The notes under the pieces: model-generated
The model's database searches: none
What the model was told of the DNA's origin: nothing
The model's input: the letters and a program-made list of their open reading frames with translations, nothing else
Part shown: one piece after another, positions 1 to 64,000 of the stretch
Numbering within the stretch: the stretch's first letter is position 1
How the letters are laid out: each line of letters opens with the position of its first letter
Translations under genes and position numbers: made by a program
Origin: Candidatus Hydrogenedentota bacterium
GTDB taxonomy: Bacteria; Hydrogenedentota; Hydrogenedentia; Hydrogenedentales; SLHB01
Assembly (NCBI GenBank): GCA_963668025.2
Contig: CAXXTH010000019.1
Coordinates: 64,001-128,000, forward strand
Reading direction: 5' to 3'
Length of the DNA stretch: 64,000 bases

Positions 1-1386
1 GGAGCGCTCGATGCTGCATATGACCCGATGCAGTGGCCAGGCGGGCGTTTTAATGACCGGCGCAGTCTGTACGAGATCGACGAATCGCGCAATGTCCTTT
101 CTGGCTTTGGAAACATGTACCACCCCAAAGTGCTGCAAACGAATGATCCAAATTATCCGTACAAGATGTGGTTTTTCGGTTGGGCGGCGGCGGATTGCAA
201 TCCGGGGTATAGCGGGTGCGACGCCATTTTTCATGCGCGTTCGGCGGATATGGATAATTGGGAAGTCTATAGCGGCTCGAATACGTGGGACAGCACGATG
301 GATCCCTCCAAATGGGTTCCTGTGATCGCAGCCGACGAGAAGCCGTATGATGAGTGGCACAATGGCGATCCTTCCGTTGTGTACCATGACGGCTTGTATT
401 ACATGGCGTATTCAGCCACGGGCCGCAACAATGATGGCTATATCTATTGCGTGATGGGCGCTACTTCGGCGGATGGCATTTATTGGCAGCGCACCAGCGC
501 GCCGCTTCTGGTTTATGGTCCAGAAATTTCCGGGGGCGCGTCCGAAAGCGATGCAACCCGCTGGGGCATGTTCCACCGCCCTTCATTGATGCTTGAAAAC
601 GGCTATTGGCGCTTATGGTTTGATTACTGGCTTGCGGCCGATGGCGGCGTGTCCATGGGGTATGCGGAAACGCCGGAAGCCCAATTCACGGAAGGCAAAT
701 TCCAGGTGCTTTTCGCAGGCGATAATCCGCTGCTCAAGCAATGGCCTAATCCATCCGTGGTAAAAGCGGGCTGCAAATATTACAGTTTTTCGGACGCCAC
801 TGGGTATGGCAGCGGCTGGCCCAGCCGCCAAATCGTCGAGGCGGAATCGGATGATGGGCTTAACTGGACCATCACTGGCTACATTCCTCCTGATTCCGAT
901 AGCCCTGCGGACCAAGTGCCAGAAGCTACGGTGATCACGGAAAACGGCTATACCTGGCTGGTGGTGTTTTATGCCTGCCAGATTGGCGGCGACCCATACG
1001 ACTGGCGCTATAACCGCATCCGCTATATGAAGCGGATGGTGGATGATTGCTCCGCGGATGGGCGCAGCTTCCGTCCTGGCGATGTGGCGAGTTTGTGCGT
1101 GCCAGGGCCAGTGGCGGCGGACAGCACCTATACGTGGACGAAAGACGGCGAGGAACTAGCGGCGGAACGTTTCGTGGGAGCGGATTCCCGCACTTTGCAG
1201 ATTAACCCGGTTGGCCTTTCGGATGCTGGAACGTACCGGTGTGAATACCTAGACGAAAATAATGAACCTGCCCTATTCGAACTGACCATCTACGTCGCGT
1301 ATGCGGCTCCATTGGCCGCTTTGCCCGGTTTGGCGGTGATGCTGTGCGTATTGATGTATGCGGGCGCTACCCGCATCAAGAATTAG
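1..1386 (+). CDS. Exported five-bladed beta-propeller glycoside-hydrolase-like protein (GH32/43/130 clan-like) with Ig-like domain and C-terminal membrane anchor; 5' end lies outside the window
   Basis: Frame 1 is open from base 1 (GALDAAYDPMQW...). Propeller motifs GDPSVV, ATSADGIYW, HRPSL, WPNPSVV, AESDDGLNW; Ig motif YTWTKDG...DAGTYRC; C-terminal P-hydrophobic-basic tail. Confidence 0.7.
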   Translation, partial: GALDAAYDPMQWPGGRFNDRRSLYEIDESRNVLSGFGNMYHPKVLQTNDPNYPYKMWFFGWAAADCNPGYSGCDAIFHARSADMDNWEVYSGSNTWDSTMDPSKWVPVIAADEKPYDEWHNGDPSVVYHDGLYYMAYSATGRNNDGYIYCVMGATSADGIYWQRTSAPLLVYGPEISGGASESDATRWGMFHRPSLMLENGYWRLWFDYWLAADGGVSMGYAETPEAQFTEGKFQVLFAGDNPLLKQWPNPSVVKAGCKYYSFSDATGYGSGWPSRQIVEAESDDGLNWTITGYIPPDSDSPADQVPEATVITENGYTWLVVFYACQIGGDPYDWRYNRIRYMKRMVDDCSADGRSFRPGDVASLCVPGPVAADSTYTWTKDGEELAAERFVGADSRTLQINPVGLSDAGTYRCEYLDENNEPALFELTIYVAYAAPLAALPGLAVMLCVLMYAGATRIKN

Positions 1387-1422
1387 GATTCATTGGGAAA
1401 TTCATTTGAAAGGAGATTACCC

Positions 1423-2550
1423 ATGCGTTTGGGATGTATTACGTTTCTCATCTCTTTAGCAGCCTTTTACACGGGCGCGTCGGACGAACTGCGGCCCATC
1501 CAAAGCAACAATGCTTGGGAGCGCATCGAGAAACCGCTGATCTGGAATTTTGATAACATGTACCAGCCGTGTGTACGCGAGTTTCCCGGCGAGGAATATC
1601 CGTACAAGATGTGGTTCTTCGGCTGGTCGGCGGAGAGCACCAATCCGAAATTTCCGGGTTGTGACGCCATCTATCTGGCCCGCTCCAAGAATCTGGCGGA
1701 TTGGGAGATTTATTCCGACGGCGGGAGCTGGGACGCCAACATGGATCCTAAGCTATGGATGCCCGTGATTTATGCGGACAATAAATACTACGATGAATGG
1801 CACAATGGCGATCCTTCAGTGGTGTATAAAGACGGGCGCTATTATATGGCGTTCAGCTCGACGAGCAAGCCATTTACGGAGGAAATCAAGGGCCATCCCA
1901 ATAAAATGATGCTATGCGTGATGGGCGCGGAGTCGGATGATGGCATCCATTGGACCAAAACAGAGCAGCCGCTGCTGATTGAGCCGGTGGAAGCACAGAA
2001 ACCGGAATCGGATGAAGGATGGCTTGGCGATTTTCATCGTCCGAGCCTGATGTGGGAGCAGGGTAAATGGCGGCTTTGGTTTGATTATTGGCATCCCACC
2101 AAAGGCTTATGCATGGGGTATGCGGAAAACGCGGGGGATTTCGCCGCCAAAGGCGGATTCAAAATTGTAAGCGATTTGCAGAAACCGCTCATCGAGAATT
2201 GGCCAAATCCGGAAGTGGTTAAGGCCGGGGGGCGGTATTACGCGTTCGCCGACCCGTCCGGGTATCCACCTAAAAACAATGATGCGAATGCCGGATGGAC
2301 CAGCCGCGCTTTATGTGAGGCGGTTTCAAAAGACGGCCTTACGTGGGACATTATAGGATTCATCGCGCCGGATCCCGACTCCGCGGCATGCCATGTGCCG
2401 CAGGCGCTGGCCACCACGAAGGAAGGCAAGCCTTGGCTGTATTTGTTTTATGCGACGCAGCGGGGCGGCATGAATAAGGATGGCATATTTGATTACCGGT
2501 ATGATCGGATCAAAATGATGCGGCAGCCGCTCCCAAAAGATGGTGAATGA
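1423..2550 (+). CDS. Exported beta-propeller glycoside-hydrolase-like protein, paralog of the upstream gene
   Basis: AGGAGA RBS before ATG 1423; signal peptide; shares YPYKMWFFGW, YDEWHNGDPSVV, WRLWFDYW and WPNP blocks with the upstream gene. Confidence 0.75.
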   Translation: MRLGCITFLISLAAFYTGASDELRPIQSNNAWERIEKPLIWNFDNMYQPCVREFPGEEYPYKMWFFGWSAESTNPKFPGCDAIYLARSKNLADWEIYSDGGSWDANMDPKLWMPVIYADNKYYDEWHNGDPSVVYKDGRYYMAFSSTSKPFTEEIKGHPNKMMLCVMGAESDDGIHWTKTEQPLLIEPVEAQKPESDEGWLGDFHRPSLMWEQGKWRLWFDYWHPTKGLCMGYAENAGDFAAKGGFKIVSDLQKPLIENWPNPEVVKAGGRYYAFADPSGYPPKNNDANAGWTSRALCEAVSKDGLTWDIIGFIAPDPDSAACHVPQALATTKEGKPWLYLFYATQRGGMNKDGIFDYRYDRIKMMRQPLPKDGE

Positions 2551-2586
2551 TGTTCCTTATCGTAAAGAGCCATGGAGAGGTAATGC

Positions 2587-3573
2587 ATGAGTAAGGCGAA
2601 CGGCATGACATCTCGCGAGCGAGTGGAGCGTGCGATACGATTCGAGAAGCCGGACCGTGTTCCGTTCAATTTTTGGATGGACCGTCGGCGCATGGCGGAA
2701 TTGGACGCCAAATATGGGAGTGATTTTCGAATTGGCCACTACGGCGCGGATGTGATTGAGAGTTACCATTGCTATCCCGCGTTCCCGTCGGGCGAACATC
2801 GGGAACAAAACGGCACGTGGTGGATGACCAGGGAATTGTTCGAGGATTGGCGTGAAGCCAAAGATATCCCTATGCCGGATCCATATGATCCCGTTTTGTA
2901 TGAACACCTGGATGCCGACCTCAAGAACAATCCAGAATGTGCGATCATCGTGAATTCACCCAATGTGCTGACCACGGTGGAAATGATGCGCCGGCAGGAA
3001 AACTTTTATATGGATATGCTCATGTATCCGGAAGAAGTGAAGGCGTTTCTTGGGCGCATCGCGGGCGTGATGGCGGCGGTGGCGGAGCAGGTGTGCCAGC
3101 GTGACATTACGGCGCTCTATGTGCAGGATGACGTGGCATATAATGGCGGCCTCCTCGTCTCGATGGAGCTGCTCCGCGACCTGATCCTGCCATGCTGGAA
3201 AAAGGTCATTGATGTGGGGCATGCCCATGGCAAGCCTGTATTCTTTCACACCGATGGCAAGGTCGACAGCATATGGAGCGTGTTCGCGGATGAATTGGGC
3301 GTGCGCATGCTGAACCCGCTGCAACCCGGCCTGCAAGATCTGCGGGCGTTCAAGGAGCAGTATCAGGGGCGGATGGGCGTCTATGGCGGCCTGGATACCG
3401 GCACGATTCATCTCATGACGCCCGAGGAGATACGGCGGCATGTGTTTGATTTGTTTGATAAGGCGCGCGCGGATGGGGGGCTGATTATATCGTCGCATGA
3501 TATTGATTACGCGGCTACGGAAGAACAGTTGGACGCATTGGTGCAAGCAATTAAAGCATGTACGTATGCGTAA
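2587..3573 (+). CDS. Uroporphyrinogen decarboxylase-like / MtaA-CmuA methyltransferase family protein
   Basis: N-terminal MTSRERVERAIRFEKPDRVP, QDDVA, FHTDG, NPLQP, GGLD, GGLIISSH. Confidence 0.8.
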   Translation: MSKANGMTSRERVERAIRFEKPDRVPFNFWMDRRRMAELDAKYGSDFRIGHYGADVIESYHCYPAFPSGEHREQNGTWWMTRELFEDWREAKDIPMPDPYDPVLYEHLDADLKNNPECAIIVNSPNVLTTVEMMRRQENFYMDMLMYPEEVKAFLGRIAGVMAAVAEQVCQRDITALYVQDDVAYNGGLLVSMELLRDLILPCWKKVIDVGHAHGKPVFFHTDGKVDSIWSVFADELGVRMLNPLQPGLQDLRAFKEQYQGRMGVYGGLDTGTIHLMTPEEIRRHVFDLFDKARADGGLIISSHDIDYAATEEQLDALVQAIKACTYA

Positions 3574-3600
3574 CGCTCCTTTGATGAAATGGAAGGTTAC

Positions 3601-5343
3601 ATGTTAGCGATTCAAAATAGCGAGCTTGATCCCAGGGTGAGAATGTATGTAAGGCCGGAACGTGTCGTCTGGCATTCCGATGGGGCTTCTGCCCCAGAGC
3701 GGATGGAAAGCCTGTTGAAAACTACCATGCGCCAGTCGACCGTGCAGCGAAGCGATGGATGCATTCTGCGCCATAACGGGAGCGCTTCCGGCCTGCTCTT
3801 GGATTTTGGCCGCGAGCTATTCGGCGGTGTCCAAATCATAGCCCATAGGACTCGGGAAAACCAGGCTATGCGCCTGCGTATCCGGTTTGGCGAGTCAGTG
3901 AGCGAAGCCATGGGCGGGCCAAATATGGACCACGCCATACATGACACGATACTGCATGTGCCTTGGGCCGGAACGGCGGAGATTGGAAACACGGGTTTTC
4001 GATTTGTGCGTATTGACACATTGGATGAAGGCTCTTGGGTCGAGATATTAGCTGTCCGCGCGGTGCTTCTGTATCGCGATCTTGAATACAAAGGTGCGTT
4101 TGAATGCAGTGATGAACGCTTGAATCGGATCTGGCGGGCGGGCGCGTATACCGTCCAGCTCAATATGCAGGGATATGTTTGGGACGGCGTTAAGCGGGAT
4201 CAATTGGTGTGGGTGGGTGATCTGAATCCGGAAACCATGGTCATCAGCTCGGTGTTTGGGGAAGTGGACGTGCTGCCGCGCAGCTTGGATTTCGCCCGCG
4301 ACGAAGCGCCGCTGCCCCACTTCATGAATGGCATCTTCTCTTATTCATTGTGGTGGATCATTTGCCATCGCGACTGGTATCTCTACCATGGCAACAAGGC
4401 GTATCTCGAAGAGCAAAAGCCTTACCTATTGGAACTGTTGCGGCTTTTGGATACCTACACTGAAGCGAATTTGCCGGAGGGCTTCCTTGATTGGCCTTCT
4501 TCGCCCTACAAGGACGCCGTGCGTTCCGGTCTTTACGCATTATTCGTGATGGCGATGCAGGCAGGACGCCAGCTCTGCGAAGCGCTTCAGGAGCCCGCAG
4601 CCGCCGCGCGCTGCGAAGCAGCCGCAAGCCGCTGGCTCAAATCCACGCCCTCCCATTATGGCGTCAAGACAGCCGCGGCGCTAATGGCGCTGGCGGGAAT
4701 GATTCCCGCGCAACAGGCAAACGATGAGATTCTTGCGGCAGACCCATTGAAGGGCGTATCGACGTTCTATGGGTATTATGTATTGCAGGCGCGCGCGCTG
4801 GCAGGGGATTATACGGGCTGCTTAGATGTCATTCGCCGTTTTTGGGGCGCAATGCTCGATTTTGGCGCAACGACCTTTTGGGAAGATTTTAACTTGGATT
4901 GGACCCGGAACGCGGGTCGGATTGATGAACTCGTGCAGGAAGGGAAAGATGACCTTCATGCGGATTTCGGCGATTATTGTTACAAAGGCTTGCGGCATAG
5001 CCTTTGCCATGGGTGGGCGGGCGGTCCGACGGCATGGCTCAGCGAGCATGTTTTAGGATTTCAACCGCTTTTACCAGGTTGCAGCGTGCTGGCCGTCAGT
5101 CCTCATCTTGGGGATTTGGAATGGGCGCGGGGCGCTTTCCCCACGCCGCACGGCGTGGTGCGTGTATCGCATACCAAAACAGTGTCCGGCGTAGTTTCTA
5201 CTACAGTAGATGCTCCGGACGGCGTTCATGTGATTCTTAACGCTCCGAATGCTTCTTTGCCGTCCAGTGCGAGTGCGGCGCCTTGCAGCAGCAATAAATG
5301 GCAGGCGGATAGCACGCGTGGTGTGTTTTTCTTCCCGAATTAA
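3601..5343 (+). CDS. Alpha-L-rhamnosidase-like glycoside hydrolase (GH78)
   Basis: LDFGREL, WDGVKRDQLVWVGD, GATTFWE, SLCHGWAGGP, PHLGDLEWARGAFPTPHG. Confidence 0.88.
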   Translation: MLAIQNSELDPRVRMYVRPERVVWHSDGASAPERMESLLKTTMRQSTVQRSDGCILRHNGSASGLLLDFGRELFGGVQIIAHRTRENQAMRLRIRFGESVSEAMGGPNMDHAIHDTILHVPWAGTAEIGNTGFRFVRIDTLDEGSWVEILAVRAVLLYRDLEYKGAFECSDERLNRIWRAGAYTVQLNMQGYVWDGVKRDQLVWVGDLNPETMVISSVFGEVDVLPRSLDFARDEAPLPHFMNGIFSYSLWWIICHRDWYLYHGNKAYLEEQKPYLLELLRLLDTYTEANLPEGFLDWPSSPYKDAVRSGLYALFVMAMQAGRQLCEALQEPAAAARCEAAASRWLKSTPSHYGVKTAAALMALAGMIPAQQANDEILAADPLKGVSTFYGYYVLQARALAGDYTGCLDVIRRFWGAMLDFGATTFWEDFNLDWTRNAGRIDELVQEGKDDLHADFGDYCYKGLRHSLCHGWAGGPTAWLSEHVLGFQPLLPGCSVLAVSPHLGDLEWARGAFPTPHGVVRVSHTKTVSGVVSTTVDAPDGVHVILNAPNASLPSSASAAPCSSNKWQADSTRGVFFFPN

Positions 5344-5390
5344 GAGGGAAACAAAAGTGACAGGATGCTGATGCCGTTGTTTTTTTGCTC

Positions 5391-5444
5391 CCCGTAGCAT
5401 GGGCGTCCCGCCCATGCACATTGCCGGGACGGCCATGCTACGGG
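5391..5444. repeat. REP-like (GTAG-type) palindromic doublet
   Basis: CCCGTAGCATGGGCGTCCCGCCCATG ... GGGACGGCCATGCTACGGG inverted arms. Confidence 0.6.
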
Positions 5445-5615
5445 AATCGCCACTCTCACCTGATGGGTGAAAGCGTAAAAAGTGGCACAGGGAATGATTG
5501 CTGAAAAAGAGCGGAATTCTCATGCAAAGGGCTATGTGTTTGATTCGGGGAATTGGACCTTTTGTTTGTGCATTTTCGGCTTTTCTTTATTTATGTACGG
5601 AATGGAGTGAAATGT

Positions 5616-7205
5616 ATGCCGTGGCGTTTGGGACTCAGATGGACATCGTTGGCGGCCATTTTGTGCGGGGCTATCTGGCTGTACTGGCCGGAGCCAAGCG
5701 CGGATACAAACACCGTCGCCGCGCAGGAAGACATACAGCGTTCCAATGCCACGTATACCATCCGTTTCAGCGTCGGCCCTTTCTATATGCCAGGCACAAT
5801 CCCTTTCGGATTGGGCAAACCGCTCGAAGGCATGAACAAAGTGATCCAAGCCTTCGAGGAAAAATATCCTGACACGCATGTCGAAATTGTAAACGTGCCC
5901 GTGATGATTCGGGAATACTTGGTCACCCAGCTCAGCAGCGGCCTTGCTCCAGATATCATTTTCGTTAATGTCGAGGATGTGTGGGTGGACGTGCAGAAAG
6001 GCTGGTATGTGCCTTTAGATAAATTCCTCGAAGAGCCCAATCCATTTGTCCATGAGAAAGGAGATCCGGCTGCGCCGGGTTATAACCAGTGGTGGGACAT
6101 GTTCCAATACCAGGCGATCAGCCGGGGCAAGGCGGGGCCAGACGGAAAAACCTATTGCATTAGTTTGGACATGGTCGAAACGGGGATCTTTTATAACAAA
6201 GATATTTTCCGGGAAGCAGGCGTGGATGTCCCGCGGACCTGGGAAGAATTCATGGATATCCTCGAGCGCATCCAAAAAACGGGCCGACTTCCCCTGATCA
6301 TGCATCTGGATTGGTTCAATGATTGGGCGGTGGATTTGTTCATCGACCAAATGTATCACGACATTTTGCCTGGAATTGATCTGTTCAAGGATCCGATACG
6401 GGAGCCGTATTTGCAAGGATATCTCGATTGGGATGAGATCGCATTCTTATATCAGAAAGGATTCTTTACGAGCCGGGATCCGAGATATGCCGAAGTGTGG
6501 CGGATCATGAAGGAGCTCAAGAAGTTTTCGAGCGATAACATGACGACTTCGGACGTGGTGCGGGAATTCGTCACCGGCAATGGGGCGATGATTTGGAATA
6601 ATAGCTGCCTCACGTATCCGCTTACGGCAGATCCGGAAATAGACTTTGACTGGGGTGTTTTCTATCTTCCTCCGTTTACGAAGAAAACATCGCCTTTAGC
6701 GCCCGAAACGCCCTCGCCCATGTGCGTGATCGGCGGTTCGGCCACGCAATTTGAAGTGACGAATAGCGCGTATAACGATACGGGCGACCCGGACACTTCC
6801 GTGAAATTACAGCGCACCATCGCCTTTCTACAGTTTTTGACCTTGCCCGAGAATTGTGAGGAGGTGGTGAACGAGTATAGTTGCTTCATTCCGAACATCG
6901 TGGGCGTGCCCGTATTGGAGCCGCTAAAGCCGTTTGAAGAGATACTCAAGCGGGAATACACCACGACGAAATTCACCTATACGTTTGATCTGCGGTTTGG
7001 TGAAGTCCAGCGCCGGGCCCTTGAGCTGTATCTCATGGGCGGCATGAGCCTGGATGAACTCCTGGTTTGGCAAGATAAAAACATGGATGCGGCCGTGAAA
7101 AATGTCATGCAACGTAAAGGCGTTGACATGGATCGGCTGCAGCAATCATGGGATGCGCTGGCTCCGATGCGGGCGCAGGCCATTGGACTTCCAGATGAAG
7201 ACTAA
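5616..7205 (+). CDS. Carbohydrate ABC transporter substrate-binding protein
   Basis: GGAG RBS, N-terminal hydrophobic anchor; FEEKYPD, SGLAPDI, GIFYNKDIFREAG, PRTWEEF, FDWGVFYLP. Confidence 0.88.
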   Translation: MPWRLGLRWTSLAAILCGAIWLYWPEPSADTNTVAAQEDIQRSNATYTIRFSVGPFYMPGTIPFGLGKPLEGMNKVIQAFEEKYPDTHVEIVNVPVMIREYLVTQLSSGLAPDIIFVNVEDVWVDVQKGWYVPLDKFLEEPNPFVHEKGDPAAPGYNQWWDMFQYQAISRGKAGPDGKTYCISLDMVETGIFYNKDIFREAGVDVPRTWEEFMDILERIQKTGRLPLIMHLDWFNDWAVDLFIDQMYHDILPGIDLFKDPIREPYLQGYLDWDEIAFLYQKGFFTSRDPRYAEVWRIMKELKKFSSDNMTTSDVVREFVTGNGAMIWNNSCLTYPLTADPEIDFDWGVFYLPPFTKKTSPLAPETPSPMCVIGGSATQFEVTNSAYNDTGDPDTSVKLQRTIAFLQFLTLPENCEEVVNEYSCFIPNIVGVPVLEPLKPFEEILKREYTTTKFTYTFDLRFGEVQRRALELYLMGGMSLDELLVWQDKNMDAAVKNVMQRKGVDMDRLQQSWDALAPMRAQAIGLPDED

Positions 7206-8121
7206 ACAACCGGAACATCCTAACCATAGCCTTCGGTTCATGCTGAGTTGTTATGGGATTTTGCTTGTGCCATTGGCCTTGCTTACTTTGTTTGTGTATC
7301 TGCCCGTGTTGTGGGCATTCACAAAGTCACTATATGAGTTTGAAGTGGGTTCGCCTTCCCGGTTCGTGGGACTCAGCAATTATACGGAATTTCTCATGAG
7401 TGATCCCGTTTCCTACCCAGCGTTGTTCAATATGTTTTTTTTGACGGTTTTCGCGGTATGCGTCCGCCTTACGCTGCCGTTGTTCGTAGCGAAAGGCATC
7501 CATTCTTTTACCAGCGATCGCTCCCGGTATTTCTATCGCATTATCTTTCTTGTGCCCATTGTCGTGCCTGGCGTGGCGGTGCAGCTCATATGGAGCGGCA
7601 TGGTGTACGCCGACAGGGGCTTGGTCAATGAAACCTTGCGGAGCCTCGGCCTCGGGAATCTGGCCACGGGATGGCTGAGCAATCCTTCCACCGCGTTGAT
7701 GGCGCTGGCGTTCGTGGGCTTTCCATTCATAGGCGGGTTCGAAGTGTTGATTTACTACGCAGGCCTATCGAGCATACCCGACAGCGTCAATGAGGCGGCC
7801 CGATTGGAAGGGTGTACGGGCATTCGGAAATTCTTCTTGATAGACATGCCGATGGTGATGAGCCAGATTAAGCTGATCCTCATTCTCACCATCATTGGCG
7901 GCATTCAGACATTCGAGGGGGTGTTTATTTTGTCCCGGGGCGGGCCTGGCTTCAAAACGATGGTCCCTGGCCTTTGGATGTATTACAACGCCTTTAGCTT
8001 CCAGCGCATGGGCTATGCCTGCGCCATCGGGGTGTGCCTGTTCGTGCTTATCCTGGGCCTCACTATTCTGAATTTCCGGTATATCAAGTCAGCGGAACAG
8101 CTCAAGGAGCAGCAGTCATGA
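7195..8121 (+). CDS. Carbohydrate ABC transporter permease (MalF/UgpA-like)
   Basis: FVGLSNY, EAA motif AGLSSIPDSVNEAARLEG, GYACAIG; overlaps both neighbouring genes. Confidence 0.9.
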   Translation: MKTKQPEHPNHSLRFMLSCYGILLVPLALLTLFVYLPVLWAFTKSLYEFEVGSPSRFVGLSNYTEFLMSDPVSYPALFNMFFLTVFAVCVRLTLPLFVAKGIHSFTSDRSRYFYRIIFLVPIVVPGVAVQLIWSGMVYADRGLVNETLRSLGLGNLATGWLSNPSTALMALAFVGFPFIGGFEVLIYYAGLSSIPDSVNEAARLEGCTGIRKFFLIDMPMVMSQIKLILILTIIGGIQTFEGVFILSRGGPGFKTMVPGLWMYYNAFSFQRMGYACAIGVCLFVLILGLTILNFRYIKSAEQLKEQQS

Positions 8122-9065
8122 AGCGAAGCGTACAGCGTGAACTGGCGCTGCATCTATTTGTGGGTTCTTTTGCCTTCTTGGCGCTAGTGCCGTTTTTTTT
8201 CGTGGCCAACAACTCGTTCCGCACCAACATGGAGATGTACCGGTCCTTTTTCGGTGCGCCAAACGCCATAAAAGGCATGGTGCGCTCGGCGGGCGATATG
8301 CTGTTAAACAAGGGCGGGATGTCAGCAAGCCAGGATGGGACTATGAACTATTATGAATCGCCGCGTGAGTCCCTTATGGGGTACACGCGGATGGCGGCGA
8401 AGAATTACTTGCTGGCATGGAAAGCCCTCAAGTTCTACCTGCTCAATTCTTTTTTCGTATGCAGCGTGACTGCTTGCGGAGTGGCGCTGCTGGGTTCTCT
8501 ATCAGCGTACGTATTAGCGCGTTATCGATTTCCCGGGGGGCATGCCGTCTTTTTTTATATTATCGCCACCATGATGTTCCCTGGCGTGCTCACGCTGGTT
8601 CCCTCCTTCCTGCTGGCGAAGCAACTGGGCTTGCTTAATAGCTACGCGGGCCTCATCCTGCCTTATATCGCAGGAGGGCAGGTGTTCGCCACATTCGTGT
8701 TCAAGAGCTTTTTCGACGGCCTTCCCGAGGAGCTGTTCGAATCCGCGAGGATAGACGGCGCGGGGCATGCGCGCCTGTATGTCCATATTGTCCTTCCCTT
8801 GTCCAAGCCCGTTTTTGCCGTCGTCATGATTATGAGCGTCATCGGCACCTGGAATAATTTTCTCTGGCCTTTCATCGTGAATACGGATGAGCAGTATCAC
8901 GTCATCGCTTCCGGCCTATATGTCATGGCGAATTCCGCCGCCGCCGCCAACTATGGCACCTTATTTGCCGCTTATGTGCTATCGAGCGTCCCGCTGCTTA
9001 TTCTTTTTGCCTACGCGACGAGGCCGTTTGTCGAAGGCGTCACCTCCGGGGCGTTCAAGGCATAA
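8118..9065 (+). CDS. Carbohydrate ABC transporter permease (MalG/UgpE-like)
   Basis: ATGA overlap; LPEELFESARIDGA, WNNFLWP, C-terminal FVEGVTSGAFKA. Confidence 0.9.
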   Translation: MKRSVQRELALHLFVGSFAFLALVPFFFVANNSFRTNMEMYRSFFGAPNAIKGMVRSAGDMLLNKGGMSASQDGTMNYYESPRESLMGYTRMAAKNYLLAWKALKFYLLNSFFVCSVTACGVALLGSLSAYVLARYRFPGGHAVFFYIIATMMFPGVLTLVPSFLLAKQLGLLNSYAGLILPYIAGGQVFATFVFKSFFDGLPEELFESARIDGAGHARLYVHIVLPLSKPVFAVVMIMSVIGTWNNFLWPFIVNTDEQYHVIASGLYVMANSAAAANYGTLFAAYVLSSVPLLILFAYATRPFVEGVTSGAFKA

Positions 9066-9300
9066 AGAACGTGATGGATGGATTAACGCCTAAGCGTACA
9101 TGGGCAAAGGTGGCGGTAATATGCGTGATTCATGAGATTGTTCCTGTCCCACTCCCTGTCCGGCGGTTTCGGAAGAAAAGCTGGCGCTTGTAATGACATA
9201 AAGGCTCATTCTACACTTCCTATACGGGACATGCGCTGCCATTGGGGATAGAGTGTATAATTTGATAGAATCATGGCGGAAGCATTAGGGAGTGTACACG

Positions 9301-10506
9301 ATGCCAGAATTTACCTATGTCGCGCGAACACGAGATGGTAAAAAGCAAACCGGCAGCATGAGCGCCGAAAACCGGCAGTCGCTCATGCGCACCCTCCAAA
9401 CCCGGGGACTCGTTCCCGAAAAGGTGGAAGTGAAAGGCGCAAGGACCCGTTCGAGGCGGGGCCCGAAAGTCAAATCCACGGAGATACTGGTGTTCACGCG
9501 CCAGCTTTCGACCATTGTGAATGCGGGCTTGCCTCTGCTGCAGGGCTTGGACATCCTCTCCGAGCAAACCGAAGACCGGCGCTTCGGCAGCGTCATGGAA
9601 CAAATCGCCCAGGATGTGGAGGGCGGCGAATCCTTTTCGGAATCCCTGCGTAAACATCCGCGCATATTCAGTGATTTGTATGTCAGCATGGTGCGCTCCG
9701 GCGAGATAAGCGGCAATCTGGATGGCATCCTGCTTCAATTGGCGGATTACATGGAGTCTATGGAAGAACTGAAACGCCGGATTAAGTCCGCCATGACTTA
9801 CCCGGTTGTTGCGTTCTCGATGATCATCCTCATCGCCGCAGGCCTTATTATGTTCGTTGTGCCGCAGTTTGGCGAAATATACGCAGGTTTTGGCCAAGCG
9901 CTGCCCTTGCCCACCCAGATGCTGATCTTGGTCAGCGATGTGCTCCGCAGTTTGTATGCGTTTGTTGTCGCCGCCGCAGGTATCGCTATTGTGTTTGCTA
10001 TCCGGCTCTACGGGCGCACTGAAACCGGGCGGTATAATCTGGATGCGATCAAGCTTCGGCTCCCGGTATTTGGAAAATTATTGCGTAAAGTGGCCATCAG
10101 CCGCTTTACCCGCACCCTCAGCACCCTGACCCGCAGCGGCGTGGCCATCCTCGCCGCCCTTGAAATCGCAGAACGCACTTCTGGCAATGAGGTCTTCGCT
10201 CGGGTGGTGCGCGGTGCGAGCGACTGCGTGCGAAAGGGTGAAACGCTCGCTGATCCGCTCGCCCGTAGCGGTGAATTCCCTTCCATTGTGACCCGCATGA
10301 TTGGCGTTGGCGAAAAGACTGGCGCCCTCGAACAAATGCTCAGCAAGATTTCCGATTTCTATGATTCCGAAGTGAAAGCGGCCATTGACGGCCTAACAAG
10401 CTTAATCGAACCTATCTTGATTATGCTCATGGGCATCGTGGTGGGCAGTATTGTTATTGCGCTTTTCCTGCCTATTCTCAAGCTATCGACCCTCGTACAG
10501 CAATAA
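9301..10506 (+). CDS. pilC: Type IV pilus / type II secretion platform protein PilC/GspF (no partner genes nearby)
   Basis: FTRQLSTIVNAGLPL, GEISGNLD, SAMTYP, GEKTGALEQML, LIEPILI. Confidence 0.88.
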   Translation: MPEFTYVARTRDGKKQTGSMSAENRQSLMRTLQTRGLVPEKVEVKGARTRSRRGPKVKSTEILVFTRQLSTIVNAGLPLLQGLDILSEQTEDRRFGSVMEQIAQDVEGGESFSESLRKHPRIFSDLYVSMVRSGEISGNLDGILLQLADYMESMEELKRRIKSAMTYPVVAFSMIILIAAGLIMFVVPQFGEIYAGFGQALPLPTQMLILVSDVLRSLYAFVVAAAGIAIVFAIRLYGRTETGRYNLDAIKLRLPVFGKLLRKVAISRFTRTLSTLTRSGVAILAALEIAERTSGNEVFARVVRGASDCVRKGETLADPLARSGEFPSIVTRMIGVGEKTGALEQMLSKISDFYDSEVKAAIDGLTSLIEPILIMLMGIVVGSIVIALFLPILKLSTLVQQ

Positions 10507-10522
10507 GCCTGATTCGCATCCA

Positions 10523-10565
10523 AGCCAGTCCTGAGAGCCTATAGTGCTCGCGGGACTGGCCTTTT
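10523..10565 (+). terminator. Probable intrinsic terminator after pilC
   Basis: GCCAGTCC...GGACTGGC stem followed by CTTTT. Confidence 0.55.
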
Positions 10566-10895
10566 CATGTGGCTGCCGCTATTCCGCTTTTTTACTTCGA
10601 TAAGCTCGAGCAAGAGAACGTTTCTATCATCTGCATTTGCTCTATTTAGGTGTATGGCCATTTCGGGAACAGGCATCGCTCTGTGCGTGATCGGTCTCGC
10701 TAGCCTTTCGATAGGGCAATTTATCTCGGGGAGCTTTTTCTCAATATACAAGGGCTTACTTGTCATATCGCCGGGCGATTGTAGGCATTAAGTGCTTTAT
10801 TTGTATAGTGTTATGGCATAAAACACTATAAAAACCGCTCCGGGCGAATCAATAACGGAGGATTGTACCGCCATGAAAGAAGGAAAAAAAACTTC

Positions 10896-10924
10896 TTGAC
10901 ACGTGATCGATCACGGTATATGAT
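10896..10924 (+). promoter_or_regulatory. sigma70 promoter TTGACA-17-TATGAT with LacI-type palindromic operator CGTGATCGATCACG (10902-10915) in the spacer (copy 1)
   Basis: Read directly; A-tract upstream; recurs at 13794 and 14924. Confidence 0.8.
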
Positions 10925-11304
10925 TTGGTTGTTAATCGTATCCAGTGCAGTTTTATTGGTTTTAGCTATGCCGCCGAATTATCTACTAGGGTGAAGGCGC
11001 GCCGGGTCTAAACGAATGGCGCTTGAGCTAAATAGGCAGTCACGGGCAAAACGGGCGGTATCTATTTGACTTTCGTTTTAAAAACACGAACCGGCAGGGA
11101 TACATGCGGATTGTGTGGCTCAATGAGCAGGATCTTTTCTAGAAGTAGGGCATTTTTCGCTGACCGGGTGGGGGTGGGCATCTGCACGGTGTCGGAACCC
11201 AAGGGGAAATAGGCTATTTCTGGGCAGAGCGTCCTTATATAAGGCGTTTGTCATAATAACCAAGTAAAAGTGGGTTTTGGAAACAGAGATGTGGAGGATT
11301 TTCA

Positions 11305-12291
11305 ATGAGAAGCAAGATGGTGAGTTTGGTATTGGCTTGTGTGTTGGCGGCGGGCGCCGCAAGCGCGGGAACGGTGTATCTCAATTTTGATGACGGTGGC
11401 GCGACGCTGCCGGATGGCATTACTACAGGCACTGGCGGATGGGGCGATCCCGCATATGCGGATGGCGCTCTTGTGCTTAGCGGCGGCGGCCCATACATGA
11501 ACTTCCCTTCAACTTGGATTTCTGGGCAGTCCGTGACGATGGAATTCACGATTCCTGATTTGCTGGCGGGTATTCCAGCCGAACGTGGCGGCACGGGTTG
11601 GCAGGAAGGCACCTTTAATGCTGGATGGAAAGCCGGCGGCACGTTGTGCAAAATGGGCGGTGGCATCCTCGGTGGACCTAACGGCTCTTATAATGGGATC
11701 ACTACAACCCATTTAGGTATGGTGGATTGGTCCAATACTTACGCTGGTAATGATTTCGACATTGAAGGCGCTTGCGCGCTGACCACAGGCTTCCGTGTAA
11801 CCATCAAGGTTGTAGTGGATGCTGATGCCGATACATGGACCACATATTATGCATATGGTGACAACGCGACCACCCCAACCCAGCGCGCCACCAACTGGAC
11901 GCTGCTTTATCAATTTACGGCTGTCGATTTGACGGGTGATGACTTGAGTTGGGGCATCCAGTCCTGGGGCGCGTTGCTTCGTGTGGATGATGTGATCATC
12001 GAAGGCGATGCAGTGCCTAATTTCGGAACGGCTCCCGGCTTCGGCCAAGTCACGGTTACGGATCTGTCAGGCATGACGGAAGAAGCCGCTGTCGCCGCCG
12101 CTACTGACGCCGGTTTGACCATCGGCAACATCACTTATGAACACAGCGACACCGTGCCTTCTGGCCAGCTCATTTCGCAGAGCCTTGATGCGGGTTCGAG
12201 CGTTGATTCCGGTTCGACCATTGACCTCGTGATTTCACTCGGCTCCGCGAGCGATGTGCCTGCGCTGTGCGTGCCGTTCTTCCAAGACTAA
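11305..12291 (+). CDS. Secreted protein with Gly/Trp-rich beta-sandwich (lectin/LamG-like) domain and C-terminal PASTA domain
   Basis: GGAGG RBS; signal peptide AAGAASA; PASTA motif VTDLSGMTEEAA...AGLTIG...HSDTVPSGQLISQS...GSTIDLVISLG. Confidence 0.8.
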   Translation: MRSKMVSLVLACVLAAGAASAGTVYLNFDDGGATLPDGITTGTGGWGDPAYADGALVLSGGGPYMNFPSTWISGQSVTMEFTIPDLLAGIPAERGGTGWQEGTFNAGWKAGGTLCKMGGGILGGPNGSYNGITTTHLGMVDWSNTYAGNDFDIEGACALTTGFRVTIKVVVDADADTWTTYYAYGDNATTPTQRATNWTLLYQFTAVDLTGDDLSWGIQSWGALLRVDDVIIEGDAVPNFGTAPGFGQVTVTDLSGMTEEAAVAAATDAGLTIGNITYEHSDTVPSGQLISQSLDAGSSVDSGSTIDLVISLGSASDVPALCVPFFQD

Positions 12292-12366
12292 ATGCAGTAT
12301 GCGTGAAGCGGTGATGGCTGTTTGAAGCCTGCACTGTATAGTAAAAAAACCAAAACATGTTGAGAT

Positions 12367-12426
12367 AAAACCTTCTGGATGAGGCCTCCTGCGATTCTTC
12401 CGCGTGGCCTCTTCAGGAGGTTTTTT
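12367..12426 (+). terminator. Probable intrinsic terminator
   Basis: AAAACCTTCTG...GAGGCC / GGCCTC...CAGGAGGTTTTTT hairpin with T-tract. Confidence 0.55.
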
Positions 12427-12704
12427 CGTGGGGAATGTGCGCAAATGGCGGCGCGGCTCTGTTTTATGGGCAAGTTGAGGCGAAACACTTCGCGGTGAAG
12501 CCCAAGCGTTTGCTCGAAAACAACCGGGACAAGGCAGCAGGCTTTTGGCCATCCGGCCTTTTTCGGGAGGTGTGTTGTTGTTCGCTTTATTTGAAGACGC
12601 AAGTGTTTGATTTGTCTCGTACGAGATTTCCGGTATGGACGGGCATTTACCAGAACCAATCGAGATGAGCCAGCCGTATGGGCGTGCATCTTTATTGGAA
12701 GATA

Positions 12705-13484
12705 TTACAGCCCCGTATTTACAATATGCACATCAATGCCTGCGTCTCGGAATGCATCGAGCATGGGCTGCGGGGCATTTTCATCCGTTACTAGAATGTT
12801 GAATCCATTTACGGGCAGGACGGGGCTGAGCGAACGCACGCCGAATTTACTCGAATCCACGAGCAAAATGCGTGTCTGTGCGCATTTTGCAATGGCCCGC
12901 TTAATGCCCGTCTCGAGGAAATCGATCTCGGCAAGGCCGTCTTCGAGTGTCAATCCCGTTCCGCTTACAAAACATTTATTGGCGCGCATATGGTCGAAGA
13001 AGCCCTCGGCTTGGGGGCCTACGAATGTCATCGTGTTCGCGCGAAGCATGCCTCCGCAACAAAAAACCGTGATACTGCCCAATTGAGCCGAGGCCCGGTT
13101 GACGATGGTGAGGCCATTGGTCAACACCGTGATGCCCGGAGTAGAGAAATGGCGGGACATTTCGGAAACGGTGGTTCCCCCCTCCATGGCGATAATGTCG
13201 CCCTCCTCGATGAATGTCTTCGCCGCATAATGCGCGATGGCGGTCTTTGCGCCATGCTGGAACGTTTCCCTCCGGTCGAATTGCACCGTTGGCGCGATGA
13301 CGTCCTTTTCCCGGATGGCGCCTCCGCGCACCCTCTTTATGCCGCCCTCCTCCTGGAGAAGGTCAAGGTCGCGGCGTACGGTCATTACGGAAGTATTCAG
13401 GCGTTTGCTGCATTCTTCGAGGCGGACACTGCCTTCTTCCATGATCCAATTTAATATCTGCTTTCGGCGATCTTCAGCAAGCAT
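12705..13484 (-). CDS. DeoR/GlpR family transcriptional regulator
   Basis: HTH TSVMTVRRDL, RVRGGA, EGGTTV, VLTNG, LVDSSKFG. Confidence 0.92.
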   Translation of the reverse strand: MLAEDRRKQILNWIMEEGSVRLEECSKRLNTSVMTVRRDLDLLQEEGGIKRVRGGAIREKDVIAPTVQFDRRETFQHGAKTAIAHYAAKTFIEEGDIIAMEGGTTVSEMSRHFSTPGITVLTNGLTIVNRASAQLGSITVFCCGGMLRANTMTFVGPQAEGFFDHMRANKCFVSGTGLTLEDGLAEIDFLETGIKRAIAKCAQTRILLVDSSKFGVRSLSPVLPVNGFNILVTDENAPQPMLDAFRDAGIDVHIVNTGL

Positions 13485-13531
13485 TCACTTTCCTCACATA
13501 TTCAGTTTTTAGAGTTCCCTATCCTCCTTCT

Positions 13532-13595
13532 ATTCTAGCGGGTTTGGATAGATTTGTCAACTAATGTTAGTTGTAGGTATATTCTGTTAGTTGTA
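13532..13595 (-). promoter_or_regulatory. deoR promoter TTGACA-17-TAGAAT (13560-13532) with upstream direct repeats TGTTAGTTGTA x2 (13565, 13585)
   Basis: Read directly; exact 11-bp direct repeats at 20-bp period next to the -35. Confidence 0.6.
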
Positions 13596-13793
13596 AAAAG
13601 GGGTTGCTGAGCTGCATGCGGTATTCAAGTATAGAAGCGAAAGGCACGGCAGGCCCTAGGTTAAAAAGAGAAATGGCCATTTTCGGCTTCATATGCGTAT
13701 CTATATGCGCTGCAATAGGTTAATGAGCGAGAAGATATGTAGCTAGTTTCGAGTAAAAACAATTAACGTAGATGGGATTTCGTGTAAAAAGGC

Positions 13794-13822
13794 TTGACAC
13801 GTGATCGTTCTCGTTGTATAGT
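13794..13822 (+). promoter_or_regulatory. sigma70 promoter TTGACA-17-TATAGT with degenerate operator CGTGATCGTTCTCG (copy 2); no downstream ORF
   Basis: Read directly; 12/14 identity to the palindrome of copies 1 and 3. Confidence 0.7.
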
Positions 13823-13937
13823 GCTCCATAGTAGCTATACATGGCTGCTAGTGTTTATCAATAACAGTGGGCTAAAGCCAGCTAGAGCTAAACTGGCCAT
13901 ATGGAGCGAGCTTTCTCGTGAATGGGAGCGGTATATT

Positions 13938-14118
13938 GCTTTTTTAAACCACGGGGACACGAGGAAACACGGGGAACGCATACCGTGTCCCATGGCATTC
14001 AGTATTATAGCTGTTAATAGAGCTTACTCAGAGTGTTAAGCCCTGTTTCTTGGGCATTTGTTTCCTGAACGCCCTTCGTTCCCCATTTTTCCCCGTGTCC
14101 CCGTGGTTTAAAAAAAGC
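13938..14118. repeat. Long inverted repeat (MITE/REPIN-like) built from ACACGGGG-type 9-mer units
   Basis: GCTTTTTTAAACCACGGGGACACG (13938-13961) pairs with CGTGTCCCCGTGGTTTAAAAAAAGC (14094-14118). Confidence 0.7.
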
Positions 14119-14181
14119 TTCTTGACGTGAGCGTTGCCCATAATCCAATGTAACGACATAACACTGTTTATTCTCGTTTAC

Positions 14182-14292
14182 CTTTGCGTTCTTCGCGGCT
14201 TTGCGTGCGTATAAATCGAGTGTGATTTCTGTTGATAGTACAGCGCGCTAACCTTACTCATCTATTTCACGCAAAGCCGCGAAGCCGCAAAG
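14182..14292. repeat. Inverted repeat of CGCAAAG/CGCGAAG 9-mer units
   Basis: CTTTGCGTTCTTCGCGGCTTTGCGTG vs CACGCAAAGCCGCGAAGCCGCAAAG. Confidence 0.65.
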
Positions 14293-14338
14293 AATGCAAC
14301 CGTTAAAAGCGCGACATACCTGCAATAAAAAACTTCGT

Positions 14339-14566
14339 CACTTTAGCCATCAGGAGCAAAAATAGTGGGCTGATTCCTAAACCGCGAATGGATGCGAATT
14401 CATGGCATACCGCAGCAAACGGGAAAGATGAACAAGATTTTTTATAGCACTTTGGCAACTGAAGCAGGTTTGGCTGGCTTTATAAAGAATCGTTGCGATC
14501 TTGTCCAATCTTGCATCTTGTAAATCATGCCTAAAAAAAAGGCCATTGCTTCAGTCGGCCAAAATA
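14339..14566 (+). repeat. Dispersed composite repeat (ACTTTAGCC-ended MITE-like), copy A
   Basis: 14448-14566 aligns with 58460-58577; 14339-14410 and 14488-14540 align in reverse with parts of 52757-52990. Confidence 0.7.
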
Positions 14567-14923
14567 TTGCCCTATTTTGTTTGTATTTGCCTAGAGTCAA
14601 ATCTTGCCTTTTTGCTGCAGGGCGGATCATCAATTTTACATATTCTAACAATTTCCCGTGAATGGCCCATATTGTGTTACCTGAGGAAATGTCTTGATAA
14701 ATCAAAGCCCTCATTTTTCCGATATTTTTAAGTGTGCAAAATAGAGCATTCAAAAAATCAGACGTATTTGTCAATTGTGAGGATTTTGGAAGCGCATGAG
14801 GCGTTGGTATGTATACCATTGTTTTATAATATGTTACAGCTTTGTCCGCACCAAAATGCTGGGCGGAAAGCGGAGGACTTCGCAAAAAAAACAGAGCCTA
14901 TCATTTGCGTGCAAAAAAAGATC

Positions 14924-14972
14924 TTGACACGTGATCGATCACGTTATATACTGACATTTGTTAGCGCTAATT
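14924..14972 (+). promoter_or_regulatory. sigma70 promoter TTGACA-17-TATACT with perfect 16-bp palindrome ACGTGATCGATCACGT (copy 3), plus a second LacI-type site TGTTAGCGCTAATT at about +1
   Basis: Read directly, upstream of the prepilin gene. Confidence 0.8.
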
Positions 14973-15049
14973 GTTACCTTTCTTTGCGTCGGGGAATTGG
15001 GTAGAGCGGAATTTTGGGAATTCGATGGCCTTTGATGAGGAGGGAATAG

Positions 15050-16141
15050 ATGATGAAGCAGTTTAGGCGGGGATTCACATTGATAGAATTGCTGGTGGTG
15101 ATTGCCATTATCGCGATTTTGGCGGCGATCTTGTTGCCAGCTCTGGCGCGCGCCCGGGAAGCCGCGCGCCGCGCATCGTGCGCCAGCAACCTCAAGCAAT
15201 TTGGCATTATCTTCAAGATGTATGCCAATGAAACCAAGGGGGCCGCTTGGCCCGCGAAGCAGCGGTTTTCGATCAACGGACTCACGACGGCGATGGGATT
15301 TGACTCGTTTGCGTTGTACCCCGATTACTGGTCGGACGTGAACATCGCTGTTTGCCCATCCGATTCGAGAACGCCTTTCGAGTACACCTCCGCGAAGGTG
15401 ACCATTGGGGTGGATGAAGACTATGCCGGGCAGGTAGCCGAAGTGGCCGCTCTGGGGGATTCCTCCAGGCCTTGCCTCGGGGCATTGCTCAGCATGCCCG
15501 TATCGTATTGCTACACGCCCTATGCCCTAGAAACCGCGTCGCAAATTGTCGCCACGACGCATATTTTCTTGTCTTGGACCTGGTTCAAACCGCTAGACAC
15601 CTATGGAAATGTGGAATCCCCCGGTTTTTGGAATGCCAAAACGACGGAAGCCATGGGGTGCCCCGCGGACTGGATCATTGTCGCTTGGGACAACCAAGGG
15701 CGCGATGACCTGGGTTCGGATATGACGGTGCCAGAAGCCAAGGGCGGCCATGGCATGCCCGCCGTGTATGTGGATGACGATGGAAGCCCGCTCCCTTCGC
15801 AGTATCACCGGTTGCGCGAAGGAGTCGAACGTTTCTTTATTACGGACATCAACAATCCCGCGTCGTCCAGCGCGGGGCAGAGTTCTCTGTTTGTCATGTG
15901 GGATGCCTTCTGTGGCGGCGGCACGGGCTACGACGGCACCGGAAATTTCTTCCAAGGCGCGGGCGATGTGCCTATTGGACGGTTTAATCATGTGCCAGGC
16001 GGTTCCAACGTGCTGTATATGGACGGCCACGTGGAGTATGTCCGGTTCAATTCCAAAGTGCCTATCTTCACGAATGGATACAAACCCTCCGGCGCTTGCC
16101 GCGATGCGAACTTGTATCCCTTTATGGGCGGGTGGGGCTGA
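15050..16141 (+). CDS. Prepilin-type N-terminal cleavage/methylation protein with DUF1559 region and H-X9-DG motif
   Basis: [45 protein letters not shown]; CPSD; C-terminal [16 protein letters not shown]. Confidence 0.92.
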
Positions 16142-16420
16142 GGGGATACATTGTTGATGGCTCAAAAAGCTTCTTACGGAAAGGAGGTGTTGCCTGGATG
16201 AATCCAAGAGGATTGACGGCATGATGAACAGGGGAGAGAGACGGAAAGCGAATTCTATTGTGTAGAACGCAGTGAATTGCTCATGGTGGGGAAATTCCAC
16301 AACGCCTGCAAATAGCTTGTGTTCAAGATATTTGTGTAAAAGACGGAACATTGAAGTGGAGCTGATCTCATTTACATGGTTTTGAAAAATGGCATCTAAC
16401 CCAAGTCGGAGGATAAGAGC

Positions 16421-17408
16421 ATGAAGATGAAAAGCTTAACACTGTTATTGTCATGTTTGTTGCTGGCCGGCGCCGCAAGTGCGGGGACAGCATATATGAA
16501 TTTTGACGATGGCGGCGTGACACTGCCTGATGGCGTCACCACGGGATATGAAGGCTGGGGCAATGTGACCTGGACCGATGGCCATCTATTGCTCGATGGC
16601 GGCGGCCCGTATATTTTCTTTCCAAATGCCTGGATCTCGGGACAATCGCTTACGATGGAGTTCACCATACCCGACTTAATGGTCCTCATTCCTGCCGAAC
16701 GCGGCGGCACGGGGTGGCAAGGAACTACCTTTAACGCAGGTTGGAAATTCGTGCAGGACACGTTCTGCCTGATGGGTGGCGGCATCCTCGGCGGAGCAGA
16801 TGGCACGTATAATGGGATTACGACCACCCATCTGGGCATGGTGGACTGTGGCAACGCATATGCGGGCAGCGATTTTGATATTGAATCCGCATGCGCACAG
16901 GCCAGCGGATTCCGTGTCACCATCAAAATCGTCGTTGACGCCACCGCCCAGACGTGGAGCGCCTATTATGCGTATGGGGACGACGCCACCACGCCCCACT
17001 AAGCGCGCCTCGAATTGGACGCTCCTGTATACCTTCTCGAGTGCCGTTTTGGATCATCCCGTACAATGGGGCATTCAAGCCGCAGGCTGCCATCTGCGGG
17101 TCGATGATGTGATCATTGAAGGCGATGCGGTGCCTGATTTTGGCACGGCTCCCGGCTTCGGCCAAGTCACGGTTACGGATCTGTCTGGCATGACGGAAGC
17201 AGCCGCTGTCGCCGCCGCCACTGACGCCGGTTTGGCCGTCGGCAGCATTACCTATGAACACAGCGACACCGTGCCTTCCGGCCAACTCATTTCGCAGAGC
17301 CTTGAGGCGGGTTCGAGTGTCGATTCTGGTTCGACCATTGGCCTCGTGATCTCGCTTGGCTCCGCGAGCAACGTTCCCGCGCTGAGTGTGCCCTTCTTTC
17401 GCGGGTAA
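16421..17408 (+). pseudogene. Paralog of the 11305 secreted PASTA protein, split by one extra base in the CCCC run at 16994-16997
   Basis: ORF 16421-17002 matches the N-terminal part. Another frame continues TKRASNWTLLY...PASTA...VPALSVPFFRG to 17408, collinear with TQRATNWTLLY of the paralog. Confidence 0.8.
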
Positions 17409-17450
17409 GGAGTAATTCTTTTCGTGTAAAAAGCTGAAAAGTCCGTTACC

Positions 17451-17505
17451 ATCTTGGAAGAGACGGTGTGTAACCCGCTTCACCGCCTCTTCCAGATGCT
17501 TTTTT
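17451..17505 (+). terminator. Probable intrinsic terminator
   Basis: ATCTTGGAAGAGACGGTG...CACCGCCTCTTCCAGAT stem then TTTTTT. Confidence 0.55.
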
Positions 17506-17545
17506 GAATATAAAGCCAACTTGAACCTAAAGAGGATGAAGCCTC

Positions 17546-20371
17546 ATGATGGGAAGCATCACACCGGTACTCGCAGGAGTTCTATTTGCAGCCATGGGAG
17601 AAGCCATGCCGCCAGCGGATGTGGGCGTATTTCATACTCCCCAACAAACGTGTTTGCTTCTAGATTCCGTGCCTAAGTCCCATTTCCGTTTTTCGGGGAC
17701 CATGGGCGCGTACATTGACGCATCTATCCGTGAATGGATCAAGCGCGCGCCGGAAGCTAATCCTGGCATCTTGGAACAGCTTCGCCGCCGGGAGAGCAAT
17801 CCGCCCCGCCCTTACCTGGTGGATTGGGCGGGCGAATTTGCGGGGAAATATCTGATCTCCGCCGTACAAGCCCTTCGCATGTCGGATGACCCCGAGCTGC
17901 GCGAGTATGTCCAGCAATTTGTAAATGAATACATCGCCACGCAAGCCCCCGATGGGTATCTGGGCCCCTGGCCCAAAAATGCAGCGGGCGAGCACCTCAT
18001 GACGATTGATGCGTGGGAGCTGTGGGCCCAGAACCTGGGTATCATGGGCCTGCTGATGTGGCATGAAGAATCCGGCGACCAGGCAGCGTATGACAGCGCC
18101 ATACGCGCTGCGGATGTGGTTTGCGATGTTTTTCTCGATGGCGGCCACCGCCCCCTGGAATTGCATTGTTCCGTCATGAACTTATCCATTATCCAGTCTT
18201 TTGGCTGGCTCTACCGCTTAACGGGGAATGAACGCTTTTTGCGGTTCATGCATGTCATCGAAGAAGAATGGGCTGTTTCCGCGGATTTCTTCCGCGAAGG
18301 CTTGGCGGGCACGCCCATGTATTTGCTGCCTGATATGGGCTGCCGCTGGGAGAGCCTTGTCGATTTGCAAGGCCTTACCGAACTGTACCGCATTACTGGC
18401 GACAGTGACTACAAACAGGCGTTTGTAAACCTCTGGTCTTCGATTCGCCAATACGACCGGCATCCGTCGGGTGCGTTCTCGACTCATGAGTGCGCCATTG
18501 GTGATCCGTATGACCAAGTGGGCGGCATTGAAACCTGTTGCACCGTGGCTTGGACCGCCATGACAGCCGACATGCTTCGCCTTACGGCGGATTCCAGCGC
18601 GGCGGATGAACTCGAACTCTCGACCTGGAACCAAGCGCTGGCTTCGCTCCATCCATCTGGAAGCTGGTGTACCTATCATACCCCGTTAAATGGACATCGG
18701 GATCCTTCCTTCCAGAGCATTGCGTTCCAGGCGCGCCCAGGAACGCCAGAAATCAATTGCTGTTCGGTGAATGGATTCCGCGCCTTGGGTGTTTTGACGG
18801 AATGGGCGGTGATGCAGGCCAATGACGGGCTGGTGGTGAACTTCTATGGCCCATCGGAAGCCAGTGTCCGTTTGAAGGACGGCGCACCTGTTATCTTGAC
18901 GCAAGATACTGATTACCCCATCGGCGGCAAGGTGCGCCTTCGCATGGGCCTCCAGCATGCTTCCGAGTTTTCGTTGCGGCTGCGTATCCCCGCCTGGTCG
19001 GCTAATACCCAAGTGCGGTGGGATAAGGAGTCCGCGACACCGAAAGCAGGCGAGTATTATGTGATCACGAGAAAATGGCGGGATGGAGACTCCGTGGACC
19101 TCGAATTCGACATGTCTCCGCGCTATTGGGCAGGCGAGCTCTCGTGCAAGGATTCCGCGGCTCTGTACCGGGGTCCAATATTGCTGGCCGCTGACGCCCA
19201 TTACAACACGACTCCATTGGATGCGTTGCCTGCGGTGGACCTTAAAAACCTTGAGTTTAGGCCAGTACCTGTGGAGCCCGGAAAACGCCCTGCAAGTTTC
19301 CCTCCGATGGGGCTTTGGGATGTGCAGACGCCAAATGGAACGCTCCGCCTGTGTGACTTCGCTTCAGCGGGCGTTTTGGGAACAGACTATAAAGCATGGC
19401 TGGCTGCCGGGAACGCCGGACCGCCTCCCGTGTGGCTCGCACGGCCGGTCGCGGATGCTGTGATTGCCGCCGGGCCGGTGTTGTTCCAATGGACAGCCTA
19501 TTTGCGCAAAAGCGAAGAAGAGCGTTCCTTTACCTTGCGCATCGCACGCGATGCGGAGTTCACGGATATAGTCCAAGAGATTAATGACATACGCGACAGG
19601 CGGTTTGTGCTCCAGCCAGGGCTCACCGAAGCGGGGCCATACTATTGGGAAATCATTTCCCACAATTCGAATGGCGGCCGTAAAAATGAGCTTGGCCCCA
19701 GCTTGTTCCATGTGGACTCGTCTCTTGAAAATACCGTGTTAGCGGATACTACCCCGCCTCCATTAGGAGAGGGCCAAACGCTGGTGGCGTCGAAACTCGA
19801 TGGGAACGGCGCGCCGTGGTTTGGCAAGCTGCTCGAAGAAAAGAAGGTCGAGCCTGCCGCAGACCGCTTTGGCCATATGAACAGCGCTGTTCAATTGAAT
19901 GGACTGGACAGCGGTATTTATTACGAGGCACCATGCTATTCCGAAGAGGATCTCTCGGTTTGCGCATGGATCTGTCCCGATGCCTTGGACAATACACGGA
20001 CGGTTTTCTCTGCATGGCATAGCGCCGGCATGTTCAATCCGCTATGCATTTTCATACGCGACGGCAATCTCTTTGCCCGAACGGAAACTGTCGGCCTCTT
20101 GGACACAAACGGCGTTCCCGTGGAGAAAGGCAAGTGGATTCATGCCGCAGCGGTAAAAGAGGGCGAGGTGCTGTCCTTGTACATCAATGGCAAGCTGGCT
20201 GCATCACGGCCGGTGCGCAAGTTCATTAATGCGTATCAGAAGAAAGTCGCCATTGGGGCAAACCCCAATGCGCCAGGGGAAAACTTTGCGGGGCGTATCG
20301 ATAATTTCCAGTTTCTGGCCCGGGCGCTGGCTCCTGCTGAAGTCGAGGCATTAGCAGCGGAGAAACCCTAA
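17546..20371 (+). CDS. GH127 (DUF1680) beta-L-arabinofuranosidase-like glycoside hydrolase with C-terminal LamG domain
   Basis: WAGEFAGKYL, ETCCTVAW, NCCSVNG (Zn-ligand Cys motifs), LRIPAWS, LYRGPILLA; LamG motif WIHAAAV...LYINGKL...FAGRIDN. Confidence 0.85.
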   Translation: MMGSITPVLAGVLFAAMGEAMPPADVGVFHTPQQTCLLLDSVPKSHFRFSGTMGAYIDASIREWIKRAPEANPGILEQLRRRESNPPRPYLVDWAGEFAGKYLISAVQALRMSDDPELREYVQQFVNEYIATQAPDGYLGPWPKNAAGEHLMTIDAWELWAQNLGIMGLLMWHEESGDQAAYDSAIRAADVVCDVFLDGGHRPLELHCSVMNLSIIQSFGWLYRLTGNERFLRFMHVIEEEWAVSADFFREGLAGTPMYLLPDMGCRWESLVDLQGLTELYRITGDSDYKQAFVNLWSSIRQYDRHPSGAFSTHECAIGDPYDQVGGIETCCTVAWTAMTADMLRLTADSSAADELELSTWNQALASLHPSGSWCTYHTPLNGHRDPSFQSIAFQARPGTPEINCCSVNGFRALGVLTEWAVMQANDGLVVNFYGPSEASVRLKDGAPVILTQDTDYPIGGKVRLRMGLQHASEFSLRLRIPAWSANTQVRWDKESATPKAGEYYVITRKWRDGDSVDLEFDMSPRYWAGELSCKDSAALYRGPILLAADAHYNTTPLDALPAVDLKNLEFRPVPVEPGKRPASFPPMGLWDVQTPNGTLRLCDFASAGVLGTDYKAWLAAGNAGPPPVWLARPVADAVIAAGPVLFQWTAYLRKSEEERSFTLRIARDAEFTDIVQEINDIRDRRFVLQPGLTEAGPYYWEIISHNSNGGRKNELGPSLFHVDSSLENTVLADTTPPPLGEGQTLVASKLDGNGAPWFGKLLEEKKVEPAADRFGHMNSAVQLNGLDSGIYYEAPCYSEEDLSVCAWICPDALDNTRTVFSAWHSAGMFNPLCIFIRDGNLFARTETVGLLDTNGVPVEKGKWIHAAAVKEGEVLSLYINGKLAASRPVRKFINAYQKKVAIGANPNAPGENFAGRIDNFQFLARALAPAEVEALAAEKP

Positions 20372-20480
20372 CCCGGTTTCCGCAGTTATTCCGCAGTTAT
20401 TCTTGTAAGTGATAGGTAATACCGGATATCTTAAACGCACCTATTCATGCGGCGTTGATGCTTGGCATAACTCGGGTAAT

Positions 20481-20510
20481 TTGACAAGTATTCACCCCCT
20501 TGATTAGAAT
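20481..20510 (+). promoter_or_regulatory. sigma70 promoter of the tRNA pair (TTGACA-18-TAGAAT)
   Basis: Read directly, 13 bp upstream of tRNA-Cys. Confidence 0.6.
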
Positions 20511-20523
20511 CCCACCGCGTTGA

Positions 20524-20599
20524 GGCGGCATAGCCAAGTTGGTAAGGCAATGGTTTGCAAAACCATGTATCCCCGGTTCGAATCCGGGTGCCGCCTCCA
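20524..20599 (+). tRNA. tRNA-Cys(GCA)
   Basis: Acceptor stem GGCGGCA/TGCCGCC, anticodon arm ATGGT-TTGCAAA-ACCAT, GGTTCGAATCC T-arm, encoded CCA. Confidence 0.96.
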
Positions 20600-20644
20600 T
20601 CCTGCTTTTCAAATAGTCCGCTTCATCGCCAGTAATTCCTCTTA

Positions 20645-20729
20645 GGGCGAGTGGTGGAACGGCATACACGGCGGACTTAAAATCCGCTGCCCAAAAGGCT
20701 TGAGGGTTCGAATCCCTCCTCGCCCACCA
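20645..20729 (+). tRNA. tRNA-Leu(TAA)
   Basis: GGGCGAG/CTCGCCC acceptor stem, GCGGA-CTTAAAA-TCCGC anticodon arm, long variable arm, GGTTCGAATCC, CCA. Confidence 0.96.
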
Positions 20730-20916
20730 TTGAAAACAAAGGACTTACGTAGGTTTGTGAACCCTTTCCTTTTTTTCATCCCGATCCCTCTATATTTCGG
20801 TCCAATGCCGCCATCGCGAAGCCAAACTCGAATCCTAGACTCACCGATGTAATGTTTAGCACTATTGCGAAGCGCGTTGACGGTTTTAGTTCTGCAATCT
20901 ACAATGCAGACATTAT

Positions 20917-21993
20917 TTGCGGAGGGATTTGTTTGTGAATGAGAAGACAATCTGCGAGCGAGAGAACTACCTTCGTGCCGTCGAGGCACGATACCCGGAA
21001 TGGATTCCTATCACATTCGAATTCCAACCAGCGGTCTGGATGAAATATGGCGATCAACTGGCCAGCCTTATCGCCCGGCATCCGCTTGTTTCGGGCAGCC
21101 ATCAGCGGGGCTATGAATACCCGAGTTCCATTGATCCGTTGCTCGTTAAAGACACTGAGTTCATGGATGACTGGGGCTGTGTATGGCACAATACGCAAAC
21201 AGGATTACTCGGGCGCGTCGTTACTCACCCGTTGGCGGACTGGAAAGCCTTTGGCCAGTTTCAGCCTCCTAAGCCGGTGGACCAGTTTGACTGGCCTTCG
21301 CTAAAAGAAAGAACCAAGGAAAAACGGCGCCATAATCTGCTCACTGTTGCAGAACCCGAATCTTTTGCCCAAGGAGGTTTCCTAGATCGCTTGGTGTTTC
21401 TACGTGGATATGAGAACCTTATGATGGATTTGCTTGAGGAACCACCCGAACTTTTGCGTTTAATTGATATCCTGTTTGAATATAATATGGACTATCTGCG
21501 GAGATGGCTAGACATTGGTGTGGATGTCGTATGGCATCACGGTGATATTGGCAGCCAAGCCGGCCCTGCGATAGCCCCTGAAACGTTCCGCAAGTTCTTC
21601 AAGCCGGCGTATAAAGAGATGTTTCAAACTTGCAGAAGAGCAGGCGCGCATGTTTGGTATTCATCAGATGGAAACCTGCTTGCTCTGGTGGACGACTTTG
21701 TGGAATGTGGCATTTCGATCCATGATCCTCAAGTCCGCCCGAATACGATCGATGGGATTGCACGGCATTACCGAGGCAAATTATGTGCGCTGGCCGACAT
21801 AGACGAGCAGATGCTTCCATTTGCGACGCCGGAACAGATTGACGCTCAAGTTAAAGAGATTGTGGCGAAAGTGGGCGCACCCGAGGGAGGTTTGATGCTA
21901 TTCGCGATCCCGAGCCAGGATGTTCCTCTCGTGAATATCGAGGCTCTATATATCGCATGGGAAAAACATTGTTATCACAATTGGCCGTCCTGA
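20917..21993 (+). CDS. Uroporphyrinogen decarboxylase-like / MtaA-CmuA family protein
   Basis: DDWGCVW, HPLADW, LRGYENLMMDL, GDIGSQ, KPAYK, SDGN, DIDEQMLPF. The exact start is uncertain. Confidence 0.78.
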   Translation: MRRDLFVNEKTICERENYLRAVEARYPEWIPITFEFQPAVWMKYGDQLASLIARHPLVSGSHQRGYEYPSSIDPLLVKDTEFMDDWGCVWHNTQTGLLGRVVTHPLADWKAFGQFQPPKPVDQFDWPSLKERTKEKRRHNLLTVAEPESFAQGGFLDRLVFLRGYENLMMDLLEEPPELLRLIDILFEYNMDYLRRWLDIGVDVVWHHGDIGSQAGPAIAPETFRKFFKPAYKEMFQTCRRAGAHVWYSSDGNLLALVDDFVECGISIHDPQVRPNTIDGIARHYRGKLCALADIDEQMLPFATPEQIDAQVKEIVAKVGAPEGGLMLFAIPSQDVPLVNIEALYIAWEKHCYHNWPS

Positions 21994-22074
21994 AGGCGGA
22001 AGGAACCGTATCCTCTGCACGCAGGTTCTGATATAGCAAAAAAAACTGAAAATGGAATTCATGGAGAGGTTGTT

Positions 22075-22779
22075 ATGAATATACTTGCTTTAGGCGCACA
22101 TCCCGATGACGTGGAAGGTTTCTGCGGAGGCACGCTTTTTAAGTATAAAGATGCAGGGCATCGCATCTATATTGCCCTCTCGACAAGCGGCAATATCGGC
22201 TCGAACACGGCAGCGGCGCGGGAGGAAATCGCCGCGATTCGTGAAGCGGAGCAGAGGGCCGCGGCAAAGTTATTGGACGCTGAGACAAGATTTCTAGGGT
22301 ATGATGATGAGCTTCTACTCGATACTCCTGAGACCCGCCGTGCGGTCCTCAACGCCATCCGGTGGGCTGACCCTGATGTCATCCTCACCCATTGGCCGAA
22401 CGATCCGAGCACGGATCATGCGATGACGGGGAAGATCGTCACGGAAGTGCTTCTGTGCTCCCCTTCGAACCTGATTCCGAGTGATGAACCACCTATTGAA
22501 AAAAAACCTTCGGTTTTTTTCTGGGACACGGCAAGCGGCATCAATTTTTTGCCAGAAGCGTATGTAAACATTAGTGATTCCATGGATAGAAAAATGGAAG
22601 CGCTCAAGCTGCATGATAGCCAGATCGGTTGGATGGGAGAATTCGCCGAAGATAGTCTGCCTGAACTGATCCGCTGCTGGTCACGGTTCCGCGGCTCCCA
22701 GGTAGGCTGCCGGTATGCCGAGGGATTCATTGCATTCCGGGTCATGGGGTTCATGCCCGACTTCAAGTTGCTTCCATGA
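22075..22779 (+). CDS. PIG-L/LmbE family N-acetylglucosaminyl deacetylase
   Basis: GAHPDDVE, THWPNDPSTDH, ALKLHDSQ, YAEGF. Confidence 0.9.
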   Translation: MNILALGAHPDDVEGFCGGTLFKYKDAGHRIYIALSTSGNIGSNTAAAREEIAAIREAEQRAAAKLLDAETRFLGYDDELLLDTPETRRAVLNAIRWADPDVILTHWPNDPSTDHAMTGKIVTEVLLCSPSNLIPSDEPPIEKKPSVFFWDTASGINFLPEAYVNISDSMDRKMEALKLHDSQIGWMGEFAEDSLPELIRCWSRFRGSQVGCRYAEGFIAFRVMGFMPDFKLLP

Positions 22780-23009
22780 TATGCAAGGCTAGGCTTAATG
22801 CAGCCTATTGGCGGCACGCATTTATTTTCTGCCGTGCTCTGTTATAGATACGATTACCAAGGTGAGACAAGAACATCTGTAACAATTTAGCCCAGTGGTG
22901 AAGAACGGCCAGCGAAAAGGAATAAACAAGGCTGCCAAATACAAGATGCTACTTCAGTCGGCTAAAGTATTTAGAATATCTTTATTTACCATCATGGGGA
23001 GTGAAAAGC

Positions 23010-24077
23010 ATGTTTAATGGTCTTGAGATGAATCTGGGCAATCTTTGCCGGTTGTCCAACGCACAGACACGCTCGATATCGCCAGAGAATTTTAAGGGTG
23101 AAAAGGGCAAGGGCGGAATGGCCGTGGAAGGCACGGGCGCAAATTGTGCGCGTGATTTGGGCCAGGGATGGAAGATTTCGCCGTCTGTGAGTATCAAAGC
23201 GGGTGAAGTCTTCGAGTTGGCGGATATCGATGGCCCGGGTGCGATTCAGCAGATCTGGATGACCCCGACGGGATGCTGGCGCTATTCCATCCTGCGGGTG
23301 TATTGGGACGGCGAGGAGACGCCCAGCATCGAAACGCCCATTGGCGATTTTTTCGGCATGGGCTGGGGGGAATACGCCCCGCTCAATTCGCTGCCCGTAT
23401 GCGTCAATCCTGGAAGCGCCTTCAACTGTTACTGGAATATGCCGTTCCGCAAGCATTGCCGCATGACCTTCACCAATATCGCCGATGAAGACATGACGCT
23501 CTACTATCAAATTAACTACACGTTGACGGAAGTTCCCGAGGATGCCGCCTATTTCCATGCCCAGTTCCGCCGCACGAATCCGCTCCCGTATAAAGAAGTT
23601 TATACCATTTTAGACGGCATCAAGGGCAAGGGGCAGTATGTAGGCACCTACATGGCCTGGCAGGTGAACAACACCGGCTGGTGGGGCGAAGGCGAGATCA
23701 AGTTCTACATGGACGGGGACGAATGGCCTACCATCTGCGGCACGGGCACGGAAGACTATTTCTGCGGCTCGTATAACTTTGATCGGGGCGGCCAATACAC
23801 CGTCTTCTCAACTCCCTATGCTGGCCTGCACCAAGTCATCCGGCCCGACGGCGCGTACCGCAGCCAGCAGCGCTTCGGACTCTACCGCTGGCATATCATG
23901 GACCCCGTGCGTTTCGAGAACGACTTGCGGGTGACCATGCAAGCTTTAGGATGGCGAAGCTATGGCCGGTATTTACCGAATCAGGATGATATCGCCAGTG
24001 TGGCCTATTGGTACCAGTCCGAGCCACACGCGCCGTTCCCCGTACTGCCGGATAGGGATTTTCTAGAGGTCATTTAG
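23010..24077 (+). CDS. DUF2961 / GH172 glycoside hydrolase
   Basis: TRSISPENFKGEKG, GPGAIQQIWMT, WWGEGE, GTGTEDYF, YRWHIMDP, DDIASVAYWYQ. Confidence 0.9.
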   Translation: MFNGLEMNLGNLCRLSNAQTRSISPENFKGEKGKGGMAVEGTGANCARDLGQGWKISPSVSIKAGEVFELADIDGPGAIQQIWMTPTGCWRYSILRVYWDGEETPSIETPIGDFFGMGWGEYAPLNSLPVCVNPGSAFNCYWNMPFRKHCRMTFTNIADEDMTLYYQINYTLTEVPEDAAYFHAQFRRTNPLPYKEVYTILDGIKGKGQYVGTYMAWQVNNTGWWGEGEIKFYMDGDEWPTICGTGTEDYFCGSYNFDRGGQYTVFSTPYAGLHQVIRPDGAYRSQQRFGLYRWHIMDPVRFENDLRVTMQALGWRSYGRYLPNQDDIASVAYWYQSEPHAPFPVLPDRDFLEVI

Positions 24078-24104
24078 GGCGGACAGTTTAAGATCGGATT
24101 TTTT

Positions 24105-24170
24105 CACCACCAAGACACGAAGACACAAAGAATTGTTTTTTATTCTTTGTGTCATAGTGTCTTGGTGGTG
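24105..24170. repeat. Hairpin of CAC(C/G)AAGA 9-mer units between convergent genes; may act as a bidirectional terminator
   Basis: CACCACCAAGACACGAAGACACAAAGAA vs TTCTTTGTGTCATAGTGTCTTGGTGGTG. Confidence 0.65.
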
Positions 24171-24227
24171 CTATTTTTTGGATGGAAAGAGCCTTACACC
24201 AAGGCTCTTCCCACGATATACGGTTAT

Positions 24228-26939
24228 TCAGCTTGTGATCACCACTGGCGCGCTGAAGTGATATTCGCCGCTTCCCACCTCGAAGACCGCCGCGACGTCT
24301 TGCCAGCCAATATTCGCAACGCCTTCGGCCTCGCTCGCGGGCCTGCCGCTTTCTTGCACGCTGTCCGCGCTAGATGCAGGCACATACACTTTCGCCTGCG
24401 CACCCACTGGCACCACGACATCGAGCAAAAACTGGCCGTTCTCGATGCGCCAGGCGCTCTTGATCGGGCCGCGGATCGAGTCGTATTCCGCGCTGGCGTG
24501 GGTGAAACCGCCGCCGGGACGCGGGCGGATGGAAATGCGCCGGTAGCCAGGCTCTTCCAAGTCGAGCCCCGCCACGACGCGGTACATCCAGTCGCCCACG
24601 GCGCCATAGGCGTAATGGTTATACGAGTTCATGCCGGGGTCTTGCGGGCCACGGTCGTCGGTCCAGCCGTCCCAGCGCTCCCAGATGGTGGTCGCGCCGT
24701 ATTTTATGGGGTAGCCCCACGAGGGGAAGGTGTCGTTGAGGAGCAGCCGGTACGCGACATCGAGATGGCCCGTGTTCGACAACGCAAAGGGCAGGTAGGA
24801 GCAGCCCACGAAGCCGGTCGATAGATGCATGTCGCGTGCGCGGATGTCTTCGACCAAGTAGTTAGCGGCTTTCTCGCGCAAGGAAGACGGCAGCAGGCCG
24901 AAGTGCAACGCCAGGACATAGGCCGTCTGGCTTTCGCCATGCACTTTGCCGTCCATGGTTACATATGATTGCTGGAAGTTGAGCCTGATTTGTTCGTACA
25001 GCCCGGTGTAATGGCGGGCGTCCTCTTCTTTACCGAGCACCGCCGCGATTTTCGCCAGAATCCCGCTGGTGTAAGCGAAATATGCGGTGGCGATGACTTC
25101 TTTGGGCGTCTCGGCATTAATGGAAAGCCAATCGCCGAAATCATTCCCGCGTTCTTCGAGCCATAGATGGTTGGGATTGGCGGCGTCCAGGTAATCCACC
25201 CATTTCTTCATCGCATCATAATGCCGTTCGAGAATTCCGGTATCGCCATAGCATTGGTAGAGGGTCCATGGAACGATCACGCCTGCATCGGCCCATGCGG
25301 GAGCGCTTCCTCTCAGGTCCACCATGCGGGGAGCCACATCGGAGTATTCGCCTTCCGGCAGCCTCGCCTCATCGACATCATCCATCCATTTTGTGTAGAA
25401 GGCCGCCGTATTCATGTTGAAGCAGGCCGTGCGCACGAAAATCTGCGCATCGCCCATCCAGCCCAGGCGTTCGTCCCGTTGTGGGCAATCGGTGGGCACT
25501 TCCAGGAAATTACCCCGCTGGCCCCATTCGATATTGTGCTGGAGCTGGTTGATCATGGGATGCGAACAGGTGAAACGGCCCGTAAGGGGCATATCCGCAT
25601 GGACCACTACGCCGGTGATATCATCCAATCCGAGCTCGCAAGGCGCATCGAGCACTTCAACATACCGGAAGCCGTGGAATGTAAATCGCGGTTCATACGT
25701 TTCCAGGCCATCGCCTCGAAGCCAATACTCATCCACGCACCGCGCCGAACGCAGGTTGTCGAGGTATAGCGAACCGTCCGGTTCGAGGATCTCCGCAAAG
25801 CGGAGGGCGATTTTTGCTCCCGCTGGCCCCTTTACCCGTATGCGCGCCCAGCCCACCATGTTTTGCCCCATGTCGAAGCGATAAACGCCCGGGGCGGGAT
25901 TCTTCACGGATTGAGGTTTGAGCTCGAGCATACGGCGCGTGGGCGCGCCGGGGTAGGCTTGCAGGCGGACCGGCTGGGATTCATGAACCACCACGGGCCG
26001 CCACTCGCTTGCGCCATACCCGGGCGTAGCCCAATCACCCAGTTCGCGCCGGGCATCGTATTGCTCGCCCATGTATAAGTCAGCGCCCAAAATGGGCCCA
26101 TTGGCGAAGCGCCATGTCTCATCCGATGTGATTGTGTCTATATGGCCGTCGGCGTACTCGATTTCAAGCTGGGCAAGAAGGCGCGGAGTGCGGCCATAAT
26201 GCCCGCGTGTACGGGTATCCCAGCCTAGGTATCCCGCATACCAACCACAGGCCAGAATAGCCCCGAAGGCGTTGCCTCCTTGGCGCACCTGGGCCGTCAC
26301 ATCATATGCATGGTATAGAACGCGCTGGTTGAAATCCGTCCATCCGGGTGCTAACAGGTCTTCCCCTACGCGCGCGCCATTCAAATAAAGCTCGAATAAT
26401 CCTTGTGCGGTGGCGTAGACCGTGGCGCGGGCCACGGGCGCTGTGGCCTCGAATTCTTTGCGCAGGTGTGGCGAAGGAATAAATTGGATCTGCGAATCGA
26501 GCTTGCCGCCTTTGGGCTCCTTGCCCGGTTCGGGAGGCGCATTTTCCGGACTCAACTCGCCGCCAATCCATTGGGCGCGCCAATCGCCCGGTTCGAGCAG
26601 GCCCATGCCCCAGCGCGCCGGTTCGCTATACGGACTCACCTCGGCATTGCGGTCCCATGACCGCACTTTCCACCAGCACGGTTGGCGGGATGCAAGCGCC
26701 TTGCCGCCATACGCTACTTGAGCGGTTTGCTCCGATTCCACCCGGCCCGAATCCCATAAATCCCCCCGGTCCTCGGCAAGAATTTGGGGAGAAGACGCTA
26801 CGAGCACCTGGTACGCGGTTTGCCGTTGTCCTCGTTCCGGCGAAACCAAAAGCCAGCTCAAACGCGGCTTAGGTGTGTCCACCCCCATAGGGTTCGCCCG
26901 GTATTCCACTTGTAATTGTGTTGGCGTCATGGCGCTCAT
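24228..26939 (-). CDS. Alpha-L-rhamnosidase (GH78)
   Basis: PRLSW, LWDSGRV, DMGQNMVG, TFHGFRY, PTDCPQRDERLGWMGDA, GATTIWERW, MNSYNHYAYG. Confidence 0.93.
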   Translation of the reverse strand: MSAMTPTQLQVEYRANPMGVDTPKPRLSWLLVSPERGQRQTAYQVLVASSPQILAEDRGDLWDSGRVESEQTAQVAYGGKALASRQPCWWKVRSWDRNAEVSPYSEPARWGMGLLEPGDWRAQWIGGELSPENAPPEPGKEPKGGKLDSQIQFIPSPHLRKEFEATAPVARATVYATAQGLFELYLNGARVGEDLLAPGWTDFNQRVLYHAYDVTAQVRQGGNAFGAILACGWYAGYLGWDTRTRGHYGRTPRLLAQLEIEYADGHIDTITSDETWRFANGPILGADLYMGEQYDARRELGDWATPGYGASEWRPVVVHESQPVRLQAYPGAPTRRMLELKPQSVKNPAPGVYRFDMGQNMVGWARIRVKGPAGAKIALRFAEILEPDGSLYLDNLRSARCVDEYWLRGDGLETYEPRFTFHGFRYVEVLDAPCELGLDDITGVVVHADMPLTGRFTCSHPMINQLQHNIEWGQRGNFLEVPTDCPQRDERLGWMGDAQIFVRTACFNMNTAAFYTKWMDDVDEARLPEGEYSDVAPRMVDLRGSAPAWADAGVIVPWTLYQCYGDTGILERHYDAMKKWVDYLDAANPNHLWLEERGNDFGDWLSINAETPKEVIATAYFAYTSGILAKIAAVLGKEEDARHYTGLYEQIRLNFQQSYVTMDGKVHGESQTAYVLALHFGLLPSSLREKAANYLVEDIRARDMHLSTGFVGCSYLPFALSNTGHLDVAYRLLLNDTFPSWGYPIKYGATTIWERWDGWTDDRGPQDPGMNSYNHYAYGAVGDWMYRVVAGLDLEEPGYRRISIRPRPGGGFTHASAEYDSIRGPIKSAWRIENGQFLLDVVVPVGAQAKVYVPASSADSVQESGRPASEAEGVANIGWQDVAAVFEVGSGEYHFSAPVVITS

Positions 26940-26959
26940 TCGAACATCTCCTACACTTA

Positions 26960-27003
26960 CACTGCGCTAATTCAAGACAGGCACTGCGTTAATTCAAGAC
27001 AGG
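26960..27003. repeat. Two tandem 22-bp direct repeats CACTGCG(C/T)TAATTCAAGACAGG
   Basis: Read directly; one mismatch. Confidence 0.8.
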
Positions 27004-27078
27004 CGGCGTATCTTACCGATTTGAATCTGTAAAAACCATGCAAGCATCCGTAAAAAGCCGAATTCATACTGAATTCAA

Positions 27079-27117
27079 ACGGTGCTTGCGCCAGTCAATG
27101 GATGGCGCAAGCACCGT
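27079..27117 (-). terminator. Strong hairpin downstream of GH109
   Basis: ACGGTGCTTGCGCCA-N9-TGGCGCAAGCACCGT perfect 15-bp stem. Confidence 0.6.
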
Positions 27118-27140
27118 GCTTAGGCGGCAAAAGCGGGGGT

Positions 27141-28505
27141 CTAGTATGTCTCTGGGCGCATCACCTGCAATTCGCGCGGGGTTTTCCACCGGCCTCGCGT
27201 GAAATCGGGTATCTCTACGGGCTTGCTGCCGCCGTTAATCGATTTTTCGCTTAGCGGCCCGATCACCGAATACGCCACGGCATCATACACTTCGATATCT
27301 TGCTCGATGCCCTTCCGGAAAGCATTGATGACCCGATAATTTTCGATGTAGTCCATTCCACCGTGGCCAACGCCCTCGCCTTGTTTGGAAAGGGTCTGCC
27401 ATACGGGATGGTCATATTGTTCGTAATACTTCGCCGAATCTTCCCATTCGTGGCCGTCTGTCATGCCTTCGATATGGACAACTTCTTTAGGATATTTCTG
27501 CATGATGCCTTTGGTCCCTTGCACCAAAATATCACGGCTGTATGGGCGGGGTAGATTGGTGTCATGTGTCACGACGATGGTTTGCTCGTTTTTCGTGCGG
27601 ATCAGTGTCGTGACAACATCGCTGAGCTTGTATTTTTCTTTCGCTTGTTCGCTGTCCGCGCCAAAAAGCTCGGCCGCATATTCATGCAATCCATAAGAGC
27701 CGCACCCCATTGAGACCAGATAATCCAGTTGGTTGCCTCGATTGATGTCCATGCATTGTGCGATAGGCCCGAGGCCATGCGTGGGATACAGGTCGCCGTT
27801 GCGCTTGATGGCGTGTTCCCTGCGCCACAGGCCCTCGCCATAGTTTTCCCATTTGACTTCACGCAGGTCATGCAAATACCCGCATTTGCCATGTAGAATC
27901 CGCCCGAGCAGGCCTTTCTTGACCATGTTGAGCGCCAGCAGCTCGAAATGGTCGTAACAGCAATTCTCCAACATGCCGCAGTGCAGCCCTGTCTTTTCGA
28001 CGGCCTCGACGAGTTTCCAGCAATCTTCGACGGTATAGGCGATAGGCACTTCAGATATGGCATGTTTGCCATTAGCCAACGCAGCGAGGCACACCGGCAC
28101 ATGCCACTCCCACGGCGTCGCCGTGTAGACCACATCCAAATCTTCCGTCTCACACAGACGGACAAAGTCCGTCTTTCCTTTAGAATATCCCGCGGGCTTG
28201 GGGAATCCGGCATCCACGATTTTTTGCTGCGCGCTGGCGACTTTTTCCTCGACGATGTCGCACACCGCCGTGATCTGGCAGCCAGGGATCTTAAGCAGAT
28301 TCTGAACGTGGTTGGAGCCCATGCCGCCCACCCCGACAAAACCGATACGCACGAGTTCCATGGGTTTGCGAACGGCAGGCGCGGGAACCGACGCTGCGAA
28401 AACGGATTTCCGTGCGCCACTCCAAGCCGTGGCCAGTAATCCAGCGGCGCATGCCGCACTAGCCGTATTTCTGAGAAAGTCCCTGCGGTGAATCGAATCG
28501 TTCAT
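27141..28505 (-). CDS. Tat-exported GH109 (Gfo/Idh/MocA) NAD-dependent glycosidase, alpha-N-acetylgalactosaminidase-like
   Basis: Twin-arginine RRDFL, GFVGVGGMG, ATPWEWH, ENCCY, YPTHGLGP, GHGGMD, PDFTRG. Confidence 0.92.
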   Translation of the reverse strand: MNDSIHRRDFLRNTASAACAAGLLATAWSGARKSVFAASVPAPAVRKPMELVRIGFVGVGGMGSNHVQNLLKIPGCQITAVCDIVEEKVASAQQKIVDAGFPKPAGYSKGKTDFVRLCETEDLDVVYTATPWEWHVPVCLAALANGKHAISEVPIAYTVEDCWKLVEAVEKTGLHCGMLENCCYDHFELLALNMVKKGLLGRILHGKCGYLHDLREVKWENYGEGLWRREHAIKRNGDLYPTHGLGPIAQCMDINRGNQLDYLVSMGCGSYGLHEYAAELFGADSEQAKEKYKLSDVVTTLIRTKNEQTIVVTHDTNLPRPYSRDILVQGTKGIMQKYPKEVVHIEGMTDGHEWEDSAKYYEQYDHPVWQTLSKQGEGVGHGGMDYIENYRVINAFRKGIEQDIEVYDAVAYSVIGPLSEKSINGGSKPVEIPDFTRGRWKTPRELQVMRPETY

Positions 28506-28960
28506 GATACCTCACCCCTATTGACAAGAGTCGTTCGCCCACATTTTTCCCACAACACAAAAAAACACACTGCTCTTGGTCCCATCTCTTCCAGCATCTT
28601 ACTTATGAAGCGTAACATACATGGTAAAATTTTTTCTTCTCCCACATTTCCTTCTCGAAAACCAGAATGGATGGGCGCAAAAACGGACATGAGAATACCA
28701 GATGATGGGGCAATAGGATTGATTCAAATCGGGAATCGTTTGTGCGATTCACCGATTTTCTCCCGTTGTATCTATTTGAAGCCATATCGAGCAGAAGCCA
28801 CAAATGGCCCGGATGTGGTATGCTAAAGCATGTGTTTGGAAAACGGTAATGCGGAAGAATAACGGACCGTCTCGAACCAATTAGTAAACACCTGGTTTTT
28901 ACATGCATGCGCCGGATGGCCGGGCTGGCACGTCCGCGCAGAGAAGGATAATGCGTTTCC

Positions 28961-29728
28961 ATGCGGTTCATTGTGTACAACATGCGTTATGGCACGGGAA
29001 CGGGATGGCGGTTTCATCTGCCGTTTCCTTTTAGCGGCTACCTGCGACCGACCGAACGCAATTTGAGGCGCATCATCCGGCTGCTGAAATCCCTCGACCC
29101 GGACATCATCGGACTCGTCGAGGTGGACAATGGTTCGTACCGTTCAAATGGCTTTAACCAAGCCAGCGTGATCGCGACCCAGCTCGGATTCGACCATGTC
29201 TACGAATCGAAATATGCGGAAAGATCCTTCGCCCGCCATATGCCCGTCATGCGCGAGCAAGGCAATGCGATTCTGACCAATCAACGTATCACTGCCCAGA
29301 CTTGTCATTATTTTAAGAAAGGCGTCAAACGGCTGGTCATCGAACTCGAATTTGATGATTTTGCCATCTTTCTTGTTCATTTGTCATTAAACTTCCGCCA
29401 CCGGCAATACCAGCTCGGGGATTTGTACGCCCTATTCCGCGATGTCAAAAAACCTATGATCGTGGCGGGAGACTTTAATGTCTTCTGGGGCCGCCGGGAA
29501 CTAGAGCTTTTCTTGGGCGCGACCCATTTGCTGAACGCCAACACGGAAGGATGGCCCACTTTTCCCAGCAACGCACCCAAGCGCCAGCTTGACTTCGTCT
29601 TGCATAGCCCCTCGATCCAGGTGAATTATTTCGACGTGCTCCATGTCGCCTTCTCGGACCACATGCCACTGGTCTGTGATTTTGAGATCCGCGAAGCCGC
29701 TCAAGCCGCCGCCGTTCATGCGCATTGA
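28961..29728 (+). CDS. Endonuclease/exonuclease/phosphatase family protein
   Basis: YNM, DIIGLVEVD, GNAIL, AGDFN, LDFVL, SDHMP. Confidence 0.88.
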   Translation: MRFIVYNMRYGTGTGWRFHLPFPFSGYLRPTERNLRRIIRLLKSLDPDIIGLVEVDNGSYRSNGFNQASVIATQLGFDHVYESKYAERSFARHMPVMREQGNAILTNQRITAQTCHYFKKGVKRLVIELEFDDFAIFLVHLSLNFRHRQYQLGDLYALFRDVKKPMIVAGDFNVFWGRRELELFLGATHLLNANTEGWPTFPSNAPKRQLDFVLHSPSIQVNYFDVLHVAFSDHMPLVCDFEIREAAQAAAVHAH

Positions 29729-29798
29729 ACAAGCTTCAGGTTTAACTGTCAAGCGTGCAGCCGTATACTGAAGCGAAATCTCAATGTAGGAGGCAGGC

Positions 29799-30494
29799 AT
29801 GCAGCACGAAGATCGGCTTATCCATTTTTCGACGGAACTCTTTTTTCCGCCATTTCAACTCAAAGCACCCGTGTTGCAGCGGTTGTATTACGAGCTATCC
29901 CAGCTTCCGGGCATGGGGTATGACAGCATCGAGCTGGGCAAGCAAGGGCCTCCACGGTTCCATTCCAAGCGCGGGGAAAAAACGCAATCGTTAGCGATAT
30001 TCCTGCCCGACCGGGTGCTCATGGTGGAAGAATGGGTGGATATGCCTCTGTCCGTGTTTCTCGACAAAACCCGTGAAGTGGCGCGGCGCATGATAGACGC
30101 CTTCGAGTTTGAAGCGTATACCGCCCAAACCGCCACGGTTCGCAGCACGTTTGCATTAACTCACTTCGATGACGCGCGGGTGTTCCTGCTTGATCATGTA
30201 TGCAGCCAGTCCGGGCGGATAGGCCCTCATTTTCAGCGGCCCATCATGGTGGGCGGCATACGCTTTGTGCTGCCCCATGCGCCCAACATCCCTGGTGATT
30301 TGCATGTCATCATCGAATCGTACCGGCACAGCCGCAATGAAGTGTTCGTCGAAGCCAAATCCGTTTACAGCGCTCTTCACGCCACCGCTTCGGAGGTGTC
30401 GGCGCTGGCGGAAAACATCGAGCATACGCACGGCTTCATCCGTAACAATATTTTCAACTACCTTCAACAATATGATGTGAATCCCGAGGCCTGA
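29799..30494 (+). CDS. Hypothetical protein
   Basis: AGGAGG RBS, 231-aa ORF in an operon-like position; no motif recognised. Confidence 0.7.
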   Translation: MQHEDRLIHFSTELFFPPFQLKAPVLQRLYYELSQLPGMGYDSIELGKQGPPRFHSKRGEKTQSLAIFLPDRVLMVEEWVDMPLSVFLDKTREVARRMIDAFEFEAYTAQTATVRSTFALTHFDDARVFLLDHVCSQSGRIGPHFQRPIMVGGIRFVLPHAPNIPGDLHVIIESYRHSRNEVFVEAKSVYSALHATASEVSALAENIEHTHGFIRNNIFNYLQQYDVNPEA

Positions 30495-30495
30495 T

Positions 30496-30522
30496 GTAAA
30501 CCTTTCCGGTGCGAGATGCGTT
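30496..30522 (+). promoter_or_regulatory. ECF-type promoter GTAAAC-N17-CGTT upstream of the ECF sigma gene
   Basis: Matches the general AAC/CGT ECF promoter architecture; ECF genes are commonly autoregulated. Confidence 0.5.
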
Positions 30523-30547
30523 TTTCCCAATGAGGCTGGAGCCCGAG

Positions 30548-31123
30548 ATGGACTTAACCGCCATGAGCGACGAGGCGCTCGCCCTCGCGTTACAGGCGGG
30601 GTGCGAAGAGGCATTCGACGAACTGGTGCATAGGCATCAGGGGCGCGTCTATGCCGTCGCATACCGGGTCACTGGGAACCGGGAGGACGCCCTTGACGCC
30701 GCCCAGGAAGCCTTCGTAAAGGCGTATCGGAAAGTGGGGTCATGGCAGCCCCGCAGCGGTTTCGTGCCGTGGCTCCTCCGATTGACGGTGAACCAGAGCA
30801 TCGACCTCCTGCGCCGGCAAAAACGCCACCGGCATGCGCCCCTCGAGGACGCGCTGGCGCAAGGCGAGGGGACTGCCTTGCACGAGGCCCGCACGGATGA
30901 TACGCGTACGCGGGTGGCGGCGGATGAGATCGGGGCGCGGGTGCAACAAGCGCTGCCTGCGTTATCCCCAGCCCAGCGGGCCGTGTTTGCGATGCGGCAT
31001 TATGAGGGATTGCCGCTGGCGGATATCGCGCAAGCCATGGGCTGTACGGTGGGGAGCGTGAAAGTCCATCTGTTTCGGGCGTTGCGCAAGCTGCAAGCCG
31101 AATTGAAAGATTTGTATGAGTAA
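30548..31123 (+). CDS. ECF RNA polymerase sigma factor
   Basis: AFDELV, DAAQEAF, WLLRLTVN, region 4 LSPAQRAVF...IAQAMGCTVGSVKVHLFRA. Confidence 0.93.
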   Translation: MDLTAMSDEALALALQAGCEEAFDELVHRHQGRVYAVAYRVTGNREDALDAAQEAFVKAYRKVGSWQPRSGFVPWLLRLTVNQSIDLLRRQKRHRHAPLEDALAQGEGTALHEARTDDTRTRVAADEIGARVQQALPALSPAQRAVFAMRHYEGLPLADIAQAMGCTVGSVKVHLFRALRKLQAELKDLYE

Positions 31124-32244
31124 TGGCCCGGTGGGGCGCCGGGCGCTGGGGACACGGCATGATGGCATGGTGGTTACACAAGCGGCGGATGCATGGGCTG
31201 ATGGCCGCCGCAGCTCATGGCGGACTCGAAAGCCAGGAGCAACAGATACTCGAACAGTATCTGGCGCGGCATCCGGATGCGCAACGCGAATTCGAAGCGA
31301 TGCGCCATTTGGCGCGCACCCTCCCCGCGGAACGCATCGAACCGCCTATCGACCTGTTATCCCACATCCGCACCCGCCTGGCGGAAAGCCCGCCACGCGC
31401 GGCGGGAACGCCTTCCTGGCAATTGGCCGCCGCCACCGCCGCAGGTTTTGTGCTCGTGGGCGTGTTCGCCTACCAAATCATGTCCGCCAGTGTGGACGCC
31501 CCATCTGGCAAGGGCGGCCTTTTGGCCTCCTCATCCATGGAACACCTCATTCATGAAGCATCCGCGTTGAGCTACCAGCGGGATTATGCCAATGCGCAGC
31601 AGGTGCTTAAAAGCGTCTTATCGACGTATCCTTCGGATCCGCATTCCCTTGAAGCTAAAAACCAATTGGCGGCTTTCGGCGTCCAGCAGCAACAGCTTGC
31701 CGAGGAATATTTCGAGCAGAGCCACCGGTATCACGATGCGTATGAAGCCTATAATGTATTGAAACACGAATTTCCCGAAACCTTTCAGGCCGATATCCGA
31801 AACGCGGACCGCCTAGATCTGCTGGATGAAGCGCGCCGGGTGAATTACGCTTCGCTCACCGAACTCGATGCGGCCAAAAACAAACGCAGCGGAGCCTTGG
31901 AAGCCCTTGAACAGGTGATCGCGCGATATCCGGCGGTTCCTGGCAGCGTTTCGCCTTCCATGGTGGCGTCGCTGGCCGCGGATGAAATGGCTCAACAGGT
32001 CATGAATAGCGGAACGCTTCCCGGCGAGGGGCCGGAAAAACTGCGCGCCCTGGAACAAGCCAGAAACCGCTGCACCGCCCCCATGGCGGTGGCCCGGCTC
32101 AACATCGAGATCGCCAATTATTATCTCCACGAGATGAACAATGTCGATAAAGCGCGCGATTTGGGCACTCAGGCCTTGAATAGCGACGACCCCACCGCCA
32201 TCGCATTGGCGCGGAATTTCTTGGATGGATTGCATGAACCCTGA
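31123..32244 (+). CDS. Membrane anti-sigma factor with periplasmic TPR-like domain
   Basis: TAATG coupling to the sigma gene; anti-sigma-like N-terminus, one TM (LAAATAAGFVLVGVFAY), helical repeats with YP motifs. Confidence 0.7.
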   Translation: MARWGAGRWGHGMMAWWLHKRRMHGLMAAAAHGGLESQEQQILEQYLARHPDAQREFEAMRHLARTLPAERIEPPIDLLSHIRTRLAESPPRAAGTPSWQLAAATAAGFVLVGVFAYQIMSASVDAPSGKGGLLASSSMEHLIHEASALSYQRDYANAQQVLKSVLSTYPSDPHSLEAKNQLAAFGVQQQQLAEEYFEQSHRYHDAYEAYNVLKHEFPETFQADIRNADRLDLLDEARRVNYASLTELDAAKNKRSGALEALEQVIARYPAVPGSVSPSMVASLAADEMAQQVMNSGTLPGEGPEKLRALEQARNRCTAPMAVARLNIEIANYYLHEMNNVDKARDLGTQALNSDDPTAIALARNFLDGLHEP

Positions 32245-32375
32245 GATCGGCCACAAGAGGCACGGATCTTTCACCACGAAGGGCGCGAAGAACACGAAGT
32301 TATTTTTTGTAAATGCGGCCACGACACGATGAGTGGGATGCTGTTTTTGGGATGTGGCATTTGCTAGAACACCAA

Positions 32376-33635
32376 ATGAAGACGACTGAAAAGAGACTTG
32401 CGCGGCTGAGTCCCTCCGGTGGAGGAAGGGGGGGTGGTGTCCTTGCTCTGAGGACTCGTCCCCTCGCACGCGTGTTTGTGGTGCTCGTAGTGCTTATCGT
32501 TATGCTGGCGCTAACCGGGGAGGGTGAAGGATCCGAGACGGTTCCGCGCCCGCTTCCGCCGAGCAAACGATTTGAGGTTTTTTCTCTCCTGCTGGATCGC
32601 GAGGCCAAGATTCGGAACTTGTTCATCTCGTATGTTTGGACGGAAACAGGCATGGATAGGCCTCCCACACAGACCAAGATTGAATGGGCTATGTGCGGCG
32701 AGAAGCGCTACCGAAAGTCCTGGTGGTCAACACCTGTCGGCGAGCCGCTGCCGGAACGTTGGAGTACGGCTGTCTGGAATGGTAAGCTGTTGAAGGCATA
32801 CGACTCGGGGACGGACAATGGGTCGGTCAGGGCAGAGTTCGACCCTCTCAATCAGATCGAGGACACTCCCCATACTTGGGAAAACTATGGACATATGCTT
32901 GGCAGCCCCCAGAGGGGATCACTTGGCCACTTGATTGCCGCCACGCCTGAGGAGAAGTGGCTGATGGAATGGGCCGATGCCGACACCAGGCAGAGCGTCA
33001 TTCTTTCCACGCAGACCTTAAAGGGCAAATACACGGAGGGTAAACGCTACGAGTGGATCGTGGATATCGAGAAGGGAGGGATGATAACCGCCGCTACGGT
33101 GTATATTCATCCGCCAGCCAGTATACCGACCGATGACAAATGGTTTGAGTTCGTGCACTACACCGCAACTGAATCGCGAGAAGTCAAGCCCGGGCTGTGG
33201 TTCGCAACCAAGGCTGACGGCTCATTGCGATATAATGACGAGGCGGGAGCCCTGGTCGTCATAAATGATCATACAGAGATCAACGACATTCAGGTCAACC
33301 AACCCGAGGAAGCAATTCGCAACCTCTTTGAGTTCGAATTTCCCAAAGGCTCAATGTATTACGATTTCGTCTTGGACTCGTCCATGGTTGCCGGAATGCG
33401 GGATCGTTCGGACGTAGTAAAAGAGATCGAGGCTAAGGTGTTCGAATTGCGTGATCACCTCCCTCCTCCGCCATCGATCGGCTCCGAAAACACTCTGGCC
33501 CCCGAGACGCCTGTTGCCCGTCACCCCGAACCGGGGAGAGGCGGAAGCATGTGGCTACTCGCCGCTGGTGTCTTTGCCGCGCTAGCTCTCACGATTCTGG
33601 GCTGGCGCCTATGGAGTAGAAATAGAAAGGTCTAA
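32376..33635 (+). CDS. Exported protein with N- and C-terminal hydrophobic segments; function unknown
   Basis: Hydrophobic VFVVLVVLIVMLAL, beta-rich core, Pro-rich linker, C-terminal TM plus basic tail. The start is uncertain. Confidence 0.65.
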   Translation: MKTTEKRLARLSPSGGGRGGGVLALRTRPLARVFVVLVVLIVMLALTGEGEGSETVPRPLPPSKRFEVFSLLLDREAKIRNLFISYVWTETGMDRPPTQTKIEWAMCGEKRYRKSWWSTPVGEPLPERWSTAVWNGKLLKAYDSGTDNGSVRAEFDPLNQIEDTPHTWENYGHMLGSPQRGSLGHLIAATPEEKWLMEWADADTRQSVILSTQTLKGKYTEGKRYEWIVDIEKGGMITAATVYIHPPASIPTDDKWFEFVHYTATESREVKPGLWFATKADGSLRYNDEAGALVVINDHTEINDIQVNQPEEAIRNLFEFEFPKGSMYYDFVLDSSMVAGMRDRSDVVKEIEAKVFELRDHLPPPPSIGSENTLAPETPVARHPEPGRGGSMWLLAAGVFAALALTILGWRLWSRNRKV

Positions 33636-33640
33636 TCGCA

Positions 33641-34006
33641 GTGAAAGTGAAGTGGCTTCATGCCAGCCCGATGATTATCTTCGCCAGCATCGTAGCAGTG
33701 GTTTTCGGCGTTTCCGCGGAAGAGAAGGATTTCACCACTGGCGATGCGGCGGCGAAGCCAGCAGATCAGTCTGCATGGCGTTCGGAGTGCGCTGATGCCT
33801 CGTGTGGTGCCGACTCGCTGTACTTCTTATGCATGTGCTATGGGTTCCCGATCAGCCACGAGGACTTGGTCTTCATGCTGTCACCCGATGACCTCGGCGT
33901 GTCCATGCGTTCGATCAAAGAAGTGGCGGAACAGATTGGGTTCTCGGCTCACGTCTACGAAGTAACCATAAGAAACGCCCTGGATCCCCGCTTTCGGGCC
34001 TGTTGA
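33641..34006 (+). pseudogene. Truncated C39-type cysteine peptidase
   Basis: Signal peptide, SCGADSLY, GVSMRSIKEVAEQIGF. It runs into REP/MITE sequence (LDPRFR) before a catalytic His appears. Confidence 0.6.
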
Positions 34007-34150
34007 TTTAATGTATTAATATAATAGTGATTGTGAGAACCCGGCTTCGGAGAATGCTCCAGATTGCATGATCTCTACATCGGCAAGGTGGTGTTTCGAT
34101 GACCAAAAAACGACGTTGGATCTGGCTTTCTGGACTTAATCGACAGGCCC
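33996..34150 (+). mobile_element. 155-bp MITE (internally deleted IS5-like element) inserted in a REP hairpin, 4-bp TSD TTTC
   Basis: TIRs GGGCCTGTTGATT / AATCGACAGGCCC; TTTC at 33992-33995 and 34151-34154. Removing the insert restores CTGGATCCCCGCTTTCGAGGGAATGAC, like the intact REP at 48223. Confidence 0.75.
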
Positions 34151-34271
34151 TTTCGAGGGAATGACACAGTGGGTGATATTTCCTTGGTCCGCCAGGAGGG
34201 TTTGAAGCCCTCGGGAGCATATGTTAAGATATTGATATTGCAAAAGTTGTGACACTTCAGGAGCTAAATTC

Positions 34272-35987
34272 GTGCTAGGACAACGCGCATTCGAGAAACA
34301 CTTGGTCCGGGAAGGCATTGTGGATGAAGACCGCTTGGCGAAGGCCAAGGCGGAAGCGGCGCGCATCGACGCCAAGCTAGTGGATGTCATGCTGCAGATC
34401 GGCCTTGCCACTGCGGAAACCTTGTATAAGGCGCTCGCCGCTTTTTGTGAACTGCGGTATGTCACCCCATCCAAAATGGAGATTGCGGCGGACTTGAGCG
34501 AGAAAGTGCCCGCCCGGTTCGCCTCCCACTATCAATTCGTGCCCATCGAGGAACGCAATGGCACCCTCGTGGTGGCGGTGAGCGATCCACTGAACAACCA
34601 GCTCCTGGATGACATACGCCTCGTCCTCAAGCGGCGCATCGAGGCCGTCGTCACCACGCCCCAGGAAATTGCCAATACCCTCAAGACCATTTATGGCGTG
34701 GGCGCGGATACGGTCGAACGCATTCTGGTCGAATCGGAGCAATCGGGCGAGATTCTCAACCTCGACCGGGCCGTCAAAGAGGCTGATCTTGATGAAGAGA
34801 ACATGGAAGCCTCGATCATCAAGTTCGTGAACGAATTGTTCTCGGAGGCTATTCGGGCCGACGCCACGGACGTACATATCGAACCTTTCGAAGACCTGCT
34901 CCGCGTGCGGTTCCGCATAGACGGCGTCCTCCACGCCATCCCGGTGCCGCCATCAATCCGGGGATTCCACACGGCCATCGTATCGCGCGTGAAAATTATG
35001 GCCAATCTGAACATCGCCGAGCGACGCCTGCCTCAAGACGGCAAAATCCGCGCCTCGCTGGGCGAAGAACAGTTCGACCTGCGCGTATCCATTCTGCCCA
35101 CGCCGTATGGCGAGACGGTGAACCTGCGTATCTTGAACCGCGCCTCGATGTTCATGACGATGGACCAGCTCGGGTTCATGAAGGAAGACCTCGAATTATT
35201 CAACACCTTTATTCGCCGGCCTTATGGCATGATCCTCGTGACGGGCCCCACCGGCAGCGGTAAAACCACCACGCTATACGCCGCATTGAGCAAATTGAAC
35301 GGCCTTGAACATAAAATCATCACCATTGAAGATCCCATTGAATACCAGCTCAAAGGCGTCACGCAGATGCAGGTGATGCCGCAGATCGGATTCGACTTCG
35401 CGGCGGCCTTGCGCTCGATGCTGCGCCATGACCCCGATATCATGCTTGTAGGCGAAATCCGCGACCAAGAGACCGCCGAAATGGCCGTCCGTTCGAGCTT
35501 GACCGGCCACTTGGTGTTCAGCACGCTCCACACTAACGACGCCGCCGGGGCCGTGACCCGCTTAACGGACTTGGGCCTCGAACCGTTCCTCATCGCGAGC
35601 ACCATGATCGCCTCGATCGCCCAGCGCCTCGTGCGCCGCGTGTGCCGCCATTGCGCCGAGGAATTTGTACCGGATGAGCGGCTGCTGCGGGAGTTTGGCG
35701 TAGACCCATCAGAAGCCCAGGGCGCGACGTTCCGCAGGGGCGTGGGATGCGACCATTGCCTGCATACGGGCTACCATGGCCGGGTGGCGATTTACGAGAT
35801 GCTCTCGTTTACCCGCGCCATCCGCGATCTGCTCGCCGAGCGGGCGTCCGGCGACCTGATCAAGCAAAAAGCCCTCGAGGAGGGCATGCGCACCTTGCGT
35901 GATTCGGGCTGGTATCGTATCCGGACGGGCCAGACCACCTTCGAGGAAGTGATGCGCGCCACCTCTGAGTCTGATATCCGGAAATAA
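34272..35987 (+). CDS. gspE: Type II secretion / type IV pilus assembly ATPase GspE/PilB
   Basis: DATDVHIEP, ERRLPQDG, Walker A GPTGSGKTT, TIEDPIEY, LRHDPD, GHLVFSTLHTN, CxxC...CxxC. Confidence 0.93.
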   Translation: MLGQRAFEKHLVREGIVDEDRLAKAKAEAARIDAKLVDVMLQIGLATAETLYKALAAFCELRYVTPSKMEIAADLSEKVPARFASHYQFVPIEERNGTLVVAVSDPLNNQLLDDIRLVLKRRIEAVVTTPQEIANTLKTIYGVGADTVERILVESEQSGEILNLDRAVKEADLDEENMEASIIKFVNELFSEAIRADATDVHIEPFEDLLRVRFRIDGVLHAIPVPPSIRGFHTAIVSRVKIMANLNIAERRLPQDGKIRASLGEEQFDLRVSILPTPYGETVNLRILNRASMFMTMDQLGFMKEDLELFNTFIRRPYGMILVTGPTGSGKTTTLYAALSKLNGLEHKIITIEDPIEYQLKGVTQMQVMPQIGFDFAAALRSMLRHDPDIMLVGEIRDQETAEMAVRSSLTGHLVFSTLHTNDAAGAVTRLTDLGLEPFLIASTMIASIAQRLVRRVCRHCAEEFVPDERLLREFGVDPSEAQGATFRRGVGCDHCLHTGYHGRVAIYEMLSFTRAIRDLLAERASGDLIKQKALEEGMRTLRDSGWYRIRTGQTTFEEVMRATSESDIRK

Positions 35988-36003
35988 GTAGGAAGGCAAA
36001 CCC

Positions 36004-37215
36004 ATGCCGCAATACCGCTACCAAGTGAAAAAAGGCCCCGGCCAGCCTGTTTCAGGCATGCTCGAAGCCGAAAACCAGCGCGCCGCCGTGGCCCGCCTGC
36101 GCGACATGGGGTATGTGCCCATCCATATTGAAGAATACGCTGAGGAGAACAAGAAAGAGTCATTGCGCCATGCCTTTGTGCGCGTGCGCCTCAAAGACCG
36201 CAACGTCTTCTTCCGGCAACTTGCCAACCTATTCGAATCGGGCATGGTCCTCACGCGCGCCCTCTCGACCATTATTCAGCAAACGCAGAACGCAAAACTG
36301 GTCAAAGTCGTTGAACAGCTCCGCGAAGATGTGCAGAAAGGCAGCACCTTCGCGGAAGCCATGGAACACCACCCGAAGGTGTTTCCCCCGATGTTTTGCA
36401 GCCTGGTGCGCGCGGGTGAAGCGGGCGGCATGCTCGATGAAGTGTTCTGGCGCATGGTGGCCTTTGGCGAACAAGAAGAAGAACTGCGAGGCAAAGCCAT
36501 CACGGCCGCGGTCTATCCCATTTTTCTCTTCATCATGGGTTTCTCGGCGGTGTTTATTTTAATTACGTTCGTGTTTCCAAAATTCACCAAAGTGTTCGAG
36601 GATTTTAACGCCAGCCTGCCCTGGCCCACCGTGGTGGTCATGGGCCTTTGCGACTTTATGTCCCACTATTGGTGGCTGGTGCTGATGGTGCTCTTCGGGT
36701 TCGTGATGGGCTTCATTACATGGGTGCGCACCGAAAAAGGCCGGGTCATTTTCGACACGAATATTCTAAAAGTGCCCGTAGTGGGGACGGTGGTGCAGAA
36801 ATACCAGATGTCCCAGTTCTCGCGCGTCCTCGGGACGCTACTCGATAATGGCGTGCCGGTGCTGTCGGGATTGCGCATCACCGTGGACACGCTGACCAAC
36901 AAAGCCATCGCAGCGGAACTGGCGGTCGCACAAGAACGCGTGGCGGAGGGCGACAGCATCAGCTCAAGCCTCGAACACACCAAGCATTTCCCGCCGGTGG
37001 TCATTAGCATGTTCGCCGTGGGCGAGGAAAGCGGGCGCTTGGGCGCGGTGACAAAACGCATGGCCGACGCCTATGATATCGAAGTGGACCGGGCCGTGAA
37101 AGCCATGACGGCCTTGCTCGAACCGGTCATGATTGTAATTATGGGCGGCATCATCGGATTCCTGGTGATCGCCATGCTGCTGCCCATGCTGACTTTGAGC
37201 GCGAATGTGGGATAA
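36004..37215 (+). CDS. gspF: Type II secretion platform protein GspF
   Basis: FFRQLANL, AGEAGGML, VYP, VGEESGRL, LLEPVMI. Confidence 0.9.
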   Translation: MPQYRYQVKKGPGQPVSGMLEAENQRAAVARLRDMGYVPIHIEEYAEENKKESLRHAFVRVRLKDRNVFFRQLANLFESGMVLTRALSTIIQQTQNAKLVKVVEQLREDVQKGSTFAEAMEHHPKVFPPMFCSLVRAGEAGGMLDEVFWRMVAFGEQEEELRGKAITAAVYPIFLFIMGFSAVFILITFVFPKFTKVFEDFNASLPWPTVVVMGLCDFMSHYWWLVLMVLFGFVMGFITWVRTEKGRVIFDTNILKVPVVGTVVQKYQMSQFSRVLGTLLDNGVPVLSGLRITVDTLTNKAIAAELAVAQERVAEGDSISSSLEHTKHFPPVVISMFAVGEESGRLGAVTKRMADAYDIEVDRAVKAMTALLEPVMIVIMGGIIGFLVIAMLLPMLTLSANVG

Positions 37216-37309
37216 TTAATGGGCAATATTTTACAACAAACAGATGGATTTGGCTGCAACGCTTGCGGTTAATCCATGACTCCCCGTTCGGAAAACAGGA
37301 GCATTGAGC

Positions 37310-37525
37310 ATGCACCACGAGTTTCACGCCATTCTCGAACAAGATGGGGAATGGTATATCGCATACTGTCCGGAGGTGCCCGGAGCCAATGGACAGGGGC
37401 GGACAATTGAAGAATGTAAGCAGAACCTGTCGGAAGCGATTTCGCTTATTTTGGAATTTCGCTTGGAAGAAGCATTGCGCGGAGTGCCTGCTGACGCCGT
37501 GCAAGACGTTGTCACCATAGAATGA
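37310..37525 (+). CDS. hicB: HicB-family antitoxin (short, no DNA-binding domain)
   Basis: WYIAYCPEVPGANGQGRTIEECKQNLSEAI. Confidence 0.88.
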   Translation: MHHEFHAILEQDGEWYIAYCPEVPGANGQGRTIEECKQNLSEAISLILEFRLEEALRGVPADAVQDVVTIE

Positions 37526-37716
37526 AGCGTGAAGCGCTACTCAAGCATCTCAGGCGCTTTGGTTGTCGGCTGGCGAGGGAAGGCGCATCACACTCCATTT
37601 GGTGTAATCCCGGCACGGGAGAGATACAAGCCATTCCCCGGCATGTAGAGATTGCTGAAAAGCTGGCTTTAAGCATATGCCGCAGATTATCGATACCATG
37701 CGCGGGAAAGCACTGA
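37522..37716 (+). CDS. hicA: HicA-family mRNA interferase toxin
   Basis: MKREALLKHL...REGASHSIW...IPRHVEI; ATGA overlap with hicB. Confidence 0.88.
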   Translation: MKREALLKHLRRFGCRLAREGASHSIWCNPGTGEIQAIPRHVEIAEKLALSICRRLSIPCAGKH

Positions 37717-37770
37717 GTACATATAAAAACTGGCGGGGCAAGCCCCACCCTACGGAGGAGAAGGAAAACG

Positions 37771-38175
37771 ATGCGAGGCAATCAAGGTGGTTTCACATTA
37801 ATCGAGCTGATCCTGGTGATGGTCATCATTGGCATCCTTGCGGGAGCGGTGTCGCTCAACCTTTCTGGGCGCGTTACGGACGCCAACAAGGCGCGCGTGC
37901 AAAACGACTTGAAAATATTCGAGACGGCCATTGACATGTACGCGCTCGAACACAATGACAAATATCCCAAGACGCTCGAGGATCTCGTGAATGGTGACCG
38001 GCAATATGTAAAAGAAATGAAGAACGATCCCTGGGGCCATCCGTACAATTTTAAGGTGCCCGGCCAAAACAGACGGCCATATGACCTCTACTCGAATGGC
38101 GCGGATGAACAGCCCGGCACGGCCGATGATATCTCGATTTATGGCACAACAGGAAGCAATTCCGAAGAATCCTGA
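37771..38175 (+). CDS. gspG: Major pseudopilin GspG
   Basis: GFTLIEL, YPKTLEDL, DPWGHPY, LYSNGAD...TADDI. Confidence 0.88.
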   Translation: MRGNQGGFTLIELILVMVIIGILAGAVSLNLSGRVTDANKARVQNDLKIFETAIDMYALEHNDKYPKTLEDLVNGDRQYVKEMKNDPWGHPYNFKVPGQNRRPYDLYSNGADEQPGTADDISIYGTTGSNSEES

Positions 38176-38231
38176 TGTCTACAATGTATTCTACATGGCG
38201 CATTTGAGAATGCGCGTTGAACAGGAAGCGT

Positions 38232-38753
38232 ATGCCTGGCGCAAGCAAACAACAGGGCTGGGAAGCCGAGGCTGGTTTCACGCTCATCGAGCTGATCGTT
38301 GTCGTGGTCATCATCATCATGATGACCGCTGCGGTAACACCCATGTTCGGGAGTTCGCTTCTCAGGGCGCGCAGTGACCGCACCACGCGCGACTTGCTCG
38401 CTTCCGCACGCCATGCCGGTGAAGAAGCGGTGCTCGAAGGAGTGGAGTTCCGCCTTTATCTCGACACAAACAAGCATACCTATTGGCTGGCGCGCTTTGA
38501 AGGCGAAAAAGAAGGCAAGGAAGTCTTCGCGCAGGTTGCCGGAAGCGAAGGTGAAGTACAAGAATTGCCGGAAAGTCTGCGCTTCGAGCGCCCTAAGGCC
38601 AAGCGGGGGGATAAGCAGGAAATCTATTACATCAGTTTTTATCCAGGCGGCTCATGTGATTACGCCGAAATTCGCATGGAAAAAAATAACCGGGATCGAG
38701 TCGAGATTGAAATCAAAGGCACGCCCAGCCGCATTAAGGTGAACGAGCGATGA
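38232..38753 (+). CDS. gspH: Minor pseudopilin GspH-like
   Basis: AGFTLIEL, ARxxA, FYPGGS; position after gspG. Confidence 0.75.
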   Translation: MPGASKQQGWEAEAGFTLIELIVVVVIIIMMTAAVTPMFGSSLLRARSDRTTRDLLASARHAGEEAVLEGVEFRLYLDTNKHTYWLARFEGEKEGKEVFAQVAGSEGEVQELPESLRFERPKAKRGDKQEIYYISFYPGGSCDYAEIRMEKNNRDRVEIEIKGTPSRIKVNER

Positions 38754-39334
38754 ACCGCCGCAGCGCACAGCAGGGATATTTGCTCATCGAGGCCATCGTA
38801 GCCATGGCGGTGCTCAGCGCAGGGGTTGTTGCCATAAACGAATCGCTGCACCGCGCCGTGCTCCTGCGCGCCATTTCGGATGACAATACCCGGGCGGCGT
38901 TCTTTTTGAGCGATATCATGGGGCCTCTCGAAGTGCAATATAACGTGCCCGAAATGACGGTTGAAGGTTCGCTCGCCGAGAAATACGGGAGTAAAAGCAC
39001 TCGTGCGGGAACGGGTGGTTTGGAACGGTTTCGGTATCGAGTCCAAGTAGAAAACTTTGATCTGCCCATGCCCGCGCTTCCGCCGGATCTGCCTCCTGAA
39101 ATGTTCATGGCGCTCGAAGAGGCGGGGAAGAATCAGTTAAGAAAGATCAAAGCCACTATCATGTGGACGCGCGCGAGCCAGAAGTTCGAGTGTACGGCCC
39201 AGACCGTGGTGTTGCAGCAACCGGAATGGACGGATCCCCAACTCGGAACAGCAAAAGACACGGCCAAAGATCAGAAGGCGCAAGACGAGAAAACAGTAAA
39301 AACCAAGCAGAATTCCAAACTCAAAAAACAGTAA
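38750..39334 (+). CDS. gspI: Minor pseudopilin GspI-like
   Basis: QGYLLIEAIVAMAVL prepilin motif; gene order. Confidence 0.7.
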   Translation: MNRRSAQQGYLLIEAIVAMAVLSAGVVAINESLHRAVLLRAISDDNTRAAFFLSDIMGPLEVQYNVPEMTVEGSLAEKYGSKSTRAGTGGLERFRYRVQVENFDLPMPALPPDLPPEMFMALEEAGKNQLRKIKATIMWTRASQKFECTAQTVVLQQPEWTDPQLGTAKDTAKDQKAQDEKTVKTKQNSKLKKQ

Positions 39335-39372
39335 TCCGCAGTATCGAAACCGGCATGAATAATAGGAGCAAA

Positions 39373-40119
39373 ATGGCGAAAGGCCGTAAAAAGGGGTTCA
39401 CTCTTGCCGAGCTATTGGTGGCGTCCACGCTCGTCGCTATCGTTATGGGCTCGGTGTATACGGCTTTCTACTCCTCCATCCGCATTTGGCGCTTGGGCGA
39501 AGAAAACATGAACGCCTACCAAGATGCGCGCATCGCCTCGAATATGGTCCGCAACGACCTGGTCCGCATGATGCCGTATTCCTGGCATCTATTTGAAGGC
39601 GACGATTCCGAATTCGGATTCTACACCATTACGCCGCCCTTAGATGTCGAAACGGGCGTTATCCCACGGATCATGTGGGTGCATTATGAAGTGAAAAAAG
39701 ATGGCGATGGGGCGCTTTTGGAGCGGGATGAACAGCCGGTCGAGGGGCCGCTTCCGCTTCAATATCCCGGCATGGAAGAAGCGCCGGATATCAAGACGAA
39801 AGTCGATCTGGGCGATAAAGAAACCTTCACCGTTTCCACCAACATACTCAAAATGAAGGTCGAGTATATATGGCTTCCCGCCCCGCCAGAGATCCCGGAG
39901 GGTGGGGCCCCCACGGAAAGTGAAGCCGAAGAAGAAGCCGCCACGCTCGCGGAGCCGGTGGTGAAAGATGAACCCATGGAGGACTGGGACAAGCCGCAGG
40001 CCATGCGGATCACGTTCTTGGTCCATGATACGCGCGAAGAAAAGGAAACCACTACTTTTACGGCATATATTCCATTCAACGGCTCGCCGCCGACGCTCAC
40101 AGCGGAGGATATGGAATAA
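39373..40119 (+). CDS. gspJ: Minor pseudopilin GspJ-like
   Basis: KGFTLAELLVA; C-terminal PQAMRITF; gene order. Confidence 0.72.
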   Translation: MAKGRKKGFTLAELLVASTLVAIVMGSVYTAFYSSIRIWRLGEENMNAYQDARIASNMVRNDLVRMMPYSWHLFEGDDSEFGFYTITPPLDVETGVIPRIMWVHYEVKKDGDGALLERDEQPVEGPLPLQYPGMEEAPDIKTKVDLGDKETFTVSTNILKMKVEYIWLPAPPEIPEGGAPTESEAEEEAATLAEPVVKDEPMEDWDKPQAMRITFLVHDTREEKETTTFTAYIPFNGSPPTLTAEDME

Positions 40120-41168
40120 TGCGCCGCAAAAACGGGTTCGTATTGATTTTCGTGCTGTGGGTGCTGGCGATTTTGACCGTGATGACCCTCGGATTCGGCC
40201 GCCGCGCGCTGCTTGACGCCCGTTCGGCTTCGTATACGCTTGATGAAGTGCAGGCGCGGGCCGAAGCGAAGGGCGCTGTGTTCCGCGCCATCGCGGACAT
40301 GAAACAGCGGCAACTGATGTTCTCGATCCTCGGCGCCGCCATGACCGCCGATCCGCAAAACGCCAATTTAGCGGGCTTCGCCAAACAGCAGGAAAACATC
40401 TTTCTCCCCCATGACGCATCGAATACCTACGCCAGCGCGGAAGCAGGCGGAGGCAATGCGCCCGCAAGCGCCGCCCCTCCCCCCGCACAAGGAGCCGGAG
40501 GCGAAACAGCAGGGTCTTCTGAATCCAAAGACGAATGCGGATATCGCATCGAAGATGAAGAACGCCGCTTCAACATCAATACCGTGCCGGAGCAAATCCT
40601 GGATAATATCGAGATCCTGGATTTCCGTACGGCGGAGGCCATCATCGAGCGCACGCGGAAAAACGATGAAGGCGACGCGGAGCCCTTCATGGCTATCGAG
40701 GAGCTGCTATTCCTTCGAGGCATGGAAGAAGAAACCTTTACAGGCGAAGACGGCCAGCCAGGTTTGCGCGACATTTTTACGGTATATGGCGATGGAAAAG
40801 TGAACATCAACACGGCGTCAAGGGCCGTGTTGATGGGCATTCCGGATATAGATGAGGATTCGGTTGACGCCATTGTGGCGTTTCTAAATGGCATGGATCA
40901 GAAGAGATACACGGCCGATGATCAAATGGTGTCTTCCTTTGATGCGCTTCAATCCGAACTCAAGCTTGATCCAGCCGTCGTGACGCTGCTTAATCAGTAT
41001 TGCAAGACCGAGTCAGAGTTCTATAGAATTATTGGATATTCGACCCGCCGAAACGGACGAGTACGCGCGACATGCACCGCCGTATGCCAGATTAAGGGCT
41101 TGGCTAATCCAAAGGATGAATTTGTGATTTCAATGCTAGACTGGAAGGAGAGTGTCGGTGGCCCGTAA
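40119..41168 (+). CDS. gspK: Minor pseudopilin GspK
   Basis: NGFVLIFVLWVL (no Glu5), IEDEERRFNIN, GKVNINTA. Confidence 0.85.
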   Translation: MRRKNGFVLIFVLWVLAILTVMTLGFGRRALLDARSASYTLDEVQARAEAKGAVFRAIADMKQRQLMFSILGAAMTADPQNANLAGFAKQQENIFLPHDASNTYASAEAGGGNAPASAAPPPAQGAGGETAGSSESKDECGYRIEDEERRFNINTVPEQILDNIEILDFRTAEAIIERTRKNDEGDAEPFMAIEELLFLRGMEEETFTGEDGQPGLRDIFTVYGDGKVNINTASRAVLMGIPDIDEDSVDAIVAFLNGMDQKRYTADDQMVSSFDALQSELKLDPAVVTLLNQYCKTESEFYRIIGYSTRRNGRVRATCTAVCQIKGLANPKDEFVISMLDWKESVGGP

Positions 41169-42624
41169 AAGTGGGCAAATCAGCATATTGCAGGTGGATG
41201 CAAACACGATCAACCGGTTGCGCGTGCGCCCCAGCAGCGCGGGGGTTGAAGTCACCGCGTATGACCAGGAGCGCGGCTCATGGACGGATGAATCCGCCCT
41301 CGCGGATGCGCTCAAGGTGTTCGCCCGCACCCATCGCTTGGCAGAAGACGAACTCTATAGTGTGCTGCCCCGGCACACGATGACCGCGCGCATCCTCGCG
41401 CTTCCATCCAATGATCTGGATGAAATCCGCGGCATGGTGCGCCTCGGGGCCGAAGAATTCGTGCCCTACCCCGCCCATGAATTGGTCATCGACCAATGTG
41501 TGCTGCAGAAACTCCCCGAGGGCATTTCAAACGTGCTGGCTGTTTTTGCCCATCGCGATGTGGTGGATGGCCATGTGCATCTGATGAAAGCCGCCGGGCT
41601 TGAACCCCATAGAATCTTTATCAGCACGGCATGCATCGCTTCTGCCGCTCGGGACGCTTGGAAAGGCGGCAGTGAGCCTTACGCCATCGTCAATCTGGCT
41701 TCGGGGGGAATCGAAGTCCTCATCATGAAAGATGGCTTTCTCGCCTACGGGCGGGGAGTGAGCACCACCCAGAATTGGGACACGCTCGAGGATAACGATA
41801 GTGAAGCCGGAGAAGAGCTGGCCATCGAGGTGAAAGCGTCGTTGTCCGCCTACCGGCGCGAATCCGAAGACGGGCAAAGCGTCGAAAAGGTGTTCATCTG
41901 TTCTGAAGGCGCAAACACCGAGGTGGCTGCGGCCGTTCTCGCCGAACAGACCGGCCTCGAGTGCGCCCCTACGCTGTTTGCCGCCAGCCTTGTCCATGGA
42001 ACCATCGCATCTCCGGCCACATTGCCGCTGGTATCGCTAGGTGCGGCTCTCGCCGCTCAGCAGCGAGAATCCGTCGCCATCGACCTCGTGCCGCAATCGC
42101 TGTTGAATGCGCGCGCCGAGGCATCCAACCGCCGCACGCTTATAGGCTCCGGATTGTTGTTAGGGTGCATTGTCGTGGCGCTGCTCGTCCTATATGGGAT
42201 CGGCACACACCAAAGAAACGCCTATATTACCCAGCTAGACGCCGAGATTGCCCTCGTTGCGGATAAAGCCACGGAAGTGCGGGATATGCAAAGCAAGCTG
42301 ACCCGGCTTAAAGAACAAGTCGATCGTTCAGGAACAGCGCTCGAGCTTATGGCCGATGTGGTGAAATTAATGCCCCCAAAAAATATGGCCATCACCAAGT
42401 TCTCGTTTGCCCGGAATGTAGAAATTACCATCGAGCTTCGAGTGAATGACCCCGCGGAAGCGGAACGCTTCACGAACAGCTTGCGTGAATCCAACGAACT
42501 GTTTAAAGACGCCAGCATGGGTAAAATCGGCACGATCCAGGAACGGGGCCGCACGTTGAACCAGCTCGAAATCAATATCCCATTGCCGGCGCCCGCGTCG
42601 GAAGAAGAAGGGGGCGGCCAGTGA
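41158..42624 (+). CDS. GspL-like (PilM/PilN-type) inner-membrane assembly protein
   Basis: Actin-like cytoplasmic domain (EEFVPYP), IDLVP before a single TM, coiled coil and periplasmic domain. Confidence 0.7.
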   Translation: MARKSGQISILQVDANTINRLRVRPSSAGVEVTAYDQERGSWTDESALADALKVFARTHRLAEDELYSVLPRHTMTARILALPSNDLDEIRGMVRLGAEEFVPYPAHELVIDQCVLQKLPEGISNVLAVFAHRDVVDGHVHLMKAAGLEPHRIFISTACIASAARDAWKGGSEPYAIVNLASGGIEVLIMKDGFLAYGRGVSTTQNWDTLEDNDSEAGEELAIEVKASLSAYRRESEDGQSVEKVFICSEGANTEVAAAVLAEQTGLECAPTLFAASLVHGTIASPATLPLVSLGAALAAQQRESVAIDLVPQSLLNARAEASNRRTLIGSGLLLGCIVVALLVLYGIGTHQRNAYITQLDAEIALVADKATEVRDMQSKLTRLKEQVDRSGTALELMADVVKLMPPKNMAITKFSFARNVEITIELRVNDPAEAERFTNSLRESNELFKDASMGKIGTIQERGRTLNQLEINIPLPAPASEEEGGGQ

Positions 42625-43301
42625 GCAGCCGATGGAGCCAAATGTCCCCGCGTGAACGGCGGCTTGCCGCCATCACTACCGTGATTGTCGGCATTATGCT
42701 CGCGTATATAGGCGTATCGCGTACGGTGGGGCATATTAAAAATTTGGATACAACCATCGCCTTGCGGCAAGGCGAACTGCGCGCCGATACGGTGCGCGCC
42801 GCCACGTATGATCGCGTCGTGCAGACATTTAGCGCCGTAGCGGAAGAGCACTCGAGCCAATTAGATGAGGCCAAGATCCGCGACCGCCTGCTTGCGGAGA
42901 TCTTGCGCCTGAGCATGGCGAAAATCCCTCCCGCCAGCAGCGCCGCCACCAGTTACACCGGCCCCAAGCTGGTGAACATCCCTTCTTTTCCCGAGGGCGA
43001 GCTGGAGGATTTAGGAGATGGATACCGGGAATATCGCATCCAACTTCGGACCGACCCGACTCGAATCGACAATATCGCTACTTTTTTACAACGCATCGAG
43101 GAAAGCGAGCAGCTTCTTCGGGTGGATAGCCTGGAACTGAGGCGGCCAAATCCGGAAGAAACAAGCGTGACAGCCAATATTTTGGTGACGCGCACACTCA
43201 TAGATTATTCGGGCATTGGCGATGAAGAACAAGCGCCTGAAACCGCTCCCAGCAGTGAGAATGCTGGCGAAGCGGCTTCTGAAGCGCCTGCGGCTCCATA
43301 A
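42621..43301 (+). CDS. GspM/PilO-like protein
   Basis: WSQMSPRERRL + TM; FLQRIEES...LRVDSLEL. Confidence 0.72.
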   Translation: MSSRWSQMSPRERRLAAITTVIVGIMLAYIGVSRTVGHIKNLDTTIALRQGELRADTVRAATYDRVVQTFSAVAEEHSSQLDEAKIRDRLLAEILRLSMAKIPPASSAATSYTGPKLVNIPSFPEGELEDLGDGYREYRIQLRTDPTRIDNIATFLQRIEESEQLLRVDSLELRRPNPEETSVTANILVTRTLIDYSGIGDEEQAPETAPSSENAGEAASEAPAAP

Positions 43302-43351
43302 CGGCCTTTAAGCGCCGCGCCAGATGAGGCGCCATTCCCGAAGGAGGGACC

Positions 43352-43873
43352 ATGAATAAACAACGAATCGGCTTCGCATTGGGCATCGCTGTCCTGGCGG
43401 GGCTGTGTGTGATGGCCATACTCAACTTGGTGAAAAACCCGGTCGAGGCGCGCTATGGCGATATCGCCTCGATCATTGAAGCCGATGAAATCTATGAGAT
43501 TAGCATACTCTATGATGGGGATGATGGAGATGGCGGCCAAGACAGCCAAAGCCCCGCGGCGAAAATGCGCAACGAGATCGCCAGCCGGGCCAGCTTATGG
43601 GCTCCCATCGTGGATGTTCCGCCTCCGCCAGCGCCCCCGCCCGATTGGAATAAGCTGCTCAAAGGCATCATACTAACGCGTACATTTATCGGTGAAGGCC
43701 CTGAGCGCAAGGTGAAGATTCTTAAAGATCCCAAAGATACCGTCGGGGAATGGGTCGGTGCGGGCTCGCGCGTCAATGGCCTTTTAGTAAAAGAAGTAAC
43801 AGATACCGCCGTTGTGTTTACTACCTTTGCAAACGGAAAAGAATATGAATACCGCATGTTGTTCCGCCGATGA
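43352..43873 (+). CDS. GspC/PilP-like protein
   Basis: N-terminal TM, Pro-rich linker, HR-like LKGII...VGAGSRVNGLLVKEVTDTAVV. Confidence 0.6.
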   Translation: MNKQRIGFALGIAVLAGLCVMAILNLVKNPVEARYGDIASIIEADEIYEISILYDGDDGDGGQDSQSPAAKMRNEIASRASLWAPIVDVPPPPAPPPDWNKLLKGIILTRTFIGEGPERKVKILKDPKDTVGEWVGAGSRVNGLLVKEVTDTAVVFTTFANGKEYEYRMLFRR

Positions 43874-43878
43874 GTTGT

Positions 43879-43905
43879 GTCAACCCGGCTAGGCGGAGCC
43901 TCGTA
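43879..43905 (+). promoter_or_regulatory. ECF-type promoter GTCAAC-N17-CGTA upstream of the secretin gene
   Basis: Same architecture as the motif at 30496. Confidence 0.45.
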
Positions 43906-44047
43906 TACCAAGCGTAGAAGAGATTGCCATTTTCGAGCAAGCGCAAACCCCATGGAGGGAGAAGCGCGGCTAGGGGTCCGGTTTCCGCTCCACATGTTGC
44001 AAAACAGGGGCAGGCCGCAGATAAGGGAAAGAAAGCGCAGGGGTGAG

Positions 44048-46483
44048 ATGAATCATCGGCATGGGATGTGGTGGGTAATCGGTGTAGGAGTTGCGGCCAT
44101 GTGCGCCACACTAATGTCCCCTGCTTTCGGGCAAACAAGCCCAACCGGCTCGGATGGGCCATCGGCCTCTAGTGTCACAACCGACATACCAGGCGGTGAA
44201 CAAGGCCAGGGCGCCGAACAAGGCCAGGGCGGCTCGACCGTACAAACAGGGGAATCTCCGCCAGCGCCTCGCCCGACCGTTAAAGCCGTACGCGCCACGA
44301 GCAGCGGCGCCCGCTCCCAAGGCAAAGAAGGCTTCGACGCCAGTTTGTTCAATCCGATTGAATGGCCTGAGATTCCCGATGAAGGCAAGCGCATGACGTG
44401 GACATCCGCTGGCGCGCCCGTGCCCGTGGTTCAACTCGCCGACGCCATCGCCGTGGCGACCAATTGGAACATCAGCACCTCCAAGGCCCTGGAAGAAGAG
44501 CAGATCCGCGTGTGGGCCACCAATGTGACCCCACGTGAACTGCTTAAAATCATGAAAAATTTCGGCATCTATTATGATTGGGATCCTACCATCAAGCTCC
44601 TGCGCCTGATGACGGTGGAAGAACACCTTAAAGCAAAATATGGCTCCATCTCCGAGGATGTATTCGAGATCAAACACGCCAAAGTCCAGGATATCGAAAA
44701 TATCCTCACCTCTCTTCTCTCGGAAAAAGGAAAGATCGTCGTAGATCCCCGCACCGGGCATGCCATGGTGTGGGATACGCCGGACAACTTGAAAGTCATG
44801 AAAGACACCCTCGAACGGGTAGACAAACCGCTCAAGGAAGCTGTTTTCCACTTGAAGCATATGGATGCGGACAGCGTGGTCGAGAACCTCACGGATGTCA
44901 TGTCCGAGGTCGGATATGCCCATGCGGACCAGCGCTCGAACTCGATTATCGTCGTCGACCTCCCTTCGCGCCAGGAGAAAATCGGCGACATTATCGCGGC
45001 GCTTGACCAGCCGCTCGAAACACGCACCTGGACTCTAAATTATCTGGAGCCTAAAGATGCGCTCGACCGGATCGGCAATCTGGTGCCTGAGGAAATGGGC
45101 CCCTCCTCGACAGACGAAAAAACCCACCAAATCAGCGTAACGGCCATTCCCGCGCGCCTTGAAGAAATCGACAAAATGCTCAAGGATTGGGATGTGGCCC
45201 GCAAGCAAGTGCAGATTCAGGCATATCTCGTCCTGGCGGATTCAAACATTGCCCGGCAGCTTGGCGTCAATTGGAATTACTTTGACGAGAAAAGCGGCTC
45301 GTCCTTCGCGTTACAGAACGGAGCGGCCTCTCCGGATTACTCGGTGCAATCTGGTGAAGGCCAGCGCCTGACCATTGGCACGCTGCCATACCAGGTGCCT
45401 CTCGTGAATTTCTGGACGGGCGAGGCGTTGAAGGATGCGGATGGCAACACCATCCTCGATCCGGAGTTTAAAGGCAACCGCATCAGCGCGGTCATAAAAC
45501 TCCTCGAAGACAACAACGTCGCGAAGGTGCTTTCCAGCCCGCGCGTCACGGTGATGGATGGCGAAGAGGCGAAATTCGAGGATACGCGAGATCGGCCGTA
45601 TCAAACGAGCGGCTACTCGTCTTACAATAATAACAATAATAACAACAACAGTAATTATTACAGCAATGTGATTCCGATGTCTGTTCAATTTGTCAATGTG
45701 GGCACTATCTTGAATGTGACGCCTCGCATCAATGAAGAACAGAACATCGTGATGGAGATCAGCGCGGAAGACAGCGACGCGACGGATGAAACCATTATCG
45801 TGGGCGATCAAGAGAGCACCGTGCCCAGCAAGAGTAAAAAAACTGCCGAAACCATCGTCATGGTGCATGACGGCCAGACGATCGTACTTGGCGGCTTGCG
45901 CACGACTCGCGCGGAAGATGACCTGAACAAGGTGCCGGTTCTCGGCGATGTGCCTCTGCTGAAACACCTCTTCCGCACATCCGACCGTTCGAGCCAGCAG
46001 CGCGATATCATGATCTTCCTCACGCCCACGATTTCGGATGAATTCACCAAACAAGAAGCGGACCGCCTGGCGCAGTTTGATGCGGATTTGGCTAAAAACG
46101 TGCGGCATAAAGAAAAAGACATCAAGGGGCGCGCTGAAGACAAGATTGCAAGCGGGAAAAATGAGATCATGCTCGCGGTCGGCCAATCGGGTGCGATGTA
46201 CTCCGACGGGAAACCGATGGTCATGGCGGATCTGGATGAGCTTCTAGCTGGCCAGGATTCCCCCAAATCGGTGACGCTCGTTATCCGCAGCCACCCGGAA
46301 ACGCCAGCGGAAGTGCTTGATGGCATCCAAACCTTGGCGGATCAATATGGCGTTAAGGTAGAACACGATCAGCGTATATCGGTGTTTGTGCCCTCGCCGC
46401 GCCCGGATAAGTCTGCGGAAGAAGCAGCGCCTGCCGCCGTGGAACAGAACCTGGAGCCGCTGGGCGAATCGCCTGAGTCTTGA
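44048..46483 (+). CDS. gspD: Secretin GspD with an extra C-terminal ExbD-like domain
   Basis: Signal peptide, N-domain repeats, QVQIQA, LSSPRV, GTILNVTPRIN, DGQTIVLGGL, KVPVLGDVPLL, IFLTPTI. Confidence 0.88.
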   Translation: MNHRHGMWWVIGVGVAAMCATLMSPAFGQTSPTGSDGPSASSVTTDIPGGEQGQGAEQGQGGSTVQTGESPPAPRPTVKAVRATSSGARSQGKEGFDASLFNPIEWPEIPDEGKRMTWTSAGAPVPVVQLADAIAVATNWNISTSKALEEEQIRVWATNVTPRELLKIMKNFGIYYDWDPTIKLLRLMTVEEHLKAKYGSISEDVFEIKHAKVQDIENILTSLLSEKGKIVVDPRTGHAMVWDTPDNLKVMKDTLERVDKPLKEAVFHLKHMDADSVVENLTDVMSEVGYAHADQRSNSIIVVDLPSRQEKIGDIIAALDQPLETRTWTLNYLEPKDALDRIGNLVPEEMGPSSTDEKTHQISVTAIPARLEEIDKMLKDWDVARKQVQIQAYLVLADSNIARQLGVNWNYFDEKSGSSFALQNGAASPDYSVQSGEGQRLTIGTLPYQVPLVNFWTGEALKDADGNTILDPEFKGNRISAVIKLLEDNNVAKVLSSPRVTVMDGEEAKFEDTRDRPYQTSGYSSYNNNNNNNNSNYYSNVIPMSVQFVNVGTILNVTPRINEEQNIVMEISAEDSDATDETIIVGDQESTVPSKSKKTAETIVMVHDGQTIVLGGLRTTRAEDDLNKVPVLGDVPLLKHLFRTSDRSSQQRDIMIFLTPTISDEFTKQEADRLAQFDADLAKNVRHKEKDIKGRAEDKIASGKNEIMLAVGQSGAMYSDGKPMVMADLDELLAGQDSPKSVTLVIRSHPETPAEVLDGIQTLADQYGVKVEHDQRISVFVPSPRPDKSAEEAAPAAVEQNLEPLGESPES

Positions 46484-46542
46484 TTTGCACACATTTACTT
46501 GGGATATCTCTCAGGGAAGCCTTTATGGCTTCCCTGAGTGCG

Positions 46543-47628
46543 TTATACCTGTTCCCTGGGAGTTGGGAATTTCGTAGCGCAGGGCGCGGAGCCAAGGGTC
46601 TTGTCCAGCAAGGGCATGCTGGCATGCCCAGGCGCAAACACCGCCAAGATGCGTTCACGCACCAACGGAAGGGAAGCCTCCGGCGCTCCCGGCAACGAGA
46701 TCTGCCCGCCTGCCATGCAATAATGCCCGCCTCCTGTGCCTATCCGGCGCACTACGCGCCGCACCTTGGCCGCGACATTGCCGCGCATATCCAGCGCCCG
46801 CGCGGACAAATGGATCGTCCCCCCGCAATCGCCATAGCAAACGGAGGTGCGCATGCCTTCCAAGCGCAGCATCAATTCCGCCACTTCCGCAAAAATATCC
46901 GGATTCCCAGCCTTGCGCACCAAGGTAATAATCGCCGAACCCGCGACCTCCGCATTCGATAGGCCGCATCGGAGCATGGAAAAATAACTCGGGGGCACGG
47001 GCGCACGGCGAATATGCGCCATGCGCTTGCGGTCCATCAATGGCACGAGCGCCGTAAAGGCTTCTATGTCGGCGGGACAGGTCTCGCGGCCCAATTCCTG
47101 GGTATCCGAACGGATGCCGTAATATAGAGCCGTGGCCAGGCGGGCATCCGGCTCGATGCGCGCCGCCAGCATATACTCATAAAGAATCGTCGAGGTGGCT
47201 CCGTAAAAAGGCCGGATGTCACATAATTCCGCGCTCCAATGCGCTTGCGGGGGCCGGATGTGATGGTCAATCACGACATCCGCCGTACGGCTGGCCTCCA
47301 ACACGTTGTTGCCGGAATACGGCTGGGTGTCCACCAAGCAGATCGTCTTGAAGCCCGAAAGCTCGCCCGGCTCGAACCGGCGCAATTTGATGCCCAATTC
47401 CTCGACCATCGCCCGGTTTTCCGCACGCCCCAGCATGCCGCCGTAGCCGATCTCGACCCGCCGCCCGAGGCATTGGCTGGCGATCTCCCGAATGGCCGCG
47501 GCGCTGGCGATGGCGTCCGGATCGGGGCTGTTCTGCATCAACACCAGCGCCCGCCCACGCCGCCCGCATATAGCGAGCAGCTTCTCCAAATTCGCCGATG
47601 AACGCTCGATATCTAGTCCTTCCGGCAT
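46543..47628 (-). CDS. DHH family phosphoesterase
   Basis: PDPDA, LVDTQP, IDHH, GATST, GIRSDT, GTGGGH...AGG. Confidence 0.88.
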   Translation of the reverse strand: MPEGLDIERSSANLEKLLAICGRRGRALVLMQNSPDPDAIASAAAIREIASQCLGRRVEIGYGGMLGRAENRAMVEELGIKLRRFEPGELSGFKTICLVDTQPYSGNNVLEASRTADVVIDHHIRPPQAHWSAELCDIRPFYGATSTILYEYMLAARIEPDARLATALYYGIRSDTQELGRETCPADIEAFTALVPLMDRKRMAHIRRAPVPPSYFSMLRCGLSNAEVAGSAIITLVRKAGNPDIFAEVAELMLRLEGMRTSVCYGDCGGTIHLSARALDMRGNVAAKVRRVVRRIGTGGGHYCMAGGQISLPGAPEASLPLVRERILAVFAPGHASMPLLDKTLGSAPCATKFPTPREQV

Positions 47629-48029
47629 AATTGGCCGCCTCTCCACTCGCCCAACATGACTTTATGCGCTAAGATTTTTCGCGGCAATCACTTCTAGACC
47701 AGCTTTGGCTACCCGCCACGGATTCTTGATAAACGGATTCAAACCATCGATATGCTCGACAGTTCCATACCTGCATCCTTTCCCGTAACCACACCCAGTA
47801 TACCAGACCATCGGGCGATATGCCCGCCACGAGGACAGCTCGAATCGCCCGGTAAACAGAGACAAACCTATTGTCATCCACTAAAACAGCATATTCACGC
47901 CCAGCCCTAGAGACCTCCTTGTTTCTCAAAATGCCACCCCATAATCATCCTCGCGATAGCGGGGCTCCAAAAATGGACTTGGCAAGCCGAAACAAGCAAA
48001 TACCAGCAAGATGCACCAAAGAGGACAAG

Positions 48030-48114
48030 AAAGCGGTAGCAAGCTACCGCACTCCATACGTGCTCTAAGTTTTTTTGTGTAGCTATTTGGAGTGCGGCAG
48101 CTTGCTGCCGCTTT
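48030..48114. repeat. REPIN-like inverted REP doublet
   Basis: AAAGCGGTAGCAAGCTACCGCACTCCA ... TGGAGTGCGGCAGCTTGCTGCCGCTTT. Confidence 0.7.
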
Positions 48115-48222
48115 GGGGGTGCGGCTCCCACTTGAATGTCCTTTTTCGGTTTTATGCCGATGCAAATGACACGGAGCGCATTTTTTGGAAGGCCTCGAAA
48201 GCGATGCTCCAATGGAAATGCC

Positions 48223-48250
48223 CTGGATTCCCGCTTTCGCGGGAATGACA
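48223..48250. repeat. REP-like hairpin CTGGATTCCCGCTTTCGCGGGAATGACA
   Basis: ATTCCCGC-TTTC-GCGGGAAT palindrome; a homologous interrupted copy lies at 33980-34165. Confidence 0.7.
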
Positions 48251-48443
48251 CAGTGTTAGTACATTGCATTTCCGCCGCACTCTCATGTCCGGCGCTCTGG
48301 GGAGAGGCTGGCTCCACTGGCGCGGCCCCCAGAAGCTTGTTTGGAGCATGTACACCCATCAGTGGAAGGCGGCGGGAAGACGAATCACACTGGGGCATAG
48401 GAATCGCCAACTATGAGTGCCGCCGGAAGCCCTGGAATCCCGC

Positions 48444-48509
48444 TATGGCGAATCAATCTGCAAGGGCGGAAGGCACTCCTCGGTTGGGATGCCTTTTTTG
48501 TGCGTGGTG
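48444..48509. repeat. ~65-bp direct repeat, copy 1 (copy 2 at 49265-49329)
   Basis: GCGAATCAATCT...GGGCGGAAGGCACTCCTCGGTTGGGATGCCT shared. Confidence 0.8.
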
Positions 48510-48529
48510 TTCTGCATTTCCGGAATCTT

Positions 48530-49039
48530 CTACCAGAAGAACTGCCTCGGGGGGTACTGTCCTGTGAACAACCTCTCTCCGTAGCAAATGGCGCGTTTGC
48601 AGCGCCAATGATCGTGGGCATCGCAAGACGCTGTCAGGACTTGGTAGGCGCTCTTGGCGTCGTTTTCACCAAGCTTAAACGCAGCCTGCATCAGTAAAAA
48701 CAGAGCTTCGCTGCGAGATGATTGTGGTGTCACTGCTTGGGCTAATGTCAGGGCTTCCGTTAGCGCTTTACGTGCCTCAGAAGCGAGCCCTCTTTCTGCC
48801 AATGCGGAGATCTCCCACGCGCGAACCGCCGACCTCTTGTAATCGTCATCACAATCCGCTGCGGCCTTTCCCGCCTCGACTGCAAACGGGATCGGGTCGG
48901 AATCGGCGTATCTGGCAACCCACGACAGCGCCTGGGCTCGAAACCATGGGTCCGCTATCTCGCGTGCTTGAATCAACGCCTCACGGGGACTCACCTTGGC
49001 GAGATTGCATACCTCGTCGCGTTGTGTCGTCGCGCTCAT
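48530..49039 (-). CDS. Hypothetical alpha-helical repeat protein (cassette-like gene)
   Basis: GGAGG RBS, Ala-rich helical repeats; followed by an attC R''-like GCAGAAC. Confidence 0.7.
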   Translation of the reverse strand: MSATTQRDEVCNLAKVSPREALIQAREIADPWFRAQALSWVARYADSDPIPFAVEAGKAAADCDDDYKRSAVRAWEISALAERGLASEARKALTEALTLAQAVTPQSSRSEALFLLMQAAFKLGENDAKSAYQVLTASCDAHDHWRCKRAICYGERLFTGQYPPRQFFW

Positions 49040-49127
49040 GCCTTGCCTCCAAAATGACAAACAGGAATCAATACTAGAAACAGCGCCGAAAATAACACGA
49101 CGAGAATGCTTAGGAGTGTATGCATAT

Positions 49128-49186
49128 GGCTAACCTCATGGATCGAGCGCGGCGGTCACACCGTCGCCAGAAGCCGGTTGTTCGAC
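49128..49186 (-). mobile_element. attC site (59 bp)
   Basis: Minus strand GTCGAAC-AACCGG...-GTTAGCC with an internal imperfect palindrome. Confidence 0.6.
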
Positions 49187-49326
49187 GTCCGTTCCTGGCG
49201 TATAGATCATCAATACTTACCATAAGGCTTCAGTGGCGTTCATCTCACAGAACTCTATCATCGGTATAGCGAATCAATCTACAGGGCGGAAGGCACTCCT
49301 CGGTTGGGATGCCTCCTTTGCGCGTG

Positions 49327-49407
49327 ATGCAACACCCTTACCTCACGACAGGTGAAGGACGCTATCTGCGTCGGCCTTTACTTGTCTTGTGCAGATGGTT
49401 GTTGGGC
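49327..49407 (-). mobile_element. attC site (81 bp)
   Basis: Minus strand GCCCAAC AACCATCTGCAC ... GTGAGGTAAGGGT GTTGCAT, overlapping the 3' end of the DUF4145 gene. Confidence 0.65.
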
Positions 49408-50058
49408 TTCGTCAGTCTTTGCTCTTCGCTTCTGTAATGACTCAAAGCGTTTTGTGAGTGAGAACACGTAGATCAGAATGGCCTCGGTGAAGTCGAGGAC
49501 ATCGCGTGCATCTTCTTTGGTAACCGGGGTATCAATGTCGTGGGCTGCCTCATTCCCAATCAGGCGCACTTGGTGCGCCCAGTTCAATAAACGAGAGTCA
49601 ATATGTCCCTCTTCATGAAGTTTCCCGAGGCGTGCGTTTAGATCTCGGCCCTTGGTGTCGAAAATCTTGCAGATAGCCTCCAAACATTTTCGTGACATCA
49701 GAACACACGGCTCGAACAGGGAGGCATGTAGCGATCGGGCAGCCTGGTCGTACGCTGTCTTGACGCTCTCCGGAAGCTTCTCTGGAAGCAGTTTGGATTC
49801 ACCGGGGTAGAGAACTGTCTCTTCAGTGAAGTTCTCGAATTCACCAGGGATGCCATAGAGGGACTGCCTCACCAAGAAAGGTTGGTTGCAGCGACGACAA
49901 AGACAGACCGAGTAACGCTCCCCGTGGTACTCCGTGTCAACCTCGTCAATTGGGTTGACCGCGTCGCTACGAAACTCGGCGAATCCCTCAGCGATCACCT
50001 TCGCCTCTACAAGGATGTTGCACTGCGGGCAAAAGACGTCGAAACTTGATTCACCCAT
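49378..50058 (-). CDS. DUF4145 (HEPN-like) protein with N-terminal Zn ribbon; cassette gene
   Basis: AGGAGA RBS, CPQC...CRRC, MSRKCLEAIC, VRLIGNEAAH (R-x3-N-x3-H). Confidence 0.82.
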   Translation of the reverse strand: MGESSFDVFCPQCNILVEAKVIAEGFAEFRSDAVNPIDEVDTEYHGERYSVCLCRRCNQPFLVRQSLYGIPGEFENFTEETVLYPGESKLLPEKLPESVKTAYDQAARSLHASLFEPCVLMSRKCLEAICKIFDTKGRDLNARLGKLHEEGHIDSRLLNWAHQVRLIGNEAAHDIDTPVTKEDARDVLDFTEAILIYVFSLTKRFESLQKRRAKTDEAQQPSAQDK

Positions 50059-50081
50059 CTGGTCATCTCTCCTCTTTCCCT

Positions 50082-50207
50082 TCTCAACGACAATGGTGAG
50101 CGACCACTGCCGACAGGAACAGTGGAGCGCACCAAGCACTCTCGAATGCCAGACCAGTATCGAGCGGAAGCGCTGGGTGGCGATTCCGCTCCACCCGCTG
50201 GTTAACC
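50082..50207 (-). mobile_element. attC site (126 bp)
   Basis: Minus strand GGTTAAC CAGCGGGTGGAGCGGA ... TCGCTCACC ATTGTC GTTGAGA. An upstream membrane-protein fragment reads through it (NQRVERN...VAHHCR*). Confidence 0.65.
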
Positions 50208-50393
50208 GTTCTGCGCGCGCGTGCGCACATAGACCCGAAGCAAAAGCCCCCACATGACAACAATTGTGAAAACCGATAGGATAATCGCTAACAGGGTCGG
50301 TACGCCGGTAATTAGTCTCGAGTTAATGCTATCCGTTGGGGCTGCCGTCCACGGCGGCCTTACCAGAGTTGCGTTCGATCCAGTTGTTGGCGT

Positions 50394-51257
50394 TTACCAA
50401 TTTCCCGATGTCTTCAGATCATCCCTCATGGTCTCGACCTGGTTCCCGAGCTCGTTCAGCGAGGCAGTAAGCTCAGCATGGTTGTCCTTCGGGCTGTATA
50501 GGATTACTTTCAGGTTCATCGTGTCCTCGACGATACGGATTACATCGGCATGTAGGGAACCCTTCGGGATTACGAGGACATGACTCCGTGACGAAGGGTG
50601 TCGGAAGAATGCGTCCTCGAGCAGCAGAGCAACATCCGGATCGCTCACGCCACACCCGAGGAAGACAAACGTATGAGTCATTGCGAGGGCGTCGAGCACT
50701 TGGTAGAAGAGGCGATACTTATTCCTGGCCTTTGCATACTCCGACCGTGTGAAGATCATACGGTCCGGAGAGTCGATTGATCCGTGGATTTTGAGAACCA
50801 GCCGACCGTCTTCACGTATTGCATCAGTAACATCAGGATCGAAGTGATGTTTCACCACGATCGATGCGTTTGCCGCATGGTTCGCATAGACCTCGTAGAT
50901 TTTGTCGAAGTTCGGCGTAGCAACGATTCGCGAGTCAAGTCGGAAGATGTATTCATGGATCGGCGCGTATTGATAGCCGGGCGTGAGGAATTCGTCGCGC
51001 ACCAACTGTATAAAGTCATCTCTCCTGAGGCGATCTTTGATCACTTCACAGGCCGTCAGATAGTCCTTCTGATTGAGGAGCTTCCGTATGTGGGCGTTGG
51101 GATTCACACTGGCACATGCATCACGCAAGAAGGTCTCCCAGGTCTTCGGTATGCGTCCCATGGTGTTCGTTGAATTGCGTGAGATCCCTGCTCCAAGAAA
51201 GATCACGGATCTGCGGCGAGCGACGTCCTTGATGAGCTGTTGAGGCCAGATGATCAT
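50394..51257 (-). CDS. Stand-alone SIR2-like (SIR2_2) NAD+-cleaving domain protein
   Basis: FLGAGIS, TPNFD, LKIHGS, FVFLGCGVSDPD; ATGA overlap with the parA-like gene. Confidence 0.88.
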   Translation of the reverse strand: MIIWPQQLIKDVARRRSVIFLGAGISRNSTNTMGRIPKTWETFLRDACASVNPNAHIRKLLNQKDYLTACEVIKDRLRRDDFIQLVRDEFLTPGYQYAPIHEYIFRLDSRIVATPNFDKIYEVYANHAANASIVVKHHFDPDVTDAIREDGRLVLKIHGSIDSPDRMIFTRSEYAKARNKYRLFYQVLDALAMTHTFVFLGCGVSDPDVALLLEDAFFRHPSSRSHVLVIPKGSLHADVIRIVEDTMNLKVILYSPKDNHAELTASLNELGNQVETMRDDLKTSGNW

Positions 51258-52261
51258 ATGTTTGCCTCCAAATTGGCGGCCAGTTGCTCGGCGATCTTTG
51301 AGTAGATCCGCTCGGTATCTTTCACTTTCGCAAAATGCGCACCCACAACACCATCGGAACCTTTGAGCTTGAAGATTGGAGCGTGCGCCGATTGCGAGAG
51401 GGGAACCACGCTATGTAGGTTTGGAATTTCTCCCAGCTTGTAGAGAGCCGCCGATCCTAAAGACGAGAAATTCTCTATCAATTCCTTCTTGATCAGCGCA
51501 GGACCATTCCGGAGTATCTTGTCATAAGCCGATACAGGTTGGCGAACTCCACGTACACGCTTGGCAGTATATTGCTGTGTGATGTAGCCTATGAACTGAA
51601 GCTGCCAGGAGACGGGTTCGCTTGCAACAGCGTAGGGCTGTCCTTCTTCAGTCTCGTAATCGGCCAGTCCCTTCTCCAGTCCACGGCGCCACTTCTTGAG
51701 CGCAGTGGCGATATTCGATATTGCCATGATGCTGAAAATGTCGGACGACATTGGCATGAGAAAGAAATCAGACGCAATGAGCACCGCGCGGTTGAGTGCA
51801 CCTAAGGATGGACCGACATCAAACAGGACAATGTCGTAACCGATCATTTGTTGAAGTAAACCTTTGAAGACCAATGATGTCTGTAGTCCGCGAGGGTCGC
51901 CTCCAGCGCCACTTGTCCAATCCGAAGCAAGGAGGTCTTCGGATAGGGCAAGCCTTGGATCCCCCGGGACAAGATCGAATCCGAACCGTGGAGTAGTCAC
52001 AGGTGTGTATGTGGTCTCCATGTACCCCTTACCACGGCGTAGTGGATCGAAGAAGGCATCGATCGTTGCGCCTCGCGGAGAGGCGTACAGTTCCTGCACA
52101 TCGCTTTCTGGTAGAGAGTAGACTGTGGCGTTACATTGTGGGTCCGCGTCGACGACCAGGACGCGTTTTCCTAGAACGAGCTTGAAGTAAGCTCCGAGAT
52201 TGCACAGGAACGTAGTCTTCCCGACACCGCCTTTGTTGTTAAATACCACGATACTTTTCAC
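51254..52261 (-). CDS. ParA/MinD-family ATPase (no parB)
   Basis: AAGGAGG RBS; deviant Walker A NNKGGVGKTT, VDADPQCN, DVGPSLG. Confidence 0.9.
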   Translation of the reverse strand: MKSIVVFNNKGGVGKTTFLCNLGAYFKLVLGKRVLVVDADPQCNATVYSLPESDVQELYASPRGATIDAFFDPLRRGKGYMETTYTPVTTPRFGFDLVPGDPRLALSEDLLASDWTSGAGGDPRGLQTSLVFKGLLQQMIGYDIVLFDVGPSLGALNRAVLIASDFFLMPMSSDIFSIMAISNIATALKKWRRGLEKGLADYETEEGQPYAVASEPVSWQLQFIGYITQQYTAKRVRGVRQPVSAYDKILRNGPALIKKELIENFSSLGSAALYKLGEIPNLHSVVPLSQSAHAPIFKLKGSDGVVGAHFAKVKDTERIYSKIAEQLAANLEANI

Positions 52262-52756
52262 ATATGCCTCCTTGTTCTGCCTCTTGCCAGCAGTGGTTAT
52301 ATAGTTTCGTCATAGCATCTTTAGGTCGCAACATCGCGTCAAAAGATCCCTCCGACCGCGCTGGCATAAAGCCTGTATTTGCAGAGCATTGAATCATGCT
52401 CTGCAATGGACGCAGGGGGGATATATGGTTTCTGTGTAACACCCTTTCGTTCTCCGCTCTACAAATTGTCCACGGGACTCCTGACGCCCTTGACGCTATC
52501 GAGAAGTGGTGTGGCGGATGAATGCGGGAGAATAAGTTGTGTTGAAACAGGATTGAGATCTTCTCCATAAGGCCGTTCCCCTTGGGCAGCCCGGAGGGCT
52601 GCACTGTATTCTCCGTGTTCCGATGTCGGCATAGTATACCCCTATATGGCACGGAGGCAACAGGCGGGGGTGTTGAAGACAGCCAAACAAGCGCGGCTCC
52701 AGCGCCCTCGCCGGCCACCAGACGAAATGTAATGCTCTAGCGGAATGAAGCAAGAG

Positions 52757-52990
52757 TTTTTTTAGACATGATTTACAAGATTAACAAGATTGGACAAGAT
52801 CGCAACAATTTTTTTATTAAGCAAACCATGAAAAGAGCGAGCATGTTTTTCTTCTTGTAGCGGAATTGCCATCAAAAAATCTTGTCAATCTTGTAAATCA
52901 TGTCTAAAAAATCTCCCATAAATGGAAGTTTGCCATGTATTCGCGGTTCAAAAATCGGCCCAAGGCTTTTACTCCAGATGGCTAAATTAT
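52757..52990 (-). repeat. Dispersed composite repeat, copy B (reverse orientation), with ACAAGATT 9-mer inverted arms
   Basis: TTTAGACATGATTTACAAGATT ... AATCTTGTAAATCATGTCTAAA; ends in ACTCCAGATGGCTAAAT, matching 14339-14360 in reverse. Confidence 0.65.
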
Positions 52991-53127
52991 TGCGACGAAA
53001 TATAGCGTATCAATACCGTTGCAGCGCAATAAGCAAGGGCAAAAAGACAGCAGATGCTACTTCAGGTGGCTAACGTATTGCCGATATTTTTGCATGCAAA
53101 TCCACTTCGATGCTTTTTTAGGGGATA

Positions 53128-54186
53128 TCACACATTAAACCGGAACAGCACGATGTCCCCATCTTGCATGATATATTCTTTGCCTTCGAGGCGGACATGG
53201 CCCGCTTCGCGCGCCTTGGCCATCGAGCCCGCCGCGATGAAGTCTTTGTAGGCCACGGTTTCCGAGCGGATGAATCCGCGCTGGATGTCGCTGTGGATCA
53301 CGCCTGCCGCCTCGACAGCCTTCATACCCTTGCGGATGGTCCAGGCGCGCACTTCCGGCTCGCCCGCCGTGAGGAAGCTCATCAGGCCCAGCATACTGTA
53401 GGCCGTCTGGAGAAACCGCGTGCGCGATTCTTCGCCCAGGCCCAGTTCCTCCCGAAATGCGGCGCGCTCTTCTTCGGGCAGGCGCGACACTTCCATCTCC
53501 ATTTCGCCGCACAGTGCGATCAGGGCCTGGCCCGACTCCGCCGCATAGGCATCCAGGCCGGAAGGCTCATCGTTACCGATGGACTCTTCGCCGTAGTTTC
53601 CCAAGAGCATCAAGGGCTTTTGAGAGAGGAACTCGAAACCTTTGATCTCCTTCGCTTCTTGGGGGGATAGCTCGAGCGTCCGCAGCGAACGCCCCGCCTC
53701 GATATGCTCGCGGGCGCGAAGCAACACCTCGAATTCCGTGTCCTTCTTGTTTTCCTTCGCCATGCGTTCGAGGCGTTTCTCGATGATGATCAAATCGGCG
53801 ATCTGAAGCTCTTCCTCGAGGGCCTTGCAGTCGCGGACGGGATTCACCTCCCCCACGGGATGCATGACTTCTTCATTCTCGAAGGCGCGCACCACGTGGA
53901 CCAGGGCGTCCACATTCTTGAGCAGCGTCATGGCGGCGGCATCGAGGGCCTTTTCCTGGCCGCCCGATTCGCTCGGGGCCACATCGACGAACTGGAATTC
54001 GGCGTAGGTGATTTTCTTCGGCTTATGGATCTGGGCGAGCCGGTCCACCCGTTCATCCGGCACTTTCAGCACCGCCACATTGGCGTCGCGGCTGCCAAAA
54101 GCGCCCACTTCCGCGTGGGCCCCGGTCAATGCGTTAAACACAGTGGTCTTGCCCGAACGGGCGAATCCGATAATGCCAGCTTTCAT
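53128..54186 (-). CDS. ychF: Obg-family ATPase YchF
   Basis: G1 GFARSGKTT, VPDERVD, HVVRAF, TGS domain AGVIHSDIQRGFI...EGKEYIMQDGD...FRFNV. Confidence 0.9.
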   Translation of the reverse strand: MKAGIIGFARSGKTTVFNALTGAHAEVGAFGSRDANVAVLKVPDERVDRLAQIHKPKKITYAEFQFVDVAPSESGGQEKALDAAAMTLLKNVDALVHVVRAFENEEVMHPVGEVNPVRDCKALEEELQIADLIIIEKRLERMAKENKKDTEFEVLLRAREHIEAGRSLRTLELSPQEAKEIKGFEFLSQKPLMLLGNYGEESIGNDEPSGLDAYAAESGQALIALCGEMEMEVSRLPEEERAAFREELGLGEESRTRFLQTAYSMLGLMSFLTAGEPEVRAWTIRKGMKAVEAAGVIHSDIQRGFIRSETVAYKDFIAAGSMAKAREAGHVRLEGKEYIMQDGDIVLFRFNV

Positions 54187-54371
54187 GGTTCTTCCTTCCG
54201 CTTTGTAAAAAAAACATGGTAACAGTGGAGGAGCGGAAAGCGCAATACGGCTGCAATTACCCAAATCCGCACGTAACAATTATAATGGCTACAAACACGA
54301 AGCCAGCAGGTGATGTGCAACGCGGCGCACATGAAAAAACGGCATCGTATTGCCCCGGAAACTCGGGCGCG

Positions 54372-55808
54372 CTATTCGTAGCTTTTTCGCATGGTCGTCG
54401 AGAGGATGCCCATGGCTTCACGGTATTTCGTGACCGTTCTCCGGGCGATGTTGATATCTTGCTTCTTGAGCAAATCCGCGATTTTTTGATCGCTCAGCGG
54501 CTTCTGTTTGTTTTCCTCATCCACGAGTTTCTTGATCATGGACTGGACGCTCTTCGAGGATTGCTCTTCTTCTCCGCTATCACGGCGCAAGCCGGGTGAG
54601 AAGAAATATTTCATCTCGAAAAGACCCTGGGGCGTCTGCATATATTTCCCTCGGGTGGTCCGGCTCACGGTGGCTTCGTGGACGCCTACTTTGTCCGCGA
54701 TTTCCTGCAAGGTGAGGGGCTTGATGGCTTCGACGCCCCGCTCGAAGAAATCCTGCTGCACATCCACGATGGCTTGGGCGATGCGCAGAATCGTATGCTG
54801 GCGCTGCTGGATGTTGCGGATGAGCCATTTGGCCGACTCGACCTTTTCGCGGATGTATTGTTTCTCTTCGCGCCCCAGGTTTTTATCACGGGCCATTTGC
54901 TGATACCGGCCATTGATGCGCAGTTCGGGGATCGTTTCATTCGAGAGATAGGCGGCAAATTCGCCGGATTCCTCGTCTTTCTCGACGATCACATCGGGAG
55001 TCACATACTGCGGCGGATCAGAGGAATACTCGAGGCCGGGCCAGGGGTCCAGCGTGGCGAGCATCTTCTGTAATTCCTCGACGCGTTCCGGGGTGATCTG
55101 CATGGCCTTCGCGATTTTGAGGATTTGGCGGCGCTCGAGTTCTTCAAGATGCTCGGACACCAGCACACGCAATTCGTTTTCGTCTGGAAACTCGACATTG
55201 AGCTGGATTAATAAGCACTCGATGATATCCCGCGCGCCCACGCCCGTAGGCTCGAAATGCTGGATGCGGTGCAAGATACGCTCGACCTGCTCCGGCGTAG
55301 CGCCGAGTTCGCCCGCGATTTCATCGATGGAACCCGTGAAATACCCCTTGTCATTGATATCGCCGATAAGGCGTTCGCCAATGGCGTAGCCTTGTTCATC
55401 CATTGACAGCATGCGCAATTGAGTGAGCAGCATGGATGTGAACGATTCTTCCCGCGTAATCGAGTTTTCGTAGTAATCCCGGCGCGCGTCGGCGTCGGGA
55501 TTGCGGCTCAGGTCGCGGCCTTCCTTCGCGTAGTCATTCCATCGCTCATGGTAGTCATCCAAGTCGAAGCCCACATCGTCGAAGGTCTCCGTGTCCTTCG
55601 TCGTGGTGGTCGCCTGCGGCATCTCGCGGGGCGGTTCTGGCTCCTTGGCTTGTTGGTCGAGAAGCGGATTGGTTTCGAGTTCCTGCTGGATATAGTTTTC
55701 AAGCTCCAGCCCGGAGAGCTGCAAGATTTGGATCGCTTGCTGCATCTTCTGGGTCAGCATCAGGCGCTGGGTTTGCGTCTGCGCAAGCCGGTGCTCCATG
55801 TTCATCAT
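54372..55808 (-). CDS. rpoN: RNA polymerase sigma-54 factor
   Basis: Gln-rich region I, EPTGVGAR, HEATVSR, RpoN box ARRTVTKYRE. Confidence 0.96.
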   Translation of the reverse strand: MMNMEHRLAQTQTQRLMLTQKMQQAIQILQLSGLELENYIQQELETNPLLDQQAKEPEPPREMPQATTTTKDTETFDDVGFDLDDYHERWNDYAKEGRDLSRNPDADARRDYYENSITREESFTSMLLTQLRMLSMDEQGYAIGERLIGDINDKGYFTGSIDEIAGELGATPEQVERILHRIQHFEPTGVGARDIIECLLIQLNVEFPDENELRVLVSEHLEELERRQILKIAKAMQITPERVEELQKMLATLDPWPGLEYSSDPPQYVTPDVIVEKDEESGEFAAYLSNETIPELRINGRYQQMARDKNLGREEKQYIREKVESAKWLIRNIQQRQHTILRIAQAIVDVQQDFFERGVEAIKPLTLQEIADKVGVHEATVSRTTRGKYMQTPQGLFEMKYFFSPGLRRDSGEEEQSSKSVQSMIKKLVDEENKQKPLSDQKIADLLKKQDINIARRTVTKYREAMGILSTTMRKSYE

Positions 55809-55826
55809 ATGGTGGAATCTCCCTTT

Positions 55827-55870
55827 AGCAATTCGCGTGCCATTTTACAGCAGAATACCCCCAAAGTCAA
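55827..55870 (-). promoter_or_regulatory. rpoN control region: sigma70 promoter TTGACT-17-TAAAAT directly followed by the sigma54 -24/-12 site TGGCACGCGAATTGCT
   Basis: Read directly on the minus strand. Confidence 0.75.
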
Positions 55871-55899
55871 TTGATAAAACCCAGGAGGCGTGGTATAAT
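55871..55899 (+). promoter_or_regulatory. Divergent sigma70 promoter TTGATA-17-(TGG)TATAAT
   Basis: Extended -10; its -35 directly abuts the rpoN -35. Confidence 0.6.
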
Positions 55900-55994
55900 T
55901 GTCCTTGTAGATTCTTTATATGTCATTGATTTTAAATGAGTTATGATGGCCTGGCCTTGCTGTTCCAGCCATGGCCTAACAAGGCCCGAAGGGG

Positions 55995-56774
55995 ATGCAT
56001 ATGCTCCGGTTCAGCCTGCTCGGGAGCGGCAGCAGCGGTAATGCCATTCTCGTCACCTCGCCTGCCGGAAAAATCCTCATTGATTGCGGACTGAGCCTGC
56101 GCAAAATCCAGCTTCGCGCCTCGGAACTCGGCGAATCCCTGGATGGCCTCCAAGCCGTTTTTCTCACCCACGAGCATAGTGATCATTTGTTAGGGCTTGG
56201 CCCGCTGGCGCGGAAATTGGGCACGCCGGTTTTCATGACGAACGGCGCGTTCAACGGCCTGCCCCCCACGGTAGGCAAGCTGCCGGAAGTGCATTGCTTC
56301 GACGCGGGCGAAGCCATCGAGATATCGGATATGCGGGTGCAAAGCTTCAGCGTTTCCCACGACGCAGCGGACCCTGTCAGTTATACCGTGGAATGCGGCG
56401 GGGCTAAAATGGGTCTTGCAGCGGACTTGGGCCACCCCACGGCCTTGGTGCGCACGCGCCTGGCGGGCTCGCACGCCCTCGTGCTCGAATCCAACCATTG
56501 CCCCGACATGCTCCGGCGGGGCAAGTATCCGCCCGCCCTTCAGCAGCGCATTCGCAGCCGCGTCGGGCATTTATCCAACGGCGACATGAGCACCCTGCTC
56601 TCGGAATTACTTCATGAGCGCCTGCAAGTCGTCGTTCTGGTCCATATCAGCGAAGAGAATAACGACCATGATTTGGCCGTATCCATGGCGGCGCGTGTGC
56701 TCGAGGGGCGCAATGTGTCTCTTTGCGCGGCTTATCAAGACCGGCCCACGCCGCTCTTCGAGGTGAGGCCGTGA
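55995..56774 (+). CDS. Metallo-beta-lactamase-fold hydrolase, YycJ/WalJ-like
   Basis: GSGSSGN, THEHSDH, SHDA, ESNH, GHLSN, HISEENN. Confidence 0.88.
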   Translation: MHMLRFSLLGSGSSGNAILVTSPAGKILIDCGLSLRKIQLRASELGESLDGLQAVFLTHEHSDHLLGLGPLARKLGTPVFMTNGAFNGLPPTVGKLPEVHCFDAGEAIEISDMRVQSFSVSHDAADPVSYTVECGGAKMGLAADLGHPTALVRTRLAGSHALVLESNHCPDMLRRGKYPPALQQRIRSRVGHLSNGDMSTLLSELLHERLQVVVLVHISEENNDHDLAVSMAARVLEGRNVSLCAAYQDRPTPLFEVRP

Positions 56775-58069
56775 AGCCGCTCGAATTTTTACACACCGTC
56801 GGCGCCGTGCGGCTCCTCGAACGGGCGTCACGCGCGGCGGCGGCCCCCGTAGCCGTCCATTACATCGAACGAGGCCAGGAAGGACCGCGCATTTTGGGCG
56901 TCGGCCAATGCGCCGCATGCCGCACCGTGGCGGCCTTGCCGGGAGGCTCCGCGGCATGCCGCGCCTCCCGCCTGCAAGCGTCGGCGCGCGCATCGAGGCG
57001 GGATGTGCCCGTGCCTTTCTTATGCCCGATGGGATTCGCATGCGCCGCCATGCGCGCCCTGCCGGGCGAAGCATTTGTTTTTACTATCGGCCCGTATTGC
57101 CCATCGGAAGCGCCCGAGGCCCTCGAGGATGAGGCGCGTGCGGGAATCGAAGCCCTTGATGCGGATTGGACCGGAGATTTGGGTGAATTGCTGGCCGATA
57201 TCCGCCATGTGCCCGCATCAGCCGTGCCCGAGATAGCCCAATGGACGGCCGATAATCTGGCTGCCCTATGGCGCGCCGAACAAGAACGGGAATCCCGCGA
57301 AATCGCCCAGGCCGCTACGCCTGTTCCGCTTGAAGCGGAGAATCCTGCTCCAAACCACTTGCCGCTGCGCATGGATGGCCCGCCTGCCACGCATGCGGGA
57401 GCCGCCGCCATCGCCACGGCCCTGGCGGGAGGTGCGCGCGGGCAGGTGCGGCAATTGGTCGAAGCGGCGCTGGCCGAAGTGGACGCGGGCAAACGGGCCA
57501 CGCTCCCCATGCAACGCGCGCGTGCGGTTTCACTGGCCACATCCGTGCTCGAAGCGGCGGAACGCGCGGAAATGGATACGGCCCCCGCTTGGCGGCTCAT
57601 GCCCGCCTTCATCGAGAAAGCCCAATCAGCCAAGGGAACGCTCCCTTTGCGCGACGCCGCCCTAGAAGTGCTGGGCGAACTGGCGCGGCGCGCGGCGCGC
57701 GGCGCTTTGGCCGACAGCGCCCTCGAAGAATTGCACCGGCTCGTATTGGAGCGAATGCCCGAAAATATCACCCTTGAAGAAGTAGCTACTGCGCTTGGAC
57801 AGCATCCCACTGCCATCACCCACCGCTTGCAGCGGAAATTCGGCCTGTCTTACACCGAATACGTGGCGCAATTGCGCATCGCCCAGGCCAAGGAATTGCT
57901 CCGCCGCACCCGATTGCGGATAAACGACGTGGCGATGCGCGTGGGCATCTCCGATATCAGCAACTTTGGGCGGCTGTTCCGCAAAGTCGAAGGCGTCTCG
58001 CCCGCGCAATACCGTAAACGATTTGCAAATCCCAGCAGCAGCGCGCGCCGCGCCGCCCCTTCGGAATAG
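56771..58069 (+). CDS. AraC-family regulator with N-terminal Cys-containing PocR-like sensor domain
   Basis: CAAC...C...FLCPMG; C-terminal AraC HTH VGISDISNFGRLFRKVEGVSPAQYR; GTGA overlap. Confidence 0.82.
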   Translation: MKPLEFLHTVGAVRLLERASRAAAAPVAVHYIERGQEGPRILGVGQCAACRTVAALPGGSAACRASRLQASARASRRDVPVPFLCPMGFACAAMRALPGEAFVFTIGPYCPSEAPEALEDEARAGIEALDADWTGDLGELLADIRHVPASAVPEIAQWTADNLAALWRAEQERESREIAQAATPVPLEAENPAPNHLPLRMDGPPATHAGAAAIATALAGGARGQVRQLVEAALAEVDAGKRATLPMQRARAVSLATSVLEAAERAEMDTAPAWRLMPAFIEKAQSAKGTLPLRDAALEVLGELARRAARGALADSALEELHRLVLERMPENITLEEVATALGQHPTAITHRLQRKFGLSYTEYVAQLRIAQAKELLRRTRLRINDVAMRVGISDISNFGRLFRKVEGVSPAQYRKRFANPSSSARRAAPSE

Positions 58070-58093
58070 CCCTGCGGCATTGGAGGCATTGGC

Positions 58094-58240
58094 ATGATGG
58101 AATGGATTCAACAATGGTGGCGGCGGTTTCGCTGTCCCACCGAATTTTTGTGTGATAACTGCAAATACGACTACCCCTCGGCCTGCTCCCACCCCGAGCG
58201 CCCCAACGCCGTCAAATGCCCGGACTACCGCCCCCGGTGA
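58094..58240 (+). CDS. Small Cys-rich protein (48 aa), putative metal-binding
   Basis: GGAGG RBS; MMEWIQQWWRRFRCPTEFLCDNCKYDYPSACSHPERPNAVKCPDYRPR; below the ORF-track cutoff. Confidence 0.65.
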   Translation: MMEWIQQWWRRFRCPTEFLCDNCKYDYPSACSHPERPNAVKCPDYRPR

Positions 58241-58460
58241 GAAATGAAGTTTTTTTCTTGCTTATTTTTAGAATTAGCCACAAAAACGCAAGAATCGAAG
58301 CGCGGCATGGCAGCAACCAAACGGCCAGCTTTTTTGAACCGCGAATGGACGCGAATGGACGCCAATAGATTAGAGTGTCGCTTTGTTAGTACGGAATACA
58401 TTTCTTAGTGTGATGTAGGTAGATCAAGCCCTACACTACAACAACATCAAAATATGTAAC

Positions 58461-58576
58461 ACTTTAGCCAACTGAAGCAGGTTTAGCTTTATTAAGAATC
58501 GTTGCGACTTGTCCAATCTTGTAAATCATGTCAATCATGTCAAAAAAAAGCTGCCATTGCTTCAGTCGGCTAAAGT
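58461..58576. mobile_element. MITE-like element with 19-bp TIRs (composite repeat, copy C)
   Basis: ACTTTAGCCAACTGAAGCA ... TGCTTCAGTCGGCTAAAGT (18/19); homologous to 14448-14566. Confidence 0.65.
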
Positions 58577-58856
58577 ATTACCAGAATTGCAGATATTTGG
58601 ATCCACAGATGACACTGATGAGCGATTAATAACAGTGTGACCGAGTCACAAAGTATGTCACTTAATATTTTAGTGTAATTAGAGTATTTCGTGGTCCAAA
58701 ATCCGGTCTTTTGAGGCAGGGATTTCATTTTGTTGCTGCACGATACAAAAATCAAAAAATGCTAAGCAGCCTAGGTGGAGAAAGAAGGCTGAAGTTTTTC
58801 AGCGCGGCCATGATAGAATCATCGGCAAAAGGGCTTGGGCGAAAGGGCGGAGCAGC

Positions 58857-59615
58857 ATGGATTCGATACGGCTGAAGGAATTAATGGAATCGGTGGCGGC
58901 GGGGCAGGTCAGCCCCGGTACGGCGGTCGAGCGCCTGCGCTCGCTGCCTTTCGAGGACTTGGGCTTCGCGAAACTCGATCACCACCGCGCCTTGCGGCAG
59001 GGATTCCCAGAGACCATCTTCGCGCAAGGTAAAACACCGGAACAGGTGGCCGCCATTGTATCGCGCATGCGCGAGCACGGCAGCAATGTCCTTGCGACGC
59101 GGTGCAGCCCCGAGGCCGTGGCCGCCGTGCTGGCCGAACACCCCGACGCGGAGCATCATCCCAGCGCGAGGGCCATCCGTATTTTGGTGTCGCCGCCCAC
59201 GCCACAGCACGGATATGTGGCGGTGGCCTGTGCGGGCACGTCCGATATGCCCGTGGCCGACGAAGCGGCGTTTACCTGCGAAACATTTGGCGTGGAAGTG
59301 CGCCGCGTATATGATGTGGGCGTGGCGGGCATTCACCGCCTTTTCGAGCAGCGCGCCGTGCTCGAGCAGGCCCATGTGATCATCGTATGTGCGGGCATGG
59401 AAGGCGCGCTGCCCAGTGTCGTGGCGGGGCTGGTGGATGTGCCGGTTATCGCCGTGCCCACGAGCGTGGGATATGGGGCCAGTTTCGGCGGTGTGACGGC
59501 GCTGCTGGCCATGCTCAATTCATGCGCCACGGGGGTTTCGGTCGTGAATATTGACAACGGCTACGGCGCGGGCGCTTTGGCCGCCCTGATCAATCGTCTT
59601 GCCCAGCCATGCTAG
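58857..59615 (+). CDS. larB: Nickel-pincer cofactor biosynthesis protein LarB
   Basis: LDHHRALRQGFPE, AGTSDMPVADEA, DVGVAGIHRL, AGMEGALPSV, PTSVGYG, NSCATG, VNIDNGYGA. Confidence 0.93.
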   Translation: MDSIRLKELMESVAAGQVSPGTAVERLRSLPFEDLGFAKLDHHRALRQGFPETIFAQGKTPEQVAAIVSRMREHGSNVLATRCSPEAVAAVLAEHPDAEHHPSARAIRILVSPPTPQHGYVAVACAGTSDMPVADEAAFTCETFGVEVRRVYDVGVAGIHRLFEQRAVLEQAHVIIVCAGMEGALPSVVAGLVDVPVIAVPTSVGYGASFGGVTALLAMLNSCATGVSVVNIDNGYGAGALAALINRLAQPC

Positions 59616-59639
59616 GAAGGCAAACGGAGTCCAGCTTCC

Positions 59640-60035
59640 ATGAGCCAGGTATATGTTGTTCTCACTGTTCATAGCGGCGCCCGTGCGCCGGATGAAATCA
59701 GCCGATTGGTCGGGATACAACCAGACTATGCTTGGCTGAAAGGCGAACCGCGCTCGGAAGGAGGCATCGTGGCTAAAGATAACGGCTGGGTGCTCCAATC
59801 GGGATTGGATTCGGAAGAGCCTTTTGATGTCCAATTAAATATACTGCTTGGCCGGGTATCCGTCCGGGCGAAAGAATTCCACACCTTATCGGAAGAAGAC
59901 TCGATCCAGCTTTTCTGCGCTATCTATAGCGATGCGCCCGCCGCGCCTCCTTGCGTGTTGTCGCGCGAACAAGTCGAGACCATCGCGGCATTGGGCGCGG
60001 CATTTGAATTGAATTATTACGACCTCAGTGAATGA
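59640..60035 (+). CDS. DUF4279-like hypothetical protein
   Basis: PDEISRLVGIQPD...KGE, W...S, IAALGA pattern. Confidence 0.6.
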   Translation: MSQVYVVLTVHSGARAPDEISRLVGIQPDYAWLKGEPRSEGGIVAKDNGWVLQSGLDSEEPFDVQLNILLGRVSVRAKEFHTLSEEDSIQLFCAIYSDAPAAPPCVLSREQVETIAALGAAFELNYYDLSE

Positions 60036-60045
60036 AGGGAATGCT

Positions 60046-61233
60046 ATGAAATCCATCTATTTCGACTGCTTCAGCGGAGCCAGCGGGGATATGATTGTGG
60101 GTGCGCTCATAGATGCTGGCGCCGATTTCGAGGCGCTGCGCGCGGCGCTGGCGACACTGGGCGTGCAAGGATATGCGTTGCGCGCCGAAAAAATTATGAA
60201 AAAGGGCATCCGCGCCACGCAGTTTTATGTAGATGTGGACGAGAGCACCCCACAGCCGCACCGGCATTTGCGCCATGTGCTCGAGATCATTCACGCGGGC
60301 GTGTTACCGGAATCCGTTAAAGCCGCCGCCGAACATACCTTCCAGCGCATCGCCGAGGCGGAGGCCTCCGTCCATGGAACCACCATCGAGAAAGTCCATT
60401 TTCATGAAGTGGGAGCCGTGGACTCGATCATGGATGTGGTGGGCGCGCATATGGCGCTGCACTTGCTGGGAGCGGAACGCATAACGGCGTCGCCATTGCC
60501 GCTGGGTTCAGGAACTGTCCGATGCGCCCACGGCGTCATGCCCGTGCCCGTGCCCGCCACCGCACTGCTCGTGCAGGGAGCCCCTACTTACGGGGGGGAC
60601 ACTGAAGGTGAACTTGTTACTCCCACCGGTGCTGCGCTGATCACGGATATCGCCCAATCCTATGGCTCGACGCCCGCTATGCGCATCACCGCCGTGGGCT
60701 ATGGCAGCGGCGCACGGGACTATCCGGACCGCGCGAATGTATTGCGCGTGCTGATTGGCGAAACCGATGCGGCGCTTGAACAGGAAACCATCGCGGTCCT
60801 CGAGGCCAATGTGGACGATATGACTCCAGAGCTGATCGCCCCGTTTTTGGTGGACGCCCTGAAAGCGGGAGCCCGCGATGCATTTACTTCGCCGATCTAT
60901 GGCAAGAAAGGAAGGCCTGGCCATCTGCTGACCGTTCTTTGCAGCGAGGACAGGGTTTCAGATATGGTGTCGCTCATGCTCCACGCCACGACCACGTTTG
61001 GCGTGCGGATTCACATGGAGCAGCGCACATGCCTTCATCGCGAATGGAAAACCGCCCAGACGCCCTGGGGCGAAGTGCGCGTGAAAATTGGATATCTCAA
61101 CGGCGCGCCCATACGGCGCTCGCCGGAATTCGAGGATTGCCGCGCCGTAGCTGAATCCGCAGGCGTGCTGGTGTTGGCGGTATATGAAGCCGCTCTCGCG
61201 TCGGCAATTCGCGGGGAAGTGTACAATGCCTAA
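60046..61233 (+). CDS. larC: Nickel insertase LarC (single ORF)
   Basis: YFDCFSGASGDM, HFHEVGAVDSI, CAHG, ELVTPTG, EANVDD, KKGRPG, PEFEDC. Confidence 0.93.
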   Translation: MKSIYFDCFSGASGDMIVGALIDAGADFEALRAALATLGVQGYALRAEKIMKKGIRATQFYVDVDESTPQPHRHLRHVLEIIHAGVLPESVKAAAEHTFQRIAEAEASVHGTTIEKVHFHEVGAVDSIMDVVGAHMALHLLGAERITASPLPLGSGTVRCAHGVMPVPVPATALLVQGAPTYGGDTEGELVTPTGAALITDIAQSYGSTPAMRITAVGYGSGARDYPDRANVLRVLIGETDAALEQETIAVLEANVDDMTPELIAPFLVDALKAGARDAFTSPIYGKKGRPGHLLTVLCSEDRVSDMVSLMLHATTTFGVRIHMEQRTCLHREWKTAQTPWGEVRVKIGYLNGAPIRRSPEFEDCRAVAESAGVLVLAVYEAALASAIRGEVYNA

Positions 61234-61717
61234 CCGAGTCGCTATCTATCCAGGCAGTTTTGATCCACCGACCTATGGCCACCTTGACCTGATCGAGCGC
61301 GCATCACGCCTCTTCGAACATCTGATTGTCGCCGTGGCGCGCAACAACGAGAAAGCGGCTCTGTTCTCCGTGGACGAGCGCATCGAGATGATCGAAGCCA
61401 TCACCAAAGATCAACCCAAGGTGGAAATCACCTCTTTCGAAGGCCTCACCGCCGAGTATGCCAAGACCCGTAATGTCCATGCCCTCGTACGAGGCCTGCG
61501 CGCGATTTCGGACTTCGAGTATGAGATGAGCATGGCCATCACCAACCAAAAGATCAATCCGAATATCGACACGGTGTGCCTGATGCCCAGTGAAAAATAT
61601 CTCTTTCTCAGTTCGCGTGTCGTGCGCGACATTGCCCGCTATGGCGGCGATCTCAAAGACTTCGTCCCGCCTATCGTGGCTGAACGGTTGCAGAAAAAAC
61701 TGCTGCAAAAGGATTAA
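61226..61717 (+). CDS. coaD: Phosphopantetheine adenylyltransferase
   Basis: YPGSFDPPTYGH, RGLRAISDFEYE, LSSRVVR. Confidence 0.95.
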   Translation: MPNRVAIYPGSFDPPTYGHLDLIERASRLFEHLIVAVARNNEKAALFSVDERIEMIEAITKDQPKVEITSFEGLTAEYAKTRNVHALVRGLRAISDFEYEMSMAITNQKINPNIDTVCLMPSEKYLFLSSRVVRDIARYGGDLKDFVPPIVAERLQKKLLQKD

Positions 61718-61881
61718 TTGCATTTGATATTTGATGAAACTGAGGCCAAATAGCTTAGTTTTGGACCACTGCATATGCCAAAATTGATTAGATAAAGGAT
61801 GTATGTTGCCAAAAAAACGAGCTCTACTGGCTATGTCGATTGTTTGGGCGCATTCCCTGAATGGTGGGGCAAGCTCCACCC

Positions 61882-62947
61882 CTGGAGTTTCTACCTTTTT
61901 TGGGCGAGGTGGACACGCTTTTTCTCTTGCCATCGCACAGCTTATCGTCTTTGTCGTAGCTTCCCTTTCGCCGAATAGGCCGGTCATTTAAAATATATAT
62001 TGACATACCGACTCGTTTGTGCTACAATCTTGTTGGCTAGGCAGGAGGGCAGCGCCATGAATGACGAATTGCGTGACACGATCCTAGAGGCTATGGAAAA
62101 AGGGCTTGAGGCGCAGCTTCGGGCGGTGCGCCGTCTGCGTAAGGGGGAAGAATCCAGGGAGGAGCCACGACCCAGAACAAGTATGTCGCAAGTAGATATG
62201 GCATATGACATACTCTTGAGGGCCGCTCATCCCCTTCATGTCAATGAGATCCTGAGTCGCATTCATGCGGTCTTCGGCATTACGGTGGACCGGGAAAGCC
62301 TGGTGTCTTCCCTCACCAAAAAGGTGGCTCGGGAAGACCGCTTTGTCCGCGCGGACAAGAACACCTTCGGACTCAAAGGAGGCAAGCGATGAGTCTTTTA
62401 CACGAATGGCTCAACGTTACCGAGCGCTGGCGCGATGCTTTTGCCCAAGAGCGCACCACCGTGCGTGCGGTGCGGCAGGGACTTGGGTCACTGGTCTGTT
62501 TGGGGCGGCGCACAATCACGCGGACCCTTTGGGCCTGTGGTCGCGAGAATCTGCAGTGGCAGGCTGAATACCACATGTACGGCCGCGCCAAGTGGGACCC
62601 CCAGCAGCTCTTCGACCCTATTTGGGAAGGAGCCCTGCCCCAGTGTGAAGACCCGCTTGTAGGCGTCGCCGTCGATGATACCAAGCTGCACAAGACCGGC
62701 CGGTGCATTGTCCAGGCTTTTCATCAGCGCGACCCCCTGTCCCCGCCGTTCCACACCAATCTCATTCTGGGCCTGCGTTTCCTGCAGGCCTCCCTTCTCG
62801 TACCGCTTCACCAAGGCGGCGCCTTTAGTTGCCGCGCCTTGCCCGTGCGTTTCGAGGAGCCTTCCCCCGCCAAGAAGCCTGGCAAGCGCGCAAGCGAGGA
62901 GGAGTGGATGGCGTACAAGCAGCGCCGTAAAGAGAAGAACCTTTCAA
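61882..62947 (+). mobile_element. Left part of an IS701-like element (HTH gene + DDE transposase)
   Basis: Putative left end CTGGAGTTT follows a REP-like GGTGGGGCAAGCTCCACC; internal promoter TTGACA-17-TACAAT (62000-62028). Confidence 0.5.
62057..62392 (+). CDS. Winged-HTH (HARE-HTH-like) protein associated with the transposase
   Basis: AGGAGG RBS; PLHVNEIL...RESLVSSL...FVRADKNTFGL; ATGA overlap with the transposase. Confidence 0.7.
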   Translation: MNDELRDTILEAMEKGLEAQLRAVRRLRKGEESREEPRPRTSMSQVDMAYDILLRAAHPLHVNEILSRIHAVFGITVDRESLVSSLTKKVAREDRFVRADKNTFGLKGGKR

Positions 62948-62952
62948 CCTAA
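62389..62952 (+). pseudogene. N-terminal fragment of an IS701/IS4-like DDE transposase
   Basis: GRRTIT, VAVDDTKLHKTG, RDPLSPPF. The stop codon comes from the inserted IS end CCTAAAA. Confidence 0.7.
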
Positions 62953-64000
62953 AAAAGGCAGTAGGAGCTTGCTTTGGGATTTTTCCAGCCCAATTTTGTA
63001 AAGAAATAACTGTCCTGGCCCGCTCTTTACGTTGGCGCCGACAGCAGGTTGGGGGTGGCCAGCGGCCTTCCCTCGAGTATTTTGGCGAAGATCCGGCTGA
63101 GGATCGTCCGCCATCGTTCGTTCCAGTTCAACTGCCGCGCAGTTGCTTTCACCTCCAATAAAAAGGCGTTTACGGATTTCAGAACTTGTTCCATAGCATG
63201 TCCTTGCGCATGCACGGGGGTGATGGTGAGCGTGGTTTGGCCTCCGTGGCGGGTCTGCTGTCCCACACCATACAGCAGCAGAGGGCGGCTTGTGATCGCT
63301 TCGGCGTGGCGCTCCGGAATCGCCAAGCGCACGTACAAAGACCACCAATTGTAAATCAGGGCTATGATTCGCGCCATGATTTGGCAGCGCTTCATATCGT
63401 GGGTGGTATACCCGCCCCACCCCCACTGGTTTTTCTGTTCATCGTAGATGTTTTCCGCATCGCCCCGGTCGCGATAATGCTGGGCCAAGGCCGATAGGGG
63501 GTCTGTCAGCGAAGTGGCCAGCAGCGCGTATTCATACTGCTGCACGGCTCCCGCTTGGATCTCGATGAGCTGTAGTTGGGGGGAGGGGTCAGGCAATAGC
63601 GGCTCCGTTTCCAGAACGATACTCCCTTTGAGCTTGCGCCGCAGAACGATTACCCGGCGTTTGCTCGTCCATCCCATAAGCTCCAGACGGTCTTCCAAAC
63701 CTTCCCAGCCTTGGCCTGCTGGCGTCCAGTCCTTAGAACAAAAGGCCTGCTGGATAAGCCGTTTCACGTTGCTGGTCTGCCGCAATTTGAACAGATAGGG
63801 CACTCCGCGCGCTTCGGCTTCGCTCATGTCGCGTTCGTTGCCGAAGGCGCAGTCGCCGCGAATCATGCCCGGCCAGGCCGCGCGCGGCAAGCCATCGAGA
63901 AAATGCCACAATCCAGGCATGGTGTATTTCGCCGCCGTCTCGTTGCCCGGCCGGACTTCCACGTCCAGCACCAAGCGCGTGTTCGCCATAAAATAGGTAT
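62948..64000 (-). mobile_element. IS1380-family element (right end in the window; continues beyond it)
   Basis: Terminus CCTAAAAAAGGCAGT; IS1380-type transposase motifs. Confidence 0.7.
63027..64000 (-). CDS. IS1380-family transposase (5' end outside the window)
   Basis: EVRPGN, IRGDCAFG, YRDRGDAENIYDEQKNQWGWGG, LIYNWW. Confidence 0.82.
   Translation of the reverse strand, partial: TYFMANTRLVLDVEVRPGNETAAKYTMPGLWHFLDGLPRAAWPGMIRGDCAFGNERDMSEAEARGVPYLFKLRQTSNVKRLIQQAFCSKDWTPAGQGWEGLEDRLELMGWTSKRRVIVLRRKLKGSIVLETEPLLPDPSPQLQLIEIQAGAVQQYEYALLATSLTDPLSALAQHYRDRGDAENIYDEQKNQWGWGGYTTHDMKRCQIMARIIALIYNWWSLYVRLAIPERHAEAITSRPLLLYGVGQQTRHGGQTTLTITPVHAQGHAMEQVLKSVNAFLLEVKATARQLNWNERWRTILSRIFAKILEGRPLATPNLLSAPT

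Follow-up and report, generated by a model that had tools for sequence, protein, structure and literature searches.

A ParA-like ATPase coupled to a minimal SIR2 protein as a candidate undescribed phage-defence module

SIR2 NADases are recurrent suicide effectors in bacterial immunity, with vertebrate relatives in FAM118, and the defence systems that employ them differ in how the effector is controlled. In ThsA, DSR2, Avs5 and KomC, control is associated with sensor or signal-binding parts of their own (SLOG, a long C-terminal domain, STAND) or with a signal-making partner. A different arrangement is that of SIR2-HerA (Nezha), where a stand-alone NADase-type SIR2 effector and an ATPase are encoded by two genes. 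How ParA proteins work as ATP- and DNA-dependent switches is well understood, and an ATPase of the ParA/MinD fold as controller of a SIR2 protein was not described in the literature and databases searched. A gene pair of this composition is present in a 64,000-nt stretch of a Candidatus Hydrogenedentota contig (the window), whose relevant features are as follows.

46543-47646: DHH-family gene flanking the island
47647-53127, no strand: the island, a 5.5-kb insertion between the DHH-family gene and ychF
47930-48270, no strand: second dispersed-repeat family, at the opposite island end, with an inverted repeat (48030-48056 and 48088-48114)
49378-50253, minus strand: DUF4145 gene with an N-terminal Cys-rich motif, likely true start near 50058
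50394-51257, minus strand: stand-alone SIR2_2 protein of 287 aa, putative NAD+ hydrolase effector
51254-51257, minus strand: ATGA stop/start overlap (translational coupling), read directly in the sequence
51254-52261, minus strand: ParA-like (3PG5-type) deviant Walker A ATPase of 335 aa, with a GTG start and an AAGGAGG ribosome-binding site
52262-52721, minus strand: upstream non-coding leader of the ATPase gene, with a dispersed repeat and a weak promoter-like site
52288-52497: the dispersed repeat of ~200 nt within the leader
52660-52633, minus strand: the weak promoter-like site, score 9 of 12
52722-52995, no strand: MITE-like dispersed repeat whose inverted ends, 38 nt each, lie at 52754-52791 and at 52878-52915 and are 95% complementary
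53128-54279: ychF, flanking the island

The downstream gene of the pair matches Pfam SIR2_2 (4.3e-22, 79 bits against a cut-off of 24.5), and a Pfam search gave no second family in its product. The GAGxS, TxNxD and KxHG motifs credited to it in the first-pass annotation are indeed retained, as GAGIS (residues 22-26), TPNFD (114-118) and KIHG (156-159), with G22, G24, S26, N116, D118, K156, H158 and G159 invariant in 20 homologues. The invariant Asn of the family aligns with the DSR2 TTNYD position and H158 with DSR2 H171, the residue mutated in the DSR2 H171A entries; Asn and His line up with catalytic positions of ThsA also. Profile matches in the PDB include ThsA (1.8e-13), DSR2 (1.1e-11), FAM118B and KomC, and with a predicted model (pLDDT 89) the best Foldseek matches are DSR2, ThsA, Avs5, FAM118B and KomC at TM 0.65-0.76, the top ranks being taken by anti-phage NADases and FAM118B and not by sirtuins of the CobB type. 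The SIR2_2 fold, the GxGxS loop and the catalytic Asn and His of a defence-type sirtuin are present. To judge from profile matches and the predicted model, the protein belongs to the structural class used by anti-phage systems for NAD+ destruction, and it is a putative NADase. Of the family's clusters, 182 score at E 1e-30 or better, and the 150 full-length ones listed are almost all of ~285-300 aa.

SIR2 proteins also include bona fide deacylases, and some records name members of the present family 'NAD-dependent protein deacylase' (P0120). From that perspective the two genes would be a housekeeping regulatory pair, the SIR2 protein acting as an NAD-dependent deacylase that the ATPase localises. 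This is very improbable, given the SIR2_2 match and structural neighbours just described and a patchy spread: 12 of 5,426 complete E. coli genomes and, in the phylum of the window, one genome of 135 (none of the other 134), with relatives that cross several bacterial phyla and include one archaeal MAG.

The upstream gene had been identified as that of a ParA-family ATPase with intact KGGVGKTT, and this stands: the product begins with NNKGGVGKTT, matches AAA_31 (9.8e-26) and CbiA (1.3e-14) in Pfam, and has K10, K15, D38, D40 and D148 invariant in 20 homologues. A full-length profile match (4e-65) is to PDB 3PG5, the uncharacterised DIP2308, which is also first in the Foldseek ranking (32% identity), with Soj next. 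All scores against NCBIfam partition or MinD models are far below the cut-offs, the best, ParA_partition, being 58 bits against 180 and confined to residues 4-46. Names in the ESM Atlas are the generic ParA, CobQ and AAA only. In the ATPase tree the pair's family forms a group separate from Soj and the plasmid ParA (95*). The ATPase of the window has its nearest relatives there in one MAG of a gammaproteobacterium and one of an archaeon, and clustering with chromosome-partition Soj proteins, the outcome against which the earlier reading was to be held, is not seen. The ATPase represents a distinct, uncharacterised ParA/MinD-fold subfamily of the PDB 3PG5 type. AhCobQ of PMC11856932 is a different protein of the ParA fold, 264 aa long, and has no bearing on it.

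The stop of the ATPase gene and the start of the SIR2 gene share the sequence ATGA, as first reported, in a pair of 1.9 kb. Close coupling is general: of 81 homologous pairs, 60 overlap (by 4 nt in 29 cases), 19 are separated by at most 9 nt and two by more than 30 nt, so that 79 of the 81 overlap or lie within 9 nt. With SIR2 as the seed in one-genome-per-species contigs, the ATPase gene is directly upstream on the same strand in 16 of 16 loci. With the ATPase as the seed in metagenomes, 80 loci were found, 70 of them with at least 880 nt downstream, and SIR2 follows in 69 of the 70; of the short loci, 4 of 9 have a visible SIR2 start. The single locus with room for SIR2 and lacking it (L122) falls outside the SIR2-linked group of the tree. 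The distance matrices of the two proteins correlate at r = 0.82, a value reached in none of 999 permutations. ATPase and SIR2 are, in view of the strict linkage and co-divergence, inherited as a unit. The two proteins would presumably make physical contact. All-against-all comparison of neighbours, at the 16 genome loci and at 85 loci with neighbours, gave no conserved third gene. Shared neighbours are otherwise limited to two congeneric Dryocola loci, where synteny is involved, and near-duplicate contigs.

Linkage in both search directions and membership of the defence-NADase structural class uphold the proposal of a self-contained two-gene candidate defence system. The reading we favour, and consider probable, is that the pair is an undescribed phage-defence module in which a ParA-like ATPase is coupled to a minimal SIR2 of the anti-phage class. 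Phage protection by the pair, its triggering by infection, and the role of the ParA-like ATPase as sensor or inhibitor would be its expected properties. Under such a scheme the ATPase would dimerise or assemble in an ATP-dependent manner, either on DNA or on a complex of DNA and protein made by the phage. Before infection it would keep SIR2 inactive; on sensing infection it would let SIR2 oligomerise and hydrolyse NAD+, the loss of which may stop both infected cell and phage (abortive infection).

The pair is a horizontally mobile, accessory, self-contained two-gene module. All six copies inspected, of the 12 in E. coli, are directly beside a P2-type portal gene, and the four whose inspected stretch reached far enough have the gpA replication endonuclease on the other side. 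The E. coli orthologues, 51% (ATPase) and 46% (SIR2) identical to the proteins of the window over their full lengths, are cargo of the P2-like prophage gpA-gpQ hotspot; the pair of the window is not. That locus has been described as an anti-phage hotspot (PMC9122126; Rousset et al. 2022). Co-residents at the E. coli P2 locus vary, PDC-S49 being among them. One IMG/VR contig has the pair and none of 50,697 deposited phage records has a match; eight plasmid records do carry it, with a DEAD/ResIII helicase and an AAA_21 ATPase preceding it on a Spirosoma plasmid. Most copies, that of the window included, are single chromosomal insertions.

Residence on plasmids and in P2-like prophages, together with the full ParA catalytic set, raises the alternative of a maintenance or addiction module for mobile elements, with the ATPase aiding persistence, through positioning or through partition in which no canonical ParB takes part, and SIR2 exacting a toxin-like penalty for loss, no dedicated phage sensing being involved. 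The P2 hotspot does have non-defence cargo, roughly one P2-like phage in four having a putative partition system there according to PMC9122126, and a possibly toxic enzyme tightly coupled to a partner is reminiscent of toxin-antitoxin logic. However, neither ParB nor another conserved gene accompanies the pair, plasmid pVPon1 has a ParA/ParB of its own in addition to it, the many chromosomal copies have no replicon to segregate, and the ATPase family stands apart from Soj and plasmid ParA, with scores far short of the partition cut-offs. We regard such a function as unlikely.

The survey proposed earlier bears out co-occurrence of the two genes, but not a clear enrichment in defence islands: by PADLOC and Pfam none is evident around the 16 genome loci, with 134 neighbour ORFs examined, among which the commonest Pfam families are housekeeping (LysR 4, FdhE 2). 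PADLOC matches among these ORFs involve a handful of proteins, with generic helicase and kinase models included and the counts being of families, not of proteins. A PDB sequence search with two unannotated neighbour proteins gave no match. In the window the pair adjoins the DUF4145 gene (Pfam 5.7e-19), which is PD-T7-4-like (PADLOC 1.9e-12) and matches PHROG 1305 over its full length (3.2e-36), an adjacency not kept in other loci.

Another type of association is with type II-like methyltransferases, which are co-operonic in 7 of the 85 surveyed loci with neighbours. The methyltransferase gene overlaps or abuts the pair in four (L105, L106, L109, L110), is 149 nt upstream in the ORF list of one (L108) and directly downstream in two (L094, L107); a Salmonella megaplasmid also has the pair with such a gene. 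These loci fall in divergent branches of the tree, and the presence of the methyltransferase in the operon there suggests that DNA is what the system checks and that, in those branches, methylation marks self. One cluster representative is a SIR2-methyltransferase fusion with an intact SPPY motif; each of the two fused forms, P0241 and P0244, is known from a single representative, so that a frameshift or gene-calling artefact could account for them. ParA-fold ATPases such as Soj and ParA bind DNA non-specifically as ATP dimers, and a surveillance akin to restriction-modification, the ATPase scanning DNA and firing SIR2 where it is unmodified, would accommodate all of this. It is nonetheless distinctly unlikely. 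Most loci, those of the window and of the E. coli prophages included, have no adjacent methyltransferase, and the two-gene form of the window would need one encoded elsewhere, or another cue. The linked loci lie in divergent branches, and just upstream of the methyltransferase in L105 and L106 is an unannotated 299-aa gene, conceivably for the restriction enzyme belonging to that methyltransferase, so that the link there may be one of neighbourhood and not of function.

Paralogues of the ATPase have other partners, RelA_SpoT in 2 loci and a Schlafen AlbA_2/HATPase_c_4 protein in 14, the latter matching PADLOC models of Argonaute-associated proteins. A tentative extension, which we hold to be possible but short of probable, is that 3PG5-type ATPases are a hitherto unrecognised sensor/switch family of prokaryotic conflict systems with interchangeable partners (SIR2 NADase, RelA/SpoT-like nucleotide pyrophosphokinase, Schlafen/AlbA-HATPase), in which the ParA fold, known for positioning DNA, would serve as foreign-DNA sensor and an operonic or fused methyltransferase, in some lineages, as the source of a self mark. 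Both the pairings of the paralogues and the variants with a methyltransferase hint that this ATPase underlies a broader family of systems.

The insertion that holds the pair has its own features. The flanking genes are neighbours in relatives: they share one contig in 12 genomes of the same family or order, with their aligned parts ~45 to 630 nt apart, and none of 40 relatives has a match to the coding part of the island, whose GC content is 0.46-0.52 against 0.57-0.62 in the flanks. The MITE-like repeat at one end has dozens of copies in the same genome, and the repeat at the other end ~45 matches elsewhere in it. The ~200-nt stretch upstream of the ATPase gene was considered as a system-specific leader and rejected, because in relatives its 71-82% matches are directly 5' of unrelated genes; its own genome has one further copy (C23:403600). 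A scan for promoters and terminators gave nothing above shuffles, and an Rfam search of 46000-54500 only two sub-threshold chance matches to microRNA families.

These repeats are pertinent to the first-pass proposal of a single integron cassette comprising both genes, with attC half-sites at its ends. The quoted strings do occur, ...GAGCCGCGCTTGTTTGGC at 52699-52682 and CGCCAAC at 50392-50386, but their identity as attC is not borne out. The attC core consensus is RYYYAAC and GTTRRRY, from which CGCCAAC departs at two of four degenerate positions and GTTTGGC at one. Over the 140 nt past the SIR2 stop an imperfect long hairpin can be drawn, CGCCAAC pairing with a downstream GTTAGCG that is likewise off at two positions, and it is matched by 23 of 200 shuffles (z -1.32). 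Single-strand DNA folds of 50254-50400 (z -0.27 and -1.32) and 52600-52730 (z +0.59 and -0.48) are equalled by 23 to 140 of 200 shuffles. No integron integrase is present in the 6.1-Mb assembly, the best matches to TIGR02249 (81 bits against a cut-off of 265) being ordinary tyrosine recombinases, though the absence is not absolute since the assembly is 93.75% complete. No repeated attC-like unit or cassette array is seen in 46500-54500, the upstream string is ~420 nt from the ATPase start and past the dispersed repeat, and comparison of neighbours at 96 other loci gave neither a recurring flanking gene nor an integron context. MITE-like repeats flank the 5.5-kb insertion. The cassette reading was rejected, its likelihood being minimal.

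That ParA+SIR2 is not among named systems, as surmised at the outset, agrees with both checks made. PADLOC v2 has no system matching the pair: for SIR2 it gives domain-level matches only (ThsA over model positions 12-206 of 478, its SIR2 part; Dsr1 over positions 13-210 of 1227) and for the ATPase nothing beyond a Walker A match. Literature searches gave no account of a ParA+SIR2 system, and none is described in the covered portions of PMC13069673, PMC13064643, PMC3316620, PMC9122126 and PMC11856932 and of the bioRxiv preprints 10.1101/2025.01.08.631966 and 10.1101/2022.05.12.491691. The pair may be listed in tables S2A, S5A or S5B of PMC9122126 or in the operon tables of PMC13069673. It may also be among the systems tested without effect in PMC9122126, where only three of eight further P2-hotspot systems proved protective. 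From a practical perspective, the well-understood nature of the ParA switch would make the pair tractable for the coupling of DNA sensing to NAD+ depletion, and because E. coli prophages have it at an anti-phage hotspot already in print, direct testing is cheap.

Among the known systems, those of partition are related through the ATPase. Like ParA and Soj it has a signature lysine in a deviant Walker A, a switch motif DxDPQ and the Asp of Walker B; it is ~80 residues longer, with family-specific inserts, and branches apart. ParA/Soj-ParB systems have ParB, whereas the window, as was said of it initially, has no parB, the sole ParB_N match of the assembly (C3:155119-155394) being beside the Soj-like gene of that other contig. 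Lacking an adjacent ParB, below cut-off and apart from Soj in the tree, the pair is not a ParABS partition system. DIP2308 of Corynebacterium diphtheriae is of the same ATPase subfamily, including the inserts absent from Soj; 3PG5 is a structural-genomics entry with no described function, and the literature search found no paper on this protein.

On the effector side, ThsA, DSR2, Avs5 and KomC have the SIR2_2 fold and aligned catalytic Asn and His in common with the pair, whose SIR2, in contrast to theirs, is a bare domain with the ParA-like ATPase as its only constant partner. It is not Thoeris, having no signal-binding domain on SIR2 and no TIR domain in the four island proteins scanned with Pfam, nor DSR1/DSR2, the family being without the long C-terminal sensor. 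The closest parallel in organisation is with SIR2-HerA. There the partner is a hexameric ATPase of the HerA/FtsK type; here no PADLOC HerA model is matched and the partner, a deviant Walker A ATPase of the ParA/MinD fold, matches only AAA_31, CbiA and ParA-fold families. Gene order and protein sizes differ, and the SIR2 protein has ThsA and DSR2 as nearer relatives than the SIR2 chains of 278 aa, which come lower in the PDB list. SIR2-HerA, from which the pair is distinct by its partner, is likewise a mobile two-gene combination of ATPase and stand-alone SIR2, found in P2/P4 hotspots among other sites (PMC9122126, in the part covered), and the two presumably have a common logic, that of an ATPase gating NAD+ depletion.

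The two genes are coupled on the minus strand, and their extents are as follows.

50394-51257, minus strand: SIR2 ORF, 287 aa
51254-52261, minus strand: ParA-like ATPase ORF, 335 aa, GTG start, AAGGAGG just 5'

The first-pass annotation described a KGGVGKTT ATPase joined by an ATGA overlap to a SIR2 with its catalytic motifs kept and with no parB in the window, and all three points stand. The ATGA at 51254-51257 is common to the ATPase stop and the SIR2 start, and both proteins are matched: the ATPase, in which NNKGGVGKTT is present, by AAA_31 (9.8e-26) and CbiA, and the SIR2 protein by SIR2_2 (4.3e-22) as its sole family match. GAGIS, TPNFD and KIHG are present in the latter and its residues G22, G24, S26, N116, D118 and H158 are invariant in 20 homologues, as are K10, K15, D38, D40 and D148 in 20 homologues of the ATPase. 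ParB is lacking in the window, the one ParB_N match of the whole assembly being on contig C3, beside that contig's Soj-like gene.

Both families are large and length-conserved, and are present in Aeromonas, Halomonas, Shewanella, Klebsiella, Xanthomonas, Omnitrophica, Peregrinibacteria and one archaeon. That homologues of the two co-occur, on which the earlier proposal hung, emerges from a neighbourhood survey made from either side: the ATPase is directly upstream in 16/16 SIR2-seeded genome loci (one of which, L016, looks degraded), and SIR2 is downstream in 69 of the 70 ATPase-seeded metagenome loci, from 80 kept, with at least 880 nt of downstream sequence, its start being visible in 4/9 of those on short contigs. 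The exception, L122, has an integrase after the ATPase instead, and in the tree groups with another subfamily. Among 81 pairs, stop and start overlap in 60 (29 of them by 4 nt), are separated by a gap of at most 9 nt in 19 and by a wider one in 2. Distance matrices of the two proteins (83 pairs) correlate at r = 0.82, a figure inflated by related rows, with 0/999 permutations as high. No third conserved gene is found among the neighbours of the surveyed loci. In L016 (8994-10801, a Halioglobus MAG) ATPase and SIR2 align only piecewise across frames, and the sequence looks like that of a decaying copy.

The SIR2 structure model (pLDDT 89) superposes best on DSR2, ThsA, Avs5, FAM118B and KomC, at TM 0.65-0.76, and a sequence search with the family profile recovers that set too; its invariant His aligns with the residue swapped in DSR2 H171A entries. 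To judge from the titles of matched structure entries, oligomerisation or filament formation is what activates these structural relatives. PADLOC matches (ThsA, LmuA, Dsr1, PDC-S25, Avs5) are limited to the SIR2 part of the models. The close family comprises ~182 clusters at 50% identity, with a length of 285-300 aa in nearly all full-length clusters among the matches listed.

The ATPase (model pLDDT 89) has its nearest match in PDB 3PG5, an uncharacterised protein from structural genomics, with Soj next, and is far below the cut-off of every NCBIfam partition or MinD model. In a 58-row tree from a quick search, in which two outgroup branches are long and SIR2-linked rows are every second one (41/82) plus the window's own, its family is split from own-genome Soj and plasmid ParA (support 95), so that the clustering with Soj named earlier as a refutation is not seen, and the SIR2-linked ATPases are on one side of a branch with support 82. 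The same 6.1-Mb assembly encodes two paralogues of the ATPase, each with a different partner.

C12:13511-15376 (L130 1012-2877), minus strand: RelA_SpoT-type pair, a 369-aa ParA-like ATPase, 7 nt, then a 249-aa RelA_SpoT protein
C10:411531-413715 (L129 2532-4716), minus strand: Schlafen-type pair, a Schlafen AlbA_2/HATPase_c_4 protein preceding the ATPase

The RelA_SpoT pair has the same two-gene layout as ATPase-SIR2, with a toxSAS-like enzyme as the candidate effector in place of SIR2, and recurs at a second locus (L146, genome G095); its partner protein has no PADLOC v2 match. The Schlafen-type pair is conserved, a ~400-aa AlbA_2/HATPase_c_4 protein overlapping the start of a ~335-345-aa ParA-like ATPase, and the partner matches PADLOC Argonaute-associated models (1e-20) in which these domains are joined to SIR2. 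In a search of 135 genomes of the phylum, Schlafen-type pairing is at 14 loci (L129, L132-L144) in 12 genomes, RelA_SpoT pairing at 2 loci, and SIR2 pairing in the window's own genome only. A single ATPase with interchangeable partners is a typical arrangement in conflict systems.

The pair also looked at first like one integron cassette, which we find very unlikely. The strings quoted as attC halves do occur at the locus, yet both deviate from the attC core consensus used for comparison, and as single strands the two candidate sites (z -0.27 / -1.32 and z +0.59 / -0.48) fold no better than shuffles. Nor does any integron integrase model match at cut-off in the whole 93.75%-complete assembly (best 81 vs 265 bits), and no array of related attC-like sites was found in 46500-54500. 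What is seen instead is an insertion between a DHH-family gene (46543-47646) and ychF (53128-54279). These are on one contig in 12 related genomes, with ~45 to 630 nt between their aligned parts, against 5.5 kb between the two genes in the window. The GC of this island is below that of its flanks. Its coding part, 48530-52261, is single copy in its own genome and has no match in any of 40 relatives. Both ends of the island are taken up by dispersed MITE-like repeats, with dozens of copies in its own genome. Its other features are listed here.

47930-48270: second dispersed repeat family, ~45 genomic matches, 27-nt inverted repeat (48030-48056 / 48088-48114)
48441-48509 and 49262-49329: direct repeats, 69 nt, 88% identical, 821 nt apart, flanking a 176-aa ORF (48530-49060)
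49378-50253, minus strand: DUF4145 ORF, GTG start as listed
52288-52497: dispersed repeat of ~200 nt, directly upstream of the ATPase
52722-52995: MITE-like element, 38-nt terminal inverted repeats (52754-52791 and 52878-52915), rich in ACAAGATT motifs

The MITE-like element has dozens of full or partial copies across its own genome, and 30-40-nt pieces of the 47930-48270 repeat recur in many related genomes. Each 69-nt direct repeat contains a short hairpin, and the ORF between them has only a weak HEAT-repeat match. The ~200-nt repeat has one further own-genome copy (C23:403600) and, in the genomes of five relatives, copies of 71-82% identity just upstream of unrelated genes (GNAT, sulfatase, FGE-sulfatase neighbour, DUF485/SSF transporter, HAD hydrolase); it may serve as a portable promoter or leader, or be what remains of a mobile element. 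Homology of the DUF4145 ORF (PD-T7-4 model, PHROG 1305) sets in only near residue 66, where a Met precedes CxxC...CxxC; the gene is probably ~226 aa with its start near 50058.

The pair is present in 12/5,426 complete E. coli genomes, where its proteins are 51% (ATPase) and 46% (SIR2) identical to the window's over full length and the 4-nt overlap is kept. In 6/6 inspected records of those 12 it is immediately next to the portal gene of a P2-like prophage, with a replication endonuclease and a DinI-like gene on the far side in the 4 whose stretch is long enough; co-residents vary by record, one being the PADLOC candidate PDC-S49. The P2 gpA-gpQ locus is a hotspot of anti-phage systems (Rousset et al. 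2022, PMC9122126); the main text of that paper does not name an ATPase-SIR2 cassette, which its supplementary tables may list. IMG/VR has one contig with the pair, and deposited phage records have none (0/50,697). Eight plasmid records carry it. Plasmid pVPon1 has a separate ParA/ParB besides the pair, and on a Spirosoma plasmid the pair is preceded by a ResIII/DEAD helicase and by an ATPase of the AAA_21 family. In the window the adjacent gene is that for the DUF4145 protein, like PD-T7-4. Around the 16 genome loci, housekeeping genes make up most of the neighbours, which counts against a defence role.

Pairs on divergent branches have a type II-like DNA methyltransferase overlapping or adjoining them, directly upstream (L105, L106, L109, L110) or downstream (L094, L107); it is 149 nt upstream in L108, and upstream also on a Salmonella megaplasmid. 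L105 and L106 have before it an unannotated 299-aa gene that could be for a restriction enzyme. P0244 (665 aa, one cluster representative) is an in-frame fusion of SIR2 with a DNA methyltransferase of this type, which has 52% identity to the L094 enzyme, and P0241 (640 aa) is the single fused form of ParA-like ATPase and SIR2, the latter's own Met being kept at residue 351. Either fusion might be an artefact of a frameshift or of gene calling.

ATPases with the ParA fold are established DNA binders that dimerise with ATP. The reading that we find the most likely, and favor with moderate confidence, is of an abortive-infection system in which the ParA-like ATPase gates NAD+ hydrolysis by SIR2. 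The ATPase would be a switch dependent on ATP, and probably on DNA, its effect on SIR2 being activation or restraint, either way round. The first-pass annotation did not recognise ParA+SIR2 as a named system, and that holds to the extent that no PADLOC v2 system matches the pair and no description was found in the literature searched, though supplementary tables or newer defence databases may already list it. SIR2-HerA is the closest named system, but its ATPase is unrelated to the ParA-like ATPase of the pair. Judged from the genes, what would be new is the type of controller, the putative NADase effector, SIR2, being of a known kind.
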